DNA of 64,000 nucleotides, taken from IMG/VR virus record IMGVR_UViG_3300036791_001907, positions 97,482-161,481 of that record. One strand, written 5' to 3'. Numbering within the stretch: position 1 is the stretch's first letter; the number at the start of each line of letters is the position of its first letter. This stretch comes from a virus. Position numbers and translations under genes: made by a program. Of this stretch, positions 1 through 64,000 are shown piece by piece. Below the pieces are notes generated by a model that was not told the DNA's origin, did not search any database, and saw only the letters and a program-made list of their open reading frames with translations.

Positions 1-1
1 G

Positions 2-76
2 AGTCACTACTACGTGGACCCGGACGCCGACGGCCGGCTGCCTGATCCGGTCGTCAAACCCTGGTGGGAGAAGTAG
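2..76 (+). CDS. 3' end of a gene running in from outside the window
   Basis: Open frame SHYYVDPDADGRLPDPVVKPWWEK ending TAG at 74-76, just before the next ATG at 81. Confidence 0.45.
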   Translation, partial: SHYYVDPDADGRLPDPVVKPWWEK

Positions 77-80
77 GAAC

Positions 81-518
81 ATGCCGCGACGAGAGATGAC
101 AGCCGGCCTCTTGCCCGGGCCGGTGTGGCTGATCGTGCGCCCTGACTACCCGAACAACGAGCCGCTCCACGCGCTGGGGCCGATCCGTACCCTGGAGAAG
201 CTCCGGGGCGTGTACGAGGGCATTCACTGGGCCGGGCGCAGCAACACCATCGTCGATGTTGTCACCATCCTGCCCGAGAAGTGCACCGAGGTTCATGTCG
301 ATGCGTTCTCTGGTTTCTACTTCGGGCCGCTGGAGGCGGTGACCTTCGAGCAGCGGCTCATGGCGGTCCTCTGGTACGACTTCGACACGGGCCGCTGGGA
401 CGCGGAGAAGGAGTGGAACGCGGACCGCTGGCAGGACGTTGGCCAGCTGCTCGCACAGTTTGGGATCAAGTTCCCGGGTGAGAACACGATCAAGCCCACC
501 TGGGAGGACCCTGGATGA
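81..518 (+). CDS. hypothetical protein (145 aa)
   Basis: ORF with genome-typical GC3-rich codons; GGAG upstream. Confidence 0.7.
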   Translation: MPRREMTAGLLPGPVWLIVRPDYPNNEPLHALGPIRTLEKLRGVYEGIHWAGRSNTIVDVVTILPEKCTEVHVDAFSGFYFGPLEAVTFEQRLMAVLWYDFDTGRWDAEKEWNADRWQDVGQLLAQFGIKFPGENTIKPTWEDPG

Positions 519-694
519 GGAGGCGTGATGCACTCAAGCTACACAACGGCGATGAGGTACGACTCAAGGCGACGGGTGAAGTCTGCACCGTCTATCGGTC
601 TTACCGCCGCGAGAATGATCCGCGGGCGATCGTGGTCGAGATCCAGTCGCCCACCCAGGGCTTTCTGGTCGTCGACAGTGCCGCCCTTTCCTGA
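515..694 (+). CDS. small hypothetical protein (59 aa, MRRRDALKLHNGDEVRLKATGEVCTVY...), SH3/KOW-like look; below ORF-track cutoff
   Basis: ATGA overlap with upstream stop, GGAGG at 503-507, read manually. Confidence 0.65.
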   Translation: MRRRDALKLHNGDEVRLKATGEVCTVYRSYRRENDPRAIVVEIQSPTQGFLVVDSAALS

Positions 695-848
695 ACGGCC
701 GGCGCGGCCGTCTGAGCGGTTTGTGGTCATTGACTTCAGGCAGCCGCTTTCGGTCCTTGACTGCATGCGGCGGCGCGTGTGGCAACAGCAACAACAGCAG
801 CGGACGCTTCGTATTCCCCCGCCGTTCGGCCCCGGGGAACCTCATCAC

Positions 849-1196
849 ATGTTTCTCAACATGAGTCAATTCACCATGAGCGAGACCGATGGCCGGCAGT
901 CGCGACGGCGGCGGTTTTCCGGCTGCGTGTACCTCAGCTTCGAGCAGACCGAGATGGCGATCCGGGCCGAGTGGATCAACGAGTGGCTCGACCAGGGTGG
1001 GACGGTCCTGGGCAAGCTGGCTCGCGATGACCAGGCCCCATACGCCCTGATCGCCGAGGCGCTGGAACCGTACGTTGATACCATTCTCTGTGAGATGGCC
1101 GATGGTACGCGGCAGCGGATCTACGGCTACAAGCACGAGCCGGCCGGCTGGCCAGCTTCCAGGGAGTTTCGGCTATGGCCATCGTTCGTGATCTGA
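849..1196 (+). CDS. hypothetical protein; start uncertain, track ORF 525..1196 probably over-extended
   Basis: Protein-like composition from MFLNMSQF onward. Confidence 0.55.
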   Translation: MFLNMSQFTMSETDGRQSRRRRFSGCVYLSFEQTEMAIRAEWINEWLDQGGTVLGKLARDDQAPYALIAEALEPYVDTILCEMADGTRQRIYGYKHEPAGWPASREFRLWPSFVI

Positions 1197-1486
1197 CCCA
1201 GCACCTGCTCGAATGCCTGGCGCTCGATGTCTGGCCGCGGCTCGCGGCGATCGTGGACTTCGGCATCGACACGCAGGAGCACCTGGGCGCGCTCCAGTAC
1301 GCCTGGAAGCACGGCCGTACGCCTGAGGAGTTCGACGCGGCGCTCGGTGATGGCGCCAAGCTAACCGCGCTGTGCGCGGTGCCGGGACAGCCGTATCAGG
1401 TGAAGTTCGCGACCTCCTGGGACCGGATTGGCCCCGAGGATGCGTTCATGGACGACGATGATGACGATGACGACGAACTGGAGTGA
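1175..1486 (+). CDS. hypothetical protein with acidic C-terminal tail
   Basis: ORF, overlaps neighbours, poly-Asp tail. Confidence 0.65.
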   Translation: MAIVRDLTQHLLECLALDVWPRLAAIVDFGIDTQEHLGALQYAWKHGRTPEEFDAALGDGAKLTALCAVPGQPYQVKFATSWDRIGPEDAFMDDDDDDDDELE

Positions 1487-1767
1487 TCATGAGCAAACCA
1501 CCGATCGACTGGAAGCATTACATCGAGCATCAGGGGCTGACGTGCCCCTATTGCGGCAGCGTGGACCTCGAAGGCGGGTCCTTCAATGCTGATGGGGGTT
1601 ACGCCCGGTGTTCCGTCACCTGCTGCGGCTGCGGTCGCTGCTGGGATGACGTTTATCGGCTCGTGGATGTCGACAACAAACCCGAGGAGGATCCCGATGG
1701 TCAAGAAGAAAGCTCTTACCAAGACCCAGACCCCGACGATCCAGGCCCCCGCGGCCAGGTCGGTTGA
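1483..1767 (+). CDS. small Zn-ribbon protein
   Basis: CPYC...CCGC motifs; start overlaps upstream stop. Confidence 0.6.
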   Translation: MIMSKPPIDWKHYIEHQGLTCPYCGSVDLEGGSFNADGGYARCSVTCCGCGRCWDDVYRLVDVDNKPEEDPDGQEESSYQDPDPDDPGPRGQVG

Positions 1768-1982
1768 GAGTACTCTCGTGGGCCGCACGATCGTGGAGGT
1801 CCGCCCCATGCGGCCCGACGAGCTGAAGACCGAGGGCTGGGCGCTGGGTGTGCACGCAGCACCGGTTGTCCTGGTGCTGGACGACAGCACCCCGGATCTA
1901 TCCCTCCCGCGATCCGGAAGGCAACGGTCCCGGTGCCCGCTTCGGTATCGACGCGCAGGGCGCCGGCTTCATGCTGGGCTAG
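1697..1982 (+). pseudogene. small phage gene with apparent +1 frameshift (or assembly error) at C4 run 1890-1893
   Basis: Strong GAGGAGG RBS; removing one C gives ...VLVLDDSTRIYPSRDPEGNGPGARFGIDAQGAGFMLG* instead of an Arg/Gly-rich tail. Confidence 0.6.
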
Positions 1983-1990
1983 GCGATGTA

Positions 1991-2036
1991 CGGACCGGCG
2001 GGGGCGGCGCCCTCGCCGGTCCGGGGCCGATCTTTT
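1991..2036 (+). terminator. GC-rich hairpin, possible terminator
   Basis: CGGACCGGCG/CGCCGGTCCG stem; short T run offset by several bases. Confidence 0.4.
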
Positions 2037-2298
2037 ATGATCGAGTCCCGTGATTGGGAGTCATAGCATGCCAACGGCCAATACCCTGGATCGTGATGAC
2101 GACGATACCGCGGCGCTGGCCAGGCGGCGGCGCGCGGGCGATCGGGTGATCACCAATGGCGTCGTCGGTTACTACGATGGCAGGTCGCTGCTGATCGTTC
2201 CGTGCGATGAGGCGGAGACCGCAACCGCGTCAGATCCGCTACCACGCAGGGCGTCCCGAGCCCGGGTGCCCGTTTCCCTGACCCAGCGGAGGATGTGC

Positions 2299-3039
2299 AT
2301 GGTTACGCAGAAAGTCAGCACCTGGGATCTGCTCCAGAACCACCCGGTTGCCGGTACGCTTGATGCCGAGGCCAGGCTCGCGCTGGTGTGCGAGTATCTC
2401 GACCTGGTCGACGAACTCGAGGGGATGTCCCTGACCGACTTCGTCACGGCGTACTTTACCGCCGAGGCGGTGGCGCCGGATGCCGAAGCTGCGGCGCCGG
2501 ACCGGAACGGGGAGGCCGACGCCGACGACGGCGACGGATCCAAGGGTGATCCCCGGCCGACGACCATGGTCGGCCTGCGGGTCGTCTACCGGTTCCCCGG
2601 CCGCAATGTCCTTTCGGATGCGACAGGCGTCACTCGCGACTCGGGCGGCACCGTCGCGTTCACCGACGTGGACGAGGAGGTCTGGTCCAACATCGCCAGG
2701 GACAAGGTCTACCCGATCGACCCCGCCAACTACCGCGAGCTCCACATCACCAAGCGCGAGGCCAAGGAGATCAACGGCTGGCTGGCCGGCACGCCCGCCA
2801 AGGACCAGCCGGAGAATGGTCTGCTGCGGAGCCTGTTCGTCGAGTTCCCCGAGTCCCCCGAGTTCACCGAGCGAATTGCGTTCGCGATCGTCAACGGCAA
2901 GAAACCCTATGTCGATCGGTTCGTGCAGCTGCCGGACAACGGCTTCGAGGACGACCAGAAGCCCACCACCCGGCTCTTCGGCGAGCATTGTTTTCGGGTC
3001 CGCAGCGTGGACTACGTCGTCAAGGTGGTGAGTCCCTGA
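2299..3039 (+). CDS. hypothetical protein; possible in-frame N-terminal extension from 2068
   Basis: GGAGG RBS before ATG; genome-typical codon usage. Confidence 0.7.
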   Translation: MVTQKVSTWDLLQNHPVAGTLDAEARLALVCEYLDLVDELEGMSLTDFVTAYFTAEAVAPDAEAAAPDRNGEADADDGDGSKGDPRPTTMVGLRVVYRFPGRNVLSDATGVTRDSGGTVAFTDVDEEVWSNIARDKVYPIDPANYRELHITKREAKEINGWLAGTPAKDQPENGLLRSLFVEFPESPEFTERIAFAIVNGKKPYVDRFVQLPDNGFEDDQKPTTRLFGEHCFRVRSVDYVVKVVSP

Positions 3040-3716
3040 TCGTTACGCAGCGTATCCGCGGACTGCCGGTGGCGGCGGAGCTTCGGCGCGATGAACGCAG
3101 TGGCGGCCGCCGTCACAGGCAATTCGACATACGCGGCGATCCGTGCCACCGTGTCGTCCGGGTTGTCGATGGCCCGGTCGTAGTCGATCCAGAGCGCCGG
3201 GGGGATACCGTGGGATTCCAGCTCGTCGAGCGTGATCAGCCGGCGGCGGGAATACTCCCGGATGATCAGGGCACATTCCGCCGGTGAGAAGTAGCGGCGC
3301 GCGGCGCCCAAGCTCGTGATCATCGTGTCCGTATCACGATCGGTCACGATCACCCGGACGGGATGGTTCACCGTGGCTGCGAAGTGCGCGGCGTAGTAGC
3401 AAAGCTCCGGATCTTTAACACCCCAGCAGGGGCGTTGTTCGCAGGCCCGGATCAGCCGGATGTACCGCAGCATGTCGGTCGGCTCCGGCGTGCATTCCCA
3501 GGGGGGCAGTCGGAGCCGGGCACGCACCGGCCGTCGCTCGTAATGCCGCGACCAGGAGCGATGCAGGCAGCGGAACCGGATGTCCTCGAAGTAGCCCAGC
3601 GGATTGGCGGCGTCGGGAGACCGGGACGGCCCCATGTCGACGCCCAGATGATGGAGAATGCCGGCCACCATGCTCGAACCGCTCCGCGGCACCGGCAGCA
3701 CCAGGACACATAGCAA
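3012..3716 (-). CDS. sulfotransferase family protein (PAPS-binding P-loop)
   Basis: PRSGSSMVAGIL 5'-PSB loop, NPLGYFED, WGVKDP, IDYDRAIDNP motifs. Confidence 0.85.
   Translation of the reverse strand: MLCVLVLPVPRSGSSMVAGILHHLGVDMGPSRSPDAANPLGYFEDIRFRCLHRSWSRHYERRPVRARLRLPPWECTPEPTDMLRYIRLIRACEQRPCWGVKDPELCYYAAHFAATVNHPVRVIVTDRDTDTMITSLGAARRYFSPAECALIIREYSRRRLITLDELESHGIPPALWIDYDRAIDNPDDTVARIAAYVELPVTAAATAFIAPKLRRHRQSADTLRNDQGLTTLTT
3041..3057. promoter_or_regulatory. degenerate copy of 17-bp palindrome CGTTACGCWGCGTAACG
   Basis: CGTTACGCAGCGTATCC, 2 mismatches to consensus. Confidence 0.45.
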
Positions 3717-3717
3717 C

Positions 3718-3729
3718 GGAGGATCCTCC
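3718..3729. promoter_or_regulatory. palindromic bidirectional Shine-Dalgarno GGAGGATCCTCC shared by two divergent genes
   Basis: Perfect palindrome; GGAGG lies 8 nt before ATG 3731 (+) and 8 nt before TTG 3716 (-). Confidence 0.65.
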
Positions 3730-3730
3730 C

Positions 3731-4609
3731 ATGAGGCATGCGGTCTTCACGATCGTCCAGGACGAGCCGGTCTTCTTCCCGCTCTGGTACCGGTACTATA
3801 GCCGGCACTACAAGCCGCAGAATATCTACGTGCTCTACCATCCCCTCTTCGAGGAAGAGTCGGGCGGCGAGCCGACGTGGCTCAAGGTGCCACTTTTCAA
3901 TGATCCGAATACCCGGACCTTCCGCGATATGAACATCGTGCGGGTCTTCCGCGAGAAGTCGTTCGACCATACCTGGCTCCGCGCGCAGGTCGAGCAGTTC
4001 GCGGCGTTCCTGCTCGGCTCCCATGATACGGTGACATTCACCGAGGTCGATGAGATCCTGGCGCTGGATCCGTACAGGGTCAATGATGGCAGTCTGATGC
4101 GATGGCTCGCCATTTGGTGTCGCCAGCGCCGACCCGCGGTCCGTGCCACGGGGTACGAGGTTGTGCACCAATTCGATGACGAGCCCGATCTGGATCTCGA
4201 CGAGATCCAGTACAAGGCCGGCCGGGTGCTCAGAGACCGGGGGTGGTGGTACCCCTCGGAGATCTACTCCAAGACCCTGATCTGGACCGCGCCGCCGCAG
4301 TGGGACAATGGGTTTCACGAAGCCTTTATCCCTGACGGCGCCGGCGCCGTGATGCCTCTGGTGTTGGGCCGGGAGCCTGAGCTGCTCCTTCTGCACCTGC
4401 ACAAGGTCGACTATTGCGTTGCCGCGGCGCGGCTGCGGCGGACCGCGGCACGGGACTGGAACAAGCCGGACACGCGGGATCGGGTCGGCATCCAGAACCG
4501 GTTCACGAGCGAAGCGCAGCTCAAGAATTGGTGGTACAAGAGTATCGATCATCCGGCAGCCAATGCGCCGCTGGTCCAGATCCCGGACGATATCCGGTCC
4601 ATCATCTGA
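3731..4609 (+). CDS. GT-A fold glycosyltransferase (GT2-like)
   Basis: FTIVQDE..FFPLWYRYY start, FTEVDEIL (DxD variant), GFH and LLHLH motifs. Confidence 0.7.
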   Translation: MRHAVFTIVQDEPVFFPLWYRYYSRHYKPQNIYVLYHPLFEEESGGEPTWLKVPLFNDPNTRTFRDMNIVRVFREKSFDHTWLRAQVEQFAAFLLGSHDTVTFTEVDEILALDPYRVNDGSLMRWLAIWCRQRRPAVRATGYEVVHQFDDEPDLDLDEIQYKAGRVLRDRGWWYPSEIYSKTLIWTAPPQWDNGFHEAFIPDGAGAVMPLVLGREPELLLLHLHKVDYCVAAARLRRTAARDWNKPDTRDRVGIQNRFTSEAQLKNWWYKSIDHPAANAPLVQIPDDIRSII

Positions 4610-4620
4610 AGGAGGATCCC

Positions 4621-5796
4621 GTGGTCGATGTCGCCATGGTTGTCGCGTCCAACCGCGAGGCCGAGTTCAGAGCGTTTTTCGATGCCTGGCACGGCGAGAA
4701 GGGGTTTCCCTGGGACGTCACGATCCTGGTCCAGGACGGCGGCGGCGAGCCGTTCCAGCCTGATGACGAGGACGATGATGACTACGGCCAGCGCTATCGC
4801 TGGCAGAACCTGGTCCGGCACGACTGGGGATCGATCGTCGTCGACAGCGGGATGGTGATGCCCGACTGGCTGTCCCGCCGCGACTCGGGCATCAAGGCGT
4901 GGGGCTTCCTGGACGCCGTGCTCCGCCATAAGGCCGACGTCGTTATCACGCTCGATGACGACTGCTTTCCCTGTCCGCTGGCGGCCGATCCCAGCTGGCG
5001 CCGCAAGGGCGTGGAACACGCCCAGCTGATCGAGGCGGCGCGGGCTGACTTTGTCGGTCAGCACGTGGATGCGCTCCACTATACACGCCGGTGGTCCACC
5101 TCGGTCCCCGGCTTCACATCCCGGGGGATGCCCTATGGCACGCTGGCCGATGGCCAGCGGCAGCCGCGCGCCGGCGACAACTCCCTGGGCGCGCTGCCGG
5201 TCGCGCTCAACATGGGCGTCTGGGGCGTGATCCCGGACCGTGACGCGGTTCACGAGCTGACCAACTGGACGGAGGAGGGCTATTACAAGCCCTGGAAGCC
5301 GCAGAAGAATGTCTACCAGCATTCGCGGGTCATGAGCCCGCAGCAGTACTGGCCGCTCTGCGGCATGAACCTGGCCTTTCGCCGCGAGATCGCGCCGCTG
5401 CTCTACCTTCCCCGCATGGGCGAGGGAGTGCCGTTCCGCCGGTTCGACGATATCTGGTGCGGCGTGATCGCCCAGAAGTGCCTGCGCCATCTGGGTATGG
5501 CCTGTACCGTGGGTGGGCCGATCATCAACCACATGCGGGCGTCGCAGCCCATGGATAACCTGGTGCGGGAGGCGCCCGGGATCCGCGCCAACGAGGAGTT
5601 CTGGAGGCTGATCGACCGGATCGAACTCTGGCCCGTCGACCAGACGCCGCTGCGCTGCATGAGCCATATCGGCAATGCGCTCGCGGAGGATTGCACGGGG
5701 ATCAAGGACGAGCAGCTGCGCGCGTACATGCCGCAGCTCGGCGGCTGGATCCAGCAGTGGTGTAACCTGTTCAGGAAAGCGGGGTGGGAACCTTGA
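4621..5796 (+). CDS. reversibly glycosylated polypeptide (RGP)/GT75 family, UDP-arabinopyranose mutase-like
   Basis: TLDDDCFP, RGMPYG, MGVWGVIPDRDA, PLCGMNLAFRRE, RFDDIWCG parallel plant RGP motifs (IDDDC, RGYP, GLWLNIPDYDA, PMCGMNLAF, RYDDMWAG); GGAGG RBS before GTG. Confidence 0.85.
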   Translation: MVDVAMVVASNREAEFRAFFDAWHGEKGFPWDVTILVQDGGGEPFQPDDEDDDDYGQRYRWQNLVRHDWGSIVVDSGMVMPDWLSRRDSGIKAWGFLDAVLRHKADVVITLDDDCFPCPLAADPSWRRKGVEHAQLIEAARADFVGQHVDALHYTRRWSTSVPGFTSRGMPYGTLADGQRQPRAGDNSLGALPVALNMGVWGVIPDRDAVHELTNWTEEGYYKPWKPQKNVYQHSRVMSPQQYWPLCGMNLAFRREIAPLLYLPRMGEGVPFRRFDDIWCGVIAQKCLRHLGMACTVGGPIINHMRASQPMDNLVREAPGIRANEEFWRLIDRIELWPVDQTPLRCMSHIGNALAEDCTGIKDEQLRAYMPQLGGWIQQWCNLFRKAGWEP

Positions 5797-5809
5797 GAGG
5801 AGGAAGGCC

Positions 5810-5986
5810 ATGCACAGGATCAAGCCCAAGGTCAAGCCCGAGATTGATCCCAAGGACAGGCCCATCGAGACCTGCCTGGGCTGTGGCCGGCCGACCAAGT
5901 TGCTCTACTGCGACAGCTGCGCGCCGCCGCCGCTGCTCCGGCAGACCAGCCGGCGGAGCAAGGGCGGGAAGGAAAGCGAGTCATGA
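5810..5986 (+). CDS. small Zn-finger protein (58 aa)
   Basis: CLGC...CDSC; GAGGAGG RBS. Confidence 0.55.
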   Translation: MHRIKPKVKPEIDPKDRPIETCLGCGRPTKLLYCDSCAPPPLLRQTSRRSKGGKESES

Positions 5987-6798
5987 ATGTTGAGACCTTG
6001 ATCGTCTTCGCGACCAACCGGCGGGGTATCATCAAGGATCAGGTCGAGGCCATTCGCTGGGCGCACAGTCGGCCCTGCGCGATCGTCTGCGTCGATGACA
6101 CACTTGAACGCGACGATCCCCTGATCCGCCGCGATGGCAACTTCTTCCGCATCCCCTCGCAGCTTCCCGGCCGCCGAAACCTGTCGGGGTTCAAGAACAA
6201 CGAGGGGATCCAGTTCGCCCTGGCCAATAGCATCGACTTCCGGTATGTGCTCTGTCTCGACGACGATGCCCTGCCGATCGGCCGCGGCCTCGACGAGTGG
6301 GCCCTCGGGCGGATGGATGCCACCGCGATCGATCTTCTGGGCGTCAAGGACCGGATGAACTACCAGAACTACTGGCCGCAGGTGCCGCAGCTCCTGGGCC
6401 GCTGGCTGCCCGAGGCCCGGGAGGTGGCCGCCGCCATCGACCTGAGTCCGGAGACGGTCTTCTACGCGATCAACTGGATGTCGCGCGGATTGGTCGATAC
6501 GCTGGCGGAGCACAACCTGCTGGTGCCCGACGGCTGCGCCGGCTGGCCGCTCTGGCCCGATACCTACACATCCTGGGTGACGCAGCTCATGGGCGGCTAT
6601 CAGGTCACCTGGGGTCACATGGATGACCCGAAGCCGCCCGTCTACGGCAACCATCGCAACCACATGAGGTTCGCGCCGAGCCCGACGATCCTGCGGGATG
6701 ACTTTTTGATCTACCATCCCATCCGCCACGTCACGATGAATGACGAGCAGAGCCTGCGCGAGCATTATGCGGCGCGACGCCAGCGTGATCAGGGCTGA
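5983..6798 (+). CDS. GT-A fold glycosyltransferase
   Basis: VCVDD, NEGIQFA, VLCLDDDALP (DxD), C-terminal IYHPI; lies in GT cluster. Confidence 0.7.
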   Translation: MNVETLIVFATNRRGIIKDQVEAIRWAHSRPCAIVCVDDTLERDDPLIRRDGNFFRIPSQLPGRRNLSGFKNNEGIQFALANSIDFRYVLCLDDDALPIGRGLDEWALGRMDATAIDLLGVKDRMNYQNYWPQVPQLLGRWLPEAREVAAAIDLSPETVFYAINWMSRGLVDTLAEHNLLVPDGCAGWPLWPDTYTSWVTQLMGGYQVTWGHMDDPKPPVYGNHRNHMRFAPSPTILRDDFLIYHPIRHVTMNDEQSLREHYAARRQRDQG

Positions 6799-6992
6799 CG
6801 GGTTTCGCGAAGGGCCTGTTCCTGGGTTTCCCCGAGGCGGATTCGCGTGAGGACTTCTTCCCGGTGGACGGGGATCTCACGAGGTGCCTCGATACCGATC
6901 CTGGCCTTGTCGCCTCGGACCTGGACGAGGGTGAGAACAATGTCATCGTTGATGACGATCTTTTCGCCGATCTTTCGCGTCAGCACCAACAT
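6789..6992 (-). CDS. csrA: carbon storage regulator CsrA/RsmA
   Basis: MLVLTRKIGEKIVINDDI...RIGIEAPREIPVHREE signature; GGAGG RBS on minus strand. Confidence 0.95.
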   Translation of the reverse strand: MLVLTRKIGEKIVINDDIVLTLVQVRGDKARIGIEAPREIPVHREEVLTRIRLGETQEQALRETRQP

Positions 6993-7127
6993 GAACACCT
7001 CCCTGCGAAACATCCATGGTCCATCCCTGCTGGGAAGGCGCCATCCACGGCGGCGCCTCTATCAGGCCCAACACGGGGCTGGTTCCTCATGGTCGCCGGG
7101 GAGTGGGCAAACTGTCAAGGAGCCCTG

Positions 7128-7424
7128 ATGGCTTCCACCATTTTCGATTCGCTATGGGACGAGGCCTTCGATCGCGAAGGCGAGCTTGTCTGTCACGCGG
7201 CTGAGCTGGCGCAGCTCTACAAGATCTCGAGCGCCATGGAGTCGATCCGGCTGGCCCAGCTGTTCCAGGCGTCGGGTCAGCCGTTCTTCGAGCACTGCGA
7301 AGCCATCGTACGGGCGCGGCAGGAGCGCAAACTGAAGCGTGTCAGGCGGCGCTATCATCTGGACGAGCAGCAGATGACGCTGCTCCGGCAACTGCTCGCC
7401 AAGGCGACGAAAGGATGGCAATGA
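7128..7424 (+). CDS. hypothetical protein
   Basis: AAGGAG RBS before ATG 7128; coupled to next gene. Confidence 0.6.
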   Translation: MASTIFDSLWDEAFDREGELVCHAAELAQLYKISSAMESIRLAQLFQASGQPFFEHCEAIVRARQERKLKRVRRRYHLDEQQMTLLRQLLAKATKGWQ

Positions 7425-8542
7425 CCAACATGAATTCTGAGTCTCCATCAATTGTTTTCACGGCGGACCTCCACTTTGATGAGACCGGCGCCTGGAAGCA
7501 CCGGGGGATCACGGGCGATGCCTGTGACTCATTTGCGCAGATCGTCGACTTCTGCTGCGCACACCAGGCGGGCGTCCTGGCCCTGGGCGGCGACATCGTG
7601 GACCGGCCGAGCACGAAGCAAAGGACGGTCAAGTTTCTCTGCGACCAGATCGACCTCCTTCAGGGGGCCGGAGTCCAGGTCATCTACATCCTCGGCCAGC
7701 ATGACGGTCGCGAGGAATGGCCGTCGCTCCATCCCAATGCGATCCACCTTCACGGCAGGGCCTATGACGTGGATGAGTTCACGATCTGCGGGCTCGATCA
7801 TTACCGCCGGCCTGGTGAGTTCCTGGCGGCGTACGCCGCCCTTCAGGTCCCGCCCGGATCGTTCCTGCTCTGCCATCAGGGATGGCGCGAGCTGATGGGC
7901 GGCAAGGAGGAGCTGATGCTGGCCGATCTGCCGTTTGCGCTCGACCTGCTGTGCGGCGACTACCACGACCACTGCACCCGGCATTACAAGGCCCGAGATG
8001 GGTCGCATGGTATCCTCCTGTCGCCCGGCTCGACGCACGCCCGGGACGTGACGGAGGAGAATGGCAAGCAGTTTTTCGCCATCTACCGCGGCACCGCGAC
8101 CCCGTATGCCTACCGTTCGATCAGTCTGCGGACCCGGCCGGTGCAGCGCTACTGGATCAGGACCGTGGCGGAGGCTGATGCATTTCTGGCCCGGCAGGAC
8201 CTGCCCCTGGACGGCACGGGCCTGGAACGCGCCGTGATCGATGTCTCCTTCTACAGCGACATCGACGGCTTTGCCGCGCAGCTCGAGCGCGCGCTGGCGA
8301 CGCGGTGTCACCTGTTCCTGAAGCCACGGGACCGCCGCCGCGAGGAGCGGACTCCGTCAGCCGTGGCCCGGCGAACCATTGCCGATCGCGGTCTGGCGGG
8401 CGCCGTCGACCTGGTGTGTGAACCCGGTCCGGTGCGGGACTCGGCGAAGCGGCTGCTCGAGGCGATCGATGCCGGTGCCGAGCTGGCGGTCATGAGAAAG
8501 GAATTCTACGACTCGACGGATAGCGGATCGCGAGGAGGTTGA
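7415..8542 (+). CDS. sbcD: Mre11/SbcD-like metallophosphoesterase nuclease (T4 gp47-like)
   Basis: ADLH, GDIVD, GQHD, CHQ, GDYH, SPGS phosphoesterase motifs; directly upstream of Rad50-like ATPase. Confidence 0.9.
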   Translation: MAMTNMNSESPSIVFTADLHFDETGAWKHRGITGDACDSFAQIVDFCCAHQAGVLALGGDIVDRPSTKQRTVKFLCDQIDLLQGAGVQVIYILGQHDGREEWPSLHPNAIHLHGRAYDVDEFTICGLDHYRRPGEFLAAYAALQVPPGSFLLCHQGWRELMGGKEELMLADLPFALDLLCGDYHDHCTRHYKARDGSHGILLSPGSTHARDVTEENGKQFFAIYRGTATPYAYRSISLRTRPVQRYWIRTVAEADAFLARQDLPLDGTGLERAVIDVSFYSDIDGFAAQLERALATRCHLFLKPRDRRREERTPSAVARRTIADRGLAGAVDLVCEPGPVRDSAKRLLEAIDAGAELAVMRKEFYDSTDSGSRGG

Positions 8543-17764: not shown

Positions 17765-20700
17765 ATGTCTGAACCTACCGCGGAACAACCCACGGCCTTC
17801 AAGACGATCACCCAGCTGCCACGCGAGCAGCGCTGGGAGCATTACGGCAAGAAGTTCCTGGTGCCGCTCGATCATCCGAACATCCCGCCCGCCGGTCCCG
17901 ACTTCGCGCGCACCGTGCACGATCTGATCGGCGCCAAGGTTGCGCCCAAGATGCCGCGCGATGATCTGGGCACGATCGGCGTGGACTATCTCTACCGCCA
18001 TGCGCTCTACCGGCGCAAGTGGGAGCTTCAGGTCAACTTCAAGGGCCAGCTCCGGCAGGCGGAATTCCTGCCGGGCGGGCTCTGGACGTTGCCGCCCGTC
18101 TTCGACATCAAGAACAGCTCGGTGGACACCCACGATCATGAGTGGGCCGGTTACGCGCCGGTTGGTGGTCCGCGGAAGCTGGCCGCAGTCATGGTCGTCG
18201 GCAAGCATCCGGGCGCCGAGGAGCTGTTTTACAAGCAGAACTTCATCGGGCCGGCGTCGGCGGATCTGCACCGGGCACTCCGCGAGATCGGGGTGCCGCC
18301 GGAGGTGCGGCACAACTGGTACGTGACCAATGCGGTCAAGCACAACCGGCTTGATCCCACATCGGGGAACATGCAGCAGGCGTGGCTCAAGAACTGCGCG
18401 CCGCTGCTCTGGCAGGAGATCCTCCTGGTCCGGCCCCGGTTCATCGTCTGCCTCGGTACCGAGGCGATCAAGGCCGTGCTGGGCAAGGGCTTCACGGTCA
18501 CCAACATGACTGGCCGCGTGATCGAGAAGATGCTCAGAGTGCCGCCGGCCGCCGCCGGCACGCAGGCCGACTTCGAGAACCTGGACGACTATTTCGAGCA
18601 CAAGATCCTGATCATGGGTCTGCCCCACCCGGCCTACATCTTTCGGGTGCCGGAGGCTTACCCTGATCTGGTCTCGGGCCTCACCAAGTTCCTCGAGCTG
18701 GTCGGCGGCGATCGGCCGCGCGACGTCGAGGAGGACCGCAAGCATGCGGCCTACCATGCCCAGTTTCCCCTGGCCAAGGCGATCGACAACATCCTCGAGA
18801 AGGCCCACCACGAATGGAAGTTTGATATCGACGGCGATCTCCCGGTCGCCTGGGACGCCGAGTGGCATGGCCGGCAGCCTGCGGATGCCGGGGCCTACCT
18901 GCGCACCATCCAGTTCGCCGTCGGGGAGAAGTACGACGAGGCACCCAAGAAGGCGACCTCCGTGGTCCTGACCGAGAAGGGCGGAGGTACGGGCTGGTTC
19001 CACTCCCGCGAGGAGGTTGCCGGCGAGCTGCGCCGTCTGGTCGAGGGCCGCCATCGCAACGACAAGATGCCGCTGGTCAGGACCCGCCATGGCGGCCACT
19101 TCTTCAAGGCCGACATCCCCTGGATCGATATGTTCCTGGGGATCAACTTCCGCCCGCTCTGGACGACCCTGCGGCCGCGGCGGGAAAAGTCGGAGGAGGA
19201 GCCGGAAGGCGAACCAAAGGTCCAGCGGTTCGACGGCGTGGAATTTCGCAAGCAGCTCGCCGCCTACAAGGAGGAGGAGCGGAAGGCCACGGATGATGAC
19301 CGAGCGCCACAGTGGTCGGCACCGGATCCTGCGGACAGGTCCTTCATTCGGGGGCATGAGCCCTGGGAGCTGACCCGCTACATGGGCGGCTTCGACACCT
19401 GCTACATGGCACACGCGGTCTTCGAGGCCGCGGAGAGCTTCGGCCTGGAGTCGCTGGCGCTGCGCTGGACGACGTGCCCGCGCTGGAGCACCGACATCGA
19501 GCAGGCCAAGATCCGGATCGCCAAGGAAATGGGGATCAAGCTCCGTGATCTGATCGGCTACGGCGACATTCCCGATCACGAGATCCTGCCCTACGCCTGC
19601 TACGACGCCGACGCGACGCTTCGCCTCTTCTGGAAGTTCAACTTCGCGCGGGCGCCCCGTGAGGGGGAGGGGTTCCTCGATCACGATGTCCACCATCAGA
19701 ATTCCCGTGAGGCGTTCTGGCGGACGATGCTCGCCGGGCTGGCATTCCTGGAGATGGAGGAGACCGGCGTGGCGGTCGATGTCGACCGCGGCAAGGAGCT
19801 GATCAAGGTCTTCGAGCTGGTCAAGGAGCGCCTGACCACATCGCTTCGCGACGATCTGGGCTGGCCGGCGTTCAACCCCAACTCAGCGCCCCAGGTGCGG
19901 GCGTGGCTCTTCGGCGAGGAGTACAGCGGCGCGATCGACAAGAAGACCGGCAAGGGCCGGCCGCTCATGCCGCGGAAGGACATGTCCCTCGGCAAGGTGC
20001 CCATCAAGACCACGGGCAAGCCGCCCAAGGCGTGGGAGCAGGTCCAGTACAAGGACGCCAAGCTGTATACGCCGGCCGTGGACAAGGAGGTGCTGGGGAT
20101 CTACGCCTGGGAGGATCCCCGGATCAAGAAGTTGCGGGACATCCGGTATGTTCGCCAGGTGCTCCAGTCGGTGCTCCGTCCCCCCAAGGTCGGCGAGGCC
20201 GTTGTCCCTGATGGTGACGGCGGCATTGTCTACGATGAACTCGACGAGTTCGATGGCGGCTTCCTGAGTTATGTCAGCCCGCGCGACGGCCGGGTACGGA
20301 GCCGGTTCGCGCCCGTGGAGACCCGGCGCTGCTCGTCGGCCGGTCCCAACCTCCAGAACCTGGCCAAGCGCCGGGAGGATGACTACGGACGGATCCTCGG
20401 GCACTACGACGACGAGGGCAAGCTCAAGGGGGACTACCTGGACATCCTGGGCGGGCCGCTCTATCGCGACCCGATCCGCTCGATCGTGACGGCGGACCTC
20501 TGGGACGGCGTGCCCACGGTCCTGATGGAGTTCGACATCGTCTCGGCCGAGATCGCCGCCCTGGCCTGGGAGTCGGGCGATCCGCAGATGATCGCGGACG
20601 TCACCCGGGCCATGCTCGATGAGGATGATCCCAAGTTCCTGGATATCCACGGCGCCACCGCCGTGGAGGCGTTCAAGCTCAGCTGCGCGCCGACCAAGAA

Positions 20701-21415
20701 GGGCCTCAAGTCGATCGGCAAGCCGGGCCTGCGGGTGGCCGCCAAGAACGTGCGGTTCGGCGTGCCCTACGGCCGCAGCGCCGAGGCACTGGCGCGGCAG
20801 TGCCGCGAGGAGGGTGCGGACGTCTCGGTGCGGGACTGTCAGCGGCTGATCATCAACTATCACAAGCGCTACCCGCTGGCCAGCCATTTCCTGGACGCGT
20901 GCGAGGCGATCCCGGCTGCCGACAAACCGTTCATGGTCGGGGCATTCGGCGGGATGCGCCGGTTCCAGCGAGTCGACGACCGGTCGGTCCTGGCCGACCA
21001 GGGTCGCTCGGCCAAGAACTACCCCATTCAGAACCTGGTGGCCGACGCCATCCTCCTGGGCATGTACAACCTGCTCCAGGTCCGCGCCGAGATGGGGCTC
21101 GAGAACGCGTTTCAGATCGTGCTCCAGATCCACGACGCCATCATGCTGCGGGTCAAGGTCCCGTACATCGCGACCGTCCGCGACGAGGTCATTCCGGTGG
21201 CGCTGAAGGAGCGGGTGCCGATCATGCCACGAACCCTCAAGGGCACTCCGTTCTCTGAGGTGAAGAAGGAAGAGCCGGAGCGCGGCTATCTCCATCTGGA
21301 CAAACCCTACCGGTTCAAGGTGGACTGTTCAGTGTTCCTGAACTGGGGACAGGCGATCGATCCCGTGCACGGTCGGTCGCTGGGGATCCCCGAACAGTAT
21401 CTCGGCAGCAAGTGA
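17765..21415 (+). CDS. polA: family A DNA polymerase with N-terminal family-4 uracil-DNA glycosylase-like domain and 3'-5' exonuclease
   Basis: UDG: VGKHPGAEE, FIGPAS, YVTNAVK, IVCLG, HPAY; exo: WDAEW, YACYDADAT; pol: CSSAGPNLQN, FDIVSAEI, RVAAKNVRFGVPYG, NYPIQ, QIHDAI. Confidence 0.93.
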   Translation: MSEPTAEQPTAFKTITQLPREQRWEHYGKKFLVPLDHPNIPPAGPDFARTVHDLIGAKVAPKMPRDDLGTIGVDYLYRHALYRRKWELQVNFKGQLRQAEFLPGGLWTLPPVFDIKNSSVDTHDHEWAGYAPVGGPRKLAAVMVVGKHPGAEELFYKQNFIGPASADLHRALREIGVPPEVRHNWYVTNAVKHNRLDPTSGNMQQAWLKNCAPLLWQEILLVRPRFIVCLGTEAIKAVLGKGFTVTNMTGRVIEKMLRVPPAAAGTQADFENLDDYFEHKILIMGLPHPAYIFRVPEAYPDLVSGLTKFLELVGGDRPRDVEEDRKHAAYHAQFPLAKAIDNILEKAHHEWKFDIDGDLPVAWDAEWHGRQPADAGAYLRTIQFAVGEKYDEAPKKATSVVLTEKGGGTGWFHSREEVAGELRRLVEGRHRNDKMPLVRTRHGGHFFKADIPWIDMFLGINFRPLWTTLRPRREKSEEEPEGEPKVQRFDGVEFRKQLAAYKEEERKATDDDRAPQWSAPDPADRSFIRGHEPWELTRYMGGFDTCYMAHAVFEAAESFGLESLALRWTTCPRWSTDIEQAKIRIAKEMGIKLRDLIGYGDIPDHEILPYACYDADATLRLFWKFNFARAPREGEGFLDHDVHHQNSREAFWRTMLAGLAFLEMEETGVAVDVDRGKELIKVFELVKERLTTSLRDDLGWPAFNPNSAPQVRAWLFGEEYSGAIDKKTGKGRPLMPRKDMSLGKVPIKTTGKPPKAWEQVQYKDAKLYTPAVDKEVLGIYAWEDPRIKKLRDIRYVRQVLQSVLRPPKVGEAVVPDGDGGIVYDELDEFDGGFLSYVSPRDGRVRSRFAPVETRRCSSAGPNLQNLAKRREDDYGRILGHYDDEGKLKGDYLDILGGPLYRDPIRSIVTADLWDGVPTVLMEFDIVSAEIAALAWESGDPQMIADVTRAMLDEDDPKFLDIHGATAVEAFKLSCAPTKKGLKSIGKPGLRVAAKNVRFGVPYGRSAEALARQCREEGADVSVRDCQRLIINYHKRYPLASHFLDACEAIPAADKPFMVGAFGGMRRFQRVDDRSVLADQGRSAKNYPIQNLVADAILLGMYNLLQVRAEMGLENAFQIVLQIHDAIMLRVKVPYIATVRDEVIPVALKERVPIMPRTLKGTPFSEVKKEEPERGYLHLDKPYRFKVDCSVFLNWGQAIDPVHGRSLGIPEQYLGSK

Positions 21416-21430
21416 CGACAGGACGGAGCC

Positions 21431-22510
21431 GTGGCGAAGAAGGGCCTGATCATCGTGCCCAAGCCAGGCGATCTGCTGGCGGCCTTGGCGGGCAAACCCA
21501 CGCGCGCCGAGGTCGCCGACTATTACTCCGGTCCTGTCATGTCGGAGGCCGAGTTCAAGAACGAGATGCTGGCCTCGTGGCCCGCTGAGCCAGCCGTCCC
21601 GCCGAAGCCAATGGAGTCTTCCGTCCAGAAAGCCATGGACGCAGTCAATGACTTCACCCGGCTCAAGATGCGAGAGGACGGGTTCTACAAGAAGATCATG
21701 CCGCCCCTGACGGTCAGCAAGAATGAACTGGGCCCACAGGTCGGCGATCAGGTAACGATAGGAGTGGATCTGGCTTCAGGGCACCCGGGCGGTCATGCCA
21801 TGACCGTCATGGACGTGTCGGATAATACAGTGCTCTTGCAGAATGGCTGGAGCGTATCCGTTCCGTCCGAGGGTCTCAAGGAGACTCCAGCGGGCGCCGA
21901 GAACCCCATCCTGTTCTCCGATCCCAAGTTCATCGGCAAGTCGTTCGCTGTCGATGATACGACCGCCTACGTCAAGAAGGAGTCGCATCTCCTTGAGTTC
22001 TTCGCTTATGAGACCGTGGGCGCGGCAATTGGCGATGCCGGCGCCATCGCGGAGGGCGAATGGGACGAGGACGACGACGACGACGACGACGAGGAGACCA
22101 GTGTGGATATTGCCTTCTGGTACTACCGGTCAACGGTCCTGATCTACTCCGTGCGGCGGGTGAGTGATAACTTCTTCTACGACTTCGCCACCAAGCGGTT
22201 CTCGCTGATGCCGGTCAGTCCCCGCGCCGGCATGCCCGTGGCCGAGCCCGTCCGACCGGGTTATCTCTACAGCACCCGCCTGTCGGGCAAGCTCGATGAC
22301 GGCGAGTACATCGTCACCTATCGCGACACCCAGGCCGGTGACGTGGTCATCGGCATCATGGCCCTGTTCATGGAGAATGGCGCGCAGCAGCAGGCGCCGG
22401 TCGCAGGGCTGGAGAACACGCCCGTCGAGGAAGGCTTGCCCGTGCCGGAAGGCATGTTCCGCCGGGCGGGACAGCGGGTGCGGCCGGTCGATACCGGCGC
22501 ATCGGAGTAG
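21431..22510 (+). CDS. mosaic protein with segments resembling N- and C-termini of a large-phage major capsid protein
   Basis: AVNDFTRLKMREDGFYKKIMPP and FSDPKFIGKSF..DDTTAYVKKE..LEFFAYETVGAAIG recalled from HK97-fold capsids; unverified. Confidence 0.5.
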   Translation: MAKKGLIIVPKPGDLLAALAGKPTRAEVADYYSGPVMSEAEFKNEMLASWPAEPAVPPKPMESSVQKAMDAVNDFTRLKMREDGFYKKIMPPLTVSKNELGPQVGDQVTIGVDLASGHPGGHAMTVMDVSDNTVLLQNGWSVSVPSEGLKETPAGAENPILFSDPKFIGKSFAVDDTTAYVKKESHLLEFFAYETVGAAIGDAGAIAEGEWDEDDDDDDDEETSVDIAFWYYRSTVLIYSVRRVSDNFFYDFATKRFSLMPVSPRAGMPVAEPVRPGYLYSTRLSGKLDDGEYIVTYRDTQAGDVVIGIMALFMENGAQQQAPVAGLENTPVEEGLPVPEGMFRRAGQRVRPVDTGASE

Positions 22511-22647
22511 TCCAACAGATCCCGTTACAGCGGGCCACGGATGGTGCTTGCCGGAGCCCGGCGAGCCTGCTAGGATGCGCATGCTCGACTTGATCGGGCA
22601 GCTAAAACTGTGATCTGTGAATGGGAATGTGCGACAGGAGAAGTGAC

Positions 22648-24402
22648 ATGACTCGCGCCCAACAGGGCGATGAGGCGCCCGAGCGTTCGTACGTCTCGTC
22701 CATGTTCGACGACGACAGCCGGTACAGCGGCAACCTGTTCGTCGATACCGACCTCGTGACGCCGATGAAGTCCCTCTGGCAGGTGCCAGGGACGAGGCTC
22801 AAGCAATTCGACTCGGTCCTGCGGATCTTGCCCGGCAAGCGCAATGACGGTCGCTGGTCGGCGTTCCGCACCAACCCCGGCAAGGGGCAATTCGGCCGCT
22901 GGATCTACTCGGCCTGGGCGGCCCGTTCGATCGGCGATCCCGCGGTGACGTTCTTCCTCTGCTCCGATGCCGACGTGCAGGATCACAACTACGATCCCCG
23001 CCAGCATCCGGTCTACATCCTCTACAACGCCATTTACTACGCGGTGGAAGAGGTCAACAAGCACGTCAAACCGCACTGGGCGCCGATGGTCACCTCGAAA
23101 CAGCGCAAGGTGATCAAGAAGCCGGGACCGATGTTCCTGGTGCAGTGCCTGGTGTACGGCCGCGGCGACAAGATCTACGACCCGCCGATGGGCACGGAAG
23201 AGGGGGAGAAGGTCGTCTGCTTCGATCTGGCCTCGGACGGCGGCAAGACGTTGCGGGCGCTCCTGGATCAGCGCAAGAGCCGCGACGAGCTGCCCGAGTC
23301 GGATGAGGCCGTGAACTTCGCCGACTACTACAAGTACGGCGACATCACCGCCTTCGACGGCGGCAAGTTCGTGCAGCTGTTCCCGGCCGGTCAGAACCCC
23401 AACCGCGACGGTCCTGGTCCGGCGGCGCAGGGGCCACGGCGGTCGCTTTCCAAGGCTGCGGTGGCCGAGAGCCGCACCCGCGCCCAGCAGGCGATCGACA
23501 GCGATCGTGACAAGATCGGCTACGAGGTCGCCATCCTCGATGAGTACCAGGGCTGGGAACCCAGCATCGCACCGGATCTCGCCGAGGCACTCGCGGCCAA
23601 GATCTACCCGTGGCCCGAGCTCATCAAGGTGCCGGATCACAAGATGGCGGCCAGCTACCTCTGGAGCCGGATGCGGTTCGGCGGCGAGCTGAAGCTCGAT
23701 GTCCTGCTCTACGCCTGGCGGGATCATCCTGACTGGCTGCCCCCCAAGGACTCCGACGTCTGGTCCGAATGGGTCAACCGGCGGCAGATCGCCCCGCGCG
23801 GCTACGATCCCGACGCGGGCGAGGAGGACGAGGATGATCAGCCGGCGGCAGCGCCGCAGGAAGATGCTGATCGCCGTCCCCGCCGCCGCGCCGGTGATGC
23901 CGCCGAGCGCGCTGATGATCTACCGCGGCGCCGCGCCGGTGATGCGGCCGAACGCACCGAACCGGCGCCCGCCGCACCGGCTCCGGATGATGAGGAGCCG
24001 CCGCCGCAGCGCGGGTCGCGGATGGTCGAGCGGCAGCAGACGACCAGCCCGCCGCCCACCAGCCCGCCGGCCACGACCGATCAGGAGCAGCCCCTGCGGG
24101 GGCGCGTGAGCCGGAGCCGGCCGAAGCCGGCCCAGGTGGAGGATACCACGGTTGCCGCGGACGCGATCGCCGGCGCGCGGGCCGCGCCGGATCCGGCGGC
24201 CAATGCCACGGCCTTCCGGCCCAGCAAGGCCGCGGCGGCAGCGGTTGCCGATAACGACGGCGAGGATCGACCCGCCACCAAAACGGCCGGCGGGTTCGCC
24301 GCGCCTCCGCCATCCGCAGCGGCGCCGCCGGTAGGGACCGGCAAGCGCGATCCCAAGGAGATCCTGGCGGCGGCGCGGGCCAGTTTCACCCGCACCAAGT
24401 AA
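22648..24402 (+). CDS. putative single-stranded DNA-binding protein (gp32-like) with long disordered C-terminus
   Basis: VLRILPG motif, aromatic-rich core, position just upstream of RecA; AGGAG RBS; function is inference. Confidence 0.5.
   Translation: MTRAQQGDEAPERSYVSSMFDDDSRYSGNLFVDTDLVTPMKSLWQVPGTRLKQFDSVLRILPGKRNDGRWSAFRTNPGKGQFGRWIYSAWAARSIGDPAVTFFLCSDADVQDHNYDPRQHPVYILYNAIYYAVEEVNKHVKPHWAPMVTSKQRKVIKKPGPMFLVQCLVYGRGDKIYDPPMGTEEGEKVVCFDLASDGGKTLRALLDQRKSRDELPESDEAVNFADYYKYGDITAFDGGKFVQLFPAGQNPNRDGPGPAAQGPRRSLSKAAVAESRTRAQQAIDSDRDKIGYEVAILDEYQGWEPSIAPDLAEALAAKIYPWPELIKVPDHKMAASYLWSRMRFGGELKLDVLLYAWRDHPDWLPPKDSDVWSEWVNRRQIAPRGYDPDAGEEDEDDQPAAAPQEDADRRPRRRAGDAAERADDLPRRRAGDAAERTEPAPAAPAPDDEEPPPQRGSRMVERQQTTSPPPTSPPATTDQEQPLRGRVSRSRPKPAQVEDTTVAADAIAGARAAPDPAANATAFRPSKAAAAAVADNDGEDRPATKTAGGFAAPPPSAAAPPVGTGKRDPKEILAAARASFTRTK
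23881..23955 (+). repeat. intragenic duplication encoding RRRAGDAAER twice
   Basis: cgccgcgccggtgatgc occurs twice 45 nt apart. Confidence 0.7.
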
Positions 24403-24418
24403 CAGGACGCGGCATCCG

Positions 24419-24444
24419 GCGGGCAGATCAGCTGATCTGCCCGC
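24419..24444. repeat. perfect 26-bp palindrome upstream of recA
   Basis: GCGGGCAGATCAG|CTGATCTGCCCGC. Confidence 0.85.
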
Positions 24445-24465
24445 GTCTGCGCAGGGGAGGTTCTC

Positions 24466-26019
24466 ATGACCAGGAAGGGGTTCCGGAAGGGACCCAGCAA
24501 GGGTGCCGCGGCGAGTAACGGTCAACCCACAGCGAAACCGGCGGCGAAACCTCGTACCAGGAAAGCAGCGGGCGGCAAGCCCAAGTTCAAGCCGCCGCCG
24601 AAGGTCAAGGCCGGTGACGCGGCCCGCGCCGGTTTGAAGATCTATCACGAGAGCGTCAAGGAGCTCGGCCACGAGGTGGCCTCGGACGCGGCCTGGACAG
24701 CACAGGTCGCGGTGCACCAGCGGGATAACGACCGCAAGGATCTGATCGTGGCGGGCGAGGCCCGCAAGCTGGTGGTGGGGATCCCGCTGCCCAGCCTGGC
24801 GCTCATGCACCTGTTCCAGTCGAACGTGCTGCCGGTGGGCCGGATCTACCAGATCACCGGCGAGGAGGGCTCCTCCAAGTCCAGCTTTCTTGCGGAGATG
24901 ATGCGCTGGGTGCTGATCTACTCCGGCTACGCGATGGTCTTCGAGGTCGAGGGCAAGGACATCGCCGAGCTGCGCGAGGCGATCTGGGAGTACAACTCCA
25001 CCTGGCTCAATGTCCGCAGCCTGATCGATCCCTGCGACTCGCTGAACCACTGGATGCGGAACCTGGGCAAGGAGATCGGCGAGGTCACTCGCTACAACGA
25101 GGGCTACGGCGGCTCACCCGGTATTGGCTGGCGCAACCCCTACATCTTCGGGGTCGACGCCTTCACGTCGGCGGGGGCCGACGAGACGATCGTCAAGATC
25201 GGCAAGGAGGGCGCTCCGGGCCGGAGCCACCCGATCGAGGCCAACCTGATCGCCCAGTACAGCCGCACCTGGACCGACAAGCTCCGCGGCACCTCGATCA
25301 TCGTTGCCGGCACCAACCACCTGAAGCCCAAGCGGGATGACCAGGGCAATGAGATCTCGCACTCGCCGGGCGGCAAGGCGCTGAAGTTCATGGAGTCGGT
25401 CGAGATCCAGATGCGGCGGCTGGGCAAGTACAAGGAGGCCGCCAAGTCCGGGGTCTGGCTCTGGATCGAGACGATGAAGAGTTCGATCGGCGAGCGGCTG
25501 AAGTCGGTGCGGGTCGCCATGGTCTGGGACTGGCGGTATCACGACGATGTCGCCGACTGGCGGCAGCATGCCTACTTCGACTGGCACACGGCGACCCTGG
25601 ATACGCTGCTCCAGTACGAGGCCGACAAGGACTCGAAGAAGACCTGGAACGCGATCAACGACATCGTCGATATCAACGCGGTGGCGCAGGGGCGCTACTG
25701 GTCTTACCGGCTGGGGATCCCTAAAGAAAAGCCGGTGCGGCGTCATGAATTCGGCCGGGCCCTGGACTACGATCGCGGGGTTTGCCGCGAGCTGTTCCCG
25801 ATCCTGGGTATCACCCGGCGGCCGGTGTTCCGGCCGGGCGAACGGCTCGTGGACACCATCGTGATGGCCTCGGCGAAGACCGATGCCGAGCTGCCCGACT
25901 ACTATGCCGAGTACGACGCGAACCTGAATGACTTCGCCGATGTCACGGAGAACCTGCATCGGGGCCGGACGGCGCGGCCCAAGGACGCGCCGGTCGCGGA
26001 GGAAGACGACGACGCATGA
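24466..26019 (+). CDS. recA: RecA/UvsX-like recombinase
   Basis: LPVGRIYQITGEEGSSKSS (Walker A variant), EVE, GVDAF, TNH, SPGGKALKF. Confidence 0.85.
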   Translation: MTRKGFRKGPSKGAAASNGQPTAKPAAKPRTRKAAGGKPKFKPPPKVKAGDAARAGLKIYHESVKELGHEVASDAAWTAQVAVHQRDNDRKDLIVAGEARKLVVGIPLPSLALMHLFQSNVLPVGRIYQITGEEGSSKSSFLAEMMRWVLIYSGYAMVFEVEGKDIAELREAIWEYNSTWLNVRSLIDPCDSLNHWMRNLGKEIGEVTRYNEGYGGSPGIGWRNPYIFGVDAFTSAGADETIVKIGKEGAPGRSHPIEANLIAQYSRTWTDKLRGTSIIVAGTNHLKPKRDDQGNEISHSPGGKALKFMESVEIQMRRLGKYKEAAKSGVWLWIETMKSSIGERLKSVRVAMVWDWRYHDDVADWRQHAYFDWHTATLDTLLQYEADKDSKKTWNAINDIVDINAVAQGRYWSYRLGIPKEKPVRRHEFGRALDYDRGVCRELFPILGITRRPVFRPGERLVDTIVMASAKTDAELPDYYAEYDANLNDFADVTENLHRGRTARPKDAPVAEEDDDA

Positions 26020-26660
26020 GCTATGATCAGCGCGAGGAAGATGAGCTGTGGCGCGCCGCGGCGCGCGAGGGTGCGGCCCAGGCCGCCGGCGTGGCGCTGG
26101 AGGCCTACGAACGATCGGTGATCGCGCACATCCTCAAGGTGGGCGAGATTGCCAACGGGATGTCGCAGCTCCGTGCCCGGGCGCGCGAGGAGCTGGGAGA
26201 GCCGACGGTCAGCCTGCGGCTGTTCAATGCGCACACCGACTTCCCGCTCCGGCTGGTCGCGGCTAAGCTGAGGCTCGTCGGGATGCCCATGGGGGATGTC
26301 TTCAAGCGGCCCACGGCCACGCCCATTCATCGGGCTTACGCGGAGGCCGTGCTGGAATACCCGGACGAGCAGGCGCTCGTGCTGGTGTTCCGGTGGCGGG
26401 GCTACGGCGAGCGCATGGTCCTGCACACGCTGCCCCGGGAATTCGGCGAGCCGGGCCAGGCCAGCCGGACCAAGCTGATCTACGCGGTGGGACGGCCGAA
26501 GCTGCCGCCGATGATCTACACGATCGAGGACATGGACGGCCTGCTGGCGGCGATCGGCTGGACGCAGCCCAATGAACAACACGCTGTACATCGATCCCGA
26601 AACCGTGGTGTACGCCGAGGGCGAGGAGGCCGCGCTGGCGGCCCGGCTGGTCGCCACTGA
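26016..26660 (+). CDS. hypothetical protein
   Basis: ATGA overlap with recA; 3' end overlaps next gene. Confidence 0.6.
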   Translation: MSYDQREEDELWRAAAREGAAQAAGVALEAYERSVIAHILKVGEIANGMSQLRARAREELGEPTVSLRLFNAHTDFPLRLVAAKLRLVGMPMGDVFKRPTATPIHRAYAEAVLEYPDEQALVLVFRWRGYGERMVLHTLPREFGEPGQASRTKLIYAVGRPKLPPMIYTIEDMDGLLAAIGWTQPNEQHAVHRSRNRGVRRGRGGRAGGPAGRH

Positions 26661-27717
26661 TCGGGTCACGCAGACGCCCTACGTGGGCGCGCTGGCGCAG
26701 CTCCAGCTCAACCATGAGGGGCAACTCCCGGGCGGGTATCGCTACACCTCGACCGCCTTCAAGCAGGTCTGTGGGCTGGCCTGCCCGGGACTGCACCAGG
26801 CCGTTGTTGACCTCTCAGGGATCCGCCGCACCTCGATGCAGCCGCGGTGCGACTACTCCTTTGCCGATGCCATCGAGATCTTCAACCGGGCGCTACGGAT
26901 CCGCTACCAGGAGCGGTTCGATGGCAAGGTGCGGCTGATCAAGGATGTGAACCAGCGTCTGGTTGAAGGAGTTATGGGTCCGAAGTATAATTACCTCGAG
27001 AACCGTACCCTTTACGACATCGCGAAGGACGCCATGGCGACGAGCCCGGCGCGGGTGCGGTTCCTGGAGGCACTCCTGGAAGGCCGTCGACTCTTGCTCC
27101 GCTTCGTTCACGATCGTCCGCTCTTCGCCGTCGATACCCATCCCGGGGCCGACGGCGAACGCTTCTCCGGAGGCTACCACATCTCGAATTCCGAGATCGG
27201 CGGCGAGGCCAGCGTGCGGGTGACGACGCTGCTCTACCGGCATCGCGCGGCGACGACGTCGCTGGGGCCGTTTCCGGGGCGCCGGCCGCTGGCACACATC
27301 GGCAAGGACTTCGCCAAGAAGCTGAACCGGGTCTTCGCCGGCGCCATGGCCGTTCATCAGGACGGCAAGCTGCTGGCGCAGCGTGTGCGGCAGCTGATGG
27401 CGCTACCGCTTGAACTGGGGCACGACGAGGAGCAGCGCGAGGAACGGCTGGATGATCTCTCTCTGCTATTGCACCGGCAGAATATTCCACGAGGTCTGGC
27501 CAGGCGGATCATCCTGGCTACGATAAGCTATGGCAGCGATCCGTCAGGGCCGTTGCCGCGCGCACCTGAGCGACTGCGACGAGGCCGAACCTGGTTTGAT
27601 CTTTACAGCACACTCACGCGCGAGTCGCGCGGTCTTGATATGACCGTGATGGAGGCCGTCGAGCAGGCGGCCTTTCAGATCCTGCTCGGTCGAGTACGGG
27701 ACAAGGGGATCAACTGA
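26572..27717 (+). CDS. DUF932-like protein
   Basis: GPKYNYLEN, GYHISNSEIG.ASVRV..LYR pattern. Confidence 0.55.
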   Translation: MNNTLYIDPETVVYAEGEEAALAARLVATDRVTQTPYVGALAQLQLNHEGQLPGGYRYTSTAFKQVCGLACPGLHQAVVDLSGIRRTSMQPRCDYSFADAIEIFNRALRIRYQERFDGKVRLIKDVNQRLVEGVMGPKYNYLENRTLYDIAKDAMATSPARVRFLEALLEGRRLLLRFVHDRPLFAVDTHPGADGERFSGGYHISNSEIGGEASVRVTTLLYRHRAATTSLGPFPGRRPLAHIGKDFAKKLNRVFAGAMAVHQDGKLLAQRVRQLMALPLELGHDEEQREERLDDLSLLLHRQNIPRGLARRIILATISYGSDPSGPLPRAPERLRRGRTWFDLYSTLTRESRGLDMTVMEAVEQAAFQILLGRVRDKGIN

Positions 27718-28676
27718 TGGCAGTTGCAACGCAGAAGCAGGGACGTTCACGCACGAAAAAGGAACCGGTGACACCGACCCGCGATCAGGTGATCGCGATG
27801 GTCCTGGAGCTGGGCGGCGAGCCCGAGCGGAAGCGCTACGAGAAGATCGAGGGTCTCGAGAAGACTCATGCCCGCGACGATGTTCTCCACCACTGGAAGG
27901 TGGGAAGCATTCTGGGCGAGAGTTTCCAGGAGCACGACGAGGAGACCATCCGCGTCTATTCGATCGGCCTTCAGCGCAAGGCGCAGACGCTGCGGCTCTC
28001 CGTGCGGCTGGCCGAGCTGTATTCCGAGCCCCAGGTCCGCGAGCTGCTCCAGGCGGCATCGACCGCGGGCCATGAGCTGAACTGGGGCCATTTCCGCCAG
28101 CTGCTTCACGAGGGGCTGACGGAGGCGCAGCGGGCCGACCTGGTGCGGCGGGTCACCAAGAACCGCTGGGGCTACCGCGAGTTGCAGGACAAGATCACGG
28201 CCATGCTGGGCGGCAAGAAGTCGCAGGGGGGCCGCAAGCCCGGCAAGACGAAGTACCGGACCTACGCCGGGGCTCTGAGCGCCATGAAGCTGCGCTCGCA
28301 GGCGTGGCTGGCGCTGGAGGAGGACTGGATCATCCAGGTCAAGGATCTGGTGCTCAAGCTCGGCGAGGACGAGAAGCTCACGCCGGAATTCGTCGCGACC
28401 ACCAAGGCCGCCGCAGCGCAGCTCCGGAGCGTGGCCAACAAGGCCCAGCGCGATGCCGAGGAGGCCGAGGCCATTGCCGCCGAGGTGGACAAGGCCCTGG
28501 GCCATCCCGAGCTGACGCCGGAAGCGCCGGCGGCGACGGTGCCCACGACCAACGGCGCCCCCAAGCACAATGGTGTCCCCAGGACCAGGACCAAGGCCAA
28601 GGCCAAGGCCAAGACCGCGCCCGGCAAGCCCGGCAAGCGCATCCGGCTTGCCAAGCACCCGAAGATGACCGGATGA
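27717..28676 (+). CDS. hypothetical basic protein, possible DNA-binding; KAKAKA tail
   Basis: ORF coupled by TGATG; LNWGHFRQL and WGYRELQ helical motifs. Confidence 0.7.
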   Translation: MAVATQKQGRSRTKKEPVTPTRDQVIAMVLELGGEPERKRYEKIEGLEKTHARDDVLHHWKVGSILGESFQEHDEETIRVYSIGLQRKAQTLRLSVRLAELYSEPQVRELLQAASTAGHELNWGHFRQLLHEGLTEAQRADLVRRVTKNRWGYRELQDKITAMLGGKKSQGGRKPGKTKYRTYAGALSAMKLRSQAWLALEEDWIIQVKDLVLKLGEDEKLTPEFVATTKAAAAQLRSVANKAQRDAEEAEAIAAEVDKALGHPELTPEAPAATVPTTNGAPKHNGVPRTRTKAKAKAKTAPGKPGKRIRLAKHPKMTG

Positions 28677-28727
28677 TGGTGCGGGCACGCGGTGCTGACT
28701 AACCATCCAGGTCCAGGGATTGCTGCA

Positions 28728-29117
28728 ATGCGGGGTGTCGAGGTCACCAACCAGTGGGCCGATCTCGAGATGTATGCCCAGCAGGGTCGCGACCCGGTCG
28801 GCATCATTTCCCGGGGAGCGCAGGAAGAATGGCAAATAGCGAAGGGCCCGATCAAGTTCGACCGGCCGATGGAGTGGTGGTCGGTTCGGGACGGCGACGC
28901 GGTCTACGTGCCGCTGGTCCCGTATCTGGTGTCGACAGTGCCGGAGGAGGCATTCGCCTATCTCCTGGAGATCGGGGTCATGGCCGGGATCCAGGTCAAC
29001 ATGACGCGGGGTCCGATCCGGCGGATCCACCTGATCCGGGGCAAGCCGGCGGAGGATCTCCGGCCGGAGACCAACGCATTCCGCTGCTGGGTGGGTCTGG
29101 CGATCCGCATCAAGTAG
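28728..29117 (+). CDS. hypothetical protein
   Basis: ORF with typical codon usage. Confidence 0.6.
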   Translation: MRGVEVTNQWADLEMYAQQGRDPVGIISRGAQEEWQIAKGPIKFDRPMEWWSVRDGDAVYVPLVPYLVSTVPEEAFAYLLEIGVMAGIQVNMTRGPIRRIHLIRGKPAEDLRPETNAFRCWVGLAIRIK

Positions 29118-29125
29118 GCGAGGAC

Positions 29126-29545
29126 CTGGCGGAGCGGATCCTCGAAGAGTTGCCGCCGCGGGGTACCTTCGGCGAGCTGCTCGCCAGGCTGAACAAGGAC
29201 ATGGCCCAGCTCAACGCGCACTACGATAACAGTCGGTGGCTCGCCGACATGGGCGCGGCCCTGGAGGACATCACCGTCGACCAGATGGTGCTCACCCTCG
29301 ACGTTGCCGGCCGGCGGTTCCGGATCGATCCCGAGAAGCTGCTGGGAGTCCATCATCTCGGTCAGATTGCCGAGTTTCTCCAGGCCGAGGAGACAACGAC
29401 CGGCATGGACAAGATCATCGCGGTTGCGGAGAGTGTCCGCGCGATCTACGACATGACCTTCCCGCGGGACGGTGCGATCGAACCGGAGAGCGGCGATGCG
29501 GGTCAAGTTTTGCAACCGGTGCAATCGGTCCCGGCCGGCCAGTAG
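29126..29545 (+). CDS. hypothetical protein; start uncertain (possible CTG start)
   Basis: Protein-like part of track ORF 28754..29545 begins after upstream stop; GAGG before CTG. Confidence 0.45.
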   Translation: MAERILEELPPRGTFGELLARLNKDMAQLNAHYDNSRWLADMGAALEDITVDQMVLTLDVAGRRFRIDPEKLLGVHHLGQIAEFLQAEETTTGMDKIIAVAESVRAIYDMTFPRDGAIEPESGDAGQVLQPVQSVPAGQ

Positions 29546-29592
29546 TCTCTGGTGCACCTGCGGCTGCCCCGAATATCGCTGGGAGGGGCCGC

Positions 29593-30456
29593 ATGGCGCG
29601 AGCAACGGCCTACAACTTCAAACAGATCGAGGCGCTTCAGAAGAAGATCGTGACCAGTCCGGAGATGTGGCCGCATTACAACGCGGTGCTGACGGGCGAA
29701 AGCTTCGCCGACCTGGTGGGAACCGTCGGCCGGCTGCTGGAAGGTAGCGTCGCTCCTCGCGTGCTCGAGGAAAGCTGCATCACGCTCCTGGGCAAGGAGC
29801 TGACCAGGCGGCGGCTGAATGCTTTCGCGCTGCGGATCGCCGCCAACATCAAGCGGTTGCGCCAGGGCGACGTGATCTTGCCCTGGACCCGCCAGGCCGA
29901 TGAAGAGTGGGCGCCGCTCGAGGTCATGCGGTGCTGGCCGGGCCGCAACCGCAAGGGGGACGCGGGGAGCTACTTTCAGTTCCTGGTGCTGGCCGGCACC
30001 CCTGTCGGGTTCAGTCTGGTCCGGTTCTGGACCCAGCGTCAGTACAGCTATATCGGGTTCGAGCTGGGCTTCTCGGGCAGGAAGAAGCGGCCGCTGCTGC
30101 ATCCCGCCTACATGGTGCGGCTGCGGTTCTCGGCCCTGTTCGAGCCCCGGCTGTCGACCGAGCGTCCCGGTTTCCACAAGGTGCGGCTCCCGCCTGGTCT
30201 GGCGCGGTACAACGAGCCGCTGATGGTGGACCGGTTCTTCCGGGAACCTGGCTGCAAGCCCCGGGGCTACGCGCATGCCTGCCACGTCTGCTGGCTGGGC
30301 TTCGGCAGCTGTCCGCTGGCCGTGCACCCGCTCGACTATGAACAGCACATTTGCGATCACTGCGGCGATCCGAAAGCATGGCACGATCCGGCTGAGCCCA
30401 TGGACATGTGCGTCAGCTGTGCCACCAAGATCCGGCTCAAACCCAAGGAGGCCTGA
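29593..30456 (+). CDS. hypothetical protein with C-terminal Cys/His zinc-binding cluster
   Basis: GGGAGG RBS; HACHVC..C...CDHC...CVSC. Confidence 0.75.
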   Translation: MARATAYNFKQIEALQKKIVTSPEMWPHYNAVLTGESFADLVGTVGRLLEGSVAPRVLEESCITLLGKELTRRRLNAFALRIAANIKRLRQGDVILPWTRQADEEWAPLEVMRCWPGRNRKGDAGSYFQFLVLAGTPVGFSLVRFWTQRQYSYIGFELGFSGRKKRPLLHPAYMVRLRFSALFEPRLSTERPGFHKVRLPPGLARYNEPLMVDRFFREPGCKPRGYAHACHVCWLGFGSCPLAVHPLDYEQHICDHCGDPKAWHDPAEPMDMCVSCATKIRLKPKEA

Positions 30457-30478
30457 TCGGCGTTAGGAGCGTACCGCT

Positions 30479-31012
30479 ATGAGCGTTTCGGCGTATTCTT
30501 GTTTGCTCCTGGGCGTCGAGGTCACCGTCATGGCGACTCCGACGCAAAAGGCGGTGACCCGCTATGATCCCGTGACCGGGGTGCCTGGTTCCGTCGAGCT
30601 GACCGTGCTGGAGCTCAGCATGGCGGCAGGCGGTCCATTCCTGGCCGTGTCGGCCGGCGACGCCAACTACCAGGCGGCCCAGGATAAGGATAAGTATCTC
30701 CGACTGGATGCCTGGGTCCGTGAGCAGACCAGCTTCCAGCTGGCTTCCTGGTTTGCGGCGCGGGGGTTCAAGAGCCAGGCCGGGGATATCACCAGGCGCG
30801 GTGATCTCGTCTACATGAGGAACCGCGGTCAGTATTTCGTTGGCCGGCTGCTCCTGGACACCGATAGCAGCGGCTACGGTGACGACAAGGCAACGGGCAC
30901 CATCGAGGTGCCGTCCGCGGAGGAGGTGGACAAGGTCCACGCAGCGCTGATCGACTGTTTCGGGCCGAAGGCCAAGCGGCCGCGGCTCGTGCTTTCCACG
31001 ACTTTGAGTTGA
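30479..31012 (+). CDS. hypothetical protein
   Basis: AGGAG RBS; ORF. Confidence 0.65.
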   Translation: MSVSAYSCLLLGVEVTVMATPTQKAVTRYDPVTGVPGSVELTVLELSMAAGGPFLAVSAGDANYQAAQDKDKYLRLDAWVREQTSFQLASWFAARGFKSQAGDITRRGDLVYMRNRGQYFVGRLLLDTDSSGYGDDKATGTIEVPSAEEVDKVHAALIDCFGPKAKRPRLVLSTTLS

Positions 31013-31023
31013 AGGAGGATCCC

Positions 31024-31437
31024 ATGACGACGTTCATTCTGGCTTTCGCGTTCGTGGCTCAGGCCGCACCGCTGCCGCCGCTTGTGTCGGCAGTCCAGGC
31101 GCAGGCACCGGGACGGTCAGATCCTGATCGGCCCAACCCGGACCGGCCGGTTGACCGGCCAGTTCAGCCCGCGCGTCCTGAGCCGCCGCCCAGTCCGCCG
31201 GAGCAGCCTTCGGGTCAGGTTCCTGCTGCATCGGCGCAGGCGCCTGTGTACGCATCGCCCCAGGCGGCTGGTGGCGCTGAGATGCCGCCGATCGCCATTC
31301 CCATTAACCCGGTGATTCGCTGGCTGGCGTATCCGGGTACGGCTCCGTGTGCGCCGCCGGTGACCTACGCGCGACGGGGCATTTTCCGGCACGGTTTCGG
31401 GCAGGGCTGGCGTCGCGCCAACCGGTGCTACCGATGA
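31024..31437 (+). CDS. Pro-rich putatively secreted protein
   Basis: Hydrophobic N-terminus MTTFILAFAFVAQA; strong RBS; basic RRGIFR tail. Confidence 0.6.
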   Translation: MTTFILAFAFVAQAAPLPPLVSAVQAQAPGRSDPDRPNPDRPVDRPVQPARPEPPPSPPEQPSGQVPAASAQAPVYASPQAAGGAEMPPIAIPINPVIRWLAYPGTAPCAPPVTYARRGIFRHGFGQGWRRANRCYR

Positions 31438-31688
31438 CCATCGGCGGCATCAAGATCAGCGAGCCCAAGTTCATCGTCCTGTCTCAACTTCTGGAGCACG
31501 GCGAGGTCGCCACCCGTAGTGTGCACGGCCGGACCGGCGGAGCACTGCTCGCAGAAGGATTGATCGAGGTGTTCGTACCCGAGGCCAGGACTCTTGCCAT
31601 GGCCGAACGGGGACGAGTCAAGTATTATCGCCTCACCGCGGCCGGCCGGGAGGCGATCCTCGGCGTCAAGCGACGCTACAAACGCTAA
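31434..31688 (+). CDS. small winged-helix (PadR-like wing) protein
   Basis: LLAEGLIE...RVKYYRLTAAGREA; ATGA overlap. Confidence 0.6.
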   Translation: MTIGGIKISEPKFIVLSQLLEHGEVATRSVHGRTGGALLAEGLIEVFVPEARTLAMAERGRVKYYRLTAAGREAILGVKRRYKR

Positions 31689-31704
31689 AAGGAGGACCCG
31701 CATC

Positions 31705-33231
31705 ATGCAGCAGTATCTCGATCTGCTCAACCGGATCGTTCATGAGGGTGAGGACGTCCAGTCGGGTGCCGTGATCCAGAGCGAGAACCGCAAGGCCGTC
31801 TGCCGGACGCTGGTGGGGCAGCAGCTCCGCTTCGACCTCCGCCAGGGGTTCCCGATCGTCACGACCAAGCCCGTGCCGTTCGATATCGTCGCCGACGAGG
31901 TGCTCTGGTTCCTGCGCGGCGAAACCAGTATCAACACGCTGGGCCGTACGATCAGCGACATCCCGGAAGGGTTCGGCGGCGTCATGACGCTGCCCGATGT
32001 CAAGATCCCGAAGAAGTTCGTTCGCCGCAAGATCTGGGACGCCTGGCGCGATCCGATCACCGGGGATCTTGGTCCCATCTACGGGTATCAATGGCGGCGG
32101 CAGGAGCATCTGCACCTTCGCGAGCCGGCCGTATTCCCACAGGTTGCGCGCGAGGAACTGGATGCGCTTGCTGCCGAGCATGGCAAGGCTACTGTCATGG
32201 ATGTCGGGTTTCGCGGGACGCCCGACCTGACCGATCCGCAGCACAAGATGCTCCAACTTCTCTGGATCGGCATGCTCCATCGTTGCTACGACCAGACCCG
32301 GCCCGAGTATGCTTTCTACGGGGCCAAAGGTGTCCACGTCGATCCTCGCTGGCTCGTCTTCTCTAACTTCCAGCGCGATGCCAAGTTGTTGCCGCGGTGG
32401 CGGCTCAAGGCGGCATTCCCTGACGAATACTGGCTCGACAAGGACTTCCTTGCCACGAACCGCTACGGGCCAGATACAGCGGTCTGGGCGAGCAAACCGG
32501 AACAGCATGCTAACAGCGGGAAGGGTACATTCTTCCGCGCGGCATCGCCGGATGGTCGGATCTACCGATCGATCAGCGCCGGGCGGTTTGCGAAGATCCA
32601 TGATCTCGACGCGTCCAGTGTCTACAAATGCCTGCGAGGCGAGGACTCCGCCTACAAGGGCTGGCGGTTCGAGCGGATCGATACCGGGGACGCTGTTCCT
32701 CGACTCGAACTCGTCGATCAGGTGGCGAACGTCCTCGCTGACCTGCGGGCTGTGGCGGGCGATCCCGGTGACAGGGCCCGTAGGCGGATCATCCTTACAG
32801 CATGGAACCCGCCCGATATCCCCGAGATGGGCCTGGCGCCCTGCCACACTTTGGCACAGTTCCTACCCACCAACGGCAAGCTGGACGTGGTCTGCCACTG
32901 GCGGTCGATCGACATGTTCCTGGGATGTCCGTTCAACATCATCCAGTATGCGCTGCTGGCGCACATCTTCGGCCAGCTGGCCGGCCTGGAGCCCAGGCAC
33001 CTGGTGGCGAACATCGCCGACTGCCACCTCTACGATAACCAGCTCGTTCAGGTTCGTGATCAACTTGAACGCGAACCGCGGCCGCTGCCCAGGCTGGTGA
33101 TCAATGATCGGTTCTTCCAGACCTGTCCGGACCTGAGCATCGAGCAGCTGCGGCAGGTTGATCCATTCTGGTTCACACTGGCCGGCTACACACCCCACGA
33201 GGGTAAACTGCGAGCAGAGGTTGCTGTCTGA
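31705..33231 (+). CDS. thyA: thymidylate synthase ThyA with in-frame HNH-like insertion
   Basis: MQQYLDLL, FDLRQGFPIVTTK, EVLWFLRG, GPIYGYQWR, RRIILTAWNP, LAPCH, RSIDMFLGCPFN, DCHLYDN. Confidence 0.95.
   Translation: MQQYLDLLNRIVHEGEDVQSGAVIQSENRKAVCRTLVGQQLRFDLRQGFPIVTTKPVPFDIVADEVLWFLRGETSINTLGRTISDIPEGFGGVMTLPDVKIPKKFVRRKIWDAWRDPITGDLGPIYGYQWRRQEHLHLREPAVFPQVAREELDALAAEHGKATVMDVGFRGTPDLTDPQHKMLQLLWIGMLHRCYDQTRPEYAFYGAKGVHVDPRWLVFSNFQRDAKLLPRWRLKAAFPDEYWLDKDFLATNRYGPDTAVWASKPEQHANSGKGTFFRAASPDGRIYRSISAGRFAKIHDLDASSVYKCLRGEDSAYKGWRFERIDTGDAVPRLELVDQVANVLADLRAVAGDPGDRARRRIILTAWNPPDIPEMGLAPCHTLAQFLPTNGKLDVVCHWRSIDMFLGCPFNIIQYALLAHIFGQLAGLEPRHLVANIADCHLYDNQLVQVRDQLEREPRPLPRLVINDRFFQTCPDLSIEQLRQVDPFWFTLAGYTPHEGKLRAEVAV
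32101..32712 (+). mobile_element. in-frame HNH-type endonuclease-like domain plus NUMOD1-like HTH inside thyA
   Basis: WIGMLHRCY..Y..YGAKGVHV..RW..FSNF, LDKD...NRYGP...W...Q.AN, then FAKIHDLDASSVYKCLRG...YKGWRF. Confidence 0.8.
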
Positions 33232-33290
33232 CGCTATTTCGAGCGCAGCCGGCGGGCGGTGTTGATCGCCGCCATGCCGGCGCGCGAGCT

Positions 33291-33866
33291 GTGACAAGGA
33301 TCCGTTCTGTGCACATCAGGAATTTGTCGATCGTGGTGGCGATGGACGATCAGGGCGTGATCGGCCACAATGGCGTGCTGCCATGGCCCGATATCAAGGA
33401 CGGCAGGTGGTTCCGCGAGAAGACGCTCCACCATTCACTCATCATGGGCCGCCGGACCTTCGAGGAAGTCATTACCCGGCACGGCCAGCCGCTTGACAAG
33501 CGGACCTCGATCGTGCTTTCCACGCGGCCCTGGGACGAGACCTGGCCGTCGCCCGGAGTGGACGAGCATGGGGTCCGCTGGGCCCGGGATCCTCTGGAGG
33601 CCCTGGACATGGCGTCCTGGGGCTGGAATGGCGGCGGTACATCCGACGCCGTGGTGATCGGCGGGGCTCAGGTCTACGAGATCTTTCTCCCCTTCGCTGC
33701 CACCATCTACCTGACGCTCGTCGCCGGCGATCATCAGGGGGACACGCTGTTTCCGGGCCGGGTTCCCGGACCACCGCAGTGGCGGGCCGAAACCGAGCCG
33801 CTTAACTTCGATGGTTTCTCATGTCATACACTATGCAGAACGGCGCCGGCGGGCCATCAGGTCTGA
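33291..33866 (+). CDS. folA: dihydrofolate reductase
   Basis: IVVAMD..GVIG..G.LPW, IMGRRTFE, VIGGAQVY, GDTLFP; follows thyA. Confidence 0.92.
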   Translation: MTRIRSVHIRNLSIVVAMDDQGVIGHNGVLPWPDIKDGRWFREKTLHHSLIMGRRTFEEVITRHGQPLDKRTSIVLSTRPWDETWPSPGVDEHGVRWARDPLEALDMASWGWNGGGTSDAVVIGGAQVYEIFLPFAATIYLTLVAGDHQGDTLFPGRVPGPPQWRAETEPLNFDGFSCHTLCRTAPAGHQV

Positions 33867-33875
33867 GAGGTCACC

Positions 33876-34451
33876 ATGGGCGATACGCAGCGTAACGCAC
33901 CAGTCGCGTTGACCCTGGATGGCTACCAGTCGCGGGCCATCGACACGGCCACCTACCCGGGCCGTGGCAACTACCAGCTGATCTACCCGGTGATCGCGCT
34001 GGCCGGTGAGACCGGCGAGCTGGCCGAGGCGGTTCTGGAGCTGGCCTGGCAGGGACCGAAGGAGGGCGTGGCCTTCAGGGCGCTGACCATGGTCGCGGCC
34101 TGCGGCGGGGTTATGGAACGGGTGAAGAAGGTCTACCGCAACGATCCCCCGGGGGAACTGACTCCGGAGCGGAAGCAGGAGTTGCTCAATGCCATCGCGC
34201 TGACGACCTGCGCGCTGGATGACCTTGCCGTGGCCATCGAGTTCGACGAGCGCGTCGAATTCCCGCCCGTGCCCGTCAACGCGACTGACCGGGAGCGCCT
34301 GGTCAAGGAGACCGGCGATATTCTCTGGTATGTGGCGGACTTCTGCACCGAGATCCGGGTCTCGCTGGGCTACGTGGGTGAGGTCAACTACATCAAGCTT
34401 GCTGACCGGGCGCGTCGCGACGCGATCCGGGGCAGCGGCGATAACCGTTGA
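33876..34451 (+). CDS. mazG: MazG-like nucleoside triphosphate pyrophosphohydrolase
   Basis: YQ..A..TATYP, LAGETGELAE, KETGDILWYVA, N..KL.DR..R..I.GSGDNR; contains two helical inserts. Confidence 0.85.
   Translation: MGDTQRNAPVALTLDGYQSRAIDTATYPGRGNYQLIYPVIALAGETGELAEAVLELAWQGPKEGVAFRALTMVAACGGVMERVKKVYRNDPPGELTPERKQELLNAIALTTCALDDLAVAIEFDERVEFPPVPVNATDRERLVKETGDILWYVADFCTEIRVSLGYVGEVNYIKLADRARRDAIRGSGDNR
33881..33897. promoter_or_regulatory. copy of 17-bp palindrome, at start of mazG
   Basis: CGATACGCAGCGTAACG, 1 mismatch to consensus. Confidence 0.55.
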
Positions 34452-34506
34452 CCAATGGCCTCTGCCACGTCAAACTGGCGGAGGCCAGTAAGGCAGGAGG
34501 TGATCT

Positions 34507-34968
34507 GTGTCGCATGTGGTTGCCCACCCGGACGTTTGCTTCACCGACTTCGACGCGTTGCGTTCCGCGTGCGAGGAGTCGGGGCTCGAGTTCCGCGAGG
34601 GTCAGAAGACCTGGAAGTACTGGGGATCGTGGGCGAACGACTACCACGCGAAGGATGCCGCCTACAAGCACGGCATCGACCCCAAGGACTACGGCAAGGG
34701 CGTGCACGCCATCGCCGTCAAGGGGGACAAGGACGCCTACGAGATCGGCCTGGTCAAGAGCCCGCTGGGCACAGGCTGGATGCCGGTCTATGACTTCTTC
34801 GGGAGTCACGGCAAGAAGATCCAGGCCGCGGCCGGCAAGCAGCTCGAGAAGCTCAAGGGCAAGTATGCGGAGCACGCGATCCGCAACCAGGCCCAGCGCC
34901 AGGGCCACGCGGTACGCCGGGTGGTGACCCCGCAGGGGCAGGTCCAGATGATCGTGACCCAGCGGTAA
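34507..34968 (+). CDS. DUF1257/Ycf35-like protein
   Basis: SHV...D.DAL..AC...GLEF.EGQKT, YEIGL, YD.FG, A..QGH.V; AGGAGGTGAT RBS. Confidence 0.7.
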   Translation: MSHVVAHPDVCFTDFDALRSACEESGLEFREGQKTWKYWGSWANDYHAKDAAYKHGIDPKDYGKGVHAIAVKGDKDAYEIGLVKSPLGTGWMPVYDFFGSHGKKIQAAAGKQLEKLKGKYAEHAIRNQAQRQGHAVRRVVTPQGQVQMIVTQR

Positions 34969-34978
34969 GGAGACTGGC

Positions 34979-35431
34979 ATGATCAGGGCACGTCCGAAGC
35001 GCATGGCCGGCAAGCTAAGCACTTACTGGCCGCCGGGCGATGTCCTGAACTTCTGGCCGACGCTGCTGCGGGTGGCGCTCGAGCGCCTGCGACCGGAGCA
35101 CCGACCGCCGATGGTGAAGTTCCTGCTGGAACACCATGGCATTTCGGATCCGGTTCTCTTCGAGGCCATGAACCGCTACATCAAGGCCCTGAAGCTGGCC
35201 CATCTGGATCCTGACGTTAATAGTTTGGACGTGGCCTGCGCGCGCGAGGGATTCGTCCTGAGTCCCCCGGCGGCGCAGGCCGCGATCTTGATGGTCATTG
35301 GCGAGTTGACGACCGGCATCTACATTGCCGGCGTCAAGGACTCGACCCCACTCGGGGAGACCGGGATCCGGGACGACGTGGAGTCACTTGTATGGGCAGC
35401 GGAACAACAAGTGCAGAGCCTGCGAGGCTAG
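34979..35431 (+). CDS. hypothetical protein
   Basis: AAGGAG RBS; ORF. Confidence 0.65.
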   Translation: MIRARPKRMAGKLSTYWPPGDVLNFWPTLLRVALERLRPEHRPPMVKFLLEHHGISDPVLFEAMNRYIKALKLAHLDPDVNSLDVACAREGFVLSPPAAQAAILMVIGELTTGIYIAGVKDSTPLGETGIRDDVESLVWAAEQQVQSLRG

Positions 35432-36177
35432 ATCCGCGCTGGTATGCGCGCGTGGCGTCGTTCCTGGGCGGGTTTCCTGATGACTACCTGGTCTTCGACT
35501 GTGAGACCAACGGCCTGGAGTCGCGGGACCGGCGGACCCTGCCGGTCGAGCTGGGCTGGTGCATGATCAAGGATCGCGTCCCGGTTCATGAGGATAGCGT
35601 TCTCGTGAACTGGGCGCTGCACCCGGACATCAACGCGGCCTGGTTCGAGGAGTCGGTCCACGAGACCGGCCGGCGGATGCAGGAACGGGGCATCGCGCAC
35701 GTGATCACCTGGGATCAGCTCCGCGCTGAGGGCCATGACCCGCGCGACGTGCTGCCACACTTTCGCGACTTCCTGGCAGAGGCCCAGGCCAACGGCTACT
35801 GGTACGCCGGCCACAACGTCTACGGCTTTGACCGGCCGATCGTCGAGAACGCGACCTTCACGGCGACCGGCGACATGTTCCGGTTCGACTACCGGCGGTT
35901 CCTGGACTCCGGGATGATCTTCAAGGCAATGGCCACGGGCTTTCCCGTACCCGATCCCGGCGCCCGGCATATCTTTCGCTGGTATGAGGACGTCCGCGGG
36001 TTCGTCCGCAAGGGGAAGTGGAGCCTGTCGACCTGCCTGTATGCGCTGGGTCTCGTCGAACGCTACGCCATCGACATGGCACAGATGCACGGGGCCGCCC
36101 AGGACTGCCGCTGCACCCACTACATCCTGGAGGCATTCCGCGAACTCGCCGCGGCTGGAACCGCTCCAGTAACCTGA
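35392..36177 (+). CDS. DEDDh 3'-5' exonuclease (DnaQ-like)
   Basis: VFDCETNGL, AGHNVYGFD, FLDS, HGAAQDC. Confidence 0.85.
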   Translation: MGSGTTSAEPARLDPRWYARVASFLGGFPDDYLVFDCETNGLESRDRRTLPVELGWCMIKDRVPVHEDSVLVNWALHPDINAAWFEESVHETGRRMQERGIAHVITWDQLRAEGHDPRDVLPHFRDFLAEAQANGYWYAGHNVYGFDRPIVENATFTATGDMFRFDYRRFLDSGMIFKAMATGFPVPDPGARHIFRWYEDVRGFVRKGKWSLSTCLYALGLVERYAIDMAQMHGAAQDCRCTHYILEAFRELAAAGTAPVT

Positions 36178-36218
36178 AGCGCTTGTGCAGCATAGCGCTC
36201 AGAGCATAAAGTTGATTG

Positions 36219-36321
36219 TTGACGCCGCGTGCGGTGCGCCCATCCGCCAGGTCGGGTCAGCAAGGAGGTGATATCGGACTTGCCCAGGATGCTTATCCAT
36301 TGCTGCCGCCGGCGTCGATCA
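36219..36321 (+). ncRNA. rod-like structured RNA/leader with apical C-AAGGAG-G loop
   Basis: Nested helices TTGACGCCG/CGGCGTCGA, GCGGTG/CATTGC, CATCC/GGATG, CAGGTC/GACTTG, GTCA/TGAT; TTGTGC-N18-TAAAGT upstream. Confidence 0.45.
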
Positions 36322-36338
36322 GACGAAGGAGGTGTTTC

Positions 36339-36839
36339 TTGGAAGTCTTCGTCGAGCCGGTTCAGCCCCGGACTGTGCGCCAGTCTTCGCGCGATCGCAC
36401 CCCTGGCGATCCGAACGATATGAACCTGATGCGATCATACGGGTTCACTCGCTCCAAGTCCGGGAACTACGTCGGATCGTTCTTCCTCGCGAAGAAGTCC
36501 TCCGACATCACGATCATGGCCAGGATCAACATCTTCCAGAGCGACCGGACGACCAAACCCGGCTGTCCCTGGACATGGTCGATCCAGGTCGTCGAGGGGC
36601 CGCGCAACATGGTCATGGAGCAGCCCGGTTACTCCAACTTCTACTTCGCGAGGCCACACGAGGCCGCGATCAACGTGCAGGACGATCTCCACGCCGGCGG
36701 CTATGTGCCGACGGAGCCCAGGCGATCGCCGGTTATCGCGACGATCGCCGGCAAACAGGCGGTTGCCGAGCGGGTGGCTACGGCCGAGGACCGGGCCTCG
36801 ATCCGGCGGCCGGAACGAACGAGGGTCATCGATACGTGA
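36339..36839 (+). CDS. hypothetical protein
   Basis: AAGGAGGT RBS before TTG; alternative ATG at 36420. Confidence 0.6.
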   Translation: MEVFVEPVQPRTVRQSSRDRTPGDPNDMNLMRSYGFTRSKSGNYVGSFFLAKKSSDITIMARINIFQSDRTTKPGCPWTWSIQVVEGPRNMVMEQPGYSNFYFARPHEAAINVQDDLHAGGYVPTEPRRSPVIATIAGKQAVAERVATAEDRASIRRPERTRVIDT

Positions 36840-36857
36840 CGCCCGGGGAGGGCAGGA

Positions 36858-37550
36858 ATGCCGCGACACAAGCTGGTCAAGGACCCGGCCAACTTCCACC
36901 TCCAGTTCGACCTCAAGCAGCCGTTGCCGGGCCTGAAGTTGGCTCTGGGCGTGGACCTGGGCACCACGACCGGGATCAGCTTCACCTACTTCGACCCGAC
37001 CCAGGCCTGGCTGCCCGGCGAGCGGACCATCTACTCGGGCCAACTCGACCTGTCGGTGGGCGACTTCGACAGCGGCGCGATCCGCTATGTACGGCTCCGC
37101 CAGTTCCTGGCCAAGATCGACCCGGACCTGGTCATGTTCGAGGACGCCCAGTACTACACCAAGGAGAACTTCGGCCCCAAGCCCACCGTGCACCAGGTCA
37201 TCGCCCGCACGGCCCGGCCGATCGAGCTGCTGGGCTCGCTCAAGGCGACCCTGGGCACCTGGTGCGAGGAGCGGAACATCCCGTGCGTCGGCTTTCCGAT
37301 CCAGGCGATCAAGAAGCGGGCCACCAGCAAGGGCAACGCCAACAAGGAAATGGTCATCCGAGCGGCCAACGAGGAATTCGGCTCCGGGCTGGAAGTCGAA
37401 GACTACGAGAAAACAGGAGTCGACAACCTCGCCGACTCGCTATACTGCCTCGTGTTGGGGTTGGAAATGTATTCCCAGGGCTTCTCGGAGGAAGCCCCCA
37501 GGACGTCCAAGCGGAGGATCCAAGATGGCCCGGAAGCCAGCGCGGGGTGA
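36858..37550 (+). CDS. ruvC: RuvC-like Holliday junction resolvase
   Basis: LGVDLGTTTG, MFED, IKKRATSKGNANKEMV, DNLADS. Confidence 0.8.
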   Translation: MPRHKLVKDPANFHLQFDLKQPLPGLKLALGVDLGTTTGISFTYFDPTQAWLPGERTIYSGQLDLSVGDFDSGAIRYVRLRQFLAKIDPDLVMFEDAQYYTKENFGPKPTVHQVIARTARPIELLGSLKATLGTWCEERNIPCVGFPIQAIKKRATSKGNANKEMVIRAANEEFGSGLEVEDYEKTGVDNLADSLYCLVLGLEMYSQGFSEEAPRTSKRRIQDGPEASAG

Positions 37551-38406
37551 CACGTCCGGAACGATCAAGGTCATCGATACTGACGGCGGGCTGCTTTGCC
37601 ATGGCGACTGCGTCGCCGGCATGACCCGGCTGGAAACCGGATCCGTGCCCCTGGTCGTGACCGATCCTCCCTACAACTTCGGGATCGACTACGGCGATCA
37701 CTACGACGACGATCGTCCTCGCGAGGTCTACCTGGCCTGGGCGCAGCAGTGGCTGACCCAGATCGTGCGGGTCCTGACCGAGACCGGCACATTCTGGCTC
37801 TTCATGCCCGATGAGCTGGTCTCCGAGATCGACGTCATGTGCAAGTCCGGGCTCGGGCTGCACAAGCGATCGCACGTGATCTGGACCTATACTTTCGGCG
37901 TCAACTCCGAGAACAAGCTGACCCGCAGCCACGCCCACCTGCTCTACTACATCAAGGATCCGGCCCAGTTCACGTTCAACGTCGACGCCTGCCGCGTCCC
38001 CTCGGCCCGCCAGCTGATCTACAACGACAGGCGGGCCAACCCCGAGGGCCGGCTTCCAGATGACACCTGGATCATCCGGCCCCAGGATCTGCCTGAGGGG
38101 TTCAATGCCAGCGAGACGACCTGGCACTGCCCGCGCATCAACGGCACGTTTAGGAGCCGGGCGGGCACGCCCACCCAGATCCCCGAGCAGCTGATCGGCC
38201 GGATCGTCCGACTCTGCTCCGACGAGGACGACATCGTCCTTGATCCGTTCGGTGGAAGTCTAACGACCGCCGTCGTCGCCAAGAAGCTCGGCCGCCAGTG
38301 GATCAGCTTCGAGCTATCCGAGAAGGACTGTGAGCTTGGTCGCAGGCGGGTTGAGGCTGCGAAGTTCGGCGACCCTCTTGATACACCCAATATTCAGGGG
38401 GGTTGA
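37525..38406 (+). CDS. N4/N6 DNA methyltransferase, beta class (orphan)
   Basis: HGDC, TDPPYN before HPTQ-like PTQIPE and VLDPFGGSLTT; GGAGG RBS. Confidence 0.92.
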   Translation: MARKPARGDTSGTIKVIDTDGGLLCHGDCVAGMTRLETGSVPLVVTDPPYNFGIDYGDHYDDDRPREVYLAWAQQWLTQIVRVLTETGTFWLFMPDELVSEIDVMCKSGLGLHKRSHVIWTYTFGVNSENKLTRSHAHLLYYIKDPAQFTFNVDACRVPSARQLIYNDRRANPEGRLPDDTWIIRPQDLPEGFNASETTWHCPRINGTFRSRAGTPTQIPEQLIGRIVRLCSDEDDIVLDPFGGSLTTAVVAKKLGRQWISFELSEKDCELGRRRVEAAKFGDPLDTPNIQGG

Positions 38407-38452
38407 AGGTGTTGTTCCAGCGCTGGTACTATCCCCACACGGAGGTATCAAC

Positions 38453-39022
38453 ATGGACATCATCTGCGGCAATCCGCCGTGCTCCAAGCCAGCCAGGGCC
38501 GACAAGCACGGCAAGCCGTTGAAGTACTGTTCGATCGAATGCGAGAAGGACGATCGAAGGGTCAGGATGCAGGGCAACAAGTTCCGTCGTGGGCTGAAGC
38601 CGGCTAATGCCTTTGCGAAGGGTCATGCGACCTGGAACAAGGACATGAAGGGGATCCATCTCAGCCCCGATAGCGAATGGGTCCCTGGCCAACCGGGACT
38701 GCATAAGGTGCCGGTTGGCACGGTCACGATCCGTTACGACAACGAGACAGGGACGCCGCGAGCCTGGATCAAGGTTGCTGAGCCGGCGAAGTGGCTGCCG
38801 CGCGCGGTGGTAACGTGGACGGCCGCAGGCCGGAAGATCCCGAAGGGGAAGTTCCTGCATCACAAGGATGGTGATGCGACCAATGATGGGCCGGGATCAT
38901 TGGATAACCTTGAACTGGTTACCAGAGCCGAACATCTGGAGATCCATCGTCCTGACTTTGAGACGAGGCGACTTATTGGCTTGCGGGCGGCTACGGCCAA
39001 GAAGCGGGCCAAGAAGTGCTGA
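38453..39022 (+). CDS. free-standing HNH endonuclease
   Basis: HHKDGDATND..LDNLELVTRAEHLEIH; N-terminal C...C..YCSIEC and FAKGHATWNK; less GC3-biased codons. Confidence 0.85.
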   Translation: MDIICGNPPCSKPARADKHGKPLKYCSIECEKDDRRVRMQGNKFRRGLKPANAFAKGHATWNKDMKGIHLSPDSEWVPGQPGLHKVPVGTVTIRYDNETGTPRAWIKVAEPAKWLPRAVVTWTAAGRKIPKGKFLHHKDGDATNDGPGSLDNLELVTRAEHLEIHRPDFETRRLIGLRAATAKKRAKKC

Positions 39023-39181
39023 TGCACCAGGGCGGCTAGGTTGCCCAGGGGAAGGGGCCCGCGTGGTCGGGCCCTTACCGCTTCCGCAGGGGGCGTGCCC
39101 ACCCGGTTGATGTACGCCGGGATCACTCAGCGACGTCCGGGGAGACCCAGCGGCCCCCGGGCACAGGGAGGAAGCTGAGCG

Positions 39182-40858
39182 ATGCCGCGGACCCCTGAGG
39201 AGAAGGCCCGCTATCTCGAGTACATCAACCATTCGCCGCTGTGGCAGGAGAAGCGGTATGCGGTTGTCGTGGTGCGGGCCGGCGACATCTGCGAGTTCAT
39301 GGTCGAGGACGGCACGAATGCCGACGGTACGCCCCGCCGGTATCGGTGCACGTCCCGGGCGGATCACTGCCATCACCTGACCTACGCGCATCTCTACAAC
39401 GAGCCGCTGGAGGACCTCCAGGCGCTCTGCAACCTGCACCACAAGGCGGTGCATATCTGGAGAAAACGGCATCAATGCCGGTGCGGCCGCGCGGTCTTCG
39501 ACAACATCGAGGATGCCGTTGAGTTCGTCGCGGAGGACGAACGTCTGGACTGGGAAGACCTCTACGACCAGATGCCGACCATGTGCGCACGGTGCATCCA
39601 GGCCGCAATAGACGCCAGGCTACACCATTCGGAGCCCTGTGCGGGCCAAGGACGTCAGGGCGGACGATCTCATGAGCATGTCAACCATTCGGGGCGATCA
39701 AACGGGCATTGCACGTCAGGCCCCGGTGTGAGGACCACGATGAGCAACAGCAGCATCAAGCCGCTCACCGGCGGCAACCGCGACGACGAAGGCGACGCGG
39801 GCGGCGCCGTCGAGCGCGACAACCATGTCAAGATCAAGCCGATCAATGCCGGCATCGAAGTCATCTGGCACCGCTGGCTGGACCAGGAGCAGATGATCGC
39901 GAGCCACGGCGTCACGTTCGACTACGTCGAGCATGTTCCGCTCACCGATGTCGACTGGAAGAAGAGCCAAACGAACCCCGGGCGGTTCGGGCCGCGGATC
40001 ATCGAGGAGACCGTCGAAGGCATCGTGCTGCATGCCCGGCAGTTCCGGCGCGTGTACTTGCCGGCGCTGATCGCCTGGCGGCCCGGTGGTCCGGGGACGA
40101 AGCTGCTCTGCGGCGACGGCCTCAACCGCAGCGCCGCCTTGCATGAGCTGGAGCAGAAGTTCGCGGCGATGTACATCCTGAACAACCCGGGACCGAAGCA
40201 GGCCGCGGCGGTCATCCGGGGGGCCAACTCCCTGGTGGGCAAGGGCGATAACCAGGAGGAGAAGATCCAGAAGGCGATCGCGCACTACTGGGAGAACCAG
40301 CCGTACTGCACCTTCGAGCAGGCCGCCGCGAGTGCCAAGATCAAGCCCGGCCCCCTGATCTTGCGGGTGAGGTCCGCCGAACTCAAGCAGCGGTTCTCAC
40401 CCGACGGCGAAACGCCGGTCCCGGGTTACGAGGAACTCACTGATACGGCGCTGCTCAACCTGAGCAATATCGCGAACTCCACCGTGTGCCAGCAGGCGGC
40501 CATCGGGCTGCTTACCATCCCCCACCACAGCCATACCCACGCCGAGCGGCTCAAGCAGGCGATCAAGAAGACCAGGCCCTCCAACGAGCAGGCGATGCTG
40601 ATCACCGTTGCGACCGAGATCGCCATCTACGCGAAGGAGCAGGCGTCGGTGGCGGGGCGCAAGCACGGCGGGCCCGCGTCGCGGCAGCAGAAGCTGCTGA
40701 AGGCCACGAGGCAGCTCAACCGGGTATACAAGGAGACCCTCGTCAAGGGAGTGGACATCAGGGACATCTTGACTGATGCAGCGAGCCGCATCGAGTTTGC
40801 GGAGCTGCGCAAGGAGAACAACATCTTCGAGCAGAGGTTCATGAAGGGGTCATTCTGA
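39182..40858 (+). CDS. ORF joining an HNH endonuclease (N-term) and a ParB/Srx-like protein (internal start 39740)
   Basis: SPLWQEKR..CE...HHLTY..LYNE.LEDLQALC..HH..VH; later LLCGDGLNRSAA; GAGG RBS before ATG 39740. Confidence 0.65.
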   Translation: MPRTPEEKARYLEYINHSPLWQEKRYAVVVVRAGDICEFMVEDGTNADGTPRRYRCTSRADHCHHLTYAHLYNEPLEDLQALCNLHHKAVHIWRKRHQCRCGRAVFDNIEDAVEFVAEDERLDWEDLYDQMPTMCARCIQAAIDARLHHSEPCAGQGRQGGRSHEHVNHSGRSNGHCTSGPGVRTTMSNSSIKPLTGGNRDDEGDAGGAVERDNHVKIKPINAGIEVIWHRWLDQEQMIASHGVTFDYVEHVPLTDVDWKKSQTNPGRFGPRIIEETVEGIVLHARQFRRVYLPALIAWRPGGPGTKLLCGDGLNRSAALHELEQKFAAMYILNNPGPKQAAAVIRGANSLVGKGDNQEEKIQKAIAHYWENQPYCTFEQAAASAKIKPGPLILRVRSAELKQRFSPDGETPVPGYEELTDTALLNLSNIANSTVCQQAAIGLLTIPHHSHTHAERLKQAIKKTRPSNEQAMLITVATEIAIYAKEQASVAGRKHGGPASRQQKLLKATRQLNRVYKETLVKGVDIRDILTDAASRIEFAELRKENNIFEQRFMKGSF

Positions 40859-41586
40859 TGGCAGGAGGGAAACCCAGGCAGATCCAGGCCGATGGTCTGG
40901 AACGCGATGGCAACCCGGTACCCCGGGCCATGCTCCGCGAGGTCTTCGGCGACGGCAAGTGGCGGACGATACACGATATGGATGTCGCGCTCGGAGACCG
41001 GATCCCGGACTGGCTTGCCGACCGCGCCATGCTCGGTAAGCCGGGGATGGCCAAGAAGACGCTCGAGCAGCGGATCAAGTCCGGGCGAAACTACTTCATC
41101 CGGGAGACAGTCAACGCGGCCGTCCATAGCAAGGTTTTCGAGGCCCGCAAGCGCGGTAAGAAGCGGGAGTACCGTTGTATCAGGCCGCTGCCGTCCCGGG
41201 TGCGGGTGGGCACCAAGCTGTCGCCGACGGCAATGGCCGAACCATCGGCCGGCACGCAATACGGCGTCAGCCGCCAGCATGTCTACCAGACCATCATGGA
41301 GAACCCCGGCTGCACCGTCGACTTCCTGATCACCAAGCTGATGCCCTGCATGATCGATGCCAAGATCATCAGGCGCTACATCAGCGAGACGGTACGGCGG
41401 AGCAAGGACAAGCGCCGTACCAACAAGGTCGTGACCCGTGCTGAGCTGGCGGCGAGCTACGCCGCCGATCCGGATCCCTTTCTGGCCGAGGCCAGGAAGT
41501 ATGTCGTTCGGCTGGTCATCAGCAACCTGAAGAATGACCACCCGGTCATCGAGGAGCGTACGTTCCGGATCGCGGAGAAGAAGTGA
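40858..41586 (+). CDS. hypothetical basic protein
   Basis: TGATG coupling; ORF. Confidence 0.65.
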   Translation: MAGGKPRQIQADGLERDGNPVPRAMLREVFGDGKWRTIHDMDVALGDRIPDWLADRAMLGKPGMAKKTLEQRIKSGRNYFIRETVNAAVHSKVFEARKRGKKREYRCIRPLPSRVRVGTKLSPTAMAEPSAGTQYGVSRQHVYQTIMENPGCTVDFLITKLMPCMIDAKIIRRYISETVRRSKDKRRTNKVVTRAELAASYAADPDPFLAEARKYVVRLVISNLKNDHPVIEERTFRIAEKK

Positions 41587-41617
41587 CGAAATGGATCGTA
41601 ACCTGAAAGGAGAACGC

Positions 41618-41860
41618 ATGGCGGAGACAGGCGTCCTGGAGATCATGGACCACAACGGCGACACCAAGCTCGAGTGGTCCCAGGCCAACGATGTCGAGGT
41701 TGAGGCAGCGCGGAACAGCTTCGCGCTGCACCGGAAAAAAGGTTATATCGCGTACAAGCTCCGCGCCGACGGTACTCGCGGTGAGGTCATCACCGAGTTC
41801 GATCCGGCCGCCGAGCGGATCGTCATGGCACCGCCGGTGCGGGGAGGTGGCTTTGCCTAA
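41618..41860 (+). CDS. small beta-rich protein ending PPVRGGGFA
   Basis: AAAGGAG RBS; GDTKLEW, GYIAY, EFDPAAERIVMAPP..GG. Confidence 0.75.
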   Translation: MAETGVLEIMDHNGDTKLEWSQANDVEVEAARNSFALHRKKGYIAYKLRADGTRGEVITEFDPAAERIVMAPPVRGGGFA

Positions 41861-42617
41861 CGCGATCTGGGAAGGGGAATTGACTCTCACCGATGGGGAC
41901 TGCATGCGACTCAAGGACTTCGTCTGGGGTGTCGACACGGCAGCTGCAATGACAGATCAGACCAATACCTTGTTCGCCGTCAGTGGGCGGGACGGCCGGG
42001 TGATCAGCGCCACCGTCAACTGGGGGCCCGACACGATGGAGACCGATTGCACCGGTGATGGGATCTACTACCGGCCCCTGATCCCGTACCGGAACCGTCC
42101 CGTGCGGATCACCTGGCGAACGCTCAGTGACTCTACTGGCGCCCCGGTTCCATGCTTCAACTGGGCCGACCTCCAGGAGATCGACTATTGCGAGACATGC
42201 CGTCATGACGAGGTGATCAGGAACATGGGCGCAGCTCACGAGACACCATTTCTGTGCGTTCCGGGCGTCGAGCCGGCCCCGGACGTGAAAGCGGCAGCGC
42301 GCCGCGCCAGGGACCTGCTGATGTCGCTTCTGTCGCCGGCGCAGCGCGATATGTTCCGGAAGGAACAGGCGATCATCGTGGTTGCCGCCTCGGGCACTTG
42401 CTACCGACTCCGGAGCGGTAACGTCAACAACATCGATCAGCTCGATGCCAATGGGACTCCGTCCCAGAGGCTCTGCGTTCACCCGGTGGGAGTGCCGCTG
42501 GATGACAGCCTGGCGACCCAGTTGCTGGGCCTGATGTACGATGAGCAGGGAATTCGGCTTAAGGCCAACATCACCGACGTCAAGACGGGCCGTCTGATCC
42601 AGAGTGCGGCCGCCTGA
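41853..42617 (+). CDS. hypothetical protein with C-terminal LCVHP..P.DD domain, coupled to upstream small protein
   Basis: GGAGGT RBS before TTG, overlapping upstream gene. Confidence 0.65.
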   Translation: MPNAIWEGELTLTDGDCMRLKDFVWGVDTAAAMTDQTNTLFAVSGRDGRVISATVNWGPDTMETDCTGDGIYYRPLIPYRNRPVRITWRTLSDSTGAPVPCFNWADLQEIDYCETCRHDEVIRNMGAAHETPFLCVPGVEPAPDVKAAARRARDLLMSLLSPAQRDMFRKEQAIIVVAASGTCYRLRSGNVNNIDQLDANGTPSQRLCVHPVGVPLDDSLATQLLGLMYDEQGIRLKANITDVKTGRLIQSAAA

Positions 42618-42678
42618 GATCACCAGCGATCAAAGGAGGAATATCGACAACTAAGGGAATAACCGCGTATGCTCTCGG

Positions 42679-42727
42679 AGCCGCCGCCCGCCATGCTGCG
42701 CAGCTGGCCGGCGGCGGCTGGTTTTTT
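42679..42727 (+). terminator. intrinsic terminator
   Basis: AGCCGCCGCC/GGCGGCGGCT stem then GG-T6-CAGCT. Confidence 0.65.
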
Positions 42728-42754
42728 CAGCTGGATAACTTTAAGGAGCGACTC

Positions 42755-43258
42755 GTGCAATTACTGAAAAGCCTGCGGGCCGCGATACAGAACCCGGCCG
42801 AATGGGACATGGTCCACCTGGCGACAGTCGCCACGGCCACGATCGCCGTTTATGAGCGTCATCTCTTCGTCTATGAAGAGCTGACCGCCCAGCTGATCGC
42901 AGCTTCTGACCAACTGGATCGGGCCGATCTAACTCCCGATGAGGTCATCGCTGGCGCCGCTGCTCTGGGGGTGGCGGTTCGTGCCTTCAAACTCCAGCGT
43001 CCGTTGCTCACCGGCCGTCGCCGGGCCGGCCGGCGCACCATGGACACGTTCGTGATCGGCCGCCGTTATAAGACCAAGATGCTGTTCGCCCGGCCGTACG
43101 TGCTGCGGGATAGCACGCTTTATGTCTACGATCAGCCGACGCAACCCGGGCGCGAGGCGGTCGTGTGGGAATTCCAGCGGGCCGTGGGCAACCGCTGGGG
43201 GTGCGCCGGCGTGGGCCGGTACGATCTGCCCCAGTATGCCGGGATGTTCCCGGTGTGA
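42755..43258 (+). CDS. hypothetical protein
   Basis: TAAGGAG RBS, GTG start. Confidence 0.6.
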   Translation: MQLLKSLRAAIQNPAEWDMVHLATVATATIAVYERHLFVYEELTAQLIAASDQLDRADLTPDEVIAGAAALGVAVRAFKLQRPLLTGRRRAGRRTMDTFVIGRRYKTKMLFARPYVLRDSTLYVYDQPTQPGREAVVWEFQRAVGNRWGCAGVGRYDLPQYAGMFPV

Positions 43259-43863
43259 TCAGGTCCGTCAGTTGCGCCGGCGCGTGGCCGGCGCAGCGGG
43301 TGGACCGCAGGATCTTTTTTACGAGGAGCGAATGGATGACGTTGGTCGAACGGATGCGGGCGGGGATGAAGGATCCAGCCAAGCTGGCGGGAGTTCTGGA
43401 GTCGATCATCGTCCTGGATTCGCTGGCGGAGAAACTTGCCAGCTTGTATTTCGGGGTCCGTCCAGACTGGGAAGCATCGTTGACCAATGCGGCGCTTGCC
43501 CGCGGTCTCGATGAGCTGTACCTGACCATCGCAGCTGTGTGCAATGTACATGGTTATGGCGATCCCGTGTCGATCACCAGGGAGGGGATCGCGCGGATCG
43601 CCGACGATGACGAAGACGGAAGAAAGCTGATCCATTACGACCGGCTGGATCCCGCGCAGGCGCCACCGTTGCCGATGCTCATGACATGCCCGAATTGCCA
43701 GCGCACCGGCAGGGTTGTGGAAGGCGTGAGCTGGGTCACCTATGTGCATACGGCGGATCGCGATGGCGACAAGGAGTGGCCCCGCCACTACTGTCAGCTG
43801 TACCACGACGGTCGCAGAATGAACGTTGTCATTCCTGTACAGTCCAGCAAGGAGGACAAGTAA
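43255..43863 (+). CDS. hypothetical protein (alternative start 43332)
   Basis: GTGA overlap; CPNC motif. Confidence 0.55.
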   Translation: MIRSVSCAGAWPAQRVDRRIFFTRSEWMTLVERMRAGMKDPAKLAGVLESIIVLDSLAEKLASLYFGVRPDWEASLTNAALARGLDELYLTIAAVCNVHGYGDPVSITREGIARIADDDEDGRKLIHYDRLDPAQAPPLPMLMTCPNCQRTGRVVEGVSWVTYVHTADRDGDKEWPRHYCQLYHDGRRMNVVIPVQSSKEDK

Positions 43864-43865
43864 GC

Positions 43866-44495
43866 ATGAGTCCGATCACAGAAGGCTTTGAGAACTATCG
43901 GGCGACGCTCCGGCATGTGGAGTCGGCATTGCGTGAATTGGCATCAGTGGCCCGCGAGGCACGTCCCTGTGCGCGCGTGCTGGCAGACGGTGCGGTCCGC
44001 GTCGCGGCCGAGGCAGTGCGCAACATGGCACTGGTCGCGGCGGTGGGCGGATCGGATCGTCACGAATGGCTGATGGATTGTGTCCGCCGGCTCCAGGAGA
44101 TCGACAGCGCGTCCTTCCACGAGGAGGGACGATACATCAAGGAAGAGGTCTTGCATGTGATCTCCGGTCCGTCCAGCCAGTGGCGCCACCACAAGGCTGG
44201 TGAGGGCGCCATGATGGCCCTGATCGATGCTCGGTTCATCGCCCGACTGGGAGCCAAGGAGGACATCGCCTACAGCGATGTCTCTGTGATGGTCAAGCAT
44301 GTCGTTGCCGTCGCGGTATGGGCGGTGATCGTCGGTGACTTTGCCGCCGACAGCGGCGCTCTTGGTGCTTTCCGCCGCCGTGAGGCGGGCCTGGCGCTGC
44401 TTCATCTGGTCACCGAAATGTACCAGGTCGTCTCGCCGGGCAGCGTCCCTGTCTGGAGGAGCCATGAACTTCGATCAGACGAGTCCTTGCGCTGA
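43866..44495 (+). CDS. hypothetical helical protein
   Basis: AAGGAGG RBS. Confidence 0.6.
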   Translation: MSPITEGFENYRATLRHVESALRELASVAREARPCARVLADGAVRVAAEAVRNMALVAAVGGSDRHEWLMDCVRRLQEIDSASFHEEGRYIKEEVLHVISGPSSQWRHHKAGEGAMMALIDARFIARLGAKEDIAYSDVSVMVKHVVAVAVWAVIVGDFAADSGALGAFRRREAGLALLHLVTEMYQVVSPGSVPVWRSHELRSDESLR

Positions 44496-44847
44496 CTGTC
44501 CCTTCCGCCGCGGCAAGCATGCGATCCGGCTTCATCCTGGCAGGGTCGAGGAGATCGCCGGCAACATGCTCGACGTGAACGGCGGGACTTTCAGCTGCCA
44601 CAAGGAAACCCACGGGCGGACCACCGCCCGTGGGTATCGCGCCTCGGTCAACGACGTGCACTGCGCCGGCGCCCTGATCTTCGCCGAGCGTAACGATAAC
44701 CAGACCCGATCGATGCAGATCGCCAAACGGCTGGGTCTTTACGATCCCAGCCAGTTTCGCAGTGTCCACCAGCGGCGGCTGATCTTCGCGACCATCGAGG
44801 AGATGCTCGCGACGGCCCTCCAGGAGCGACGCCATGGCCACAAGTAA
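44464..44847 (+). CDS. Cys-rich metal-binding phage protein (DUF6283-like)
   Basis: PCADCPFRR, FSCHK, HCAGA; GGAGG RBS. Confidence 0.7.
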   Translation: MNFDQTSPCADCPFRRGKHAIRLHPGRVEEIAGNMLDVNGGTFSCHKETHGRTTARGYRASVNDVHCAGALIFAERNDNQTRSMQIAKRLGLYDPSQFRSVHQRRLIFATIEEMLATALQERRHGHK

Positions 44848-45562
44848 GCGAAAGTTCATCACGTGGACCTACGTGGACGAAGCCACGAACAAGGAGTACC
44901 CGATCCAGGTCTACGCGCTGGTCGAGAACGATAACAAGGTCTCATTCGAGGCCGAGGTCAAGCTCCCGGTCCAGTTCACCGACCGGGACGAGAACGCCAA
45001 CGTGCTCCGGGCGCGGGTCTTTGCCCGCTGCGCCGCAGACCGGAGACTCGTGTGGGAGCCTTACATCATGATCACCGTCAGCAAGGAGGATCATGGCCGC
45101 GATCCGCTGAAGTTTGATCCGGCGCGCCGAAACTACCTGGGTATCGGGCTTTTGTTCGAGACCTTCGAGTCGGCCCTGATGCCCGATGGTACGCGGATCT
45201 GGCGCGGGATCGCAGGCAAGTCCACCCGGTTCAGCACCCAGGCCAGGCCCGGCTGGCCGCCGACCGGTCTGAGCGACCGTGGGAGCATGTCTCACTACTT
45301 CAAGGATATGCCTGAGAACCGAAAGCTACTCCGGTTGCTCGCTACGCTGTTTTCGTGTGTCGGCTACGGTCTCCAGACCGCGGCTGATCCGACACGAGCC
45401 GATGCAGTCCAGGCCATGTTCCATGCCGGTGACTTCGATGGCGACGATATGGGTATCTGGGGCCGGTTGGCCAGGCTGGCTACTGACAAGGAGACTTCAT
45501 GCCCGGAGAACGAGTCGAATTCGGCGTCACCCGCACCCAGTGCACCTGCCGGGCCTGCGTGA
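44834..45562 (+). CDS. hypothetical protein
   Basis: AGGAG RBS; ORF. Confidence 0.65.
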   Translation: MATSKRKFITWTYVDEATNKEYPIQVYALVENDNKVSFEAEVKLPVQFTDRDENANVLRARVFARCAADRRLVWEPYIMITVSKEDHGRDPLKFDPARRNYLGIGLLFETFESALMPDGTRIWRGIAGKSTRFSTQARPGWPPTGLSDRGSMSHYFKDMPENRKLLRLLATLFSCVGYGLQTAADPTRADAVQAMFHAGDFDGDDMGIWGRLARLATDKETSCPENESNSASPAPSAPAGPA

Positions 45563-46053
45563 TCAACTGTGAGTATATTCCGGGTTACCTGATCCCCTCT
45601 GACCTCGAGCGAATGATCCCGCCCGGGGTTGATCCGGAAGCCTGGGCCCGTGAGCATCTGCGGGCTTCTCCCGGGGCCAAGATCCTGCGTTGGCATCCGG
45701 ACGGCCGCCAGCAGCTCATCCAGGTCGGCACCCTGGTGCCGGCTCATGTACCCACCGGTCTGGCCTGTCACTGGCTGAAGGACGGGCGCTGTACAATCCA
45801 TGCCGTTGCCCCTTTCGGCTGCGCGTTCTTCGACTGCCAGCAGACCCAGGAACACGGTGACGCGCTGTCGTCGCGGGGGATCAACGCGATCATGGAGAGT
45901 CACAGGGACGGTAGCCTGTATTCCAGACTCTGGACTATCTTGTGGGATGCGGAGCTGCGCGCGCCTGCGGCGGAGGAGAAGCGGGCGGCGATGGCCGCGG
46001 CCTGGCGACGGCGGCGGAAGGCGCCGCAGTTGCCGCCGCGAAGGAGGCACTGA
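45499..46053 (+). CDS. YkgJ/CxxCxxCC-like Zn/Fe-chelating protein
   Basis: CTCRACVINC...PG, CHWLKDGRCTIHAVAPFGC. Confidence 0.7.
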   Translation: MPGERVEFGVTRTQCTCRACVINCEYIPGYLIPSDLERMIPPGVDPEAWAREHLRASPGAKILRWHPDGRQQLIQVGTLVPAHVPTGLACHWLKDGRCTIHAVAPFGCAFFDCQQTQEHGDALSSRGINAIMESHRDGSLYSRLWTILWDAELRAPAAEEKRAAMAAAWRRRRKAPQLPPRRRH

Positions 46054-46562
46054 TGGCGAGGAAGAAGTTCGACGATATGGACCAGCCGCTCCCGCGGCCG
46101 GATCCGGTCCACGACCGTGCCACGCACCCAACTGACCCCGACAAGGTCGCGGTTGGTGATATCGTCTGCATCTACAGCTACGCCAAGGTCAAGGAAGTTG
46201 GTTCCAGGGCAGAGTCCCTCACGGTCGAGGATCTGATCCAGGGTGGCGAGTTCACCATTGACGGCCGCGATATGATCGCGGGCGTCGCCTCGGCCGACTA
46301 CTTCGCCGATACCGTGCGGGTCAGCAAGACCCAGATGGCCCGGATCCTGATCACGACCGCCGGCAAGCCGCTGACCGTGGACTTCGTCAAGAAGGACGGC
46401 CAGGAGCGGCGGCTGCGTGGTTACTTCGTGAGCCATGAGGAGATGTTCGGCCGGTCGCTCTGTCTCGATCTTGATGAAAAGAAGGACGACAACCTGCGGC
46501 TGGTCGACCATCGCACCCTCGTGTCCCTGATCGTGGGCGGAGTCCGCTTCCTGCTGACTTAG
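46053..46562 (+). CDS. hypothetical protein with Sm/SH3-like (WYL_2-type) C-terminal domain
   Basis: TVDFVKKDGQERRLRG...D....LRLV; AAGGAGG RBS. Confidence 0.65.
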   Translation: MARKKFDDMDQPLPRPDPVHDRATHPTDPDKVAVGDIVCIYSYAKVKEVGSRAESLTVEDLIQGGEFTIDGRDMIAGVASADYFADTVRVSKTQMARILITTAGKPLTVDFVKKDGQERRLRGYFVSHEEMFGRSLCLDLDEKKDDNLRLVDHRTLVSLIVGGVRFLLT

Positions 46563-46619
46563 GCCCTCCCGTCAACCCTTTGTGATCTTACTAGGAACCC
46601 AGAAACGCAGGAGATTCCC

Positions 46620-47525
46620 TTGAGTATTCTACCGACCATGCCCGAAGCGCCGGCCCGGAACGGGAGATCATCCACTTCGACCAAGAATACTAGGTCGAAG
46701 ACCAGGCCGACGAAAGGCATCAGCCGCGTGACGATCGCCCGCGGCTACCAGGCCGCCGTCGTCAGAGTGACTCCGGAGATTGCCCGGGAGTGGCTCGAGA
46801 ACCACCCGCGCAACCGTCACGAGGTCAAGGCGCTCATTCGCAAGTATGCGCTGACGATGGCGAGTGGGCGCTGGGAGCTCAACGGCGAGACGATCGTCTT
46901 TGACAGGAAGGGAGGCTTGCGCGACGGCCAGCACCGGCTCCTGGCGTGCATCGAGAGCGACACGCCGTTCGATACGTTTGTGGTTTATGGCGTTGAGCCG
47001 TCCACGGCCAAGACCCTGAACACGGGCCGCGCCCGGACGGGTGCCGATGTGCTCTCAATGGAGAACATTCCGTACTTCACAATGGTCGCCGCCATTGCCA
47101 ACTTCCTCTGGCAGAAGGGCGATGGCTCGGCCATCACCGGCGGCCGCCCCGAGCACCCGGCCCTGGTCAAGCTGGTCCATGAACGCCCGGAGCTGATCGA
47201 CGCGGCGCGCGCGACCATGAGTTTTACCTGGCGGCCGATGCGGAATGCGACCTTCGGGTTGCTCTGGTATCTGTGCGGCACGATGTCCAAAAAGGACCGT
47301 GATATCTTCTTTGATCAGCTGGAAAATGGCACTGGACTGGAACGGGGAGACCCAGTTCTGCTGCTTCGGCGACGGCTCGAGGAGACATACCGGGTGCGGG
47401 CGCGGTTCGACCGGGTGGTCATGCTGGCGCTGAGCATCAAAGCCTGGAACGCGCGGCGGGAGAAGAAGTCCATGTCCCAGCTCAGCTGGAAGGCGGATGC
47501 GGAGCCGTTCCCAACAGTGAAGTAG
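46620..47525 (+). CDS. ParB-like N-terminal (DGQHR) domain protein
   Basis: VTPEIAREWL..RNR, M..GRW..NGETI.F...G.L.DGQHRL.A. Confidence 0.8.
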   Translation: MSILPTMPEAPARNGRSSTSTKNTRSKTRPTKGISRVTIARGYQAAVVRVTPEIAREWLENHPRNRHEVKALIRKYALTMASGRWELNGETIVFDRKGGLRDGQHRLLACIESDTPFDTFVVYGVEPSTAKTLNTGRARTGADVLSMENIPYFTMVAAIANFLWQKGDGSAITGGRPEHPALVKLVHERPELIDAARATMSFTWRPMRNATFGLLWYLCGTMSKKDRDIFFDQLENGTGLERGDPVLLLRRRLEETYRVRARFDRVVMLALSIKAWNARREKKSMSQLSWKADAEPFPTVK

Positions 47526-47557
47526 GCGGGCTCCTGACGGCCCGTGGGGAGGATACC

Positions 47558-47911
47558 ATGTGGCATTGGTTACGGGGACTTGTACGGTGGTTCGTTGATC
47601 TCGATGACATCATGAAAGACGAGCACCAGTTCGAGCCGGCCATCAGCCTCCGAGCGGATGATGGCCGGCTCGGCGTTTTGCGCTGCGTGAAGTGCGGTTA
47701 CTGCACTTACCCCGGATCGAACGATGACCCACCGTGCGTGCCCCGGGCGCACGAGTGGGTGCCGGTTCAGGTGTTCCAGTGGGAGCACCTGGCACTGGCC
47801 AACAAGCTACCCAAGCCGCTCGAGTGCGCTCGCTGCGGCGCCCACGCTTCGACCCGCGACGACTGGGAAAAGTTTGGCTGTCCCGGTCGGCGCCGGGAGG
47901 ACGAACCATGA
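47558..47911 (+). CDS. small Cys/His-repeat zinc-binding protein
   Basis: Two H.x...CxxCG...C units; GGAGG RBS. Confidence 0.6.
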   Translation: MWHWLRGLVRWFVDLDDIMKDEHQFEPAISLRADDGRLGVLRCVKCGYCTYPGSNDDPPCVPRAHEWVPVQVFQWEHLALANKLPKPLECARCGAHASTRDDWEKFGCPGRRREDEP

Positions 47912-48639
47912 AGTATGCCGACGAACAGCTGGTCCGTCCCCAGCATGAAAACGGCTGCGACTACGGTCACGGCCGGCGCTCGGTCCTGGTCCGGAACGGC
48001 AAGAAGCAGCTCCTGCACATCGCCGGTTCCAAGCACTGGGGCGGCATCGGCGCCGAGCGCTGCTACAGTCAGTCGGAGATCGTGCTTTACCCAGTCGAGA
48101 AGGAGATCGGCAAGCAGAAGACCCTGACTGAAGGCCGCATGACGCCTCAGAAGTGGGCCGAGAGCGCCGAGGCGATCTTTGCGCACCTTGGCGCGCGGTT
48201 TCCTATCGAGCTGATCGACCTGAAGCACACACTCCTGCTTGACGAACCGGGCGACGTCGACGGGCCGCCGCCGCGCGTTCCCGGCTCGAAGCGGGTCCAT
48301 CCCAGGATCGAGAGTGCGCATATCGTCCGTATTTTCATCGACGATGATCTGACGTATCGGTTCGCCGAGCACCCCATCCTCAAGCAGGGTGGGGGCAAGA
48401 TCACTTATCAGACCCCGGCTGGCCATGAACGCGAACGGCGGACCAAGGATCTGATCCTTGATGGCTACGCTGGTGATCGCGATGGGGCAGTCGCCGCGTT
48501 CTTGCAGATCTACGAGGAACAGGTCGCCGAGGCCAGGGGGCGGCTGGAGCGGGCCGCGCACCATTTCGTCTACACCGATGACCGGCTGGCCGAGGCCAAA
48601 CAGAAGATCGAGATCCTGCTTAGGGAGTTGACGCAATGA
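47908..48639 (+). CDS. hypothetical protein
   Basis: GGAGG RBS; ATGA overlap. Confidence 0.7.
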   Translation: MKYADEQLVRPQHENGCDYGHGRRSVLVRNGKKQLLHIAGSKHWGGIGAERCYSQSEIVLYPVEKEIGKQKTLTEGRMTPQKWAESAEAIFAHLGARFPIELIDLKHTLLLDEPGDVDGPPPRVPGSKRVHPRIESAHIVRIFIDDDLTYRFAEHPILKQGGGKITYQTPAGHERERRTKDLILDGYAGDRDGAVAAFLQIYEEQVAEARGRLERAAHHFVYTDDRLAEAKQKIEILLRELTQ

Positions 48640-48887
48640 TCAAGTGTGTTGGTCACAGCGCCGCGGGTGTTCCCGCGCTGATGCTGGGTCTGACTGACGG
48701 CAACCTGGAACTGTTGCGGAGCGGGCAGCCGATCCTGCTCGAGCTGACCGGCCTGGGTTTGCCATGGGGGGAGGGAGTGATCGCGATCTTCCACGGCAAA
48801 ACTACGGCCGACATTGAGCAGATGCTGCGGGAAAATGGCATGATCACGCCGGAGACACAGATCAAGCGCGAGGAACAGGGAACTTGA
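48636..48887 (+). CDS. hypothetical protein
   Basis: ATGA overlap; LGLTDGNLELL..GQPI. Confidence 0.65.
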   Translation: MIKCVGHSAAGVPALMLGLTDGNLELLRSGQPILLELTGLGLPWGEGVIAIFHGKTTADIEQMLRENGMITPETQIKREEQGT

Positions 48888-48917
48888 ACTCAGGATCATC
48901 AAGGAGCCCGAGGAGAA

Positions 48918-49271
48918 GTGATGAGCGGCTACATCGACGACAGCGGGGAGTGGGTCCGCCGTAAGGCGACCGCCGAGGGCGGGCATGCTCGCTCATACAA
49001 CGAACTGGCGCGCCGTGAGTATCGCATGATCCTGGCGGAGCGGGCCCGGGAATTCGCGACGCGGTTCCCGGACGGGTGGTGGATCCAGCTGCCAGGCCAG
49101 CGGATCCAGATCATCAACCTCGCGCTGGGCCAGCAGGCCGACACGCAGATCGTCCGTTACCACGTCGCCGGCGACCATACCGTGTCCGGGTCGCGGCGCA
49201 TCCACCGGATGCCGCTCACGCCCTTTCTCAAGATGGTGGGCGCCGCCAAGGCTGTGGAGTCAGCGGTATGA
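48918..49271 (+). CDS. hypothetical protein
   Basis: GAGGAG RBS. Confidence 0.6.
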   Translation: MMSGYIDDSGEWVRRKATAEGGHARSYNELARREYRMILAERAREFATRFPDGWWIQLPGQRIQIINLALGQQADTQIVRYHVAGDHTVSGSRRIHRMPLTPFLKMVGAAKAVESAV

Positions 49272-49546
49272 AGCTCGAACTCAAGGTCAGTAAGGAGCTT
49301 GAGGACATCTCCGATGACCAGAACGGGGGCTGTTTTCTCGGTCTGGTCGAGATCTGCGGCGCCCCGCATCATCTGCAATTGCTCCGTGTCTGTGAGGACG
49401 GGGACGGCGTGCAGGTGGCTGCGGATCCGGAGTACCAGGGCGCCTATGAAGAGCTTCAGGTGCTCTATGCCGGGAAGTACTTGACCTTCGAGATCCCCGG
49501 TCTAGCGGGCCAGTACATCGCGTTCATGCACCCCAGTGAGGATTGA
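49268..49546 (+). CDS. hypothetical protein
   Basis: ATGA overlap. Confidence 0.6.
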   Translation: MKLELKVSKELEDISDDQNGGCFLGLVEICGAPHHLQLLRVCEDGDGVQVAADPEYQGAYEELQVLYAGKYLTFEIPGLAGQYIAFMHPSED

Positions 49547-49552
49547 TCTGCG

Positions 49553-49816
49553 GTGACGCCCAATGATGTTTTCGTGCAGGAGATGGGCCACGTCAAGACG
49601 GATCTTGGTTCCCTCCTCTACATCCGCATCCGCCGCGAGAATTATGGTCCACTGTCCTGGCGCCAGGCCTGGGAGGTCTTCCGCAGGCGCTACCCGGGGC
49701 AGTGGGCCGTGCAGTTCTTCCCGCCGGCCGGTGATCTCGTCGACGATGAAGATATCTTTCATCTTTACGTCCTCGACTTCGTTCCGACCGGCGTCAACAT
49801 CAACAGGAGACATTGA
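49553..49816 (+). CDS. small phage protein (LSW...A.QFFP...LVD....HL type)
   Basis: Motif pattern common in phage accessory genes; GAGG RBS. Confidence 0.65.
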   Translation: MTPNDVFVQEMGHVKTDLGSLLYIRIRRENYGPLSWRQAWEVFRRRYPGQWAVQFFPPAGDLVDDEDIFHLYVLDFVPTGVNINRRH

Positions 49817-50376
49817 TGTCCAAGAAGCACAAACAGGAGCTGAGGAGAGGCCACGCTGCGCTGGCGAAAGAGCCGGCGTATCTGGCCGAGATCGGCCGGT
49901 TGATGCAGGCGCTCAGGCAGATCGATCATCTGCTGGGCTACGCCATTGATGTCAACATCTGCAAGGGCATTCGCGGCATGACCGATGGCGAGGCGATCAA
50001 GGAGATCGATGAATACCTCGAAGGGATCAACGATCTGTGCAAGGCGGCGCTGGGTCCGGTGGTCCCTCTTTACACGCACAACGAACACGCCATTCCGCCC
50101 GGGATGATGCCCTCGATCCTGCGCTACGTCGATGATGGACTGCCGGTCGGTGACTTCCTGCGGGCGGTCATCAGCAACGACCTGATGGGCTCGGTCGGCC
50201 GCGGTGACGATATCAACGTCAAGAACCTGCCGGCCTTTTGCGCCTACTTCCATAACCATGCACCCGCAGAGTGCCATGGTTCTCAGGAGCGGTACAAGGC
50301 GTGGATCCGGAAGCACGAGACACAGGAGAATACGCCGGAAGTTGAACCATGGGAACCCGTGGAGGAACCATGCTGA
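49816..50376 (+). CDS. hypothetical phage protein
   Basis: RYV..G.P.GDFLRAVISNDL...A.D..N...HGS motif. Confidence 0.7.
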   Translation: MSKKHKQELRRGHAALAKEPAYLAEIGRLMQALRQIDHLLGYAIDVNICKGIRGMTDGEAIKEIDEYLEGINDLCKAALGPVVPLYTHNEHAIPPGMMPSILRYVDDGLPVGDFLRAVISNDLMGSVGRGDDINVKNLPAFCAYFHNHAPAECHGSQERYKAWIRKHETQENTPEVEPWEPVEEPC

Positions 50377-50639
50377 TCCCCGAGCCTGGTAAAATGACGC
50401 CGGAGCTGAAGTTCAGTCTTACCCATCTTGAAGCCGTGGACCTGATCGCCGCCGTCGAGCGGATCGAGCGCTTCGGCCGGGGCCAGAACAAATACCGCGC
50501 TGCGGACACACTCAACTATGCCCTGCGCGAGGAACAGGCGCAGTACGTTGGTGCGGCACGCGAACTGGCGAACTTCTTCAGGGAGATCATTGAGGATCGA
50601 AAGGAGGTGACCGTGTCGAAAGCCGAGTCCAAGATCTGA
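50370..50639 (+). CDS. hypothetical protein
   Basis: GGAGG RBS. Confidence 0.65.
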   Translation: MLIPEPGKMTPELKFSLTHLEAVDLIAAVERIERFGRGQNKYRAADTLNYALREEQAQYVGAARELANFFREIIEDRKEVTVSKAESKI

Positions 50640-50681
50640 AGCAAACCCGTTACACTGTCTGGCCGATCAGGCCGGACGGTC

Positions 50682-50735
50682 GCTGAAAAAAGAGGCTGCT
50701 GGGGCAAACGGGTGTAGCGGCCCCGGTCCGCGGCC
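50682..50735 (-). terminator. terminator-like hairpin oriented for the minus strand
   Basis: A6 run then GGCTGC-TGGGGC/GCCCCG-GCGGCC stem; reads hairpin-T6-CAGCG on minus. Confidence 0.4.
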
Positions 50736-50832
50736 ATGCGCCGCGAGACAGAAACTCGGGCTGCTACATCCGCCCAGCTTTGACCTCGAGTACGCGAACG
50801 GGTCGGCCGTGGTCTGCCTGGAGACCGCAGCC

Positions 50833-51759
50833 ATGCCGAAGATCAGGTATGTTGAGAAGAAGTTGTCGGCGGATCGCCTTGCCGTCATCGACAGGGCGAA
50901 CGAGATCATCGAGGAGTACCAGGCACAGGGCTTCGACTTGACTCTCCGCCAGTTGTATTACCAGTTCGTTGCGCGTGGATACATCCCCAACAAGGACACC
51001 GAATACAAGAAGCTCGGCGACGTGATCGCCGACGGCCGCCTGGCGGGCCTGATCGACTGGGAAGCGATCACCGATCGCACCCGCAACCTGCGGCAGAACC
51101 CGCATTGGGACTCGCCGGCCGACATCATGGACTCGGCGGCCTCTTCCTTCCAGTACGACAAATGGGAGGATCAACCCTACCGCATTGAGGCATGGATCGA
51201 GAAAGATGCACTTGTTGGCATCCTGGAGTCGGCTTGCGAGCCTCTGGACGTGCCCTACTTCTCCTGTCGGGGATACACCTCGATCAGCGAGATCTGGTCG
51301 GCCGCGATGCGGCTCAAGAAATGGAAGCGGAAGGGTCAGAAGATCTTGATCCTGCACCTGGGCGACCACGACCCGTCGGGGATCGACATGAGCCGGGACA
51401 TTGTCGACCGGCTCAAGGTCTTCGGCGTCACGATCGAGTTCGCGAGGCTGGCCCTGAACATGGACCAGGTCGAGACCTACCATCCGCCGCCCAACCCGGC
51501 CAAGGTCACCGACGCCCGCTTCAAGGGCTACCAGGAGATCCACGGAGATGAGTCCTGGGAACTCGACGCTCTGGACCCGGCCGTGCTCATGACCCTGATC
51601 CAGGACGCCATCATCGCGCATCGCAACAATACTGCCTGGAATACGGCAGTCGAGCGCGAGGAGGACGCCAAGGCCCGGCTGGGCAAGGCGGCCAGGCACT
51701 GGAACGAGATCAGCGGGACTCTGGACGACTACGAGGACGAGGAGGCCGAAGATGAGTGA
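50833..51759 (+). CDS. Topoisomerase VI subunit A/Spo11-like wHTH-TOPRIM protein
   Basis: LTLRQLYY, WIEKDAL, RGYTS, LGDHDPSGIDM, WELDAL. Confidence 0.82.
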   Translation: MPKIRYVEKKLSADRLAVIDRANEIIEEYQAQGFDLTLRQLYYQFVARGYIPNKDTEYKKLGDVIADGRLAGLIDWEAITDRTRNLRQNPHWDSPADIMDSAASSFQYDKWEDQPYRIEAWIEKDALVGILESACEPLDVPYFSCRGYTSISEIWSAAMRLKKWKRKGQKILILHLGDHDPSGIDMSRDIVDRLKVFGVTIEFARLALNMDQVETYHPPPNPAKVTDARFKGYQEIHGDESWELDALDPAVLMTLIQDAIIAHRNNTAWNTAVEREEDAKARLGKAARHWNEISGTLDDYEDEEAEDE

Positions 51760-52021
51760 GCCGAGGCGACTGGTCAATATCCAGTTTCAGCGTTACCGTC
51801 CCCAGACGGTGACGCTGGTTGTGTCCCTTCCCGAGGACTGGACCGACGAGCAGATCAAGGCATCGTTGTCCGAGATCTACGAGGAGGTCGACTGCGCCAG
51901 CCACGACTGGGTCGACCAGGATGACTGGGATCCCGACGAGGGCGATCACGAGCTGGCCGGCGAGGCCGAACCCATGGCCCGCCCCGACCTGGTCTTTCCG
52001 GTGGAAGACGACGATGAATAG
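51752..52021 (+). CDS. small acidic protein
   Basis: GGAGG RBS; overlap coupling. Confidence 0.6.
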   Translation: MSEPRRLVNIQFQRYRPQTVTLVVSLPEDWTDEQIKASLSEIYEEVDCASHDWVDQDDWDPDEGDHELAGEAEPMARPDLVFPVEDDDE

Positions 52022-52520
52022 CCCTACCGCCATCACGTTGATGCTGGGCGTCAGCGGCGGCGGCGACTTCGGACCATTCTTTGCCGCCGTGACGCTGGAC
52101 AGGATCGCCGTCGAGATGCTGCTGCATCGCGCTGATGTCTTCCGGGCAGCGCACAGGTTGGACGACAAGCTGTACATGACCACTTACTTCGACTACAGCC
52201 CGGAGTTCTACGAGTCCAACTGGGACAATGCCGAGGACTTCGGCACGCCCGAGCAGGTCGCAAGGGTCAAGGCGATCTTTGAGGACGGGGACTATCCGGA
52301 CAACGCAGAGACCCCTCCCCGGGATGCCCCCGATGATCTGCCTGAAGGCAATGTCCGGGTCGACTACAGCAAGCTGATCGTCGCGGGCTCCATGTCCCAG
52401 CTGCGGCCGGGTCAGGTCGACTACAACTGGGTCGCCAGCATCAAGCATACGGATATCGAGATCGAGACCAGCGAGCTGAAGGAAGAGGACATCAGGGCCC
52501 TGCTGGGCCGGCTGGCCTGA
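52014..52520 (+). CDS. hypothetical protein
   Basis: Overlap coupling; typical codon usage. Confidence 0.65.
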   Translation: MNSPTAITLMLGVSGGGDFGPFFAAVTLDRIAVEMLLHRADVFRAAHRLDDKLYMTTYFDYSPEFYESNWDNAEDFGTPEQVARVKAIFEDGDYPDNAETPPRDAPDDLPEGNVRVDYSKLIVAGSMSQLRPGQVDYNWVASIKHTDIEIETSELKEEDIRALLGRLA

Positions 52521-52555
52521 CTACGACGGAGCCGGCTGGAGCACTTCCGGCCGGC

Positions 52556-52572
52556 CGTTACGCTGCGTAACG
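52556..52572. promoter_or_regulatory. 17-bp palindrome CGTTACGCTGCGTAACG
   Basis: Identical to 11744-11760; immediately upstream of an RBS. Confidence 0.7.
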
Positions 52573-52580
52573 AGGATCCC

Positions 52581-52814
52581 ATGGCCAAGACGACCTTCAG
52601 GGACATCGCCGACGCCGAGGGCCGGCCACACATGCGCTCAGCGACCTATGCGCTGTTCGGCCGTTCCTTCTGTCGCATCACCTGCCCGTTCTGTGGCGCG
52701 CGGGTCAAGGCCTACGTCTGGTCGCTTGCCGGCGGTGGCAAGCGCTGTCCTTGCGGTGCTCTGCACGGTAACTTCGGGATGACCTACAAGAAGTCCGAGG
52801 ACCAGGGAGCTTAG
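52581..52814 (+). CDS. small Zn-ribbon protein
   Basis: CPFC...WSLAGGGKRCPCG. Confidence 0.7.
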   Translation: MAKTTFRDIADAEGRPHMRSATYALFGRSFCRITCPFCGARVKAYVWSLAGGGKRCPCGALHGNFGMTYKKSEDQGA

Positions 52815-52818
52815 ATCC

Positions 52819-53538
52819 ATGGCATGGAAACCGCTCATCCCCGAAGGTGTCTCGCCGGCCCAGCGGCTCGACATTCTGGCGCTCCACTGCGACGATACGC
52901 TCCGCGCCACGCGGAGCCTGAAGGAGCTGACGGCCGACTGGAAGTTCTTCACGATCGGCTGCATCTATACCTACGGCGGTCTCGACTACAACATCCTGCT
53001 CGAGTACTCCCAGAACCATCCGGATCCTGACTTCGCCGTGCTGTCGCTCTGCGCGCAGCGGCCGCTCTTCACCGGCATGTGTCCGCCGGGCTGGCCGGAC
53101 AAGGACAGGCGGCTCGAGCATGAACTCTGCGCCACGCCGCTGGAATACTGGGAGGGTTTGCGGGACTGGATCGCCCAGATTGGCCTCGTGGACCGCAAGC
53201 GGGGCCGCTACGCCCAGGCAACCATGCAGGACCTGGAGATCGTCGACAACCTGGCCGTGGACAATGCGATCGTGGCGTCGTCCCGGCCGCCGACGATCAC
53301 GATCGCGGCATTCGGGATCGACGGCACCCATTACCACATCGGCTTCGCGTCGCGCACGGCCGGTCCGCACGACACGGCCGCCGTCATCAAGTTGCCCATT
53401 CGTGACGAGACGCGGCGGGTCGGGCGGGCGCTCCTGGCCGGCGATCCGGGGCCGCTCATGGGGACCCTGGAGCTGAAGCCCGCCAACCCGGCTGATGTTG
53501 CCCAGAAGATCAGGGAGGCCGAGGAGAAGATCCGATGA
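52819..53538 (+). CDS. hypothetical protein
   Basis: GGGAG RBS; ORF. Confidence 0.7.
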   Translation: MAWKPLIPEGVSPAQRLDILALHCDDTLRATRSLKELTADWKFFTIGCIYTYGGLDYNILLEYSQNHPDPDFAVLSLCAQRPLFTGMCPPGWPDKDRRLEHELCATPLEYWEGLRDWIAQIGLVDRKRGRYAQATMQDLEIVDNLAVDNAIVASSRPPTITIAAFGIDGTHYHIGFASRTAGPHDTAAVIKLPIRDETRRVGRALLAGDPGPLMGTLELKPANPADVAQKIREAEEKIR

Positions 53539-54092
53539 GCGCCGAGACGCAAACACTGAATGGGTCCGCTGATACCACGGAATATGCCGAGATAGTCGAA
53601 ATGTTGCGCCATGCCCTGACCGGCCAGCCGGGGCTGATCCTGGACGCGCTGCTGGCCGCGCTCCAGCGCGCCAAGGATGTGCTTCAGCTGCCGCCGGCCC
53701 AGCTCTACGCCGTGACCACGCCTGATGGCGAGGAGATGGCCATCGAGGCCGTCGACTCGATGGCGGCGCTGCTCGAACGCTGGCGTGATGTCTACAAGAA
53801 GGGCGGTCAGGTTGCCGGTTTCCAGGGTGCGCTGCTCCTGCCATCCAAGGACGGCCAGTACCTGGTCGCCCCCTGGGGCCGGTTTCCGATCCATGCGCAG
53901 GATCCGACCGCCGAGGTTGACCTGCGTGGCCGTCTTGGTCCGGTTCCCATCCCCCGGCCGCCCGTTGTGGCCGAACCCGGTCCGGCAGTTGTGGCTGATC
54001 CTGATGTGGAACTTGAGGATCCGGAAGACGACGAATTCGAGGACGAAGGCGCCGACGATGACGACGGCGATGACGAGGTTGACGACAGCTGA
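53535..54092 (+). CDS. hypothetical protein with acidic tail
   Basis: ATGA overlap. Confidence 0.7.
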   Translation: MSAETQTLNGSADTTEYAEIVEMLRHALTGQPGLILDALLAALQRAKDVLQLPPAQLYAVTTPDGEEMAIEAVDSMAALLERWRDVYKKGGQVAGFQGALLLPSKDGQYLVAPWGRFPIHAQDPTAEVDLRGRLGPVPIPRPPVVAEPGPAVVADPDVELEDPEDDEFEDEGADDDDGDDEVDDS

Positions 54093-54247
54093 AGATCGGT
54101 GCGAAAACCTGTCATCTATCAATGCACCTACGGTCTCCCTGGGCGTGTCCGGGAGATCAAACCTCAAGTGAAAGGAAAAACTACGGCAAGCGCGAGGTCA
54201 TCGCGAATGACCTCGACACTGGATGGTAGCAACGGGAGGATCCTGTC

Positions 54248-55534
54248 TTGTCCATTCCCAGACGTCCCAAGTTCAGCGCATTTCCGGTGCTGACATCGGT
54301 CAGCGATGCCCGCTGGGCAGCGCTCGCCGGATTGCTCGCAGTAGCCTTCCGACCGCCCAGCCGCCAGAGCGACTCATTCGCCGAACACGGGCTCACCCCG
54401 CTGTCCGGACCAACGATGTTCGTCATGCGGTGGCAGCACACGCTGCGGACTGATGCGAAGAAACCACAGCGGTCGATCATCCTGTTGACGTTGAAGTTCG
54501 CGTTCGACGTCAACAGTGGTCAGGTTTACGCGGACGCCAAGCAGAATGCGGAGTGCAGTCCGGCTGTCTTTGATTGTGCCTTGCCGCGGAGTACCTGGGG
54601 CATGCATCGCCACCATCTTGATCCCCTCCAGAACAAGACGGCGGCCGATCTGGCGATCGCCATGGCACGGGAAGCCAACCGGGCCGTCGAGGCCGGGGTT
54701 CCGGTTCCGCATCAGCCGACCCTGCCTGAGTTCTACATGGCCTTTCCGCAGGCGCAGCGACCCAGCTTCGAGCGGAGTTACTGGGTCCATCGGGAGGCGC
54801 TGGTCGCGCTGGGCAAGGCAACGGACGACATCACCGACGTCGAGCTGGAGTCGTTCTTCTGGCAGCAGTGCGTCGAGGCCGACGGCTACATTTACGTGCC
54901 CCAGCGCTATCTGGCGCACCAGGGCGACTATCCGGTGCATCCGGTCGATGGCAGTCTCCGGCCCACCGATGATGGGGCGCCGGGGCGGTGGCAGGGGCTC
55001 TGGTACTTCGGTGACGGCCGCTGGAACCCGGCGGCGCAGCGTCCCTATCGCGTCTACGCCAGCATGGCCAATGTGCTTGGCCGGTCCTACCGCAACCCGG
55101 CCTTCACGGTCCTGAAGGCCAACAGTTTCTTCCCGGCGGACATGACCTATCCGCAGTTCGAGGCTGCCGCCGAAACCGAGATCGGCGTGCTCCACCGCAA
55201 GCTCGTCGATGCGCTCGAGGCCAACGTGACGATCACCGAGGTGTTGCTGGCGATGATGCGCCAGATGCTGGGGCGGCTCAGCGAGCTGGCCACGGATGAC
55301 GATCTGCTGCATGCCCTCGATGAACCCCATCGACCCATGATCCTGTCGTTCGCGACCGGCGTGCGGATGGTACGCTACAGTAGTCCGCCGCGGCCCGAGG
55401 CGCTGACCTGGCAATTCCCCGGCGGCCATGTTGACCTCTATTCCACCAGGCGGGTCTGGGCCAGTCGGGTTGCGCCGGTCGTGGAGTCTCCGGGAGGCAG
55501 TCATGGCCGTGCACCTACTCCAGTTGCCGACTGA
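54248..55534 (+). CDS. hypothetical protein (428 aa)
   Basis: GGGAGG RBS before TTG; long ORF. Confidence 0.7.
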   Translation: MSIPRRPKFSAFPVLTSVSDARWAALAGLLAVAFRPPSRQSDSFAEHGLTPLSGPTMFVMRWQHTLRTDAKKPQRSIILLTLKFAFDVNSGQVYADAKQNAECSPAVFDCALPRSTWGMHRHHLDPLQNKTAADLAIAMAREANRAVEAGVPVPHQPTLPEFYMAFPQAQRPSFERSYWVHREALVALGKATDDITDVELESFFWQQCVEADGYIYVPQRYLAHQGDYPVHPVDGSLRPTDDGAPGRWQGLWYFGDGRWNPAAQRPYRVYASMANVLGRSYRNPAFTVLKANSFFPADMTYPQFEAAAETEIGVLHRKLVDALEANVTITEVLLAMMRQMLGRLSELATDDDLLHALDEPHRPMILSFATGVRMVRYSSPPRPEALTWQFPGGHVDLYSTRRVWASRVAPVVESPGGSHGRAPTPVAD

Positions 55535-55808
55535 GCCGGCGGAATGGGCATCCCGGCATGCGATCGGCAAGGTCCACATCGCGCCGCAGTGGCCCGAGAG
55601 CACGCGGTTCGCGCTGATCGCGGTGGTGCGCAATCCCGGTGCGCGCGATCGCGCTCAGACGCGGGCTCTCTGGGTCACCACGGCCGAGGAGATGGACCGG
55701 CTCCTGACCAACCACAAGTGCCGCATCCTCTGGTTCACTGTGGCGCGGCACCAGATCGCAAGTGACATGATCGAACGGACTCTGAGTGGCGAGGAGCGTG
55801 TCACATGA
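55503..55808 (+). CDS. hypothetical protein
   Basis: GGAGG RBS. Confidence 0.6.
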   Translation: MAVHLLQLPTEPAEWASRHAIGKVHIAPQWPESTRFALIAVVRNPGARDRAQTRALWVTTAEEMDRLLTNHKCRILWFTVARHQIASDMIERTLSGEERVT

Positions 55809-56224
55809 ATGAGGATGTACGTATCCCGTCGCCCAGTCCCGAGGGCGACGATCCGACCGTGGCGGAACGAAAGCGGCTGTTGCCAATTGTCAACCGGCCG
55901 GCGCAGGACGCGATGATGGCCGCCGGCGCGCAGATCCGGGAAGCCGTGGAAGCTACCGGCAAGATCGAGTTCACCGATGAGGAGGTGGCGGAGCTGCGCC
56001 GCCAGCGTGACGACGAGGCCACGCGGCAGCTGCGCGCGCAGCTTGCCGCAACGCACGGCGAGGATAATGTCTTCGATATCAGTCAGCTCTCACAGCAGTT
56101 CGATGTGATCGGCTTCGCGGCTCCGATCGTGGTGGTGACGCGGCTGGCGGATGGCCAGAAAGGATCGCTCTACTTCACGCACCATCCCCGGCTCTACTAC
56201 GGGTTCGAGCCGCACCAGCCGTGA
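55805..56224 (+). CDS. hypothetical phage protein
   Basis: FDVIGFAAP.VVV.R..DGQKGSL.F.H.PR.YYGF motif. Confidence 0.7.
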   Translation: MNEDVRIPSPSPEGDDPTVAERKRLLPIVNRPAQDAMMAAGAQIREAVEATGKIEFTDEEVAELRRQRDDEATRQLRAQLAATHGEDNVFDISQLSQQFDVIGFAAPIVVVTRLADGQKGSLYFTHHPRLYYGFEPHQP

Positions 56225-56257
56225 GTTGTTTCTGGTTCCGGCGTCAGCCGGGCCCAC

Positions 56258-56287
56258 GAGGCCGGGATACCCCGGCCTCTTTTTTTT
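56258..56287 (+). terminator. intrinsic terminator ending the accessory-gene block
   Basis: GAGGCCGGG-ATAC-CCCGGCCTC followed by T8 and AGCT. Confidence 0.9.
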
Positions 56288-56348
56288 AGCTATTGTCCGG
56301 TATAGTGGCTGGGAACACTGGCAGCTTGCGCGCCGGGAGGCGACGTCC

Positions 56349-57320
56349 ATGGGCCTTTCGCTCCATCCATTCATCGATAAGGCGGGGCAGCAGCCACCGG
56401 TACCCGCAGGGTATCGGCGCCCGGAAGATGTCGAATTCGAGGACGGCAGCACCCTGGCCCGCTACATGCCGGGGACGGCCGGCGATAAGCGGATGCGCGG
56501 GGTCGTGATCCCCCATGCCAAGCCGCTGGGCGGATCGCGGGCCTACGATCCCAACAAGCCGCCGCACCGCCGCGTCCATATCGATCCCCACATCGAGGGC
56601 CAGTCGGTCGTCGTGGATCTGGAACAGATCACGCCGGACATCGCCGAGGAGGCCATCACCTTGGGCCAGGAATACGCCGACAAGCATGCCGACGAGCTCG
56701 AGGCCATCGAACATCTCCGGTTGCGTGGCGCCGCGGCACTGCATCTGATCGGCGCTTCTCAGCGCGCCCAGGCCAGTACGCCGCCGCCACCGCCTCAGCC
56801 TGGGACCGGCCAGGTCATCACGATCCCCCAGGCCGGCGTTCCACCGCCGCTCGCGTCGGCGCCGCCGGCTGCCGCGGCTGCTCCGCGGGCCATCAAGGCC
56901 GCCAGTTTCAATGGATCGACCACCGTGGCTCAGTCCGCTGCTGCCGCACCCCGGGGCGGTCTCCTGGATGCCTATCAGAAGCCGCGCGCCCAGCCGATCG
57001 AGGTGGCACCATCAGCAACAGCCGTGAGTCCGCCGGCCCAGAAGGTGACGTTCGGCGTACCCGGCTTCGGCCTGCACGAGGCGTACTATCACCGGGTCAT
57101 CATTCACGACCAGCAGTTCATCCTGGTTTACGACGAGCGGTACCAGGGGGGCGGCAAGTTCCTACCCCAGATCGACGGTCCCTTTGCCGCCCGTGTCGAG
57201 GGCGATCCGGTCGACTACAAGCTGGTCTGGCCCGATCAGTCGTTCACCGATCCCGACACCGGCCGGACCTACTTTAGCCTCCTGATCGAGGAGCGCGTGG
57301 CGCAGGAGAGCGAACCATGA
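56349..57320 (+). CDS. hypothetical protein with Pro/Ala linker, first gene of presumed late block
   Basis: GGGAGG RBS; TATAGT upstream. Confidence 0.7.
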   Translation: MGLSLHPFIDKAGQQPPVPAGYRRPEDVEFEDGSTLARYMPGTAGDKRMRGVVIPHAKPLGGSRAYDPNKPPHRRVHIDPHIEGQSVVVDLEQITPDIAEEAITLGQEYADKHADELEAIEHLRLRGAAALHLIGASQRAQASTPPPPPQPGTGQVITIPQAGVPPPLASAPPAAAAAPRAIKAASFNGSTTVAQSAAAAPRGGLLDAYQKPRAQPIEVAPSATAVSPPAQKVTFGVPGFGLHEAYYHRVIIHDQQFILVYDERYQGGGKFLPQIDGPFAARVEGDPVDYKLVWPDQSFTDPDTGRTYFSLLIEERVAQESEP

Positions 57321-57730
57321 TCCCGGGGCGGCGCAGTCTGCTCAAGCTGCTGGGGTTCGGCTGGTTATTGCCTGTGGCGGCACCGGCAGCCGATGTTGTA
57401 CCCAATTCGCCCCAGGAGCGCACCTTCGGTGGCCTGAAGCGGGCGATCACCATCAGCATTCCCGCTGATCCAACGCCGTACTGGCCCAAGATGATCATCG
57501 AGGATAGTTTCGGGTCCACAATCGAGCTGGTCACAAGCCTGGAACTGACCCTCAACGCCGCAGACATGCTCTTCCACGGCCACATCACGCGCATTGCCCA
57601 GGACAGGGTTCTCTGGGACGATCGCGGTCTCGCGCTGGGTTTCACTCAGGACGGCGAACTGAAGTACGTGCGCGAGCCGGTGGTTGTCACGCGGTTTGAG
57701 GTCTTGCCCCCTTCTGACCCACGGAGTTAG
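57317..57730 (+). CDS. hypothetical protein with twin-arginine-like N-terminus
   Basis: GRRSLLKLLG.. hydrophobic stretch ..APA. Confidence 0.6.
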   Translation: MIPGRRSLLKLLGFGWLLPVAAPAADVVPNSPQERTFGGLKRAITISIPADPTPYWPKMIIEDSFGSTIELVTSLELTLNAADMLFHGHITRIAQDRVLWDDRGLALGFTQDGELKYVREPVVVTRFEVLPPSDPRS

Positions 57731-57734
57731 CACC

Positions 57735-57911
57735 ATGGAAAAGAATGCCGCGATCGGGCCCAGTACACCCGATCTCGAGACCACTCCGGCGGGCCAGAAA
57801 CAGGCCGCCGAGCGCGCCCGGAAGAAGACCCGGGAAGAGCTGGACCAGCAGGATCCGCGCAAGCGCGGGGCCGATGCGGTCAGAAGCCGGTTGCAGGACG
57901 AGACAAAGTAG
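57735..57911 (+). CDS. small hypothetical protein (58 aa)
   Basis: GGAG RBS. Confidence 0.55.
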   Translation: MEKNAAIGPSTPDLETTPAGQKQAAERARKKTREELDQQDPRKRGADAVRSRLQDETK

Positions 57912-57992
57912 CTTGTTACGCAAAGTGGCCCGCGACGCATACTTGTGAGGCGTGCGCCGCGGGCCGAAGGCAACCTGTTAGGGAGGCTGCCA

Positions 57993-58517
57993 ATGATCCA
58001 GGATAGCGAGCAGTGGCGGGTTATTCCATCGTTTCCGGTCTATGAGGCGAGCACGTACGGGAACCTCCGGCGGATCGTACCCGCCACGTCGAAGAAGTTC
58101 GGCAAGTGCTGCAAAACTTTTAGCTGCAACGGTTATCGTGCCTTGAAGTTGTACATGGGAGGCAAACGATACGATAAGTACGTCCATCAACTTGTTGCAG
58201 AAGCTTTTCATGGTCCGATCCCTGACGGACATTTCACCGATCACAAGGATACGGATAAATGGAACAACCAGCCGGGCAATCTTACGTACATTACCCGGAA
58301 AGAGAGTTGCCAGCAGGGAAACCAGATGGCGATGCTCGGAGACATGAAACGAGGCGAAGACCATCACACGGCGGTTTTCACGGTCAGGATCGTCCGGCAA
58401 ATACGCAGACTTCGGGAGCACGGCTGGTCATACGCAGAGCTGGGAAGGAAGTTCGGCAAGGATCATTCGCACATCAGGCAGATCTGCACCAGGCATATTT
58501 GGGCTCACGTGAAGTAA
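57993..58517 (+). CDS. NUMOD4-HNH homing endonuclease with C-terminal HTH
   Basis: EQWRVIP...YEASTYG.LR, VHQLVAEAF, DHKD..KWNN...NL, RGEDH..A...V.QIR; visibly lower GC. Confidence 0.9.
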   Translation: MIQDSEQWRVIPSFPVYEASTYGNLRRIVPATSKKFGKCCKTFSCNGYRALKLYMGGKRYDKYVHQLVAEAFHGPIPDGHFTDHKDTDKWNNQPGNLTYITRKESCQQGNQMAMLGDMKRGEDHHTAVFTVRIVRQIRRLREHGWSYAELGRKFGKDHSHIRQICTRHIWAHVK

Positions 58518-58545
58518 AAACCCACCCTAAGTCAAGGATGACGCA

Positions 58546-60516
58546 ATGAGCCTTTCTGTTAGCGACAACAAGCTCTTCGCATCAGGGAATTTTGCGATGC
58601 GGGGCAGCGAACATTTTCCAGATCCATTTTGCGACATGGCCAGTACGGTAATGCCCGAGCACCCTCGGGACATCATGTACTGGTGCGAATTCCTGATGTC
58701 GAAGATGGGGGTCTACCGCGAGGCGATGCGGCGGATCGTCTCCTACTTCATCACCGACCTGGAGGTCACTGCACAGGATGCGAGCCGCGACGAGAAGGAC
58801 AAGTTCCGGGACTTTCTCGAGCAAACGATCGACTACAAGAGCGTCCTGAACTATGTCGCGACCGACTACGCGACCTACGGCAACAGTTTCACGAGCCTGG
58901 TGATCCCGTTTCGCCGCTACCTGAGCTGTCCGCGGTGTTACACCGAGTGGCCGCTGCGCAAGGTCTACAATACTCCTGAGTTCAAGTTTCAGTGGCAGGA
59001 CTTCGACTTTCATGCGCAGTGCCCCAACTCCGAATGCAACTACAATGGCGCCTGGCACCACATTGATCGCCGCAGCGGCGAGGAAGCGGACATCCATGTC
59101 AAGCGATGGGATCCCCACTACATGGAGATCCTCTATGACACCCTGACTGATGATACCTCTTACATCTGGAAGATCCCCGAGGACTACCGCCAGGACATCC
59201 GCCGCGGCAAGCTGTTCCACCTCGAGCGGGCCAACTGGGAGGTGATCCAGGCGGTCAAGAACAACAAGGCGCTCCAGTTCGACCAGGACATCATCTACCA
59301 CATGAAGGATGATGCCCTGGCGGGTGTCAGGAACAAGGGCTGGGGCATTTCCAAGGTCCTCTCGAACTTCGGCCAGGCCTGGTACGTCCAGGTCCTCCAC
59401 CGCTACAACGAGGCCATTGCCCTGGACTACGTGATCCCGTTCCGGGTGATCATGCCCGCGTCCAAGGGCGGTGCGGCCGACCCAGCGTCGCAGGACCCGG
59501 TCCTGGGCGCCAACATGGGGACTTTTGTCTCGCGCGTGAACCGGATGATCGCGCGGCGGCGGCGCGACCCGGCCACCTGGAACGTGATCCCCTTCCCGCT
59601 CGAGTACAAGGCCCTGGGAGGTGATGCCAACCAGCTGGCGCCCAAGGATCTGCTCGATCAGGGTATTGACCACCTGCTCAATGCGGCCGGCATCCCGGCC
59701 GACATGTACAAGGGCACCCTGACCATGTCCGCGGCGCCGCCGGCCCTGCGCCTTTTTGAGAGCTACTGGGCGCCCTTGACACATAACATGAATGGGTTTC
59801 TGGGGTGGCTGGTTGAGGCGATCGCCAAGACCCTGAACTGGGAGCCGGTCACGGCCCGCCTGATGAAGGTGACCCACGCCGATGACATGAACCGCCAGGC
59901 CGCCAAGCTTCAGCTGATGATGGCCAAGCAGATCTCGCAGACCACCGGGCTGCGGTCGGTGGGCATGGACTTCGAGGACGAGCAGAAGCAGCTGCTGGAG
60001 GAGGAGAAGTTCGTCTCGGATGAAACCCAGAAGATGCAGGAGGAGATGGCCGATGAAGCCCAGATGCAACAGGCGGTCCAGGGTGCCGCTGCGGGTGCTG
60101 CCGGTGCCGGCGGCGCCGCCCCTGGCGGTGCGGCCCCAGCCGGCGCCGCCGCTGCGGGAGCTGTACCACAGAACGGTGCGCCTGCTGGCGGCGGCGGCGG
60201 AGGTCCCGCCGGCAGCGGCGCCAACACGCCGGTTACGCCCCAGGAGCTGATGCAGAAGGCCGAACAGATCGCGGGTCAGATGCAGGCGCTGCCCGACAGT
60301 CAGCGGCAGAGCGAGATGATCACGCTCAAGAAGACTGACCCCACCTTGCACGCGCTCGTCAAGTCCCGCATGGACGACCAGAAACAGCAGGCCCAGTTGC
60401 AGGGAGGACAGCAGGTACTGGCGCAGCAATACGGCAAGCAAGGTGCGGCGGCGCCGCTGCCCGTGCCGTCAGGGCTGATGCTGCGACGGCCACGGATCCG
60501 GCCAGTTGATACCTGA
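58546..60516 (+). CDS. probable portal protein with Zn-ribbon insert and low-complexity C-terminal tail
   Basis: Size; D..TYGNSF, IYH......GWG motifs and helical C-half typical of portals; CPRC...CPNSEC. Confidence 0.65.
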   Translation: MSLSVSDNKLFASGNFAMRGSEHFPDPFCDMASTVMPEHPRDIMYWCEFLMSKMGVYREAMRRIVSYFITDLEVTAQDASRDEKDKFRDFLEQTIDYKSVLNYVATDYATYGNSFTSLVIPFRRYLSCPRCYTEWPLRKVYNTPEFKFQWQDFDFHAQCPNSECNYNGAWHHIDRRSGEEADIHVKRWDPHYMEILYDTLTDDTSYIWKIPEDYRQDIRRGKLFHLERANWEVIQAVKNNKALQFDQDIIYHMKDDALAGVRNKGWGISKVLSNFGQAWYVQVLHRYNEAIALDYVIPFRVIMPASKGGAADPASQDPVLGANMGTFVSRVNRMIARRRRDPATWNVIPFPLEYKALGGDANQLAPKDLLDQGIDHLLNAAGIPADMYKGTLTMSAAPPALRLFESYWAPLTHNMNGFLGWLVEAIAKTLNWEPVTARLMKVTHADDMNRQAAKLQLMMAKQISQTTGLRSVGMDFEDEQKQLLEEEKFVSDETQKMQEEMADEAQMQQAVQGAAAGAAGAGGAAPGGAAPAGAAAAGAVPQNGAPAGGGGGGPAGSGANTPVTPQELMQKAEQIAGQMQALPDSQRQSEMITLKKTDPTLHALVKSRMDDQKQQAQLQGGQQVLAQQYGKQGAAAPLPVPSGLMLRRPRIRPVDT

Positions 60517-60529
60517 GCCGGGGTGGTGC

Positions 60530-61534
60530 ATGAATGTCGGTATCTATACCCGATGGCAGCGTCGGGACTCGACCTATGCGGCCATCCAGGTCGCCGATCT
60601 CCTGAGCCAGTGGCAGCATGACGTCGCGATCTTGACCCCGACACCCACGAAGCCGCCGGTGAGCAGCTTCTGGGACGCACGGGTTGCGCGCGACGCGCTG
60701 GTCCGCTTCACCGACTGGGCCGAGTCGCGCGCTCTGGTGATCTGGACATTCTGTCCGGATCCGGCACAGCTGAACTGGATTGTCCGGGCCGGCAAGCGCG
60801 CCATCGTGGTGCCGGACTGGGCCGACCTGCACCTGATCGATGAGGTCAGCGCTCTGTGCTGGCGGATCTATGCGCCGACCCTGCACTGGGCGCGCGTGCT
60901 CGAGGGCCGCGGCGCGCGCAATGTCGTGCTCTGTCCCTGGAGTCCCGTGCTTCCCATCACGATACGGACCCTGGTTCCGCCGGTCCGGGTCTACGTGCCG
61001 CCGGTGGATCGTCCCGGCGAGGATGACGAGCTGGCCGTCGATGTCGTCGAGGGATTGCTTGCGCTTGACCGCGCGGTCGTGGCCACGGTCTCGATCGACG
61101 GCCGCCGCGGCGCCCTGGCCAAGCGGCTCGACCGGCTGGCGCACATCGAGCCCCGGCTGACTCTTGATCGGCCGCTCGACTATCATCATCAGATCCTCCG
61201 TTACGGCGATCATTCACTGACCTTGCTCTCGGCGGTTGTGGAGAACTTCGCCATTCCGGCGCTCTGCTCGTTCCACATGGGCACGCCGGTCATCGGGTTC
61301 AACGCGCCCACGCTTGCCGAGGCGGCCAGTCCCCAGAATGCGGTCCTGGTCGACTGCGGCGCCGCCCCCGCGGCGGTCGACTGCCGCGATCTCCTGGAAG
61401 CGCTCATGGTCCTGGTGGAGCCATCCCGGTTATCGCAGCTGTTCTCCGGATGCGCGGCCGGGCTGGCGCAGCGGCGGCTCGGCTTCGAGTCCGCCTGGCG
61501 CGCCGCGGTCTCGCGCACAGTGTGGCGGCGCTGA
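60530..61534 (+). CDS. GT-B (GT4-like) glycosyltransferase
   Basis: ENFAIPALCSFHMGTPVIGF resembles the E-x7-E motif region (second Glu replaced). Confidence 0.6.
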   Translation: MNVGIYTRWQRRDSTYAAIQVADLLSQWQHDVAILTPTPTKPPVSSFWDARVARDALVRFTDWAESRALVIWTFCPDPAQLNWIVRAGKRAIVVPDWADLHLIDEVSALCWRIYAPTLHWARVLEGRGARNVVLCPWSPVLPITIRTLVPPVRVYVPPVDRPGEDDELAVDVVEGLLALDRAVVATVSIDGRRGALAKRLDRLAHIEPRLTLDRPLDYHHQILRYGDHSLTLLSAVVENFAIPALCSFHMGTPVIGFNAPTLAEAASPQNAVLVDCGAAPAAVDCRDLLEALMVLVEPSRLSQLFSGCAAGLAQRRLGFESAWRAAVSRTVWRR

Positions 61535-61614
61535 TCGTGGCGGTTAGAATGTTGACGTCGTCGGACAGCCTGGCGACTTTTCAGGAGCACGTGCGCCCGC
61601 GAGGAGAATGCACC

Positions 61615-62457
61615 ATGGCGGATATCGCCGAACCACCGGGATCACTCACGCTGAGTGAGGTCTATGAGTTTGATGCCCGGGGCTACATCACGATCCCCAC
61701 GTTCATTTCGGCCACCGAGGTCGCGCGGTTGAATGACCTCATCGACGCGCACCACCGCGCGCACAACGTCACGCCGGCGACCTTCCCGCTGCTGCCGGTC
61801 CATCAGGTGTTCTGGGACCTGATGACCCACCCCAAGATCGTCGACATCGCCAAATACTGGTGCGGCGACCAGTTCCGGGTCGATCACATCTACGGGTTCC
61901 AGCAGCCGCCGGCCGGCACGCCCGGCGATACCGGCGAGAACCTTCATGGCGGGCCGTGGGCCAACCAGGGCATGTTCCAGTACCACTGGTACGGCGGCAA
62001 GAGCCGGGTGGGCCTGCTGGTCTTCACGATCGTCCTGGAGTCCGTGGGTCCCGGCGAGGGGGGCCTGATGATCGTCCCGGGGAGCCACAAGAGCAACGTG
62101 CCGCTGGAAGGCCGCGAGGTCTGGACCCAGGTGGTGAAGCAGTCCCACGCCAACATGCTCACCGTGCAGCCGGTCCTGAATGCGGGCGATCTGATGATCT
62201 TCACCGAGAGCCTGGTGCACGGGACGTCGCGCTGGAAGAATTCCCAGCGGCGGCGCCGCAACCTGTATTACAAGTACTGTCCCGGGCATGTCTCCTGGCG
62301 CGACTACGCCGAGTTCGCCGGCCCCATGCGGCAGCTGGCCAGGACCGATCTTCAGCGGTCGCTGCTGCGGCCGGCCTACGTGGGCCGCTACAAGGAGGAC
62401 GAGGCCACGATGTATCCGCCCAACTACTGGCGGCCCCCGACGGGAACCCAGGAATGA
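61615..62457 (+). CDS. PhyH-family Fe(II)/2-oxoglutarate oxygenase with HxG
   Basis: FDARGY, LHGG, GGLMIVPGSHK, AGDLMIFTESLVHG, RRNL. Confidence 0.88.
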   Translation: MADIAEPPGSLTLSEVYEFDARGYITIPTFISATEVARLNDLIDAHHRAHNVTPATFPLLPVHQVFWDLMTHPKIVDIAKYWCGDQFRVDHIYGFQQPPAGTPGDTGENLHGGPWANQGMFQYHWYGGKSRVGLLVFTIVLESVGPGEGGLMIVPGSHKSNVPLEGREVWTQVVKQSHANMLTVQPVLNAGDLMIFTESLVHGTSRWKNSQRRRRNLYYKYCPGHVSWRDYAEFAGPMRQLARTDLQRSLLRPAYVGRYKEDEATMYPPNYWRPPTGTQE

Positions 62458-63287
62458 AACCGCTTTTTGCGCTGGCGCGGATCCTCGGCAATGAGCTGCC
62501 GCCGCGCGATCTGCCTGGAGGGCGCTATGCGGCGCTCACGGCGCTATTGCGGGAACCGCCGCTGAGCGGCGTCATCAAGTTCTGGATCCTCAACCGCGTC
62601 TGGGATCCCAGGTTGCGCGCCGCTTATCGCGAGCGGCTGGCCGATCAGGGTGACATCTACGAGATCCCGTTTGAACCGGAGCAGTACTTCGCGGCAGCGC
62701 ACCGGGGCGAACGGCTGCGCTACTGTCCCGGGATCAATTCGGCCCGCAACACAGGCTTGCGGCTTGCTTTCGAGCAGTACAACGCCCGGTTTGCCGCGGT
62801 CTTCGACGGCGACTGCGGCTGCACGCAAGGCCAGTGGGAGGAGATCCTGGCGGAGATCCTCGGCGATGCCATCGACGGTCGTGTCATGCCGGCTTATTCC
62901 GTGCCCATCATCCGGATCGGTTATGTCGCCTGGGACGAGGCCTTGACGGGACGACCGCAGCGCCACGATCCGCGGGGCGAACCGCAACTGATCGTCGCGC
63001 GGCGGGGCTGGGAAGAGCATGGCATTTGCTATGACGAGACACTGGCCTTCGGCGACGGCGACAAGGTCGAGCTGCTGGTGCGCCTCGGCCACCATGGCGG
63101 ACTGGATCGCCAGAACGAGATCGCCACGCCGGGTATGGCCCGGAATATTGGCACATGCTGTCACATCAACACGGGCGCCAGCAGCGTCGAGGATGGTGGC
63201 ATCCGGGGGCGCTGGCCGGCTCGCGCCGCATCCCTGGCGCAGCTTCACGATGACATCGTGCAGTATTACCAGGGGGCATCCCTATGA
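62454..63287 (+). CDS. glycosyltransferase-like protein (GT-A)
   Basis: RILGNELPPR, WILNR, INSARN, VFDGDC (DxD), EPQ. Confidence 0.6.
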   Translation: MKPLFALARILGNELPPRDLPGGRYAALTALLREPPLSGVIKFWILNRVWDPRLRAAYRERLADQGDIYEIPFEPEQYFAAAHRGERLRYCPGINSARNTGLRLAFEQYNARFAAVFDGDCGCTQGQWEEILAEILGDAIDGRVMPAYSVPIIRIGYVAWDEALTGRPQRHDPRGEPQLIVARRGWEEHGICYDETLAFGDGDKVELLVRLGHHGGLDRQNEIATPGMARNIGTCCHINTGASSVEDGGIRGRWPARAASLAQLHDDIVQYYQGASL

Positions 63288-64000
63288 GGCCGGTTCTCTA
63301 CACCTGTATCACGGCGATGCGCGACCCCATCCCGCGGCCGGTTCCCAATGACCGGCTCGATCATGTGCTCTACATCGATCCCGCGGATCTCGATCTGACG
63401 ATGATCGATGTGCGGCCCTGGACCATTCGGCCGCTGGTCTGGCAGCATCCCACGGATCCGGTGCGCACAGCGCGGTGGCACAAGCACAACCCGCTGGAGT
63501 GCTTCCCGGATCACGAATACTCGATCTGGATGGACGCGAGCCACCGGCCGGTGACGGACATTTCCTGGTTCCCCGACTGGTTCCTGCACGATGCTGACAT
63601 TGCCTGTTTCCCGCACTTCGCGCGGATCAGCATCGAACAGGAAGCTGAAGAAGTCATCAAGCACGGGGCCGATGACGAGGATACGGTCCGAGCGCAGCTA
63701 GCGCGATATCGCAAGGCCGGATTCACCAGTGAGTTCGATACCGAGCTGTACGAGACCGGCGTGCTGGTGCGCCGCCACAACCGTCAGATCGATCACTTTT
63801 CCCGGGAGTGGTGGCGCGAGATCGTCCAGGGGAGCCGGCGGGATCAGCTTTCGTTCACCTATTGTCTCTGGCGGCGGCGAATGCGCTGTGTGCCGCTTGC
63901 GCCCGGCTACGCTAACCCGCTGCCGCCGCCGGGCCGCAACCAGTCCAACCCCTATTTCGCTGCGCGGAGTCATCTGGATCGTGAGGAGGACCAGCCGTGA
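63284..64000 (+). CDS. DUF616 / TOD1-MUCI70-like glycosyltransferase
   Basis: YTCIT..D, AR..K, YSIWMDAS, H..R..I.QEA, ETGVLVRRH, WW.EI...SRRDQLSF. Confidence 0.85.
   Translation: MRPVLYTCITAMRDPIPRPVPNDRLDHVLYIDPADLDLTMIDVRPWTIRPLVWQHPTDPVRTARWHKHNPLECFPDHEYSIWMDASHRPVTDISWFPDWFLHDADIACFPHFARISIEQEAEEVIKHGADDEDTVRAQLARYRKAGFTSEFDTELYETGVLVRRHNRQIDHFSREWWREIVQGSRRDQLSFTYCLWRRRMRCVPLAPGYANPLPPPGRNQSNPYFAARSHLDREEDQP

What the first reader, a model, noticed from the sequence alone, without database searches (positions are those of the whole stretch)
32101..32712. Homing-endonuclease-like domain inserted in frame in ThyA with no intein or intron hallmarks
Seen: about 204 codons between YGYQWRR and DQ, a variable loop of ThyA, encoding an HNH-type domain and a NUMOD1-like HTH. 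There is no N-terminal Cys/Ser or C-terminal His-Asn, no stop codon and no room for group I core elements. The ThyA catalytic Cys (PCH), RS.D and PFN are intact. Established: phage thyA/td is a homing target, normally through group I introns or free-standing genes. Inference: a splicing-independent parasite tolerated as a surface-loop domain, or a domesticated DNA-binding ThyA; the insert lacks the usual His (LDKD) and may be inactive.
Basis: partly seen in the sequence, partly recalled or inferred. Interest (0 to 1): 0.7.

Follow-up and report, generated by a model that had tools for sequence, protein, structure and literature searches.

The report
Unspliced homing-nuclease module inside phage ThyA
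The only thymidylate synthase gene of this large phage carries, in frame and with no intron or intein to remove it, a complete homing-endonuclease-like module in a surface loop. Related genomes show such modules moving between thyA genes, so a selfish gene seems to persist by being tolerated inside the enzyme rather than spliced out.

Summary
thyA (31705-33231, 508 aa) holds a 204-codon in-frame insert (32101-32712) between YGYQWRR and DQ, with all ThyA catalytic motifs intact.

- **No splicing element.** There is no intron model match, no intein feature and no hidden ORF in another frame.
- **What the insert is.** It has a conserved core with an HNH-like beta-beta-alpha motif that reads LDKD (Lys where HNH has His). 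An I-HmuI-type DNA-binding domain follows (Z 8.6; profile E 1.3e-10). The Lys is family-wide, also in free-standing and intron-encoded relatives (phrog_2081), so it is not decay.
- **How common it is.** 86 of the 150 best cluster representatives hit by the insert are ThyA fusions. Bacillus phage Kioshi is a cultured example.
- **Evidence of movement.** The nearest relatives of this phage lack the insert. AU tests reject one origin on the backbone tree (p 0.0003) and reject vertical descent of the inserts (p 1e-8). Insert-bearing genes share a foreign-looking 5' flank. One insert lineage uses a second site about 15 codons upstream.
- **Evidence of translation.** The insert is under purifying selection in the thyA frame (dN/dS about 0.14-0.21). 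The fusion is modelled confidently as a ThyA dimer.

Best reading: a non-spliced, horizontally moving homing-endonuclease-derived module. Nuclease activity is unproven.

The scan has found the same thing before on other DNA (at least 74 genomes). I found no paper describing it. The closest is the ShiLan insertion in phage methylases.

The parts
31690..31695 (+). Shine-Dalgarno AGGAGG, 9 nt before the thyA ATG
   Evidence: read from the sequence
31705..33231 (+). thyA ORF with in-frame insert, 508 aa (P0001)
   Evidence: It is the only PF00303 match in the 161-kb virus record, and there is no ThyX.
31705..32100 (+). ThyA N-terminal part (aa 1-132), ending in GDLGPIYGYQWRR. It includes a clade-specific low-confidence loop at aa 82-108.
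   Evidence: Pfam and PHROG stretches; alignment; pLDDT 53-67 for aa 81-100
32101..32712 (+). The in-frame insert (aa 133-336), a homing-endonuclease-like module
   Evidence: phrog_2081 E 6.7e-34. It is absent from the closest relatives P0004/5/9/10/19.
32101..32226 (+). N-junction strand (aa 133-139, half of a two-strand stalk) and linker helix (aa 149-159)
   Evidence: DSSP on the AF2 model, pLDDT above 88; dN/dS 0.22 against L004
32227..32529 (+). Conserved core domain (aa 175-275): W..ML.RCY, YGAKG.V, then beta-beta-alpha with LDKD (32434-32445), N252, W261, Q267
   Evidence: conservation table; DSSP E242-245, E260-263, H264-269; weak PacI match Z 4.4; tblastn hits in 391 phage records, mostly annotated HNH or homing endonuclease
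32521..32688 (+). I-HmuI-type DNA-binding (NUMOD-like HTH) domain, aa 273-328
   Evidence: 1u3e_M Z 8.6, rmsd 1.4 over 56 residues; family profile against 1u3e E 1.3e-10; Foldseek E 4.8e-5
32689..32712 (+). C-junction strand (..PRLELV) that pairs with the N-junction strand
   Evidence: DSSP E331-337; the PR motif is conserved among ThyA inserts
32713..33231 (+). ThyA C-terminal part (aa 337-508) with R360 R361, C380 (32842-32844), RSxD, PFN, H441, Y443
33291..33866 (+). Dihydrofolate reductase, the next gene (context)
   Evidence: PF00186 E 2.2e-28
33876..34451 (+). MazG-like pyrophosphohydrolase (context, weak match)
   Evidence: PF03819 E 3.8e-4, below the cut-off. The thyA-DHFR-MazG order is also seen in relatives.

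Best explanation
The insert is a homing-endonuclease-derived module: a divergent HNH-like 'LDKD' core plus an I-HmuI-type DNA-binding domain. It sits in frame in the loop after the Y94/W98/R99 motif of ThyA (E. coli numbering, residues about 100-109).

It is translated as part of the enzyme and is not removed at the RNA or protein level. A two-strand stalk holds the module away from the ThyA core, and the enzyme still forms the obligate ThyA dimer and works.

Such modules have moved horizontally between thyA genes. The most likely route is homing-like gene conversion during co-infection. The module, or a helper nuclease, nicks or cuts the conserved GDLGPxYGxQWR-coding stretch of an empty allele, and repair then copies the module together with a short 5' flank.

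Shown here: the in-frame anatomy, the absence of splicing signatures, purifying selection in frame, patchy distribution and incongruent trees.

Inferred: that the protein is unspliced in vivo, that ThyA remains active, and that the module itself supplies the nuclease activity.
For: (1) Anatomy. A continuous ORF, a split Pfam ThyA match and intact catalytic residues.

(2) No splicing element. There is no Rfam family at E<=10 in 31000-34000. Pfam finds no Hint, intein or LAGLIDADG family at E<=1. The junctions carry no nucleophile. Other frames have no Pfam match.

(3) Structure. The full-length AF2 model has pLDDT 92.2 and pTM 0.89, with junction strands 133-139 and 331-337. The insert alone has pLDDT 89.9.

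(4) Kinship of the insert.
- The C-terminal part equals the I-HmuI DNA-binding domain.
- The whole insert matches phrog_2081, a family reported inside group I introns of Bastillevirinae DNA polymerase genes (PMC11878797).
- The same core fold is combined elsewhere with NUMOD1, NUMOD3 or I-HmuI-like modules.

(5) Recurrence. 86 of the best 150 50%-identity cluster representatives hit by the insert are ThyA fusions. Cultured examples are Bacillus phage Kioshi gp41, 548 aa, and Enterococcus phage 163.

(6) Mobility.
- The closest relatives, from 211-231-kb contigs, lack the insert and have a native 14-34-aa loop.
- The insert state needs at least 13 changes on 165 backbones, 7 of them forced by starred branches.
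- The AU test rejects one clade for the four insert-bearing backbones of the window's clade (delta lnL 163, p 0.0003).
- P0003 and P0017 have backbones in one starred clade but inserts from different lineages. The AU test rejects their inserts as one clade, p 1e-8.
- All four insert-bearing members share IYGYQWRRQ, against 1 of about 30 insert-less members.
- One insert sub-lineage occupies a second site, before GDLGPxYG.

(7) Selection. Insert dN/dS is 0.14-0.21 against backbone 0.24-0.29. LDKD and the other core residues are kept.

(8) It is the sole thyA and there is no thyX in the record.

(9) Homodimer model.
- Score 0.88, best control 0.00.
- The mark was reached by 20 of 30 proteins solved as pairs of one chain and 1 of 23 solved as single chains.
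- The runs agree in at least 97% of contacts; partner pLDDT is at least 89.
- The canonical ThyA interface is joined by contacts from the junction strands.
- Many ThyA dimers are solved, so this pass may come from likeness to them.
Against: - There is no expression, protein or cleavage data for any member.
- The catalytic His of HNH is Lys in the whole family. The core gets no Pfam HNH match and only a weak structural match to an HNH enzyme (PacI, Z 4.4), so nuclease activity is unproven.
- This copy has lost a Cys that is 89-98% conserved (C259A).
- dS is saturated (about 1 or more), so the dN/dS values are rough.
- Most ThyA-resident inserts fall in three clades in which ThyA-embedded copies predominate (82-94% of rows), apart from the main free-standing clade. 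That also fits long residence with occasional recombination rather than active homing.
- Insert-less ThyAs were sampled mainly around this phage, and the AU-test groups were named after the trees were seen.
Confidence: 0.65

Rival explanations
1. Domesticated domain. The module no longer acts as a nuclease or mobile element. It is kept because a DNA- or RNA-binding domain on ThyA benefits the phage, for example by tethering dTMP synthesis to replicating DNA or regulating thyA expression. Its spread reflects ordinary recombination between phages.
For: - Lys replaces the HNH His in the whole family, and this copy also has C259A.
- Purifying selection on the insert is as strong as on ThyA itself.
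- Most ThyA inserts lie in clades made up mainly of ThyA-embedded copies, apart from the main clade of free-standing forms.
- The junction strands and parts of the module contact the partner subunit in the dimer model, which would fit structural integration.
Against: - The closest relatives do without the insert.
- Two different insert lineages sit in near-identical backbones, and there are two insertion sites.
- The LDKD core is equally conserved in free-standing and intron-encoded copies, which have no ThyA to serve.
- The shared foreign 5' flank looks like co-conversion.
Confidence: 0.22
2. The insert is removed after all, by an unrecognised kind of intron or an atypical intein, so mature ThyA lacks it.
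For: thyA/td is a classic host of group I introns (T4 td; Bastillevirinae, PMC11878797). Atypical inteins without standard terminal residues are known.
Against: - No Rfam intron match even at E<=10.
- The frame is kept through both junctions in more than 80 divergent clusters.
- dN/dS is about 0.2 in the junction segment.
- There is no Hint domain and no room for one: the 204 aa are filled by two confidently folded domains. There is no Cys/Ser/Thr at +1.
- The junction strands are modelled as a stalk with high confidence.
Confidence: 0.04
3. The fused gene is a dead thyA, a pseudogene that is still open by chance, or an assembly chimera.
For: None specific. The virus record is only 78% complete, so another thyA or thyX copy could lie outside it.
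Against: - All catalytic residues are intact, and backbone dN/dS is 0.24-0.29.
- The same architecture occurs in many independent assemblies and in a cultured phage genome.
- The model is confident.
Confidence: 0.03

Closest known systems
ShiLan domain and Pacc40 insertion in actinophage DNA methylase genes (Gosselin et al. 2023, PMC9957025; Arsenault, Gosselin & Gogarten 2025, PMC11855218)
   Same: An insertion in a phage enzyme gene that is read through in frame, has no detectable intron or intein, is patchily distributed and shows signs of homing. It is predicted to loop out of the host protein.
   Different: In ShiLan the HNH endonuclease is encoded in another frame and the in-frame peptide is a featureless loop. 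Here the endonuclease-like module is itself in the host frame and is a folded part of the protein, and no hidden ORF is found. The host gene and nuclease family also differ.
I-HmuI / phrog_2081-type intron-encoded HNH homing endonucleases of SPO1-like and Bastillevirinae phages (PDB 1U3E; PMC11878797)
   Same: The C-terminal DNA-binding domain is homologous. The whole insert matches phrog_2081, whose members sit in group I introns of DNA polymerase genes. The layout is modular: a catalytic-slot domain plus an HTH.
   Different: Those genes are separate ORFs inside self-splicing introns. Here there is no intron and the module is fused into the host protein. I-HmuI has the canonical D-H general base and a NUMOD4-type N-terminus, while this core reads D-K and is not recognised by Pfam HNH models.
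td/thyA group I introns with I-TevI and I-BmoI (T4, Bacillus mojavensis)
   Same: The same host gene is exploited by a homing element that targets conserved coding sequence (established knowledge; the reviews listed).
   Different: Those are GIY-YIG enzymes in spliced introns at a different thyA site. From memory that site lies in the region coding for the downstream active-site residues; I did not test this.
Inteins with HNH endonuclease domains
   Same: An in-frame endonuclease domain inside a host protein that is mobile between alleles.
   Different: There is no Hint splicing domain and no terminal nucleophiles, so it is not excised.
IPA-HNH putative homing endonucleases of ICP1-like phages (Barth, Dunham & Seed 2023, PMC10448857)
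   Same: Divergent HNH-like domains that Pfam HNH profiles miss, paired with a DNA-binding domain, and found near or within essential phage genes.
   Different: IPA-HNH is defined by a C-terminal AP2 domain. None is found here. Kinship of the cores was not tested, and no ICP1 record appeared among the rows listed.

Membership tests
Thymidylate synthase ThyA (PF00303) | Pfam match over the cut-off, plus the catalytic Cys (PCH), the Arg pair, RSxD, PFN, H..Y and Y94 | tested here: met
   226 bits against a 24.3-bit cut-off, in two stretches; residues invariant in alignment A1; phmmer to E. coli, L. casei and M. tuberculosis TS, E 1e-45 to 1e-49
Intein | Hint splicing domain; Cys/Ser (or Ala) at residue 1; His-Asn at the end; Cys/Ser/Thr at +1 | tested here: not met
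   No Hint or intein Pfam family at E<=1. The insert starts with Gln, ends Leu-Val, and +1 is Asp. The 204 aa are filled by two other folded domains.
Group I / group II intron | Match to the ribozyme covariance models; ORF not required to stay in frame with both exons | tested here: not met
   cmscan of 31000-34000 at E<=10 gives four chance-level matches to unrelated families and no intron. The frame is kept in 86 divergent fusions.
HNH (beta-beta-alpha-metal) nuclease superfamily | Catalytic His at the end of strand 1 (the D-H of I-HmuI) | tested here: not met
   D245-K246. Lys is 94-97% conserved in the family.
HNH (beta-beta-alpha-metal) nuclease superfamily | beta-beta-alpha fold with Asp and Asn metal ligands; similarity to solved HNH enzymes | tested here: inconclusive
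   DSSP gives E242-245, E260-263, H264-269. D245 and N/Q267 are at I-HmuI-like spacing; that comparison with I-HmuI was made by eye from memory. PacI Z 4.4. The Foldseek match to 1u3e spans 103 columns. No Pfam HNH match.
I-HmuI NUMOD-like DNA-binding domain (PF22083) | Sequence and structural match to I-HmuI residues about 119-174 | tested here: met
   Pfam gives 18.3 bits, below the 27-bit cut-off. However, the family profile against 1u3e gives E 1.3e-10, and VIA gives Z 8.6, rmsd 1.4 over 56 residues.
phrog_2081 ('HNH endonuclease', intron-encoded in Bastillevirinae) | Profile match | tested here: met
   E 6.7e-34 over profile positions 80-255 of 433. The insert lacks the first 80 or so and last 170 or so positions of that profile.
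Homing endonuclease gene (functional class) | Patchy presence among close relatives; element and host trees disagree; flanking co-conversion | tested here: met
Homing endonuclease gene (functional class) | Site-specific cleavage of the empty allele and biased inheritance | not testable with these tools
   This needs biochemistry and phage crosses.
ShiLan-type insertion | HNH endonuclease encoded out of frame within an insertion that is read through in frame | tested here: not met
   Other-frame ORFs over the insert have no Pfam match. The nuclease-like module is in the host frame.
IPA-HNH | C-terminal AP2 DNA-binding domain | tested here: not met
   No AP2 family at E<=1. The DNA-binding domain is I-HmuI-like.

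The most novel reading that the evidence does not exclude
A distinct class of mobile element, an 'in-frame homing domain', needs no splicing because it lives in a permissive loop of its host enzyme. It uses the obligate ThyA dimer as a scaffold. Two nickase-type modules of the I-HmuI kind are held near the two-fold axis, so the fusion protein itself makes the break in empty thyA alleles. ThyA would then be enzyme and mobility factor in one polypeptide.
Probability: 0.3. Interest if true: 0.85.

Novelty: new variant of a known kind. Interest (0 to 1): 0.7.

Why it matters
Homing endonuclease genes are thought to survive inside essential genes only by hiding in self-splicing introns or inteins, or by sitting between genes. 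A widespread family that is simply translated as an extra domain of thymidylate synthase would be a third solution: tolerance instead of removal. It would extend the one published analogue, ShiLan, to a case where the nuclease-like module is itself part of the host protein.

It also offers three practical things:
- a natural example of a large domain insertion tolerated next to an active site;
- a possible route by which enzymes acquire DNA-binding domains;
- a testable system in cultured phages such as Bacillus phage Kioshi.

For annotation, it explains ThyA genes of 450-590 aa in many phage genomes.

Tried and rejected
- **Intron.** cmscan with permissive thresholds found none.
- **Intein.** No Pfam family and no terminal residues.
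- **Hidden ORF in another frame, as in ShiLan.** The three long alternative-frame ORFs have no Pfam match.
- **Free-standing copy next to thyA in insert-less relatives.** The 349-aa gene between thyA and DHFR in L002 is unrelated to the insert (phrog_5931).
- **Second copy of the module in the same record.** None.
- **Other host enzymes carrying the same insert.** The long non-ThyA hits (P0139, P0179, P0183, P0194) turned out to be free-standing proteins with one or two copies of the core, not other enzymes.
- **Fold of the core alone.** The VIA list is dominated by the HTH domain.
- **Recent transfer between the window and L004.** Not supported: insert dS (1.37) is no lower than backbone dS (0.99).
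- **Literature.** Four further full-text searches found no paper on an in-frame endonuclease module in ThyA.
Full report
**The observation**

The + strand carries one ORF from an ATG at 31705, 9 nt after AGGAGG, to the stop at 33229-33231. It encodes 508 aa. Pfam Thymidylat_synt matches in two stretches (226 bits). The only other family at E<=1 is I-HmuI_NUMOD-like, at 16.7 bits for the whole protein and 18.3 for the insert alone, below its 27-bit cut-off.

It starts after IYGYQWRR and ends before DQVANV. It contains no stop. No Cys, Ser or Thr stands at its first residue or at +1, and there is no terminal His-Asn. The ThyA catalytic set is intact and invariant across 23 aligned ThyAs: R29, Y126, R360/R361, C380-H381, R400-S401-D403, N411, H441, Y443.

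By phmmer to E. coli ThyA, residue 337 pairs with E. coli residue 109. The insert therefore replaces the loop at E. coli residues about 100-109, just after Y94/W98/R99.

**Not an intron, an intein or a hidden gene**

- cmscan of 31000-34000 at E<=10 returns four chance-level matches to unrelated families and no intron model.
- No Hint, intein or LAGLIDADG family appears.
- The long ORFs in other frames over the insert, usual in DNA of about 62% G+C, have no Pfam match. The ShiLan arrangement, with an endonuclease hidden in another frame, does not apply.
- The record holds no second thyA and no thyX, though it is rated only 78% complete.

**What the insert is**

PHROGs place it in phrog_2081 'HNH endonuclease' (E 6.7e-34), with weaker matches to phrogs 8790, 953, 374 and 3377.

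AlphaFold2 models the whole protein with mean pLDDT 92.2 and pTM 0.89. Strands 133-139 and 331-337 lie at the two junctions and read as a two-strand stalk. The insert alone reaches pLDDT 89.9.

Insert residues 141-196 superpose on I-HmuI residues 119-174, its DNA-binding domain: Z 8.6, rmsd 1.4 A over 56 residues, 23% identity. A profile of the family finds 1U3E at E 1.3e-10, and Foldseek gives E 4.8e-5.

The core (aa 175-275) carries the motifs W..ML.RCY, YGAKG.V and W..F.NF. A predicted beta-beta-alpha unit follows (E242-245, E260-263, H264-269) that reads LDKD....N.Y...T(C).W.....Q. Its spacing is like the D-H...N...N of I-HmuI. I made that comparison by eye from memory of the I-HmuI sequence. 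Structural support is weak: PacI Z 4.4 and no Pfam HNH match.

The Lys that replaces the HNH His is not decay. D-K-D is 92-99% conserved in 100 ThyA-embedded and 64 free-standing copies. The window's copy departs from the family at one strongly conserved position, C259A, where Cys is 89-98% conserved.

In the ESM Atlas the same core fold occurs with NUMOD1, NUMOD3 or I-HmuI-like modules, that is, in the catalytic slot of modular homing endonucleases. A 2025 survey found phrog_2081 genes inside nine group I introns of Bastillevirinae DNA polymerase genes (PMC11878797). No member appears to have been tested biochemically, so nuclease activity remains an inference.

**How widespread it is**

An exhaustive phmmer search with the insert gave 4605 cluster representatives at E<=0.001. 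Of the best 150, 86 are ThyA with the module inside, at lengths of about 410-740 aa, and 64 are free-standing.

A word-based search with the whole protein found insert-bearing ThyAs at 26-67% identity. It also found the closest relatives, at 64-78% identity over the aligned ThyA stretch, which lack the insert. Several of those come from 211-231-kb contigs with the same thyA-DHFR-MazG order.

Cultured examples exist. Bacillus phage Kioshi gp41 is annotated plainly as thymidylate synthase, 548 aa. An Enterococcus phage 163 ThyA is another.

**Is it translated and constrained?**

Comparing the window with two other insert-bearing genes (L004, L007), the insert has pN 0.24-0.28 against pS 0.63-0.72. 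That gives dN/dS 0.14-0.21, against 0.24-0.29 for the ThyA backbone. The junction segment 133-174 gives 0.22 against L004. dS is saturated, so these are rough values, but selection clearly acts in the thyA frame.

GC3 of the insert is a little lower than that of the backbone: 0.725 against 0.809 here, and 0.618 against 0.764 in L007.

**Has it moved?**

- *Backbone tree, all rows.* On a tree of 165 ThyA backbones with the insert columns dropped, the insert state needs at least 13 changes, 7 of them forced by starred branches.
- *The window's own clade.* Four insert-bearing genes lie among about 36 insert-less ones. An AU test rejects holding the four together (delta lnL 163, p 0.0003).
- *Insert tree.* The window's insert groups with those of P0002, P0003 and P0122 (97-98 support). 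P0017 has a backbone in one starred clade of six with P0003, yet carries an insert of another lineage, sister to that of P0149. An AU test rejects P0003+P0017 inserts as a clade (p 1e-8).
- *Native loops.* Insert-less relatives have a native 14-34-aa loop that starts with Trp and is not a remnant of the insert.
- *Shared flank.* All four insert-bearing members share IYGYQWRRQ, against 1 of about 30 insert-less members. The window has in addition the canonical GDLGP where its clade has GDVPH. This looks like co-conversion of donor flanks of different lengths.
- *Second site.* One sub-lineage of inserts (P0049, P0200, P0218, P0228, P0232, P0245, P0258, P0269) sits about 15 codons upstream, before GDLGPxYG. 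The two sites bracket the most conserved coding stretch, which is a plausible recognition sequence.

Caveats: insert-less genes were sampled mostly around this phage, and the AU groups were defined by the trait but named after the trees were seen.

**Compatibility with ThyA function**

A homodimer model of residues 1-500 passed: score 0.88, best control 0.00. The mark was reached by 20 of 30 proteins solved as pairs of one chain and 1 of 23 solved as single chains. The runs agree in at least 97% of contacts, and partner pLDDT is at least 89.

The interface is the canonical ThyA sheet, plus residues 133-140 and 323-337 and a few residues of the module. Many ThyA dimers are solved, so the pass may reflect that likeness. 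It shows only that the model sees no clash.

**Mechanism proposed**

The module is translated within ThyA and held on a stalk beside the dimer, and the enzyme stays active. In mixed infections an empty thyA allele is nicked or cut near the GDLGPxYGxQWR codons, by the module itself or by a helper nuclease. Repair from the occupied allele then copies the module and a short 5' flank.

The steps shown here are anatomy, absence of splicing signatures, constraint and horizontal movement. The inferred steps are lack of splicing in vivo, TS activity and the source of the nuclease activity.

**Comparison with what is known**

The nearest published case is the ShiLan insertion in actinophage methylase genes (PMC9957025, PMC11855218). 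It is read through in frame, is neither intron nor intein, and is patchy and homing. There, however, the HNH enzyme is in another frame and the in-frame peptide is a loop.

Other comparisons:
- I-HmuI and phrog_2081 enzymes share the module but live in introns.
- td/thyA introns with I-TevI or I-BmoI share the host gene, but not the site or the mechanism of tolerance.
- HNH inteins share the in-frame position but splice.
- IPA-HNH genes (PMC10448857) are defined by an AP2 domain that is absent here.

Full-text searches found no description of an in-frame endonuclease module in ThyA.

The scan's own notes show the same architecture reported before in at least 74 other genomes. Those notes gave me the ShiLan and IPA-HNH leads, which I checked in the papers.

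**Verdict**

This is a real feature and not an artefact. It is a new variant of a known kind: a homing-endonuclease element with a non-splicing, in-frame way of life. Interest is 0.7.

Noticed in passing
window 17765-21415 (+): A 1216-aa DNA polymerase A with an N-terminal uracil-DNA-glycosylase-superfamily domain (PF03167 at aa 140-297) fused ahead of the 3'-5' exonuclease and polymerase domains.
   Followed up: partly
window 31948-32028 (ThyA aa 82-108): A clade-specific extra loop of about 27 aa in ThyA (..TISDIPEGFGG..KKFVRRK). It is also present in insert-less P0004/P0005 and is modelled with low confidence (pLDDT 53-67).
   Followed up: partly
window 32479-32481 (ThyA aa 259): The window's insert has Ala where 89-98% of family members, embedded or free-standing, have Cys (the T-C-x-W motif). 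The other near-invariant Cys (RCY, aa 194) is kept.
   Followed up: partly
L004:5136-5735: In the closest insert-bearing relative, a 199-aa endonuclease VII/HNH-like gene lies directly downstream of thyA, where the window has DHFR. It could be a helper nuclease or a second selfish gene at the same locus.
   Followed up: partly
L002:7163-8212: An insert-less relative has an extra 349-aa gene (phrog_5931, unknown function) between thyA and DHFR. It is absent from the window, L008 and L009.
   Followed up: partly
P0231 (362 aa), P0139 (557 aa), P0209 (739 aa): Other architectures of the same core: fused to an RNase_T-type exonuclease (P0231), two tandem cores in one protein (P0139), and a ThyA fusion with an additional N-terminal extension of about 130 aa (P0209).
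   Followed up: partly
P0017, P0035, P0036, P0047, P0063, P0121 (alignments A1, A3): A long form of the ThyA insert has an extra beta-rich segment of about 60-80 aa before the core (..G..F.V...........V.F..TG..). The window's short form lacks it, so the embedded modules differ in domain content.
   Followed up: no
window 8543-26019: A replication and recombination module lies upstream of thyA: an SbcC-like protein, two helicases, a DnaB-like helicase, the polymerase and a UvsX-like recombinase. This fits a large virulent-type phage, although IMG/VR labels the record a provirus.
   Followed up: partly
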